From contig LN717261.1 in the NCBI GenBank assembly GCA_001244265.2, positions 1,689,591 through 1,753,590 on the forward strand: a stretch of DNA of 64,000 nt. The letters run 5' to 3'. Position 1 is the first letter of the stretch. The number at the start of each line of letters is the position of its first letter. The stretch is from Microbotryum violaceum. Lineage: Eukaryota. The position numbers and the translations under genes were made by a program. Below, piece after piece: positions 1-64,000 of the stretch. Under the pieces are notes generated by a model. It was not told the DNA's origin and ran no database searches. It saw only the letters and a list, made by a program, of their open reading frames with translations.

Positions 1-1018
1 CCAAAGAGGACCGAGCCATGTTTTAGCATAGCAGGCACGTGCGCAGAGACACGTTCATACGAGGAAACGCGGTACTCACAGCCCGGTATCGGTTCAAAGA
101 GGGTGTCATGAAGACCACGGGCGATCTCGAGCAATCGCAATCGCTCTTCGTCCGAGACAGGCGTCCCGTCCGGACCTGGCTCGTTGATGTTCTCGAGGTC
201 CGGGTCGTCGGCGTTCTCATCGAAGTCGGGATCAACATTGAGCTCGGCGCTAAGCTCGTTCGGCTCCGCTCCTCCTCCTTCTGTGACAGAGGATCCTGGA
301 GATCCTTGCGTAATACATTTTTGCTGTCGAGCAGTACGAGGGTGGAGCAATTTGAGAGTGTCAGTGCTTGAGCTGGGGCTTAAACTCTGACGCGACGCGA
401 CGAATGCGATCAGTACCTGCTCGACTGATCCGATTGACCTTGTTCGGCCGCTCCTTTCGCGCTCGCGCCGAGGTGGACCCATCCTTCTTCTTCACCTCGC
501 ACATCCTCCAGATACAGTCGATCATTGATTTACGGGTATCTGCACACCACTTCTCCTGTTCCCAGACCAACTTCTTGTCCGTTGGCAGCCTCCGCGACGC
601 CGCCTCGACGTCCAAATTCGTCGCCAGGTGCCGAACGTCCGCATTCGACAGTTTGGAGATAGTTCTGCGCTTGCCTCCGTGGTCCTTCATACGCTGCACC
701 CACGCAAGCGCATCTCCTCTTGTCGTTCCCATCATCGATAACCGGTGGGGATCCTTCTCCAAGAACGTCTCGGCGGCGGCCCTTTGTTGCGCAAAGGATG
801 CGCCCTGATGAACGTGGCTGGACCGCAACTCGCCCCGATGGCTCAAGGATGGGAGCCTGCTGGAGTCGCAAAAGAGACCACGCAGAGTGGGATCGAGATT
901 GGCTTCGGCTCCTCGATACACCCGTCCGCCAGCAGAATTGGCGGCGAGGCTTCCGACAGCGCCAAAGACTTCCTCGTCGTCGCCTATGGCGGCGCTTCCC
1001 CTTGGGCGTATCAGCCAT
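1..1018 (-). CDS. Hypothetical spliced protein, probably TE-associated; frameshifted and running off the window edge
   Basis: ATG at 1018 (MADTPKGKRR) shifts into ORF 361..921 (..KKLVWEQEKWCADTRKSMIDCIWRMCE..). An acidic exon lies at ~80-320 with a GTGAGT donor near 80. No recognisable domain. Confidence 0.3.
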
Positions 1019-1759
1019 CGTAATCGCTGAGATGCGTGCTTGGTGCTTGCTTTGCTGGGTAGACGGGGCGACGGCGAATGCTAAGGGTTCGAATCGAAGG
1101 TGGTTGAAGTTGAGGAAAGTCCACGGATAGAGAAGAAGACCACGAGAGGCGCGTGGGTGGGGTGCCGGCGAAGCTCCGTGCATGCGCCTACTCTGTCTGT
1201 GCCATTCTGCCCTGAGGCGACTCGCGCGGAGCGAAAAACATCGAAATTCATAGGTATGACCTCGTGCGCACAGCCGAGCTGGAACAAGTTGGTGCGACGG
1301 AGTAGGCAGCGAGATGGCGGTGGTGACGACGACGCGACGTTCTTCAAAGTGGGACTTGTGTGCTACATGCAGACTTCGGTGACCTGGTGATCAACGAACG
1401 TGTGTCGCGCGCAAGTCCGAGTGAGAGGTCCAACTCGAGCGAGCGGCGAGTGATTGGTCAAAGGAGAAGAGCGGACCGACGACAAGGTGCCTATTTATAG
1501 TCCCCGCAGTCGAATTTCCGCAGACAGATGAACTACCCCTAAGCTTCACGATCACACTCCCAAGCGAAGTCTCTCTCTTATCAACAGGTGGCATCGAGAG
1601 AAAAAAATGCATTGACGAGGTTGGAGCAAGGTTGCTGCATCGATTTCATCGAAGTGTCCGTGCCTCCGACAAGGCCGACGGCAGGAAGAGCACTTTGAAG
1701 ACTGGAGCAATTTTCATGCGACGTCATTGCAAGTGACCCTAGATCACATGAACACTCCA

Positions 1760-3100
1760 TCAGATTGTCGAAACTTGGCAAGGGACTATGGTGTGCAGTC
1801 CCAGCTCTGTGTAATCCCTCAGAATCGGTACACCTTGCTCGCTCAAGATGGCATCGAGCCCGATGACTCTCGGTCGCTCCGCAGTCCCCGCGTGGAAAGG
1901 CTCGAGCACTCTAACCTGGCCAAGGTAGCCTAGTTTACGCGTCTGACTCTCGTCCATCCAGGTAACGAGGAGCAAGGTGAACTTCTCGTCTCGTCCGACG
2001 GTAAATATTGCTTCGACTTGGGCGAATACGACACGGTCCCTTGAATCCGATGGAGCACCAAAAACGACAAAATCGCCGACGCGCACGGTGACCAGTCGAG
2101 CGCGGATCCGATCGTCATACCGTACTTTCGAGTGGTACAAGATGCGATTTGTTTTTCTCCAATACCGCGCTGGAAATTTGACGTCGGAAGGCTTTCGATG
2201 AGCGGCGGACACCTCGGATCCGTTAAGCCACTTGGCAACTTATCGGTTGCCCGGGGCGTGACTTCCAGGCCGAACGTACGGATTTGCTTCCTGTCAACAC
2301 GACCCATGGGACGAACCCTTTCTACACTGTTTGTTGGAGAGGAAAAGGAAGTCGGTCCAATCAGTGATAAGGCTCTGGCCCTCCCGCGCAACAAATCGTT
2401 ATCGGGCAGACTGACCGGTCTTTGATCGAGGTCGTCACTGTCGCAGAAACGGTGCGAGCGCGGAAGATAGATTTCCGACAGGAGAGAGTAAACAGCCGCG
2501 CGGGAAGGAAGCCCCGCGCGCTCCCTAACTTAAGCAGAGCAAACTCCAATACCAAAAGTATATCAAATGACACCTCGGCTGGCGCCTTGAGGATGGCGAA
2601 TCGGCTGCGGCTTACTAGGAGACTCGGAGGATGGTCGCGGATGTTCGGACCCAAGGGGCGGCTCGATGACCGAGTCATACTTCCCCCGCACGCCGTCCAG
2701 CTGCTCTGGCGCAAGGAATGGATTCTGAAGCCGGAGGCCAGGTGGACCAGGTGGACGGAGAAGATGCTTTACAAAGATCTGTTCCCTTCGCCTCAGGATT
2801 GCCAGGATTTGATGCTGCCGAAACCAGTCAGTCGCGGGCTGTCGCGGGCACAGCGTTGACGCGATGTCAATTTTCGAGTCGACACCTGCTGGGTTTGGGT
2901 CTTGCGTACTGCAGCTGACTCCCAAGGGAACGCGCTCATTTGAATGCAGGGTCCCACCGCACTTTCTTCCCAATCTAGCCGCAAAACAGCTCGATTTTCT
3001 AACATCCGAGACATGGTCCACCGCCAACAGAAGAAACACTATCTCAGCCGCCCCAGCACTGTACTGTGCCGTGGACCCTATGAAGAGCTTAAAGCCACTC
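1760..3100 (-). pseudogene. C-terminal part of a fungal DNA transposase with a BAH-like domain (Plavaka/CACTA-related)
   Basis: ORF 1760..2212 reads VRVGDFVVFG..VFAQVEAIFTVG..LLLVTWM..VIGLDAI, the BAH beta-strand pattern. Upstream frames to ~3100 are broken. C-terminal BAH domains are established for Plavaka transposases; the family assignment here is inference. Confidence 0.45.
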
Positions 3101-3289
3101 ACTCGGTCCTGTACACAGATGCTTATCAGTCAAAGACGAATGGACGTCGCTTCTGCCGTGTGCCATACTGCCCACTGTATCTCAGTAGATCTTCGGTTTT
3201 ACTACTCAGTTTTGCATACCCAGAAATCCTATACTACAGCCAGTTAAAAAAGATCCAACAGTACAGTGTACTATGTACGTGTCCACCGC

Positions 3290-3851
3290 ATCAAGGAGGT
3301 TTCAGGAGTGCAAACTTTTTTGACCGGTCTTCCACCCTTGGTGAACGAAGCGAACCGTGCGCAATCCGACCCCTCTTGAACCATTGGCAACCTCGGCAAG
3401 GAGTTGAGATCTTGACTCCGAAGTTACCGAACCTACCACCGAGGTTGTAGAACCTGACGCCGAAGTTGGAGAACCTTGGCACAATCCGAAAACCTGAGCA
3501 CCAAGTTGCCACCTTTGGACCGAGTGAATGTACGGTGACCAACCTCACCTCAAGCGCCCACAACCGTCATGGATGCTCCTCGAGGTCCCACACCGTGAAA
3601 AACTTCGCGCGCGCGCGCCGAACCACGGCGAACCTCCCGGCCAGCTGCGGCACCGGTCTGAACGGTCGCCTCGTTTTGGCCTTTCTTGCTATGGTACCAT
3701 AGGTCACGCCCCCCACACTTACAACCAACCAACAAAACGCAGCGAAAGATGCCTACGTTACAACGCATTCAGGCTCTACCCGAATCGAGTGCAAGCTTGC
3801 CAGCCTTGCTCAACACTTGGATCGCAATCTCATCAGCAAAATGGCCAATAG
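3290..3851 (+). pseudogene. Degenerate gag-like ORF1 of a Ngaro/DIRS element
   Basis: Three 21-bp repeats at ~3412-3480 read LTPKLPN/LPPRL*N/LTPKLEN. The C-terminus CLRYN..CQPCSTLGSQSH looks like a decayed Cys/His finger. It abuts a Ngaro terminal repeat. Confidence 0.35.
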
Positions 3852-4557
3852 TCTTTTCGGCCTTTGCTGCAAGATTTTGACACGGACAGCTCAAGCGCAC
3901 TGGTCTCGGCCTAACGGGGCCCGCTCGCGCTCGTTTCGTGTTGTGGTTCCGGCACCCCCCCCCTGTCAGTCTCTACTCACTCAAAGTGGGTAACATCCCT
4001 CGTAAGCCCTCTGCTCTTGACAGTTGGACTGATGAGCTAGCAGCCGCCGTACCCGCTGCTTTGCAAGGTCGTATCGCACCCACTGCTTAGAGCAAGGGCG
4101 AACTTTTCGAGACTCGCACTATCGCGGCTCGCTGTTTCTAGCTAAGGTTCGCATTCCGGATCACGACTGTCCTTGTTGGGTATGTTGCCAAATTCCTTGT
4201 CCTTGTTGGGCAAGTTGACTCATGGGGCTACCTTGTATATAGACCTCGTTTGGCCGCGTCTACCTACCGCGTCGCCTTCCTCCCCTGCCATCGCCCTGCG
4301 CTTTTCGAGCAAAGGTATGCCCTATCCCCCAATTCAGTTGCAGTGTTTAGGTACTAATCGGACCTGCGCTCTTTGAGCAAAGCCGATCGACCATTTATTT
4401 ATTTTTTGGGCTCCTCCCTCCCACCCTACTTGTTCATAACTCCTGTTTACAAAACCCTTCGTTTGTTACGGAGTGCGGGTTTTTCTCTTATCACTGCAAC
4501 TCGACTCTTCCATCCTAAAACAAACGCCACAAACAGCGCGCACTATGGAGGAGTCGA
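3851..4557 (+). mobile_element. Terminal A+B repeat block of a Ngaro element (family related to 47720-52014)
   Basis: GTCTTTTCGGCCTTTGCTGCAAGATTTTGAC (3851) matches GTCTTTTCTGCTTTTGCTGCAAGAGTTTGAC (51054). TGTCCTTGTTGG..GTTGACT..GGCTACCTTG is shared (~4198 vs ~51603). The end TTGTTACGGA...GGAGTCGA matches B2 (51929-52014). Confidence 0.7.
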
Positions 4558-4771
4558 ACGCGCGTAAGCGCGCGAAACCTCGTAAAGCAGTCGTTAAGCG
4601 GCCTACACATGCGCGCGCGCAAATTATGGAGGGCATCAGGCAGCTTTTGCCCTATGAGGCCCGTAGGGCAAGTTTCGGGATTCCACTTTCACTCTCACTT
4701 TCACTTTCGAAGCCGAAATCGCCCCACGCCACACCTTCGGTTACGCCAACAAGTGATACACAGAGAGATCC

Positions 4772-9296
<4,525 letters not shown>

Positions 9297-11804
9297 TTGG
9301 CTCCGCAGCCTCGAAGCAGAACGAACCTGGCCATGATCAAAAAGGCGAGGCAGCGACTGCAAGCATCCTTGACATCCTTGGTGAGAGTCCTTCTGAGTCC
9401 AAGCTTCAGATCGGAGGCCCTTTCGCTTATCGATTCTTCACCGTTCCCTTTTCGGAAGGCCAATATCTTTTCGGACAACTACGGCATCGAAATGTTTGCT
9501 ATCGCCTCCTCAAATTTACCCGAGACCAACAAGGAGCGCTTTGTGGTCGCTTCCGTGGGCGGGGCGGCGTTTGCGCTTCGACAGGGTTGGGCCGACAAGG
9601 TGCAGGGACCGCTGGTCCGCGACTTTGCGCATTGCGTCGCAGGCACAGCGATTATAGCAGACAAGCGGGCCGGCATTGTCAGCGCCGGTGAGTGGCCAGA
9701 TTTTACCGGATCTCAGGAAAGGGCAACAGCTGGTAGAGGTCAATTGATGTATCAGCGAATGTCTGCTCACAGCTTGGAACGCACCCGTGGCCGACAAGAA
9801 CGTTGAGATCAAACGCCAATGGTACAGCCTCATCCTCAAGGAACTGTTCCGTGAGTACAATGAGTGCAGCCTGCCTACTCTTCCATACACGGTGCCTAAT
9901 CTTGACCCGGCTCACTGTCTTCAGAGTCCGCGCTGCGCCGACGCTCCGTACTAGACGGCGAGAAAATCCAATCGCCCAAGTTCGTCTATAACGTAAAGGC
10001 CCTCCGGGACAACGCCAGAATCATTGTTCAGCGCGGCGCGCTCCTTCGCAAAGCGGATTTTCGAAGCCCGAGTGGCAAGCTCAAGTTGTTGGGACCCGAC
10101 CTGGATCAGATCATCCCATTGCTGCGTGCAGGCGAGCTGAGCTTCATGCTGGAGGAAGAGGTAATCGGGTCAAGTGCCGACCAGGCAATGGCCGACGGCG
10201 ATGAAGGTGGCGACAGCGATGCTGACCGACGAACTCGGAACACGAGCTCCGATGAGGACAGCGAGTGAGGTGACGATGGCCGAGCGCTCAGGGCCAGCCA
10301 GACTCGTCGACGCGCATGCTGAAGGGCCAGAATTCGTTGGACAACACAGGCCACCACAGTCGCTATGTCATAGTTTTCCTTCATATGCATCCGGCTCTTG
10401 GTGACTAAAGGCGGAGAGGGTTATTGTTCGTTGCCCCTTCGTGCCTAATCTTCCCCTGGGCCGCTCGAGACCGACCTCTCCTTGTTGACGTGAGATGTGC
10501 CAGTGACGTAATCCTGCTCACAAACATCATCCTTCTTGTTTTGTTTTGTTTCCGAAGTATTATTTAGAGTTGAATTGCCCTGTGAGAATGGAGTGCTCCC
10601 TGATCCGTGGTCCAGACGGAGCGTCTGCTTTCCGGAAGTGACTCTTTGAGCAAAGAATGAATGAACAGAATTCGCAACGCGATTCCACAAATTGCAGTGT
10701 ATGTTCGCATCTTCTTATCATCTATCAGCACTAAAGTGAACGGGCAAGGGTTGCATCTGGCCGGGCTCGGTCTTCGCCAAAGTGCCAATCAGAACTGCTG
10801 GGCCACGGTGACGACCCCCGGCCGATTGACTTCAAGCGGCGCGCGCTCCCAGAAGCTGAGCCTGAACGCGCAAATGAAGCGGAGCGGAACACGCGTAGAA
10901 AATCAGTCGTAAGTAGCGAAGTAGCGACAAAGGACGTGGTTGATGAGAGGCGGGTCGTACTCGATAATATATTCGGTGAGAGCATGGAAGGCTTAGGCTT
11001 GTAACAAGCTTTTGAACCAAAATACCCAATTGACTCCGAGACACAGTAATCGATGCAGTGGCAAATCGGCAGCCGTACCTGGCGGCTGACTTGAAAGCGT
11101 CTGAAACTGGAAAGTTCTCGATGGGCCGCTCATACCTACCTCTTACTTGAGAAACATCCCCTCTCGTCAATGAGATAGGCCGCCAATCCTCAGACCGCAT
11201 GGTGAGTGCTCAAAGCAGAGAGAATTCTTGCATTAAGTTCGCCGCACTAAGATGAATTGTCAGTGGCAGTGGCATTTCTGATGAATCCGAATGTACAAAG
11301 ACTCGGCGGTATGAGGCCATTCAGCTCTCATCGCGAGCTTCGAGTTAGGCATGTTCTCAGATTATGACTCTATGATATTACCCGGGCTCTGATGTATTGT
11401 CGGCCATGAGAGCCTTCCGAAGAGTGTCGCAGCATCGAGCGGTGCACTAATGGTTGACCTGACTTCCCGGATGGGTCTCCTGAAGCTCCTAACTAAGGGT
11501 TTTAGTTGCATCATCATCTGTGTTTGCTGTATGCGCGGATCTAATTGATTTGACGCCATGAAAGGTCTTGTTCGTCACCGGTGTGCGCAGTCTAGGAGGT
11601 GAGGAAAAACGATCTCCGACTTCCGTCGAGCATAGACTTGATCTTGAGACCTTGACACCAAGCTTTTCTTAAAACAGGCGCAAGTCTCAGTAGCAGGGAT
11701 GGGGATTGATGCAAAGGTTCTTTGGCCGCGCCATGGCAGAAAGTCGAGTCCTTCGAGGGGAATTTTCAGAGAGAGTGAACCGCCCAGCCGTCTTGTTCGG
11801 AAGA

Positions 11805-12103
11805 AGATACATTCTCTATAGTGATCGAACCCACTCACCCATTTTCACGGGTTAGACCTTCTAGGTACTCGAGCAGTTGCATGCGCTTTGATTGAAAAGT
11901 CGCCCGGCACTGGTATGGGAAACCGCCGAGCCATCTTGTTCGGAAGAAGGGCTTGCACGCACATGCCAACTTTGCTATTCAACCCTGTCCGAAGGTAAGA
12001 GATACATTCTCTATATTGACCAAACCCAATCACCCATTTTCACGTGGTAGACATTCTAGGTACTCGAGCAGTTGCATGCACTTTGATTGAAAAGTCACCC
12101 GGC
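11805..12103. repeat. Direct duplication of ~105 bp (period ~195 bp) in a decayed minus-strand coding region
   Basis: AGATACATTCTCTATA..CACCCATTTTCACG..TTCTAGGTACTCGAGCAGTTGCATGC.CTTTGATTGAAAAGTC.CCCGGCA at ~11805 and ~12000. Confidence 0.85.
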
Positions 12104-12383
12104 AAGTCACCCGGCGGAAGCCTAGTAAGTCAGGCGCAGCCCAGAGATTAGGTCTGACAATATTTCTTCCTATGAAACGGTGGTGTTACTCACCTACCGC
12201 AATTGAGACGACTTTAGTTTGCAAACGCCATGTCCATTGTTTCAACATTAAGTTGCTCCACTAATTCAATCTACATCAGAAGCTGGTCTAAACGCCTGAG
12301 AAGTATTCGTCTTCCTGACTAGCGAATTCATCGCCGTAGCTTTCAACCGAAGAGCTGCCCATCTCACCGTCCTGCTCGAGGAG

Positions 12384-15300
12384 TTATGCGGAGAAAGGCC
12401 CCACCTCCTTTGCGAGTTGAGTCTCGTCGCTCATATCCATCTGCGCCTGAATGACCCGCACTTGTTGAACGTCACGGGCCAGCGGTGCAGGCCGCGCCGA
12501 GTCGTCGAGGCCAGATGTTTCCATAGAACCGCGTGTTCCCGATCGATTATGTGCAGGTAGCTGGCGATGTTTCGCCTTCTCGACAATCCTTCCCGTCGCG
12601 TTCAATCGTTGATGTAAACCACGAAGTTCTGACAGTGCAGGAGGCATGGGCTCGGAATTGCCCTCTGACTGCCCGCGAGTCTCGAGCCAAACATCGAAGA
12701 AGTATTCGTTCTGGGACCAAGAACATTCGCGCAGCTGCAGAAGCTCCATCCGGCGATCTAGTATGATGGGCGCGCGGCCTCGGATCTCATCAACATCTTC
12801 AGTGCCGAATATGGACTTGGCATCAGCTGGGTCGATGGATTCAGGAAGGGTATCTGTTGAGATGGTTTGAAAGATGTCAGGGCGACCTAAGAGGTGATAT
12901 GGAGCACGCCGTGTCGAAAACTTACCCGACACGTTAGTCCAAAGTGTCTGGCAACTAGTGAGACGAGTCTTTTCATCTTCGAGCCAAGCCAAAGCTTGCC
13001 GCACCTCGGCGCCGATCCGCGCTTTCTCCTCACCGACTCGATCCTTGGCGCGCACAGCTGTCACTCCTCGCTTGACCCAAGGATTGACAGCCCAAGCAGC
13101 TTCAACATGCGTGAAAAAGCCGTCCTGCCAGAACGGGTCCGTCTCATCGAGGTCGATCGCAGATTTCAAGCTGTCGGAAATCCGGAGATTGTTGAGTAGG
13201 CTCGAAGGTGTTGATCCCATCGCGAGACGGAAGGCCTCAACGGCCTTGTTGTACGTCTTGCGAGCCTTTTCCGCGTCAGAATGAATCTTGCCGTCTGTAG
13301 CATGAGCTTTGCTGGCCGCTCGTTGACCTAGCTTTGCACCTCCCTTGCCACGACCCGTCGAAAGTAGCTTCTCCCGACTGGTTTTGTAGGCAATCACCTC
13401 GAGATGAAATTTGCGCAACGCCACAGAGCACTGGCACAGATGTCGAAGTTCTGCACAGCACCTAAGCTATCAGTGCAAGCTACAGCAATCATGTGAGCTA
13501 CACACATTAACTGACCTCTGGACGAGAGGCCCGTGACATAACGAGCCTGTGCCATTGCCGCTCGATCGATGTCCATCTCGAGGCTGCGGCGTTTGGCGCT
13601 TAGCGATTCCAAGACTTCTGAATCGGGCTCTTCGGTATCCCTTTGCAAAAGTCCCGCAAGTCAGAATCGTAGGCAGTGAGCGACGGCCTGGCCAGATGAT
13701 CTACGTACATTCGCGACTCAATCTTGTAGAGGCTCTCCACAAGTCCATAGAGGTCGCTCTCCCTCAGGCGATCCGCCTCCGATTGCTGCGCAGCTGTCTT
13801 TGGCACTTGCGCCAGTCGCTGTTCTTCCCACTCGCGGCGGAGCGCATCTTCGGTCAACCTCGAATCGTAGGCAATGATGCTATTAAGCTCTTCCTCAGCA
13901 GCGACGCCCTTGTCGTTTGCCTCATGGTAGCGACGATAGAACCAGGCCCCTAAATAAAACATATCGAGTGTCAGCATTGTGATTGAGATAATTGCGATCC
14001 AGGTGCGGCTTACCCAGCTTGTTGACGTTCGCGTCATTCAGTGCTTGGATACGGACCGCCAGGTTGACGAAGCGATGGGACTTGTTCGAGGGGCGGTTGA
14101 TGGGAATGAGCGACCGTAGCCCGCTCCACAATCGCTCACAGCCCTCTCCATCAGTCAACCCGAAGTTCGGAATGAGGCAGGGGTTGAACTCGACTTGGCA
14201 GGACCAGATATGGGCGTATGTATGGAAGACGCTCGTGGCGAACTCCAGTCGCTTGAAAAGCTTTGGCAGGAGCTGCCTCTGGTGACAAATGATAAAGTAG
14301 GCGCATTTGGTCAGTGCCAACGAAATTGAGGAGGAAGGGACCCGTCGTAACTGATGCGAATCTTTTCAATGTGGTGCTTGAAGTCACAAGCAATGTCGTA
14401 TCAGACTCCGATCTTGGCGTGTTCAGGAAGGCGCTCTGAAATGTGCTTGAGGATGGCAAGCGCATAGTACAATCTGAGTGGTCGGAGGGGAATCTGCGCA
14501 TTAGTACTGGGATTCGAGAGGAAAGCGGAAGCGACTAAGTCCCGCCAGACAGCTCCGCGCTTACTCTTCACCAGACCTCTCAAGATTGACCATTTTCAGG
14601 TTCACGTCATGACGGCATACGCAGGCAACGAGTCCGGTGTCGACTACTCGTGACGAGGTTGAGCCAGCTCCGTCGTCGGCAGCCTTCCACGACTCTGTGC
14701 ACGCCTATGACGGTGGGTGGGTGTAGAGGTAAGCGATCCCATTAAGGCAAATGCAAAGAGCGGCATTACTCACTTTTTGGGTCGGCCGCACCGAAGCTTC
14801 AACCTCGGCCTTCATCGCCTGAACCTCTTCCTCACCCAAGAAAGTGTCCTGAACAATCTGGTCGTGGTTCGAGTTTTTCTCACGCGTTTGCTGAAAGTTG
14901 CCGTCGTATGCAAGCACGCAATCCAATGTGACGTCGTGACAAGGTTGATTAAGCCGCATTGGCCCGAAGCACGCGGGACACTTGTTGGAATACGAATCGA
15001 CGGTGCCTGCGAGAAGGTCCCCCCCGCTGTCCTCCTCGCATGTTTCGAGAGCGCGGTACTCGTCGATCGCGTTGCTTTCAAAGGTCTTTGTCCTGTATGC
15101 GCGGAAGGCAGGCTTTAAGCATGTGCCCGTGAGACGATGGCGGCGTCCAAACTCACCCAAGAATGTCCCGTATAGTGATCCCGACCCCACCCACAACGGG
15201 AGTAATACTCTTTGAGGCCGTCCGCATAGCCGGTGATAGCGCGGGGGCTGACCTTCCAGCTCGCGTGGGCCTGCTCGACCAGTCGAAATGAGAAGGCGGT

Positions 15301-16219
15301 CATCGGCATTGAAGCGGTCGAAGAGATGAACCCTAGTTGGGCCAAGCGTTCGACGTCCGTAGCACACCGCGACTCGGAGGCACAGAAGGTGACCTGCAAT
15401 TTGTAGACTGAAGGCACAGGTAAAGAGGGAGACACGCATCAGTGCTGCTCGGTTCGTGACTGACACTCGGGGACAGTGAAGCTGAGCTGCCTTGTCACGT
15501 ACATGCCGTCACATCGTACAAGATGATCTCGCGAGTGAGTACGCAGTTGCACGCACATGGCGGCGGAGCATCGTGGTCATCGAGATCGTCTTCCGATACG
15601 AGCGGTCGTAGATGGAGCTTGCTGTCGCGGCGAAACTCGAGGAAGCGCCCAAACAGCTGGGCACGGAGCGATTTCCGAAGCTTAGCGTCAAGCGTGATGT
15701 ACTTGAGATAGCCTTCTCGTCTGGTGGTATTGGGCGGAGTGGCGTAGAGTTGTCGGTGGGTGGGGCGTGGGGGTGAGTCGGAGTCGTCGACACGTGTGTA
15801 ACCAGTCTATTCCAGCGCTTTTTCCGACGCAAGGTCCATCCCACCTAAGTCCTCCTCATCCACCCACACTCCTTCCTACCCAAATTCGTCCAGATCTTGT
15901 TGAGTGATGTCGCTTCCACGAGTGTAATGTGAGGCCGAAGCGCTTGGGATGGGTTCGTGTTGTGGGGGGGGGGGGGGGGGAATGTGGACGACGTGGAGCT
16001 GGACGTGGGCGTAGGTGCTGTTGACGAGCTCGCATTTGGTGGCTCTTTCCTTTTCCTTTTACGACCACCTTTGTCGACGAAGGTTCTGTAGGGGGTTGAG
16101 TAGTTGATGGGCAGAAAGGCATCCTGCAGGTCGAAGTCGGGGTGGTCCGGGTGGTCCGACGGTTTGGACTTGGGCAGCCGAACGTTGAACACCGAGCGAT
16201 ATCTTCTCTTTGGCGGCAT
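12384..16219 (-). pseudogene. Kyakuja-Dileera-Zisupton (KDZ) transposase with CxC1-type cysteine cluster (Kyakuja-like), spliced and degenerate
   Basis: CPACFG..DCVLAYDGNFQQTR; SWKAADD..DTGLVACVCRHD; IGV*YDIAC (stop at 14401); SVFHTYAHIWSCQVEFNP..FGLTDGEGCERLWS; C-terminal DPFWQDGFF..WAVNPWVKRGV. These are hallmark KDZ motifs. Confidence 0.9.
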
Positions 16220-16681
16220 GGCGACGCCGAGTCAAGTGCATGAGCAAGAGGACGAACGCGAGCGGTGGGGCCTGTACAGTCGATGGCGACGCTACAAGGA
16301 GCTGTAGCGAAAGCAACGAGGTGAGGCGGCAAGCCAAGTGGAAGGTCCCTCGCGTGTGGCGCTAGGCCTCGGCGCGCGTGGCCGACTGCCGACTGCCGCC
16401 AACGCGTGTGCTCGGACCCTTCGATCTCGGGACCGAAATCCCGCGCGACCGCTTCGGACACGTGACATTGACGACATCCGAAAGATGCGAGAAAAATATG
16501 AAGGAAGGAATGTATCTACTACCACTTTCCCAATCAATCTAGCAGCTGTTAGAGTGTTGTGTGTACACAGAATCGACTCGAAGCAGAGAGTTGGGTGTAA
16601 CCTGGGCCAAGTCGGCGCCCTGGGCCGTTGAGGCAGTGACTTGGAAGGCGCGTGAGGGGGCGCTGCGCGTGCGCCTGTTGA

Positions 16682-16732
16682 GGCGTATTTTATGTCTGCC
16701 CGAGGTGCTCTGGCTGGGCTTTCGGGGGTCCT
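16682..16732 (-). repeat. Putative terminal inverted repeat (5' end) of the KDZ element
   Basis: Minus strand reads AGGACCCCCGAAAGCCCAGCCAGAG..TAAAATACGCC. The same terminus appears on + at 27024 (AGGACCCCCGAAAGCCCGGCCTGAG..TAAAATCCGCC). Confidence 0.55.
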
Positions 16733-17053
16733 GCCGTCGAAGACCAGACCCGCCTCCATCCGCGCCTTGAAACCCACACCATAATGCAGACTCACTTGAC
16801 TTGTTGGTGTCGTGACAGACACGACATCGGAGGATCCTTGCGATCCTTCGGCCACTTGATCGTTTCGACAGAGACTGCCGAACAAGGCGCCATCGTAAGT
16901 GGTACCCGCCGTCGTGTCGGCGGCGCCGGAAAGTTGCATCGGGGGCAATAGCGGGGCCACGTGCACGCCCGCGGCACCGCCGATAGTTGCCGCCGGCGAC
17001 TCTGTAGACGAGAGCGCGGCGTGGTCGTTGGTTGAGGTCGAAGCAGTCGTCAT
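16733..17053 (-). pseudogene. 5' exon(s) of an unidentified gene divergent from PAN3, cut by the KDZ terminus
   Basis: ATG at 17053 (MTTASTSTNDH..VTTPTSQ) is followed by a GTGAGT donor. Coding-like sequence ends at the putative TIR. Confidence 0.35.
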
Positions 17054-17385
17054 TGCCGGTCGAGAAGTTTCGCGAGTGTAGAGGCAATAAGCACTGCCGT
17101 TCGAGCGAAACGAATAAGGTGCAGAAGCGAACAGGCATTTCTCTCGCCTACTCCACTCTAAGCGCATGCGCGCCCAGGGGCTCCCAGGGGGGCGGCCCAC
17201 CCATAACTGCACTGGCTGGAGTGACGCGCGCCTAATAGGGACCGGTCTGGACAGGTCAGCCCCACCCCCTCCACCACCAACCCACCCGACTTCCCGTCAA
17301 CGCGCTTTGGCAGCTGGTCTCCATCATTACTCGCCCGATCTCTCTCTCGCTCGACCACTGAGCCCGTATTGGATCCCAGGCTCGG

Positions 17386-20307
17386 ATGGCCCCGATTCGG
17401 ATCGTCGCGCCCTCTTCTGTAGCGGGGACGACCTCGCTCACCGCGCCGCCGTCGCCTTCGAAGCGTAGGTCCTTCAACCGTGTTTGCATCTGAACTGGCT
17501 TTGGCGCACTCCCCCAAGCTGACCGAGGACCTTGCATCATATCTTGCTACAACAGCTACACCGTCAGTTCCCTTTTCCTTCCCCAGCCGTGCTTTACGTC
17601 CCCAGTGTGGCCACGATTCAAGCTGGCAGTTGAGGCAGTTGTAGAAGTCCCTCGCAGTTGACCAGCTCTTTTCATCAACCGCTGCTCCTCAAACTTTGTG
17701 CAGGTCAACACAACTTTCGGTTGCCTCCGTGGCCAAGGCCGCCGTCTTCGTCCCGGGTGGTGCAGCTCCCGCGAGCGCTGTTCAGGGCAGCGAGCCAGGC
17801 GCGTCCACGAGCGCCGGCCAACAGACCCTCGCACCGAATGCAGCCGCCCAGGAATTCGTCCCCGGCAAGAGGTCCACAACGTGAGCTCCCACCCTTCTTT
17901 TGTCAGGCTTCATGCCGCTGGTCCATCGCCTCGGGCCGAACTCATGCGGCCACTTGCTTCTCTCTCGTGCCCAGACCGGCGTTGTCCGAAGATGCCCCTT
18001 ACTTCACTCCGGCCGCGCAACGCCATCACCTGCAACACCAGACCCCGGCTGGACATTTCGCCAACAACAGTCATAGCAGTGGGGGCGGGAATGCGGGAGG
18101 CCTGGTCGGTCCCACGGCGCACATCCATCACGTCGACTCACCACACGCGATCGGCATGCATTCGGTGGTGCACACGCCGACACAATCCAACGACCATCAT
18201 CTGGCCGACTACTTTGCCCAGTCGATGGACGTGGTACGTCAGCAACGCACCGCCCCTTTCTGTACGGGGGAACAGAATTATCCTGACCGATTCTTCTGTA
18301 TTCCTGCCCGTCCCCGCGTACAGAACGGTCCCGGAGACTACAATCGAGCCGGCCCCGGCGGCCCCTCGGTGATGTATGGTGGGGGAGCGGTCGGAGCGGG
18401 GCCATTGCACGGGTCGGATCCTCAACAGGCGATGTACGACTATGGCGGACACGTCGGCCCCGCAGGCTCGCAAGATGCGTACTATGCTCCTCATCAATCT
18501 GCGATGCCTTCTTTCGTTCGTCAGCCGGTGAGCATTCACCCTTGATCTCGATTCCGATCCAGAAGTTTCGCTCGACTGGAGCAAAGATTCGCTGATCTAG
18601 ACTCGTTCGCATCATACCACCTCTCTTCGCCTCGAACAGCTACAATACCATCTCTACCATCCGCTGCCCTCTTCTTCAACCCATCAACAATCCCAGCAGT
18701 TCCCATCCTTCTTCCTCCCGCCGTCGCTTCACATCGCATTGACATTCAAGCTCGAAGCGACCCACGCGACCCCGACCGTCGACCTTAAACTGCCCGAAGA
18801 GGTCGGTGGGTACATCGGCCTGTACCCTCTGGACAAAGGAATGACGCACAGTGGAGCGAGTGGGGGCGGTGCAGAGGGACAGAGCGGATGGAACGGGTTC
18901 CGAAGCTGGGTCTACAAAGCATGGAAGGAAAGCGACGGGAAGGCGTATGCGCTAAGGAGGATTGAGGGTGTGTTCCTGACGCCGCCGAAAATGGTGGATC
19001 GTTTCATGACTGACCGGAATTGAGATCATTTTCGCCTTCAGGGTTCCGATTACACCATGAATCGGCCATAACTATAGTCGAAAAATGGACGCGGCTGAGG
19101 CATCCCGGGCTGGTGTCCGTGCGGGAAGCGTTCACTACACGAGCCTTTGGCGATCAATGTGCGTCTCTCACTTCCCTTTCCCCTCAGATCGACATGAGCG
19201 CCCAAGACAACCATACTGATCCCCCTTGACGGCTCTGACACACTTGCAGCTATCATCTTCGTCTACGATTATTATCCGACATCTCAGACTATCTGGGAAT
19301 CACACCTTTCGCCGCTGTCGACGATGCCGCCGAACCCCTGGGCCACCCCTAACCACAACGTCGATCAGAATAACCACCATCATGCACATCTTTCGCATCC
19401 GGGTGCTGGCCAGTACCGCGGGCGAGGGGCAGGGCAGGTCAATTCGACCTCAACAAGTGGTGGTGGAGGAGGGGGTGGGGGTGGGGGAGGTATCGGTCTC
19501 GCCGAGCGCGTGCTATGGAGCTACCTTGTCCAAATCGGGAGTGTGCTCAAACTTATTCACAGTAACGGCCTTGCCGCTCGAACGCTCGAAGTCAACCGGT
19601 TGCTCGTCACAGGCAAAAATCGAGTTCGACTGGCCGGCTGCGGCGTGTTGGACGTGCTTCACTTTGACGGGGTCAACAACTTGGCGCAGCAGCAACAAGA
19701 GGACTTGCTCTCGTTTGGCAAGTTGATCATCACCCTCGCGTGCGGTTCCCATGCGGCCATGCACAACCTGCCCAAGTCGGTGGAGCACGTCGCTCGGGTC
19801 TATTCGCCCGACCTGAAGAACACGGTGCTGTACCTGCTGAGCAAGCCTGGTCCGAGAAAGTCGATCGAAGAGGTCATCGCCCTGATGGGGACGAGGGTGA
19901 TCGACGAGCTCAACTCGTCGCTCGTTGCCGAGGACACGCTCGAATCCGAGTTGCTACGCGAGGTCGAGAACGGTCGTCTGGTGCGCCTGCTGACCAAGTT
20001 CGGCTTCATCAACGAGCGACCGGAATTCGACCACGACCCGCGATGGGCCGAAACGGGAGATCGGTACATCATCAAACTGTTCCGCGACTACGTGTTCCAC
20101 CAGGTCGATGACCAAGGGCGACCGGTGACGGATCTGTCGCACGTGCTGGTCGCGCTCAACAAGCTCGACGCCGGGGTCGACGAGAAGCTGTTGCTCGTGT
20201 CGAGGGACGAGCAGAGCTGCCTGATTGTCAGCTACAGGGAGGTGAAGACCTGCATCGAAGGGGCGTTCCTGGACCTGTCGAGAGCGGGTGGAGCTCATCA
20301 TCCGTAG
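17386..20307 (+). CDS. PAN3: PAN2-PAN3 deadenylation complex subunit PAN3 (multi-exon)
   Basis: PAM2-like motifs LAPNAAAQEFVP and LSEDAPYFTP; LQYHLY; pseudokinase (WVYKA..DGKAYALRRIEG, VSVREAFTTRAFGD, ERVLWSYLVQI, QQQEDLLSFGKL); C-terminal knob ENGRLVRLLTKFGFINERPEFDHDPRWAETGDRYIIKLFRDYVFHQVD..NKLDAG. Frames join via GT..AG introns; the start and 5' exons are my own model. Confidence 0.96.
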
Positions 20308-20920
20308 ACATGCCTGGACCAATCCGGAAGCCAACGATTGCTCACTTGTGTGTAGAGCTGCTGCGACCTGTGTGCAGCGTCGCGTTCATCACCCTCGGCG
20401 CGGGTGAGTACAGTTCGACGAAGTAGATTACGGTATGAATCGTGAATAACTCCAGAGTGAGACCATAGGACCCGGAGTGATGACTCATGAGTGCGAAGTC
20501 TGCGCCTGGCGAGATCGGGGGAGGCCTGAGCGCTGAGCGCTGAGCGGCGAAGTCGAGGCGGCTCAGCCTGGGCAGAGCTGTTCACCACTGCTCAGGAGCG
20601 CTCAGGCTCAGGCCCACCTCTGGCTATATATATAAAGCACGCTAAAAAGTGGCGCGCGCAGCGCGCCTCCGACCCTCGCTTCCGCGCAGCGTAGCCATAC
20701 ATGTTGCCCGTCTGCAACCCGGGTTGCTGGATGGCCCGAGGACTAGCGCAACACGGAGGCTGGTGTGGCCTTCAACAAGTTCATCTCATGTACGTGCGAG
20801 CTCGTATCGGGGTAATTCAACCTTATAAATGCGGCCATTGTGTATAGCACGCACACATAACCGCTCTAATCGCTTGTCACTCTGGGCTCACATAAGGTCG
20901 GCTTTTGGGCCCACGTCGGA

Positions 20921-23900
20921 GGCAACTCTGGTCCCACATCGGAGGCGACTTTGGGATCACACCGGTGCGGACTTTGGGATCACATCCGAGGTTATTTTTG
21001 TACCACGTTCATAGGGGACTTTGGTACCACATATAGTGTAGACGCCTGTATCTCTTGCAATGTGTGATGTATCACTCTGGGAACAGTAGTTTGATGCATG
21101 TACAGGTCTATAGTACTTCTGGCCGGTGAGACAAGGCGGACAATGCAGTAGTTGCTACATCGGGGCTCTACTCTTCCCCGGCCTGCTTGGCCGCTCCGGC
21201 GCCCGGCGGTGGTGTCGGTGGTGCACTGGTGTCAGCGATTCCGGGACCTCACACTGCAATCCGGACGACTGTCGGACTGCCAACGTCTGGCAGTGACGAG
21301 GCAGCAGGCGTTGCATGCAACAAACATCGTAGGGTGGAGTAAACCCTTTTTTCCCTATGCCTTGTCACTGTAACGTCCTTATCACTAACCATTTCAGTGA
21401 CGCCATCACATAAATCACACGGGTGAGCTCTAGCTCCATAAGGCCTGCAACCTTTAGAACCCTTATTAGAAACCGGCAAACTCACGAATGCCGCTGAAAC
21501 GAGCCAAAAAAAAAAAAAAAAAAAAACCAAAAAAAAAAACCCCTCATTGAAGCTTCGTACGCTCTTCGTCTTTACACCCCACTCGCCCACTCGTACACAT
21601 ACCCTCCTCACACAAAACACTCCTTTCCTTCCTTGTTGAGCGGATTGTTCGTCCATTTCGAGCACAACAACGCCTGGATGGGGTACCTTCTAGACGACGC
21701 CAAGTATGCTCATGTCAACAACTTAAGCGATGAACCAACTGCAAGTCAAATACAAAGGGGCCGCTCACCCATTGCGCTGCGACAACAAAGCTCGCCAGAG
21801 CCATCCTATCGGATGATGAATCGGATTCATATGAGGATGAGTATGATTCGAAACTCTCGGCAGCTTTGGTCGCGGTTTCCCCCAAGTCCTCGATGTCTCG
21901 CACCTCCTCAGCCTCGGGGCTTTCGAACTCTCGCAAGAACTGTTCCAGCGACTCCGATGAGGATTCGACAAGCGATTTATACTACGGAGTCGAAGAAGAC
22001 AGATCAGAGGAGGCATTACCTGACAACGTCGTCTCCGCACCACTCCTGGCTCGGAAAGACAAGAAGATTTGGACCGGCATACCTGCGCGCTCTCTCGGCG
22101 GAACGCAGACCGACGAACTGTCGAACACGAAGCGCGGAGGCATTTCTCTCAAACATCATCTTCACCACTGCAGAGCACAACGAGCTCCGTCTCAGGCCGC
22201 TCGTTCCTCGCAAGCAAAAATCCGAATGGAACTTTGTAAGCAACCTCCCTGTCCTGGAGCTCCCAAGGTTCATAGCTACAGAGGTGTGTCGAAGCTGCGT
22301 GCTGCGCTACGTTTTGTTTCGTCCTGTGATCGAACTAACTCTTATTCGTGAGATATATCAACAGACGCATGACTGGGCTCCACGCAAATATGAATGCTGT
22401 CTCGCTGTCGTCGAGCGACCTTACGGTAAGGCGCCCTCGTCTACTCATCATCAACAGCCGTCGGACGTGGCAGTGGGGATCTGATGACGTCCAAAACTGC
22501 CCATCACTCTTCTAGAAGCTTGGAGTCAACCCGCGAATGTCGACCTGTTGTGGAGGTTCTGCGGATGGCCGTCGTTGCTCGGGGGCCTGCAAAAGAGATC
22601 GGGGACGTTCATCAGCAACTTTGCCACTCGCGCTTTAGTGAAATTTAGTGCCAAAAGCGCACTTTTAGTGAAATTTAGTGCACTTTCTATAATCTCCGGT
22701 GGGTCACTAAATGACACTTAAAAGGCACTTAAGTGCACTTTGTGCCATTTAGTGCACTTTGTACCATTTAGTGGCTTCCGTGCCATTTAGTGCACTTATA
22801 GTGCTTTTGCAACAACAACCTGATTTCAGTGCTATTATGTGTATAAGCGCGCTTGAGCGATCGATGCCTGGTAGTACTGGTACATGCTTGCATTCCACTC
22901 ATAATCACAGTGCCAAGTACTAGGCTACTGCCAGCCAAACAATCTATTCTGAGTCCTCTTCTTACGTATCATTCGGCACCAACTGTGCCCTGTGCCAGGC
23001 CTGCCTCGAGCGAGTCTTTAGCCACTGCTTCGCCACCTGAAAACGGAAGCATAACCCCCCCCCCCCCCGGGGAAACGACTCGTGTATGTCGCAACAACTG
23101 GTGATTGAGACTCACCTGAGAACTCCGCAATTGGGGCATCACCTTTTCAAGAGACACACGCGCCTATTGATGGGACCAGTAGACTAACGTTAGGTCGAAT
23201 GTTACAGGGATGAAAACGATATCCGCGGAAAATCTCTCGACTCACCGCACCTTTAAGCGTAAGATACTAGACCAAAAGCCAGGGGTTGGTTGTCCGGCTG
23301 CGCCGCATTGAGAGAAGCCACCTTTTGGCTCTTGGCGCAAGCTGCGAACACGGCGACGAGATCGTTCAACAGTGAGTTTGACAGGTCGCCTGACTTCCAG
23401 CCGAACTGGAAATCTCTCTGCAGTAATGCAAATACTTACTAGCCATTTCCTGCTCTGGACAACAGTATAACCTCTTCAAGATCACCCTAAAAGTGTGGCC
23501 ACAGCGGAGTTCCAAGAATCCCTCCGAAGATGGTCAGCGTTGTCAAGATGTGACGTGCGCCTCAGTCTGCTTCGTGTTCGGTTGACCGCGCATTGGTCCC
23601 GCCGGTCGCTGGCGGTGTCTTTGCCGGCGGCTTGTAACGCTTCAGCCATACCTTTCAATGACTGTGCCATACGGTCAACTCACTCGGAGATAGCCAGGGG
23701 CAGAATGAAAGGTAATGGTGGAGGCAAGAGGGAACAAGGGATGGGGATCGCGAGCGGTGGCAGTGAGTGGGAGGAAGGAAAAGGAGGCTCGCGACGGCGC
23801 GTGGACTTGGTAAACAACACGCGGCCGTGGCCTAATGCGAGTCACTTGGCCGTGACGGCGCTTGCGCCCACGTCCTGGCGAAGGCCCGATTCGCGCGCCA

Positions 23901-25100
23901 GTTGAGTCGGCGCGCCGCGCGCGGCGACTCGCGCCTTGCTCCCAAAATTTGTCTAAGTCCCACTCTGTCCGTAGGCGCAAGAGGCGCATTTCCTTCTTAC
24001 GTCGCCGCACAGCGACTACTGCAATCTACGACACTCGGTTGAGGATGTTTTACGATCGGATCTTGGGCAGGTGCTATTTTGAGAAATGGAGATCACACGA
24101 GCATGGAATATCCAGAATGTTGTGGACATCTGGAACAACCAGTTGACTGTAACTTGTGATCGCTTTGGGAGGGTATTTAGCATCAAAATTCTACGTGATC
24201 CGAGAACGCCTCAGAGTCCCGGGAAGGGGAAAGGGAGGGCGGCGCAAATGGATCTGTCAGAATAGCCCCTGTCATGAGTGCTCAATTGAATCATCAGTAT
24301 AACTTCAGTTCTGGTAGGATAATATTCTGCAATACTGCAAACATGTGTCGAGAGCAAATCATGTCTTTATGTATCTATTGCAGGTCGAGTACTTGGTATA
24401 CTGATACCTATAGTTGGTAATAGGAAGAATAGCAACCAAGGTCTTGACATTGTTACACCTCACCACAGCACTCCTCCAAATTTTAAGTGTCAACTTCATC
24501 ACACTTTGCTAAGTTCATCAAACAGTGCCAATTTGAGTGCCATTTTGTGCCATTTTGCGCACTTTAGCGGTTTAGCGGCTCGAGATTTATTTAGTGCCAT
24601 TTAGCAAAGTGGCAAAGTTGCTGATGTTTGAACATCGTTCAATTGCAATGATCATACAAGCAAAAGTCCGCCGATTCCGAAGCGTGACTTATTAGAATCT
24701 GTATCTTCGCTCGATCTCCATGAACTGTTCTTCATGGATGAGATAAGCGAGGGACCGGTGCCAATTCTGGTCTAATCCGAGTCGGCGCAATCACGTTCGG
24801 GAGTGTCGGCCTTGGCGGTCCGGCGCCCACCGGCGCGGAGAGGCCAAGCGGGGCAGAACATCGATGTAGCAACTACTGCATTGTCCGCCTTGTCTCACCG
24901 GCAAGAAGTACTATAGGCCTGTACATGCATCAAAATACTGTTCCCAGAGTGATACATCACACATTGCAAGAGATACAGGCATCTACACTATGTGGTACCA
25001 AAGTCCCCATGAACGTGGTACAAGAATGACCTCGGATGTGATCCCAAAGTCCGCTCCGATGTGATCCCAAAGTCGCCTCCGATGTGGGACCAGAGTTGCC
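20921..25100. mobile_element. Element bounded by ~240-bp inverted repeats (20921-21162 / 24862-25100) containing 23-bp tandem subrepeats (foldback/MULE-like, non-autonomous)
   Basis: The arms are near-exact reverse complements (..GAGACAAGGCGGACAATGCAGTAGTTGCTACATCG / CGATGTAGCAACTACTGCATTGTCCGCCTTGTCTC..). Units like ACTTTGGGATCACATCGGAGGCG repeat ~5-7 times per arm. True termini and TSD are not resolved. Confidence 0.7.
22610..24626. mobile_element. Non-autonomous TIR DNA transposon, CACTA/Mirage/Chapaev (CMC)-like
   Basis: TIR CATCAGCAACTTTGCCACT / AGTGGCAAAGTTGCTGATG, flanked by TT on both sides (2-bp TSD). Many subterminal TTAGTGC/GCACTAA motifs. Internal spliced gene remnants on the minus strand. 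Confidence 0.85.
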
Positions 25101-25750
25101 ATCCTCGGGACCAAAGTAACCTGCTATTCGCGCGATTAACCTAATTCCGTTGTGTATAAAGCATATTCGGAACACTCATCGTCAATTTCTTCTTTAGATT
25201 AGTAGCGAGAAGAAGCTCGATTAGAACATCATTACCACATCACATCATTACATCATTAGCGGAGGGGATAAGGTAGCATTGATGGACATGATTAGGTCAC
25301 GTGCCGTCTCACCACGCTGGTAGAACAGAGCAAGCCGTAGCGAGCCTGAGCGCGAGTGAGCGACAGCGTCGCCGCTTGACGCGCCGCTATTGATCACAGT
25401 CCTGGTCTTACTATTTTCTGTTCCCTTACGCTTTCGGTCGTATATCTTGATTCGAAGCCAACCGACCATACAAAATGTTGCCTCTCCTGTCTGCTCCCGG
25501 CAACGCGTCAGCGTTTGCCGCTCCCACCCGCGGGCTAAGTTGGCACTGCGGTGTGGCATGTGCTTCAACGCCGGCAGATTTCGTTCAAAGAGCGTCTGGA
25601 TCGGCTCGCCGAACGCGATGATCTCTCGGTTGTCTGGTTCAGAACGCGTTCACCCGCAGTTCAGGAATCGCGGCCCTCGGCATCGGTTTGATCGGGGACT
25701 TTTCGCCGGACGGGCGAAACAGGTGTTGCGCCGTTCACGCGGTAGTCCAC

Positions 25751-25902
25751 CATCAGCAACTTTGCCACTCGCGCATTAGTGCAATTTAGTGCCATTTAGC
25801 GCATTTTTGTGCCAAAAGCGCACTTTTAGTGACATTTAGCTCGTTTTCTATAATCTCCGGTGCGCCAAATTGCACCAAGCGCGAGTGGCAAAGTTGCTGA
25901 TG
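25751..25902. mobile_element. 152-bp MITE of the CATCAG-TIR family
   Basis: 24-bp perfect TIR CATCAGCAACTTTGCCACTCGCGC / GCGCGAGTGGCAAAGTTGCTGATG, with an AC 2-bp TSD. Confidence 0.9.
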
Positions 25903-26257
25903 ACGTCATTTCGGTCGCGGCTTTTCGACGCTGAATAATACTCAAATGCAGAGCCTCGTCGCTGAGTCGAGCCGCCGCTCATCAGGTCCTTCTGCCGTGG
26001 ACGTGCGCCACACAATCATTGACCTCAACGCATTCCGAAGGGAACTTGGCCTGACCCCCAATTCAGCCGCGGAGCAGGCCAAGCGAGACCGCGATGACGT
26101 GTATGAAAGGCGAATGGAAGAACTTTTGGGTTCACGATCGGAGCAGGAGGTTGAGGAAGAAGGTGATGCTGAGCTCGGGGAGGGCGGCGGAGAGTCAGGC
26201 TTGACAAGGGGTGAAGACTCGGACGACCTCGAGATTCTCGACGAGCCCATGGGCTAG
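25903..26257 (+). pseudogene. Acidic C-terminal coding fragment of an unidentified (probably TE) gene
   Basis: ORF 25946..26257 is protein-like with an acidic tail. It is open back towards the MITE junction; no upstream part is seen. Confidence 0.3.
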
Positions 26258-27023
26258 CTAGGGATGGTTCGGCGCATTTGTTGACTGTAGATTGTTTGTT
26301 ATTGAAGGAATTTGCTTTTTGTATGCGACCCATATCGCACATGGTGGGATGTGGACGCCAAAGTGCACAAAAGTAAATCAAATGTCAGCCTTAAATCAGG
26401 CGTTGACGCGTTGACGACCACAATCCCGCGAGCGGGTCTCCACGGCCACAGTCGCCAAACGGCAGTGCATGACAAGCTTGAAGGTTCTGCTAAGTTAGAG
26501 ACTGAAAACTGGTGCGCATCGGTGCTGACATTTGCAGGTTCAGGTTTGGGAACATTGCCAGACCTGTGGGCCTGGGGGGCGGGGCCGGGGGCGAGGAGGA
26601 TTGGTGTTGCTGTAGTTGTTCTGTTCCAACAGCACCCCAAAGTGGGTCCAGACGCGTTCCGAGTTAACAACGGCACTCACTACTAGTACTATCACGGAGG
26701 ACCTGAGGTCTTGGTTGCGTGACCCTACACGCCCACCGCGCGTGTACCCCTGAGGGTACGCAGCGGAAGTTGCAGTGGCGGAACGCTCGTTGTACAGTGC
26801 TTGCAATAATATGTCAGCAAGAATCGATGAAATAGGTCACTGCATACCTTCTGCTCCGTTGACGTGATAGTTTATGTAGTCGAGTGAGCAGGGATATCGG
26901 GCCATCGGCCAAGGACCTTGTACTATAGGAGCTGTGTACTCCCGGGGGTACACAGGGGAGGGCCATCGCAACCTCGCCAAGTCTTGGGCGCGAGGGTAGC
27001 GCCGTACCATGGGCTACCATGGG

Positions 27024-27068
27024 AGGACCCCCGAAAGCCCGGCCTGAGGCGCGTAGGTAAAATCCGCC
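27024..27068 (+). repeat. Putative TIR of a second copy (opposite end) of the KDZ-type element
   Basis: 17/17 identity to the reverse complement of 16716-16732. Patchy similarity continues ~30 bp away from PAN3. Confidence 0.55.
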
Positions 27069-27270
27069 AAAATCGTCGATTTAGGACCTCATTTGTCCAC
27101 CATTTTTTGGATTTTTTGGCCAAAAAGGTCCCCAAAATGTCCAGTCCATCTACGCGCCTCGAAAAACGGCTCTAGAATTGCTTCAAATGCTCTAAAACAT
27201 CTCCAAAAATCGCGAAAACGCCGTCCGGACGTTTTTCGCTCGGGCCGAATCGGCGGAGCACGCGCGCGTG

Positions 27271-28522
27271 TCAGCCAGTTCGGTTCTGCTTGGCTGAGGG
27301 CTCCTCACCTGCACTTGCTGCCTTCCTTTTTGACCATATATCTTTCACACCCTTCATTTGATTACTCAAGGACACAGAAGCGTTCCGTATTCCGTTGCAG
27401 CGTCGAAGAAAACAGAGCCTTGCCTCAGCCTGCTGGCTTAAGTCGAAGACACGCTCCCCGAGGTATGCGACTGAATCCTGGGGTGCAAGAGTGAGGGCGG
27501 GCGTTGAGAATGAAACCAAGGATTGAATAATTTGTTGAGCATCGAGTCCAAAGAAGCGAGTCGTGTCGTCAATCATATGCGTTGAATAACGGCCCTTGCT
27601 CACAACTCGCCATTCTTGGAGGACGACATTCGAGAGTAATGCGAGGGAGTTGGTCTCCGCTCTGTCACAATGATTTGACGTGGCCTTGGCATACATGTAA
27701 CGTACTACGAGAGGTAAAATCGATGCCAGGCACTCTGAAAAGCAGTAAGCTAGCTACAGTGAAATGCACAAACCAAGTCCAATGGATAATTGTTCTTTTC
27801 CTATGTTGCTGGCGTCACAACTGCCAGGTATGATGCTTCGTTTCAATCCGAAGCAGACAAGAGAACCGATTTTCAAAGGCATGGCTGACGTGACGTTTCC
27901 GTCAATCGACCCAAATGTTGGGATCTTGGCGAATACCATGTATTGCCTTGCTCGCAATTGCATCCGTACCTAGGCAGAAATGAACATTATTGATGAGCAC
28001 TCTCTGGGCCATATGTGCACAGCACACAATTGTGGCTCACTTCTTTACGTCCCTCTTCGATGTATCCTATGTTGTCTGTCTCGTTGCGGTCGAAAAGCGA
28101 CTGAAGGTTCCTTGTTCTGTCCAACGAAGGGACCTTGCAACTCCTGACACGGTTTCGAGACGGGCTGCACCCATTGAACGCACAAAGCCTCCGAGGACAC
28201 TGGAGTGCATTTCACTGTGCTCGGACAATTTTGCTTTTGATGTGGGATCGGAAACTTGGGAAGTCGAGGTGGTGGTGCCGTGCCTTCCCTTGAGTAGGAC
28301 AGCTCTGAGGTGGGCACATTGATGTGCCCGACGGTGCTCGATCAAGCTTTTCGGATCAAGCGCAAGCTGACAAGTGTCGTGACGCAGAAGGGATGGGAGC
28401 CGAAGAATTTGAGCCTGCGAAAGAGTGCTGGTTCTGTTTAGTGGTTCTGCAAGAAGACAGTTGCTACTTAAATGAACCTACACGACCTGGCAAGTTTTCA
28501 TTTGCTGTCTCAATGGCGTCGA
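27271..28522 (-). pseudogene. C-terminal exons of a TE-associated (transposase-like) gene, truncated by the Gypsy LTR
   Basis: GTGAGC..CTAG intron at ~27971-28040. The peptide GNVTSAMPLKIGSLVCF..RYMYAKATSNH..LLSNVVLQEW resembles C-termini of basidiomycete transposase-like proteins (recalled pattern, unverified). Internal stops. Confidence 0.35.
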
Positions 28523-28754
28523 TGTCACGAATCAGCAGTCCGAGGTCTGAGCGCAGCGCCACCGCGCAGCTTACTCAGCGCTGGGAACTTTCTAGGAGCT
28601 TCCAGTTATCTCTATGATCTTGCGCCTCGATCACTTCCTTTGGCTTCAACTTGCTTCCATGAGTTTCTGTCGCTTTCCCTGGGCTTTCCTGCGACTATAA
28701 ATAAGGCTTCTGTGTAGAAATCGCTCTTGTCTTCCTTCTGCAATCTTGATCTCA

Positions 28755-30747
28755 CTAGGTTCGGCGGCGCGCTCCGCGCGCCACCTCACATTGAGAATCA
28801 GCAGTTGCAGATGGCTACGGTTCTACGCTGCTTTCATCTATCTTCTGATCTCCTGGAGGTGGACTGATTCGTCGTGATTTGGCAAAGGGGAAGGTCGGGC
28901 AGAGAACTGTGCAGGACCGGAACGGAACGCTCTCGCTCGAGCCTTCGTCGTTGCTGGCCTTCAGACCTCCGAGACGTTGTGCAACTATCATTATTCTTGC
29001 TGTTGTCCATCTCTAGCAAGGGCAGTAAAGACTCACATTTAGTGTGCCAATGACCCGGATTCTCAACCGTACAAAGTCAAGCAGCACCCCAACTCCCCCA
29101 CAGAAGTCAGCATTCCATGAAGCAAGCGTCGACGATTTATGCAGGCAATGGCTTGAGAATAACGGGAAGGCATTGCTTCGGATCCCCTGTGATGTTACAG
29201 TCGAACCGGTCAGTTGGTCATGCTGCCCTGCGTTTTGCTTTTGAAAGATTGGCACACACCTGCCATTGCGACGGTCACTCCACCGAACCGAGCTGTTGAG
29301 GATCTGCCACGGGGTCTATACTGCATGCTGCAGACATTTCTTGATAAAACTTGTCCCGTATTCGTGGCAGAGCTTCGACGACGACCCCTTCGGGTGTCGC
29401 GAGTTCGAGGCCTATTTGTCTCGAGCATAGAGAGATGCAGCACCTCAACGTCCCCCCGAAGTCAGCATTCTATGATGCAAGCGTCGACGATTTGTGCTGG
29501 CGATGACTTGGGAATAACGGGATGGCATTGTTTCGGATCCCCAGTGATGTTACAGTCCAACCGGTCAGTCAGTCATGCTGCCCTGCGCCTTGCTTTTGAA
29601 AAATTGGCACATACCTGCCAACACGACGGTCACTACACCGAACCGAGCCGTGGAATAACGGAAAGACATTGCTTCGGATCCCCTGTGCTCTTACAGTCAA
29701 ACCGGTCATTAGTCATGCTGCCCTGCGTTTTGCTTTTGAAAGTTTCGCACACACCTGCCAACGTGATGGTCACCCCACCGAACCGACACATTGAGGACCT
29801 GCCACGGGATGGTGAGCCGCAAGTCACGCGACCAGAGCCTGTTTTCTTGCGTGATTCGTTGCAACTATCAGTATTCTTGCTGTTGTCCATCTGTAGCAAT
29901 AGCAGTGAAGACTCACATTTGGTGTGCCAATGACCCGGATTCTCAACCGTACGAAGTCAATCCTTCCGCTGTCTCACTGACGTTCAATGTCTGTTTTTGG
30001 TGTCAGTTTTCCCGTCATATCTAAGACTGCACAGCCATGTCAAGGGATGACTCACGTATGCGTGTCACCAGCTGGCGGTGAAGAAACAACTCGAGGGTTG
30101 ACATTCAAAGAGGATGTGTTGAAGGGAATTTCTGCTTGGTAGTTTTCCATTAGCTTCTGAACAACACAGCAAGAGCACAATCCATGAAGTTACTTACTCG
30201 AATTCGTAGCTATGTTGCTTGCAGCCATTTCTTGATTCCATATTTGTTGCAGAGCTTCCACAACAACCGCTTCGGATGTCGGAAGCTTGAGGTGGCGACG
30301 GGATGAGGTGCGATGGGTAAGGTGTGAAGAGCAGGAGGGAGAAAGATGGAGAAGCCTGCGCCTCAGTTTAAACCGGACTCATAGAATGTTGCGGAAGGCT
30401 GCGGAACATTGTGGAGTGAAGCCCGAAGCAGAGGGTCACGTGCCCAGCTGCTTTGATGGGAAATGGAACCTCAGCGAACGTGGACGGAACGGTCAGTTGC
30501 CACGTGGTTTGTCTCCCGTTCTCTGACGTTCTTTGACGTTGACGTGGTAGACACGCAAAACAGTCTGCTTCGAGACACAGAGGGTCACGTGCTATTCAAT
30601 GGAAGCTCGACAAACGTAGGCGAACGTAGGTGAAACGGTCTGAAACAGCGTTAGCTAGCTGGGACGCTGGACCGAGAGCTGCTATGACGTCATGCAATGT
30701 GGTTTGTCTATGTCTCAGGACGTTTTTTATTTTATAAGTTTTAAGGA
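28755..30747 (-). mobile_element. Non-autonomous Helitron (~2.0 kb) inserted in the Gypsy 5' LTR
   Basis: Minus strand starts TC (TCCTTAAAAC) and ends CTAG, with hairpin GGCGCGC-GGA-GCGCGCC just before the end. It sits between A and T with no TSD; removing it restores GATCTCA|TAGTC as seen in the 3' LTR. Confidence 0.92.
29160..29810. repeat. ~142-bp minisatellite inside the Helitron
   Basis: ATAACGG.A.G.CATTG.TTCGGATCCCC.GTG.T.TTACAGTC.AACCGGTCA..GTCATGCTGCCCTGCG..TTGCTTTTGAAA at ~29160, 29514 and 29656. A further ~100-bp block is duplicated at 28981 and 29861. Confidence 0.9.
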
Positions 30748-30750
30748 TAG

Positions 30751-34684
<3,934 letters not shown>

Positions 34685-34776
34685 TGATCATCGCTCTCTA
34701 TGGATCATATTGTCGACCTGCCTCCGTCCTCAGGATTTGACTGTCCTAGTCGTTGTTGACCGACTCACCAAAGAAG

Positions 34777-40223
<5,447 letters not shown>

Positions 40224-40226
40224 TGA

Positions 40227-40412
<186 letters not shown>

Positions 40413-40589
40413 TAAACCCGGGGGTGATGTCACGAATCAGCAGTCCGAGGTCTGAGCGCAGCGCCACCGCGCAGCTTACTCAGCGCTGGGAACTTTCTAG
40501 GAGCTTCCAGTTATCTCTATGATCTTGTGCCTCAATCACTTCCATTGGCTCCAACTTGCTTCCATGAGTTTCTGTCGCTTTCCCTGGGC

Positions 40590-40695
40590 TGTAAGGCTTG
40601 GTTGGCTATTTAAATACCCTTCAGATTTCAATATGCATCTATTGAAATTGTCAGTCTTTTGTGTAACCTAGTCGTGAAGGGCCTGGGGTATTACA
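40590..40695. mobile_element. 106-bp solo LTR inserted in the Gypsy 3' LTR
   Basis: TGTAA...TTACA termini, 5-bp TSD TGGGC; absent from the 5' LTR. Confidence 0.88.
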
Positions 40696-40773
40696 TGGGC
40701 TTTCCTTAGACTATAAATAGGGCTTCTGTGTAGAAATCGCTCTTGTCTTCCTTCTGCAATCTTGATCTCATAG

Positions 40774-44115
<3,342 letters not shown>

Positions 44116-44793
44116 GGGCTTTGAAGGCCTTCTGCATCGACTTCTCATGGTCCAATCGAGCCTGAGAAGCCTGGGTAGACCAGGCTGGAGGATTGACGGT
44201 TCCTCCAGCAACCGAATCACTCAATCGCATGTTGAGTGATGCGTCACTCGTGCCAGTACCGGCCAACGGATCGTCGGGGGGATCCGGCATCGCTTCTTGT
44301 TCCTTGTCCAGTTGTTCATGGCGCAGCTGGCGGTACACTGAATACACTACAACACAAAACGTGTGCCCGTGTGTGCTGCCCCAAGCGCCGAGTGGACTTA
44401 GCCAAATCAAAGACTCCAAGAGGTCGCCTCAGGGGTAAAAGGGATTGCTTGCGGGAGCACCGGCAAAAACGCTGAAGCTGCGCCTTGGCTAACAAAATTA
44501 CAAAACGAACTGAAAGAAAAGTGCACTCTATGCGCAACGAAACCGCGACCTCTGAATGCGCGCCTGCGCGCCTTACGACTACGCCATTGCACCCGCAATG
44601 CTTGAACCAAGGCGAGCATCTGGTCAGATCAACTCTACCCACTAATAGCAATACTGTCACACACACACACACACACAGAAAGTGTGTACCGTCGTGTAGT
44701 GTGTACAGTCGCCCACCAACCGCTTCAAGAGCTACAGCACGACTACAAGAAGTGATGCCGGATCCGCCCGGCCCACCCCCGCACCCGCCCAAC

Positions 44794-45665
44794 TGTAATA
44801 CACCCCGTTGGAGTGTACACCTGAGCGACGACGACAAGGATCACAGGACCAAAGTATGTAGAATTGACACTGGACACTCGTATCAGTCGCTGGTATGACA
44901 ATGCCTTCTGATCCACCTTGTGCTCACCTGGACACTCGTATCAGTCGCTGGAGAGAGACTAAGAGTGCCCAGGCGCGCGTCCCCTCTTCCTAAGGCCCAG
45001 GCGCACGGGCCTTACACTCTCCACCACCTAAACCAAACTCCCCTCCCTCCTTACACCCTCCCCTCCTTGCCTTGTCCTCCCCCGCCTTCCCACTCTCCCA
45101 CTCTTCCAACGCTGCGGTGTCTTCCAGGTGTGAGCATGGCTCCCATGTGTTGTCGCTGTCTGCCCACCCTTCCATTTCACCAAGAACCTCTTTCTTGACC
45201 CCTTCCCCTTTTCGTCCACAATCCGTTCTACCTCCCACTCCTCGTTTCCTTGGACGATAATGGCCGCTGGTTCCGTTGCCTCTCGTCCTGGGAACACCAC
45301 CCCATTGTTCTTTACCCAGCGTCGGAGCTTGGAGGCGTGGAAGACGTTGTGCGACTTGTCCCCCGCCTTGAGCTTCAGCTTGTAATTTGAGGTTTCGGGT
45401 CGTGCTGCTAGGACTTCGTAGGGGCCGTCAAACCGGGGAAAGAGTTTGGCTGACCGTGCTTCCCCATCGGCCTTGTACCGCAGTCGTCGATCCCGCGAGT
45501 CAACTAAGACCATGTCGCCAACTGCAAACCCGGGCTCCGGTTTCCTCGCCTTGTTGCTCTGGTTGGCCTGTCGGATCTTTGCAATTGCCAAATTGTCTCA
45601 GGTTTCCGCAACCGCTGCTTCACGTTGTTCCACGATGGATTTGACTGCCAGTGACGTGGTTGAGC
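44794..45665 (-). mobile_element. 3' end of a chromoviral Gypsy: integrase tail, chromodomain and LTR (44794-45016)
   Basis: [60 protein letters not shown] on minus, same family as solo LTR 50142-50365. Confidence 0.9.
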
Positions 45666-45667
45666 CC

Positions 45668-46266
45668 TCCGCTGGCGGCGCTATCTCCTGGCAGTCGAAG
45701 CAACAATCTATGATTGCTACATCCACTACCGAAGCCAAAATCCTCTCTGCATCCTCAGCCACTCGTAAAGCAATCTGGCTCCGTTGTTTGGCTGGTGATG
45801 TTGGCATTCCACAAGCACAGCCTACTATCATTCAAGAGGAAAACGCCGCATGCATCCAGATCGCCAAGGATCCGGTCGATCACATGCGAACTAAGCACTT
45901 TGACATTGCTCATTTGTTTGTTCGAGAACGGGTTGCTTCTGGCGAGGTTGAACTTGAATACTGCCCTACCCACGTCAATGCCGCGGATATTATGACAAAG
46001 CCTTTGGGATTTCAACGCTTTGATCAACTTTGTGCGCTACTTGGAATGGTGTCGTTAGTCTCTTTGACCGGTGGGAGTGTTAGAAGTGGGGTCTGAGAGC
46101 CTAACTCATTGCTATTAGTCTTGGTTAATACTTTATTCTGCGCGCGCGCCTATCTTTGTCTTTGCGTCTTTTTTCCTTCTGGGTTCCTTCTCCACGCTAT
46201 TCTCATCATCTCACTCGTGTATCTCGGAGCTGAGTCGTGGAGTACCTCTTAGTCCTTGTTGCAACA
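45668..46266 (+). mobile_element. 3' end of a Ty1/Copia: RNase H, PPT and LTR (46078-46266)
   Basis: GGAISWQSKQQ..STTEA..RTKHFDI..ADIMTKPL; GGTGGGAG then TGTTAG...GCAACA. Confidence 0.85.
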
Positions 46267-46665
46267 CATCTCGAGGTCGTTCTCCCACAACCCCGTAAAA
46301 GGGGGAGCCCCATAGTCAGCTGCTCCGGAGTGAACGTTGACGAATCGACGTCGGTATCCTCAATGCCCAGCTTGTCGAACAGAATGCGAAGCACCCCCAC
46401 CCCAGAACCTGGTCGAGTACGCGCACTCGAAAAAGTAGTGCGAGACCGTCTCGATGACCGCTGCATTGCTGCCGCAGAACAGACACGTTGGCGAAGAGGC
46501 ATGACCCTGAGTATGCTGCCTCTTGCGCGTCGGTGTCACGTCGTACATGAGCCGCCAGTGGGTTTCCTGCTCCACAGCAGACGCGAACCGGTCATGAAGC
46601 CATCTCCAGAAGCGCTTCCTATCGCTCTGAGAAGTCCCATCACGGAAACGCTTGACACGACAAGC
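46267..46665 (-). pseudogene. LINE ORF2 C-terminal fragment (zf-RVT zinc finger)
   Basis: HWRLMYDVTPT..CLFCGS..ETVSHYFFEC..FW. Confidence 0.85.
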
Positions 46666-46894
46666 GCGCTTATACACGTAATAGCACTGAAATCAGGTTA
46701 TTGTTGCAAAAGCACTATAAGTGCACTAAATGGCACGGAAGCCACTAAATGGTACAAAGTGCACTAAATGGCACAAAGTACACTTAAGTGCCTTTTAAGT
46801 GTCATTTAGTGACCCACCGGAGATTATAGAAAGTGCACTAAATTTCACTAAAAGTGCGCTTTTGGCACTAAATTTCACGGCAAAGTTGCTGATG
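46661..46894 (-). mobile_element. One terminus of the CATCAG-TIR (CMC-like) element
   Basis: Reverse complement of 22610-22856 with a small deletion; ends GGCAAAGTTGCTGATG. Confidence 0.88.
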
Positions 46895-47652
<758 letters not shown>

Positions 47653-47700
47653 TAGCTTGCGCGCGCCTAGAACCTCCCTTGGCTTTCGCCAGCTCACTGA

Positions 47701-49659
<1,959 letters not shown>

Positions 49660-49663
<4 letters not shown>

Positions 49664-50925
49664 CGAACATCAGACAAGAGGACAGAAGGCTTGTCTCCTT
49701 TGTGCCCCGTCCTCTCTTGGAGCCGGCTACTTGAGCTCAGCCGATGCTCCCGCTGGATGATCTTCATCAACTACGCGACGAAGCCGCCATCCTTGCGCTT
49801 GAACCCAAAGCTCGATCAGACTACGCTCGAGCTGTGCGGCAATGGATCGCTTTCATCAGCTACTACCGCGCTCAGGGCCATAACATCATGTATCACCCCA
49901 CCAAAGACATGTTGTCGGCGTTCATCCAACATCGCTTCCGTACGGTCTCCTCGGTGTACCAGACACTCTCTGGCCTCGCGTTCCAATTCCTACCGATCAT
50001 GGGGAATACATGGACAACAGTGTGCTCCTCACAACTAGTCAGAAACACAATCATTGGCGGTATCAAGCTTAAGCGTCGAGCTCGGAAGCAAGCTAAACCG
50101 CTAGGCTTCCGCTCCGTGGCCTTTGTACTTCGCACGGCGGGTGTAAGGCCCGTGCGCCTGGGCCTTATGAGAAGGGAGCGCGCGCCTGGACACTCTTAGT
50201 CTCCCCTCAGCGACTAACACGAGTGTCCAGGTGAGCCTATGGTGGATCAGAAGTCATAGTCATTGTAGCGACTAACACGAGTGTCCAGTGTTAATTCCAC
50301 ATACTTTGGTCCTGTGGTACTCTCGTCGTCGCTCTCTGGTGTACACTCCTACGGGGTGTATTACAGCGGGGGCACTCCGGGATCTGGACTACGACTCGCT
50401 CCTGTTCCTTGCGATGGTGTCTCTAGGTTTCGCGTTGTGTGCACGGACTGCAGAGCTCACTGTTCCCTCAACAATCCGTTTTCGGGATCCAGCCGAACTC
50501 CCGCGACGCAGCACAGTGAAGATGGACTCCAATGGCTTCTCAGTCCATCTTCCGTACCACAAGGCAGACCGCCGTTGGCAAGGGTCGTTCCTGTACTTCA
50601 CACCCTGCACAACGGATCCAGCCTTCCTACGCATCCTGCATCGCTACCTGCAGGCCCGGGATAGTCGGAACAAGTCCTCCGACCTGCTGTTCTTGACAAG
50701 GGGAGGTCTCCCACCCACCCGCACCTGGTTCATTGGCCGCCTCCGTCGCACCTTCGGATCAGCTTACAGTGGACACTCTCTTCGAGCCGGAGGTGCGACT
50801 CACTACGCTCTGTAAGGTCACTCGGCGGATATCATCAAGCGGCTCGGGTGTTGGCGCTCGTCCGCTTGGGAGCAGTACGTCAGGGTTTCCCCTCAACTGC
50901 AGCAAGCCCTCCTCAACTCAGCATG
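49660..50925 (+). pseudogene. Ngaro tyrosine recombinase, split by a solo LTR
   Basis: DYARAVRQW N-domain; catalytic ARTAEL, YHKADR, YSGHSLRAGGAT, LGCWRSSAWEQY. In-frame TAA at 50813. Confidence 0.92.
50142..50365 (+). mobile_element. Gypsy solo LTR (224 bp)
   Basis: TGTAAGG...TATTACA, 5-bp TSD GCGGG; homologous to LTR 44794-45016. Confidence 0.92.
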
Positions 50926-52377
50926 AACCCACATCTTACATCTGCCGATCATCACCACAATTACACAATACGGGATGCCTGGTTCTTATGCTGCAAATCC
51001 GACTCCATCTCAGCTATTTCGGTTCGCATTGCGCTCTTACGATGGAGTCGATGGTCTTTTCTGCTTTTGCTGCAAGAGTTTGACGCCGAGGACTCAAGTG
51101 CGCGCGACCTCTACCCTCCTTGCAGTAAGCCGTGCTCGCACGCCTGCCTCGAGCCTTGGTCTGTAAGCCGCACTTGCGCAAGAGTTTACCAAGCCAGCTC
51201 CTGCCGCACCTTTCAGTTCCCACTGCTTGCCGTTGCCGTACCAGTATCGCTGTGTACCTCTGCCACCTCCTGCCAAGGTCAGTGGCCTTCCTTGAACTCT
51301 TCCTGCCGCCAATTGGCTGACAGGTTCCGAGCTTCTCACAGGACCCCCCCCAGCGATACCGTACAGCTTCCGCCTTCCAGTCTTCTGCCTTACCAGTTGA
51401 CGACGAACAGCTGCCACTGTGTATGCCTCTCTTTTTCAACACTCCTTGTTGGATGGTTGACTGACGCTCCATACTTTGTATGCAGCCGTCCGCCCGCACC
51501 TGCCAGTGCTGCGCCTCTTTCGGGTTTGATTGCGTCTCGCTCAAAGAGCCGAGGTACATCACCCCCTTTCAGGATCTCCCTTAGGGTACTCCTGCTTTCG
51601 ACTGTCCTTGTTGGACACGTTGACTGACTTGGCTACCTTGCTACACAGACCCAACCTCGACATACTAGCGTCCGAGGTCTGTTTCCTTTGCTGTCTTCTT
51701 GTCTCCAAGCGACACGCTTTACAAGCATAGGTATGCCATAGTCCTCAGAGTCTTTGCAGTATTCCGAGTACTAATAGAATCGCGCTTTACAAGCATAGTC
51801 GTTCTATCTTTGTCTCCTCCCACCCACCCTTCAAAATAAATAAATACAAAAACAGCCTTGTTGGTCTATTTCTTTCCTTTACTTTCTTATCTATGGTCTC
51901 TCGTGAGTAGATTTTCAACCCATCCCATTTGTTACGGATGCCTGGTTTTTATGTTGCAAATCCGACTCCATCCCAGCTATTTCGGTTCGCATTGCGCTCT
52001 TACGATGGAGTCGAAGTCCTCAGCGTCAAACTCTTGCAGCAAAAGCCGAAAAGTGATTGTTGATCATTTCGGGATCATTGCTGATTCCAACATGGTAGTG
52101 TCTGTCGGTTAACAAGAGAAAAGGGGCGGCTGTCTCCTAACCATGCTGTAGAGCAAGATGCCAAAGCAAGGTTCTAAGGGGAAGTGTGAGGATCTATTAT
52201 AGAACCTTTCATGTAAATCTTTCCAATGACGTTGCACAAAGTTACCGGAGCTGCCGCAGAAGCTTGACACAGAGTCTAATTTGGACTTAGAGTCAACACA
52301 TTGCAATAGCCTGGCAGCAGTGCAAAGGTCTAAGGGGAAGTGTTGAAGGTGTTAGTAGACCTTGCACTAATATCAGG

Positions 52378-52450
52378 GGCCGGATAGCTTCGTTGGTCAA
52401 AGCTTTTCCAATGAATGGAAGCGATCCAGGTTCGACTCCTGGTCCAGCCG
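52378..52450 (+). tRNA. tRNA-like sequence (73 nt), non-canonical; possible pseudo-tRNA or SINE head
   Basis: Acceptor GGCCGGA/TCCAGCC (1 mismatch); D stem GCTT/AAGC with TGG loop; anticodon arm TTTCC-AATGAAT-GGAAG (TGA anticodon, but A at position 33 and no long variable arm); T arm CCAGG-TTCGACT-CCTGG. A and B boxes intact. Confidence 0.65.
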
Positions 52451-53351
52451 TTCTTCTTCTGTTGTTGATCATTTCGGGATCATCGTCGATTCCAACATTG
52501 TGCACCAGGGGGGCAAACGCGGGGTCGGGAGTTCCTAGTTTTGTGTATGATGCGTTGACGAAAGCGTCTACTTGCAGATTTGACGTCAAGTAGACATCTC
52601 TGTACAGGAGTGAAATGGTCTTAAGAGACTCGAAATTGCGGTTAGTTATGCCGAGTTCCGAAAGAAGGACAGTTTGCTTTAAGCATCATGTCAACGGACC
52701 ATGCGACACCATTGACGCAACACGGTTGGGCAGAGGAGACGATCTGAGTAATCGGGCCTGCGCGCGGTCACAGACCACCCTTAATTCACATGTTCAATTA
52801 CATTGTCTCACGGTATCACTCACCCATCCTCCTCCACAGCTTGGGCAAAAAGGAAGCCCAAGATTCTATGAATGACTTCGGCGGCCGATTGTCGCGTCTC
52901 GACGCGAGGTTGCCACAACTGCTGGCACTCCTCCGCGTACTCTTGCTTCACCTCTACACATGATCGTTGTCGAAGTGTCATATTTGAAGTAGATGAGTAT
53001 CGTCAAGTGAGGACTTTGCGATGGACGGACGCTCTTGAGCTGTCGTAGAGATGAGGAAACGCTTCGCGCTAGGCTGTTGAAGCTCGTGAGCAGCGGCGGT
53101 GCGATGCGAAATGTGTCTCACCGTCTTGAAACGTTGTCGGGCCGCTGAGCCGTAAATCACGCCGCTGCACAGTACACAGCCCGCCAAGGGTCTTTGAAAA
53201 CAAAGAAGACAAAGAATGGGCACTCAATAATGCATGTATTAATGTTTAGTCTACATAGTACTGACCCCTGCGCAAATTTCTCAATCCACTAGTCAACTAA
53301 GAAGCGAGCTTCTGTCGCCCCTGTGCGTGCCTTCCGCCTTCAAATCTGCGC

Positions 53352-54610
53352 TCACGCCTTGGCGGCCGACGGGGCTTCATATCGCACACCCGCATCAAGT
53401 CTAGCCTTGGCCAGCGCCAATATTCTTTTTACACCCTCATAACCGATGAACGAATCGATGCCGTTCCTTGCCTCCCATTCCACCCCCGATGACGAAAATT
53501 CGATCATGGCAATGCCAAGTGCGCGCACGATTTCTTCCAATCTGGCCGCAAGCGCAGGAGCATCGATTCCACCGAGGGCTCGGGACGAGGGAATCAAAGT
53601 GAGACGCTGAAGCTTGTTGTCGCTCAATGTCTGAGCAAGAACGAGGCTGTGGGAGGGGAACAGATCAAGTTTGACCTATCGTCTTGCGCATACTATTCAG
53701 AGAGCTGCACTGACGAGAAGAATTGGAGTGGGACCCCAAGTTCCTGCAGTCTGGGTAGGATGTCGAGAATGCTATTGTAAACGCTGGCCGCAGCCTGTCA
53801 GAGGAATTCCCCCGCCCCAATAGACATTGCGCATTGTGACGGGTTTGAGAGGTTGGATGAATTGAGCCATGTCGAGCTGCACAACAGATGGCCTGTGATT
53901 GATGGTGACTACCCATGGCTCAATGACGAGTCTGCGACGGAAATCAGAGGATCAGGTACTGTGGGCGTGGAACTCGACTAAACTCACGTCTCAAGTAATG
54001 GGCAGTTCTGGGTAATGGCGAACATAAATTCGGCTGAGACGTGTCCGTCTGCAAGTAGTTCACGGAGGCCTCCGGTCGGAACAAACGGAGGCCGTGCCAG
54101 CGGCTGTACGCGTGATGTGAGATACTTTAGCGGTAGTTTAGATGCTCAGCACGCAAATTTACTTACCGTGAATGCATTCATGCGCCAGATTGGCGCCACT
54201 AGCTTAATCACCTCGCTTGTCACCATTCGCAAATCCCGCATCTTCAAAGTCTCCAATTCTGGACCTACACATTGCTGTGTGAAGTTCATGGCGCCCATTG
54301 GGTGGCCGCCCGGAGCCCAGGTCGGTTTTCGCGCACGGAGCCCACGGGCGAATTCGTGCAATAGGGTTGTGGATCTCAGGCGGGCCAACTTGCTGGAAGC
54401 CGGGCGGGTGCCACGCCGATCAAAGGGCCTGTGCACCGGGAGTCTGTGTGGGCCTCCATGTCGCCTGGGGGTGTGATACCGCACCGACACCATGCAAAAG
54501 CTGTGGATGCTATAGGGATCAGCCATGGCTCCCGCAACAACCCCATGTAGATCCTGGTGTTAGATACATCACCGTATGCAATCCAGCAGTTCTGTTGGTA
54601 CAGCTATTGT
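53352..54610 (-). CDS. F-box/leucine-rich-repeat-like protein (spliced, probably degenerate)
   Basis: F-box-like VPTELLDCI..DPYSIHSFCMVSVRY. LRR-like ELETLKMRDL, ITQNCPLLETLVI, ILPRLQELGV, LQRLTLIP. GTAAGT..CAG and GTGAGT..CAG introns keep the frame. Confidence 0.55.
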
Positions 54611-54854
54611 CGAGGAAGTAAAACAATATGAACTGCAACATGCCCTAGAGAACGTGCACTGCGAGGCTAAAACCCATCGCTGATCGGGCCTCGACGACAC
54701 TGTCGTCCCACCCAGCCCCAGACCCCACGCGCTCTTTACCCTAGTCTGCCTTCTGTTGCACCATCTCCTGTCGGGCGGACGTACGTGGGGCGCCACGCGA
54801 GCTTTAGTGTCGGCGCGGAAGATTTTGCGCAGACCGGAAGAGTGGGTATGCACT

Positions 54855-55610
54855 CACGAGAACCAGACGTTGAAAGTCGGCGACGGGCTGACAAGTCGTA
54901 ATCACGGTCGTGCACTGTGCTTGAAATGTTGAATCCATGGTCGAGACCTTGGGTCGGGTCGTCATGGGAGAGGTGTCGGCGTCATAGAACTGGGACACGA
55001 CCGTGCGGTAGAGGAAGCTGATCAAGCAGGTGACCCAGCCAGTCAGCGGTATACTTGCTAACGGTAGGAGGCTACGAGGTAGTGGGTCAAGGGGCGTACA
55101 TTGAATAGTCAAAAGCCCCGTTGGGGCAGCACCTGGCGTGGTAGAATCGTTGGGCGGCTTTTTTGGCGAGGGTGGTGGCGAAGCCGCTGAGGTGGAGCCA
55201 AAACTCCCTCTTGTTGTCCGCGAAGCCCCTCTCCACATCAGTCTGTTCGACGAGGCGCTGCGGATCAATCGAGGCACGAGATGTGTAAGCTCGCAGGGAG
55301 CTACGCAACTCGGCTATGCGGTGACTGACCAGAACAGACCACCATGCCAGGTGCTCATCCGTGTATGTGGTAGGGTTGTCCTTGTACCACGACTGCATTG
55401 CTCGCAGCATGTCGACCTCTTTTCGCTGCACTCGGCCAATCTGATTGTGCAAACGGGTTGTGTCCAGCCCCAAGGTCCCAAAGTCAGTACGATTGCGAGT
55501 GCAAGGTAGAATGCAAGGCGCGTACGAGCTTGTGCAGGTCGGAACGGGCCGTCGCGAGTGCAGTCGAGAAGATCGACAGGGCCTCGGTCTGAAACTCAAG
55601 ATTGGAGTCC
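54855..55610 (-). CDS. Hypothetical helical coding exons (may continue the Ulp1 gene)
   Basis: ORF 55087..55599 (LRAMQSWYKDNP..LAWWSVLVSHRIAEL) and a further exon ending at a GTGAGT donor near 54856. Confidence 0.35.
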
Positions 55611-55949
55611 CAGATGCAACGATGACCGATCAGTCCAAGTCGTCAGCGAGGTCAGCCACCGCCGCTTTTGGTATCAGGCGGTATAGCAGCATACCAGGGG
55701 GAGATTGTCTTCCGAGCAGTCCGACAGGTCGTCCGGTGTGTCATTTCTCTGTCTTTTTGAAGAGGCCTGTGAGGTGTGCTGTGGTCGGGAAGGTGGAGGT
55801 GCACATGTAAGATATCCATCGGTCAGCTCTTTAGGAAAATTGCCTCGCACAACCGCAGTGGCCTCACCTTCTTCAAAGGTTGCTGCAAGTGGTCGCTCTC
55901 CGTCTCGGGGCCTCCTGAATCTGATCCCAACTGCATACCGCGCGTCGCG

Positions 55950-58087
55950 TCGTTAGTGCGGGTATAGGAATGTCGTTTTGGTTATACGCTCGATACTCAC
56001 GGGAGATTTTTCCTCTTCGCTTTCATTGTCGCTGGTGGTGAGGGCATCGAGGCGGTGACCTGCCTCGTGCAGGTCACCGTCGCTGCTGTGGGTGGACGCG
56101 TGGAGCGAGTCGTCGTCCTCGGCGACAGCGTCCACTCCACTCGACTGTGCCCATCAACGAGTCGGGCAGCACGTCAGCCAAGACATAAATCGGGATTTAG
56201 CGCAAAGCGTCAGGGTTCTGGCCCGTAGTTTGATCGACGGACCTTCTCAGGCTTCTCAAGCTTGAGAAGCTTGACGGGCTCGACGGGCTTGACAGGCTTT
56301 GCATCAGAGGCCGTCGCGGCGGCGGCTTTGCTGGGCTTGGCCTTGTTCGAGGGGGCTCGCTGGTGAGCCCCCGCAGGGACTTTCTTCTTGCCGGCCGAGA
56401 GGTCGGGTTTTGTGTCGACAAGGTTGTTGGTGATATCGCTTAGAGCGATAGCCGTGCGAGGAGTGCGGGAGGCGGAGAACATCGGGGGTGCACCGCCTTC
56501 ATCGCGCCGGACCGATGACGCTATTCGCGTGCGCTGGAGGGGAGGACGACGTGTCAAGTCCGATCCGGTCAGTTCGAGCACTTCTTGCGGAAGGGGGGTG
56601 GCTTCTGGGAGCAAACGAAGCGTGCTGAGACCAGGTGACTGAGACCAGGTGAGATGGGCTTACCATAGGGTTGGAAGAAGCACTGCGATGTCGCTGTGTG
56701 GCGGTGGGTGGGAGGTCGCGAAGCTGCGGGGTCGCAGCAAACCGCGAGGCGCCCGCGCGGGCTTGGCTGGCGGACGACCCATCTCGCTGGGCAGCGGCTC
56801 GCCCTCGACTGGCCCATCATTCGCCACTCCAGTGGGTGACGTAACCTTGTTTGCAGTTTTGTCAACAGACGATGTGTCCGTCAAGTTTCGTGGTCAACTG
56901 GGGAAGTCACCGAGAAGCCTCTGGAACTGCCGGGCTCGGGATATTTTAGGCCGCCCTGGATCGAAGGGCGCCGTGTAGGCCAGGAGCTCGTTCTCGACAA
57001 TGTTGATAACCGCAGGACCACAGGATGAGGAGTCGAGTTGCTGTGGGGTCGAAGGCATGATCGGCTTGTTGGCGTCGAGCTTCAGGCCGAGCAATCGGAA
57101 GAGGTCGCCGAGCGCCGCCAAAACCCTTTCGTCGAGCGTTCGCGAGGCCATCGAATTATAGAGTTCCCATTTGTTGTTGGCGATGTCCAAGCGAGCGAGG
57201 AACCAGTGGGAACCATCACAGATCGGAAGAAACCAGATTGCCTCGGGATGCTTGATGATGTGTCGACGGATTGCCCCGAGGGTCGCGCACGGCCATCCCG
57301 AGATCCGCACCAGCCAAGCCTCGAAGCAATACTTGTCCAGGGTCGTTCCCGTAGCGGATGGATGGATTGCAATTGTCAAACAATCCGACGGAATGAGTTC
57401 GTATCGTCTCGAAGGCAGCTCTGGGTTTGAGCGGGCAAGCTGGATGATGTCCGCGATGGCGTAGTTGACGACAAATTCCCCAACCAGTCGTCACCTGACG
57501 CGACCAACGGCAGGCAGGGGTAGGAGGGCCACTTGGATCAGTCACGGAGTAACTCTACTAGAAGTTGGGGGTAATACCAATTGAGACGTACTGAGGAAGC
57601 TCACAAGTGACTCGCGCGACGGGCCTTCTTCCGGGGCGTTGCGGGCGTCCCAGACCGCCGTCCAAAGGGCGTCGGTCAGTACCTCCCTCGCATTCCCTTT
57701 AAGCTTGTCCAACCAGGCCAAAGATCGACGGAAGCGTGCCTGGATGCGTTCCACGACGTCGAGCTCGGCCCACACTCGCTCGTAGTCGAGTGCGAGACGA
57801 TCGTCGCCAACGGCCAAGGAACGGTAGCCGTCAGCGATCGCGCCGTGGAGGAGGTTGAGCTGTCGGAACTCGCGCCTGCTGGAGACTGTGGGTCTAGGTG
57901 GAGGAGCCATTTTGCTGAGCATGACAAGGTCGTCCTTTGTGATAACGATTCGCAGCGAGGCGTCCGCTGCTGGCAGCTCGATCGCCAGCACTTCGGCAAC
58001 AGTCTTGTTGGCGGCGAGGCACCATGTCGAGCGAGCCGACTGGTCCTGCTCCGAATCGGACGAGGGATCGAAGAACAAATGCTCCAT
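55950..58087 (-). pseudogene. Ulp1/C48-family (SUMO-type) cysteine peptidase gene; catalytic domain 56894-57490
   Basis: DWLG-EFVVNY (1-nt slip in a G run), WFLPICDGSHWFL, ELYNSM, PQQLDSSSCGPAV give the His/Asn/Gln/Cys order of C48 peptidases. ATG 58087, TGA at 56894, low-complexity tail. Confidence 0.8.
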
Positions 58088-58264
58088 GGTAGAGTGGCGA
58101 TGCAACGGCGGAAGTGAGGGCAAGGGGCACACTGGACAAATGCGCTCGAACATGCGGGGTCCAGCGCGGCACACTCAAGTCGGCTCGGCTGGCAAGTCTC
58201 GACCCCAATGGGAGACCCACGGGCGGCGGACTGAGCGCGGCTGCGTTGCATTCAACTAGACTCA

Positions 58265-60101
58265 CCGCGTACATGGGATTCCAGCGCTTGGACTCCGTTG
58301 CGGCCAGATCGTCGAGGAACATTCGAAGCGGCGTGACAAGCAGCAATTTCCCGCGCGCCAGAGTGCGATCGATCAAAAAGAGAGGCAGGGGCGCTCGATG
58401 TCGACTGCGTCGGAGCTACGGATGTCTAGGGAATAGAGCGACCGCTGTGGTTACGAAGCAAGTCGCGCTACAGATGCGACCTGGCAGGAATACTCACTTA
58501 TCCGTGCCGGAGACCCCTTTGGCCCAATGTCGTGAACTGGTTGACCGAGCGCCGTGACAGGAACCAGGCACCAGCTCGCTGGATTGAAATGGGCCATGGC
58601 TTGATGCCGCGGCCGGCGGCCGGTACGACGTCGATTCGAGAACCCTGGGCGACGGTGGCCGAACAAACGATAGCGTGGACCTCGCCTTTAAAAGACACAA
58701 AACGTTCGACGAATCCGTATTGAGTACTCCCTTTCAGCGTAAAGATCTCATCGACAAAGTAGTCAACAAAGGAGTAGACTCCACGGACCCGGGTCATCGG
58801 GGCGGAGAAGCGAGGGGGAAGGTCACTGAGCCAGCGACGACTGTGGTGTGCCGAGTCGACGTGTGCGGGTTGAGGTAGTGCTCCATCGCTCGTGCGGTGG
58901 ACGGCCTTGCAAAGTGCTGGGCGGGTGGGTGTGCTCCGCGTATCTAGCGTCAGCGCGCCAGGTTGGACACGTTCGAGAGGCGACTCGAACTCACTGAAGC
59001 GATGTAGTCCCGAGGCGACACGACGTATACCGACCGGTCCTTGTCCTTTTTCATCTCGATGGCCCTGAACAGCGGGACCTCCTTTTCCAACTTGTCAAGA
59101 AAGGGTCTGACAGTGGACGCGGCCGGAAGCCCAGTGGTGCCGGTGGCCGCCGCAAAGTCGAGCAAGTCCTCCAGCTCTTGCACACCGACTCGACGTTTGA
59201 GAGACCGCACAAAGAGAACAATAATCATCATCTGCGTCAAGCCGTCGCTCAGCCCGGTGTCCCCGACAGCTCGTAGTAGTCAGAACGTACCAACGGGTCG
59301 GGAACGGATAAAAGGGATGGTCGGGAGGAGGCACCGTCGACGAGATGCGAGCACCTCGTCGATACCGTGGTGGAGACCAGGTCTCCACTGTGAGATACGA
59401 GTCGGATGTTGATCAATGCCGGTGCTCGAGAGGGATAAAGTCAGCGACTGCTCACCTCGACTCGGTTCGAAGGCATCGCCGGGAAGCTCGTCCGAACCGG
59501 GCTGGACGTTGGCGAGACCGGCGTCTCCGTCGAAGGGGTTGGAATTAACGACTTCGATCTCGCTGCATTCATGCTTATCGTCGGAGTCTTCTTCGGAGGC
59601 CGCGTAAGGTTCGGGATCGAACGACTGCGATGCGTTGGGCACTCAGCCCTCAGCACTCAGGAGGGATCAGCGCCACCCCAATTACGTCACGGGCGTACCG
59701 GTGTCTGATACGTATCCTGCTCCCACACACCCTGCTCGCACCCTAGCTCCGTACTGTCCACCCCTTGCTCGTCTGTTGAATCCAGGAAGGTATATTTGGC
59801 CAACGCGGGGGCGGAGACGGCCCCGCGTCCCTGGCCCACGCCGGATACGTTCGCTTGGTGTTTCCCTGAAGCGGCATGCTTGATTGCACCGCTTCTCCTC
59901 AGACGCCCAGAGCCACAGTATTTGCACACGAATCCGATGGCTGATCGAACGGAAGAAGTTTGGATGACGAAGTCTGCGTGGGTTTGGCCAAGCGCAGCCC
60001 GCCCGACACGAGTCAGCTGTGCTGCGGCCCCGCGTTTGCGTATGGTGGATCAAGGGTTCGTTCAGGCGCTGACCTTTCTCGAGGATGGCGCCTGGGTCCA
60101 T
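58265..60101 (-). pseudogene. N-terminal part of a fungal DNA transposase-like gene (zinc finger plus first catalytic motif; Plavaka/CACTA-related), truncated
   Basis: ATG 60101. C2H2 finger CKYCGSG..KHAASGKH; FYPFPT; LPAASTVR; DYFVDEIFTL..VERF; PLRMFLDDLAATESKRWNP, resembling the DDxSGNxSKxWN motif recalled from basidiomycete transposases. Confidence 0.55.
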
Positions 60102-61406
60102 GATTAAGGGCGCGCCGTCCGGAATGTGGGGCACTGAGGACGAACACGACGCACGGCGGAAAGGCGGAAGGGGAACCAGGTGTGGGCGTCTCGCCGAACT
60201 GAGCCGGGGCGAGGTGTTTGGCAGTGCCTGGAGGTGCCTGGCGGAGCGGAACTTTCGGCCAAGCGGCCATTCGTCGGAGTCAGCCTGTGACCATCTTCAC
60301 CGAGAGGCACCCAGGGGCCACGAATTTCGGCTCCGGACGTGCTGTGCATCCAAGATCTCTCATCGCCGAGAGTCCCCGACCACCTGGGACCAATGAGACT
60401 ATCGGGTGTACCGTTTCAGGATGATCTTGTATTTGGCGGCCGCCACAAGGAATCTATGCCGGGCCTATGTTGGTGACCGCAAAGGCTCTGCAGCGTATCC
60501 ACCTGGCTTCCATGAAATTCATTTCTATCAAACCTATACGGTTCGCCATAGCGTGACTATGAGATGTCCACCTCGAGGCCATACGGTATGCCCATACAGC
60601 GCAAATGCGGGAAGCTACATGGAACCTGCGCGAGATTCCAATGGGGCCCGTCTAAGTCCCAACCCCGGTGCAGATCGGCAGGTCCGTTAACCCAGCCAAA
60701 TGAGCTCCCCGCGCGGGCGAGTTAAGGTAGCTTTTCTGTTTTTTGGCCCGGTTATAGGTTGGTACAGGTCGGGTGCACCAATGCCCTCCCCACCCCATCC
60801 CACCCCGGCGCAGTGCACCTCAAATGGTCATAAGTAATAAGGGGCCACTAGTTCGTGTAAGACTCACCATCATCACGAATAACACTTTCCGAAGACTCCG
60901 TCGTAAGTTCGAATTATATCATAAATGTCATACAGCTTGTCGTACTCAGTCCATTCAATTCGTGTAGTTCCGTATACCATCAACTGATATGTGCACGACA
61001 GATCCTGTGTAGACCTTTTCTCATATTCGTCAATTTGGATACGACGGAGGGAGTACACACCGCGTGTATTGGGCCCGAGGGAGGGATCGGTCCTCGAGCA
61101 GACAAACGCTTATTCTGAACGGTGTGCACCTTTTTATATAAAATGGATATCTAGTGAAGCCCCTTCGGACGATTGACTTGGGTCCAGAGCCAATCAGTCC
61201 TGCATCAATTCCTAGAGAGTAATTGAAGAGGCAAAATTGAGGCGGGGATGTGCGGGCCGCACGCGGAGCTCAGATTGGCGAGCGCTCTGCGTTAACACTT
61301 TGACCTCTGCACACTCACGTCAACGCGACAACGCGCATTCTTGACCCACGCCACGCCCCGCATCTCAATATGTTGAAACCTCCCCGCGCCTGTTGAACAA
61401 ACATCG

Positions 61407-63517
61407 ATGCTATTGCCGTCTGGAGGTATGTGGACGCGTTTCCCCGCCTCACATCTCCCTCCTCATGGGCCTAATTGTGTTGCTCCACCATGACGCGACC
61501 GTCAGACATACGCGTGGGATCTAGGGAAGGTTCTCCAGCAGAGTCTATTTCCTTTGGCGCTCATCCAAGTGAGTGCTCTTGTCTGGTGTGCCAACTGAGA
61601 TCCCTTGTAGCAGGGCTGAGAGCAGAGTGCCAGTCATCAACCTCATCCTTCTATCTACTCAATCCTGACGGACAGCTGAAGAATTCTCAGTTCTCTCACA
61701 CCTCTTGCAGGTCGGAGGGACGATCAAAGCCGTCGAGCCTCCTCACAAGCCAGTACAATTCTGGCTGAACCGTCTCGGCGCCCGACTCGGAAGAGAAAGC
61801 GGCGCATGCCCGTGCCCCAAACCCCTTCGTCCGACTCCGACTCTGACGAGCCCAATTTGGGCGATTCCAGTCAATCCTCGGCTGACGACAGTGACAGTGA
61901 AAGTGACTGTCACAGTCACAGTGAGAGCGAGTTTGAAGATATCGCGATCGACCATCGAAGAGCTATCAGGCTCTGGACGGCCATACATGGCTCGCATCGG
62001 AACGCGACCGGTCGTACGAGTCAAAGAAAGTGGACCTCGCTGAAGCGCTGGGCCGCTCGAAGATATTACTCGGAGCTCAAGATGGCCGCGAAACTCGGCA
62101 TATCCCATGCAAGGCTCGTTCAGGCCGTCAAAAAGTTCGACAGGCTCGCTTCGAAGGGCAATGCGTGGTCCAGACTTCTCGGACCCTGTAATCAAGGTTT
62201 TACACTAGCGAGCAAGCAAGGGTGAGTGGTCCTCCGGGCGCTTCCGGTCATGCCCACTCCACTCTCCTACGCTCTCGCTTATGCTTACCGCTGCGTCTGC
62301 AATGTCTGTTCTTCATACCCTGGGTGTGTCAAACGTGCTCAGAATCGGATCAGTCGAAATCGCAATCCATCACCAAACTTGCCGCTCACCTCTGGAACTT
62401 CCTGAGAGACCAGGGGGACCTCGCATCTGCCCAACTTGGCGAGGACGATGAAGAGCTTGTTCGCGCGGCTTTTGCAGCGGCAGAGGCCGGAGGTAATACG
62501 ACTTTCACTTCGATAGTACCACCCACCATCATCACACGGTCGTCATCCGACATTCCTTCCCCAACTCGGATGGAGCAATGCAAAAAGTACATTGCAGAGT
62601 TGCGAGACCTGGCGCAACGCATGTCCAAGCTGTACGGAGTGGAAACCCTGGCCTTTATTGTCCCTCGTTATCAAGACGACGTGTCGCCAGCGACGAAGGC
62701 GACCGTGCATTCGATAGGTGGGCTCAGATTTGCAGCTCACTGCAACGACTTCAAGGATCCATCCGGCAATTCCTTGTTGTCTAATTTTGCTTCCAAGATG
62801 AGCTGGGATGAGACACCCAAGGCCAATGAAGCGGCAGATCTGAAAGAGGGTGAGCCTTTCATCGCAATTTATACGCGCATGAGACCAAGTTACCGTTACC
62901 AATTATGTGACATATGTTTTCGTCTCATCTATCAGCAAGAACTCGCTCGATGGACCATGCTACTCGTGGCGTTCTTGGCAAATGACACGGCACTCTGTTC
63001 CGCGCCCAACTCAGTAAGTAGTCTGCATCTGATCGGGCTCGACTCCGTGCTAATCATTTCCGTCTTTACAGACTCTGCCCTCGAGACTATACATCGCCGT
63101 TCCGACACGGGATCATCGACAGGCGCTTTCACACCTCAGAAGAAGATGATATGGTCTACCCAGGGCTTGAAGGCACTGGGTGTCAAATTGCGGATCAAGC
63201 CCGGAACGAAGAGTAGATACGAAATGGCTCTGCATCATAGTGCAGAGACATCGCCCAAGCGAACCGTTGCTCAGCTCAAGGCTATCATTGACGACCTCCG
63301 TCACGGCCGCCTCGCTATCGTACCCTCGGCGGACCCGAACGACAACACGGAGGCAGAGGCAAGCGACGATGACTTGAATGGCGGAGAAGGAACCCTGAGC
63401 CCAAGATTTGGTGGAGCCGGGGACGAAGGCGGAGAGGTACGCGGCGGAGAAAAAAGCGGAGAAGAAGATAGAGAAAAAAATAGCGGGGGGGGGGTGGCGG
63501 AGGAGACCGGAGGATGA
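61407..63517 (+). CDS. Spliced transposon-accessory gene with an HMG-box-like segment
   Basis: Exons in ORFs 61806..62225 and 62222..63517 join via GTGAGT..CAG. NAWSRLL...SITKLAAHLWNFL resembles a degenerate HMG box; YGVETLAF..SIGGLRFA; acidic tail. Start uncertain. Confidence 0.5.
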
Positions 63518-64000
63518 ATGAAGCAAAACATCGTCGATGGATTGAGACCGTTCTTATGTCTTTCTTTGGGCATACTATGATCTGAGTCGGTCTGCAAGAT
63601 GACCGATATTTGTTATGTCTCTGTGGTTTGTGACGCGTCTTTCAGTGTAGATCCTTGAGTTTAGTTTCAGATGATTGTCATGCACGCATACAGCGTCTCA
63701 GCTGCCATCTTGATTGTGGCAATTAATCTTAACAGTAAATCAATACCATCAGAACGCTCATTCTGTCAGGCTCCGCCAAGATCACTGGGCATACTCGAAA
63801 CCCCCCCCCAGCGGACCGTTTCCTACGTCAAGGCCCGGGGGCCCCTGTGTGCTCCGGGCGCCGGCATCCCGTTCATCTACGGCCCCCCTTCCAGAGATTA
63901 CGCTGGAGTCTTTCTTCACAACCAATCGTTCCGCACCTTTGTCCTACAAGGACTCGGGGCGCACCGCATGGGCCGCAGCACAACGGTGTGGCGCTCGCAT

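Follow-up and report, generated by a model that had tools for sequence, protein, structure and literature searches.

A tRNA-bearing miniature LTR element, very probably a truncated copy of a Helenus-type TRIM family, with two hairpin-framed polypurine tracts

Results

Positions 52057-52497 carry a truncated Helenus-type TRIM

By comparing one segment of the analysed DNA (a stretch of 64,000 nucleotides, hereafter the window) with the remainder of its own genome (33 Mb, 20 contigs), we found that positions 52057-52497 are almost certainly a Helenus-type TRIM, that is a tRNA-bearing miniature LTR retrotransposon. The explanation that best fits all our observations, and in which our confidence is high, is that a fungal Helenus/TRIMp3 family has left here a copy truncated at its 5' end, with the route of transcription and helper use proposed below. 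The family is new, of a kind already known, with a modest new twist. An initial annotation had taken the locus for an undescribed structured ncRNA or a SINE; the structure it noticed is real and its paired hairpins matter, but the class was wrong, and the locus falls into a known type of transposable element, the very case that the annotation had set against its own proposal. The features are the following.

52057-52092, plus strand: U5 (3' end) of the 5' LTR, 92% identical to 52462-52497
52093-52110, plus strand: primer-binding site (PBS) for initiator tRNA-Met, 17/18 here with one G-U, 18/18 in four other copies
52093-52340, plus strand: 248 bp of internal sequence without coding content (92 bp counting the long LTR), its 5' part found at 5 genome places
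52168-52208, plus strand: hairpin 1, 9-bp arms 52168-52176 and 52200-52208, framing polypurine tract 1 (PPT1, 52177-52184) and the TG of the long LTR at 52185
52185-52497, plus strand: long form of the LTR, 313 bp; 11 two-ended pieces, 5-bp target-site duplication (TSD) perfect in 5 and with one mismatch in 2
52319-52368, plus strand: hairpin 2, arms 52319-52332 and 52356-52368, framing PPT2 (52333-52340) and the TG of the short LTR at 52341
52341-52497, plus strand: 3' LTR, short form, 157 bp, TGTTG...CAACA; 40 two-ended pieces, TSD perfect in 27 and with one mismatch in 5
52378-52450, plus strand: tRNA-like part of the LTR, with an A box (52385-52396), a B box (52429-52439) and an anticodon loop of non-canonical form
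52451-52463, plus strand: T-rich trailer, with a T4 run in most copies that is interrupted by a G in the window copy
52566-52595, plus strand: 9-bp stem in flanking DNA, outside the element, since copies end at 52497; chance level

The copies and their boundaries could be recovered genome-wide. The genome search gave at least 45 matches with common ends (40 of 84 candidates scored), and a 22-nt B-box pattern matched 67 times, a few of these being duplicates common to contigs C1 and C2, compared with 0 matches for the reversed control. The 3' end of the copies lies at window position 52497 (CAACA). Their 5' end lies at 52341 (TGTTG) or 52185 (TGTGA), that is at a TG 37 or 193 nt 5' of the tRNA-like segment, and both starts sit immediately 3' of AGGGGAAG (52333-52340 and 52177-52184). 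The 37-bp repeat described in the initial annotation corresponds to the U5 terminus of both LTRs: its two copies (52057-52092 and 52462-52497) are there as described, while its supposed self-complementarity comes down to a stem of 6-7 bp.

Out of 78 aligned pieces, 51 retained both ends (40 short, 11 long). Perfect 5-bp TSDs flanked 32 of these 51, all of them copies other than the truncated one in the window, which offers none; when the flanks were shifted by 10 nt as a control, perfect duplications were found in 0/40 short and 0/11 long pieces. The pieces devoid of a TSD include PBS-followed 5' LTRs, hybrids and rearranged copies. LTR starts of both kinds also appeared as loose ends in three (X1, X7, X8) of the four public runs examined out of 14 listed, any of which may derive from the assembly's own strain.

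A whole 5' LTR is present in one copy only, L002, which comprises a 157-bp 5' LTR, an internal region of 248 bp and part of the 3' LTR; a complete element would accordingly measure 157 + 248 + 157 = 562 bp. In the window copy the 5' LTR ends abruptly at 52057, where it abuts the end of another repeat family, and its lost 5' portion was not found elsewhere in the window. The counterpart of the 3' flank on contig C2 lacks the TRIM. In several copies (L002, L033, L080, L081, L085, L092) we observed fold-back or head-to-head joints with TRIM or Copia DNA, two of these copies being integrated with two U3-type ends; such joints look like products of aberrant cDNA or auto-integration.

The structure agrees with Helenus in that two LTRs bound a non-coding element of less than ~1000 bp, the sole ORF overlapping it having no Pfam match, and in that a tRNA-derived LTR part with boxes A (TRGCY..YGG) and B (GGTTC) is accompanied by a PBS, a PPT and a 5-bp TSD. 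This assignment is one of structure, the published consensus file having been compared through three motif look-ups; that file contains neither gattccaaca nor tggtagcgtc (PMC10886601).

The tRNA-like segment resembles a promoter rather than a tRNA

The initial annotation had described a 73-nt cloverleaf with A and B boxes and an aberrant anticodon arm, and this description holds. ARAGORN called a tRNA-Ser(tga) at 52378-52450, and in a scan restricted to 1 kb the score against Rfam RF00005 was 42.6 bits (E 1.7e-7). At the gathering score, the whole-window Rfam scan returned nothing, the cloverleaf included, and between 51900 and 52900 at E<=10 only the tRNA clan was found, with no ribozyme, retrozyme or other ncRNA. 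The B box of the window copy, GGTTCGACTCC at 52429-52439, has the same sequence in 46 of 69 copies, and the A box starts with TAGC in 66 of 69. The anticodon loop of the window copy opens with AA, not YU.

Could this be a host RNA, whether a structured ncRNA, a tRNA-spaced polycistron or a working tRNA gene? The cloverleaf stems are mostly intact over 66-70 copies, as that reading would predict, but U33 is missing from every one of the 28 anticodon-arm variants seen in 69 copies, the central triplet varies between TGA and TTA among copies, a C-A mismatch is kept in the acceptor stem in 65 of 67 copies, and over all stems of 73 aligned copies a single cell, in the acceptor stem of the tRNA-like part, shows a double-sided change. 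Rfam adds no further family and the unit is bounded as a mobile element would be, so that we consider a host RNA very improbable and no longer retain the undescribed structured ncRNA. A functional tRNA-Ser(UGA) in particular fits poorly, as it needs U33, a long variable arm, which the genome's own tRNA-Ser(aga) has, and a constant anticodon. A LINE-mobilised SINE of tRNA origin would share with our element the A and B boxes, the dispersed copies and the common 3' end. Yet the 5' ends are fixed upstream of the tRNA, the TSDs are uniformly 5 bp and no A-rich or repeat tail is present; together with the TG...CA termini, the PBS and the PPTs, these observations contradict SINE2 membership and leave a SINE hardly conceivable. 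The TG start, CA end, 5-bp TSDs, PBS and PPTs instead define an LTR element. The initial annotation was thereby right about a repeated, tRNA-derived unit and mistaken about its nature, which is neither a SINE, a polycistronic RNA nor a tandem unit.

As a constituent of this LTR element, the tRNA-like segment would fit a promoter better than a tRNA. Judging from the sequence, the unit is probably driven by Pol III. A run of four T lies shortly 3' of the tRNA-like part in most copies and may be a weak Pol III terminator; the G that interrupts this run here, at 52461, reads T in all four public runs. In the route that we propose, Pol III would initiate within the 5' LTR, at its tRNA-like segment, read past the weak T4 signal and terminate in the 3' LTR, beyond the tRNA-like segment there, giving a predicted RNA of ~490 nt in which the tRNA-like part would serve as R.

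We also looked for a tRNA gene from which the segment could derive. Across 40 fetched loci (63 of 950 candidates scored), 39 genes were called, none of them close, and the best alignments, to Arg-ACG and Ala-CGC, were both poor. As a side observation, AT-rich tRNA genes of organellar appearance lie on nuclear contigs at three loci (L143, L157, L159) and are possibly mitochondrial insertions.

The primer-binding site matches the initiator tRNA-Met

We take the tRNA-Met gene at L192 for an initiator on account of its A1:U72 pair, the GATC of its T loop and the G-C pairs of its anticodon stem. When the 18 nt 3' of the 5' LTR were compared with the 3' end of this tRNA plus CCA, all 18 matched in L002, L035, L033 and L034. 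Reverse transcriptases usually stop at tRNA position 58, and the 18-nt match ends just before it. The primer tRNA is different from the element's own tRNA-like part, as in Helenus. The first primer-tRNA pattern that was searched had given chance matches only.

Two related hairpins frame the two polypurine tracts

Both of the related hairpins pointed out in the initial annotation fold (-9.7 and -15.3 kcal/mol), each with a loop of 23 nt. In each, the left arm adjoins the 8-nt PPT and the right arm begins 16 nt inside the LTR. They belong to a duplicated module of ~55 nt, the second hairpin lacking one T-A pair from both arms. This loss is one event between the duplicated modules and the sole compensatory change: in 73 aligned copies, 6 of which span hairpin 1 and 24-27 hairpin 2, no double-sided change was seen in either PPT hairpin, and covariation inside the family is almost nil. 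The arms are no better conserved than the loop (departures of 1.5% and 2.5% compared with 2.2%), while arms and loop together are better conserved than the long U3 (11% departures). Fold z-scores in 120-nt windows over 52060-52600 were not striking (best -3.8, most between -3 and +1).

We then considered how common such junction repeats are. Exact repeats of at least 8 bp occurred in 56 of 2000 random junctions. In the available part of the published data on fungal Helenus families, 21 of the 24 families with both LTR and internal part show at least 8 paired junction bases, one shows 6 and two show 5, in a count made by eye and unscored, with mismatches and bulges allowed and among related families. 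The stems of these published junction hairpins are, in the same material, unrelated in sequence; Helenus-1_CCin also carries one, and two sister pairs (LTR-1_PGr/LTR-1_PSt and Helenus-9_PSt/Helenus-6_PTrit) show a compensatory junction change. A counter-case is the second tRNA-bearing family of this genome, with a junction repeat of only 5 bp, and the junction repeat of the partner Copia described below is weak (8/9 pairs by eye, the longest in-register exact run being 5). On balance, we lean slightly towards the hairpin guiding PPT processing.

One RNA may give rise to both LTR lengths

Long and short forms have both integrated with TSDs. The simplest reading, and a likely one, is that both lengths arise from one RNA by choice of the PPT, two subfamilies being the less likely alternative. 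PPT1 and PPT2 sit in the same register in a hairpin loop, each followed by a TG attachment end, and RNase H would leave either PPT2, giving the 157-bp LTR (~4 in 5 pieces), or PPT1, giving the 313-bp LTR. Because transcription would start 3' of both U3 parts, the RNA would be identical whatever the parent form, and LTR length would therefore be decided anew in each round. Solo LTRs would then arise by LTR-LTR recombination.

The two lengths might instead mark subfamilies of the same TRIM separate in time, one PPT module being a relic in the other. The long form shows slightly greater divergence (mean identity 0.919 vs 0.930), no whole element with a 313-bp 5' LTR was seen among the copies, and the long LTRs are slightly clustered on the tree, with 18 of 500 shuffles as low. 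That tree of 63 LTRs is weakly resolved, with good support for 4 of 56 branches and an unsettled bootstrap; it requires 8 changes for the 11 long LTRs, which form a single clade in 0% of 200 bootstrap trees. Against separate subfamilies, each anticodon-loop sub-type occurs in both lengths (5 and 4 long, 16 and 19 short), the identity of long-short pairs reaches 0.986, and both PPT hairpins are kept in every copy that has the internal region. We therefore regard subfamilies as the unlikely option, one that nonetheless keeps some weight, and PPT choice on one RNA as the preferred reading.

Hybrids point to a Copia family as helper

In two copies the internal region of the TRIM follows a foreign LTR, that of a Copia family with 33 matches, a protease-integrase-RT order and RVT_2. 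Its primer site matches initiator tRNA-Met over 12 nt in 4/4 copies. Beyond the primer site, no convincing similarity was detected between TRIM and Copia, with none at E<0.3 for the internal region. An unbroken gag-pol frame was found in 0 of the 15 Copia regions fetched. The LTRs of this partner (L047-L055, L061) measure 219 bp and have TG...CT instead of TG...CA ends, and its solo copies carry 5-bp TSDs.

Seven loci join Copia and TRIM DNA. Three of them have matching 5-bp flanks directly at one Copia and one TRIM LTR end (L091, ACGCT; L081, GTTGT; L033, CTCGT); L080 has two intact ends and flanks that do not match, and the second end is not intact in L085, L090 and L092. Public contigs of run X8 contain the L080 and L081 hybrid junctions. 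Between TRIM LTR and Copia DNA, L085 also harbours at 3982-4717 a small element with ~30-bp terminal inverted repeats.

Hybrids made after insertion, by nesting and deletion or by ectopic recombination, would be uninformative on the helper. The genome is dense in repeats and some loci are rearranged or inverted (L002, L080, L085, L092), in keeping with such an origin, but both the three hybrids with matching flanks and the switch point, which in L033, L090 and L080 falls exactly inside the common primer site, speak against it, and we judge it rather improbable. We infer that the hybrids reflect strand transfer between co-packaged RNAs before integration, and this Copia family is quite probably the helper: Copia elements primed by the same tRNA would package the TRIM RNA. 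Taken jointly, one Pol III RNA with two working hairpin-framed PPTs would yield two LTR lengths, the hybrids would name a Copia helper with which only 12 nt of primer site are common, and the minimal hijack signals would be primer site, PPT hairpin and TG end, not LTR homology; for this combined proposal we see the chances as evenly balanced.

Flanking DNA and other elements

The 9-bp stem at 52566-52595, which the initial annotation had included in its unit, exists and is not part of it. As a Helitron end or ncRNA part it was discarded, the window containing 7 such stems compared with 2-8 in 5 shuffles.

On the other side, 47650-52057 is a decayed retroelement of the tyrosine-recombinase type whose end abuts the truncated 5' LTR; it has an RNase H match, an HSLR.G motif, a weak integrase match (E 0.23), split direct and inverted end repeats, and at least 43 genome matches to its end. 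Another Copia lies at 34777-39400 on the minus strand, with its own inverted repeat at the PPT junction (by eye) and a different primer site.

The genome also holds a second tRNA-bearing TRIM family (L194-L206; L200:1181-1689 on contig C12). It is younger, its whole copies being 97-99.5% alike, and has at least 41 matches; its 204-bp LTRs end unusually in AG...TT and are flanked by 5-bp TSDs. It has the same initiator-tRNA primer site (14 nt) and is otherwise dissimilar to the Helenus-type TRIM.

Finally, contigs C1 and C2 have ends that are 99.9% identical (L086/L093, L115/L121, L135/L136), and L139 is a 96% counterpart of the window flank at 52499-54070; we take this sharing to resemble that of a pair of mating-type chromosomes.

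Discussion

Helenus elements are TRIMs with a tRNA-like LTR segment, a PBS and a PPT, the fungal families having 5-bp TSDs (Kojima 2024, PMC10886601). The group is defined by structure, with several origins thought likely, and an ancient SINE origin has been proposed for its tRNA part; Pol III transcription is putative in published Helenus as it is here, and the case for Copia helpers was built on primer sites, the length of the TSD and a single internal similarity (PMC10886601). Our element is likewise a short non-coding LTR element with an A/B-box tRNA-like LTR segment, PBS, PPT, 5-bp TSD, many solo LTRs and Copia as presumed helper, and it shares with a minority of fungal Helenus families a primer that is the 3' end of the initiator tRNA. 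What sets it apart from the main text of PMC10886601, in which the words 'hairpin', 'inverted' and 'chimer' are absent, are two PPT/hairpin/TG modules, two LTR lengths and physical hybrids with Copia. As in the Cassandra and Ajax TRIMs, our LTR contains a small-RNA promoter, here a putative one, for Pol III, theirs being 5S rRNA and ours tRNA-like; for Cassandra no helper is indicated (PMC10886601).

According to the available part of Bousios et al. 2010 (PMC2829016), Sireviruses and about half of the other copia elements carry an inverted repeat at the junction of PPT and 3' LTR, a proposed RNase H signal. The arrangement described there is similar to ours: the left arm borders an 8-nt PPT, the loop consists of PPT and LTR start, the right arm lies inside the LTR and more than one PPT is present. 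In that same material, the upstream PPTs have neither repeat nor attachment site and their role is unclear, whereas in our TRIM each PPT has a repeat and an attachment site and corresponds to a genuine end of integrated copies. In sugar beet, as far as the accessible text of PMC13570524 goes, non-autonomous LTR elements include chimeras that resemble our hybrids in that template switching produced LTR/internal combinations; those chimeras formed among non-autonomous families, while the hybrids here join a TRIM with a coding Copia. In the literature available, mostly open and with Repbase not included, we found no report of two used hairpin-framed PPTs in a TRIM, of two LTR lengths obtained via alternative PPTs or of Helenus-helper hybrids; the accessible text of PMC10085805 and PMC5371799 proved to have no bearing on these points.

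These findings remove a false ncRNA/tRNA candidate, dozens of such LTRs scoring as tRNA genes. Should the host prove to be an anther smut, they would extend the known range of Helenus; no Helenus was found in Microbotryum, Leucosporidium or Rhodotorula (PMC10886601). That the host is fungal follows from a Pan3 search, in which the named matches within the best 120 were fungi at 44-63%, with no close relative in this set. With two PPTs that are both hairpin-framed and both used, the element itself provides a natural test of the role that Bousios et al. propose for such hairpins. The hybrids, in turn, bear on a question left by PMC10886601, namely how a TRIM can depend on a helper with which it has no LTR homology; here only the primer site is common to the two.
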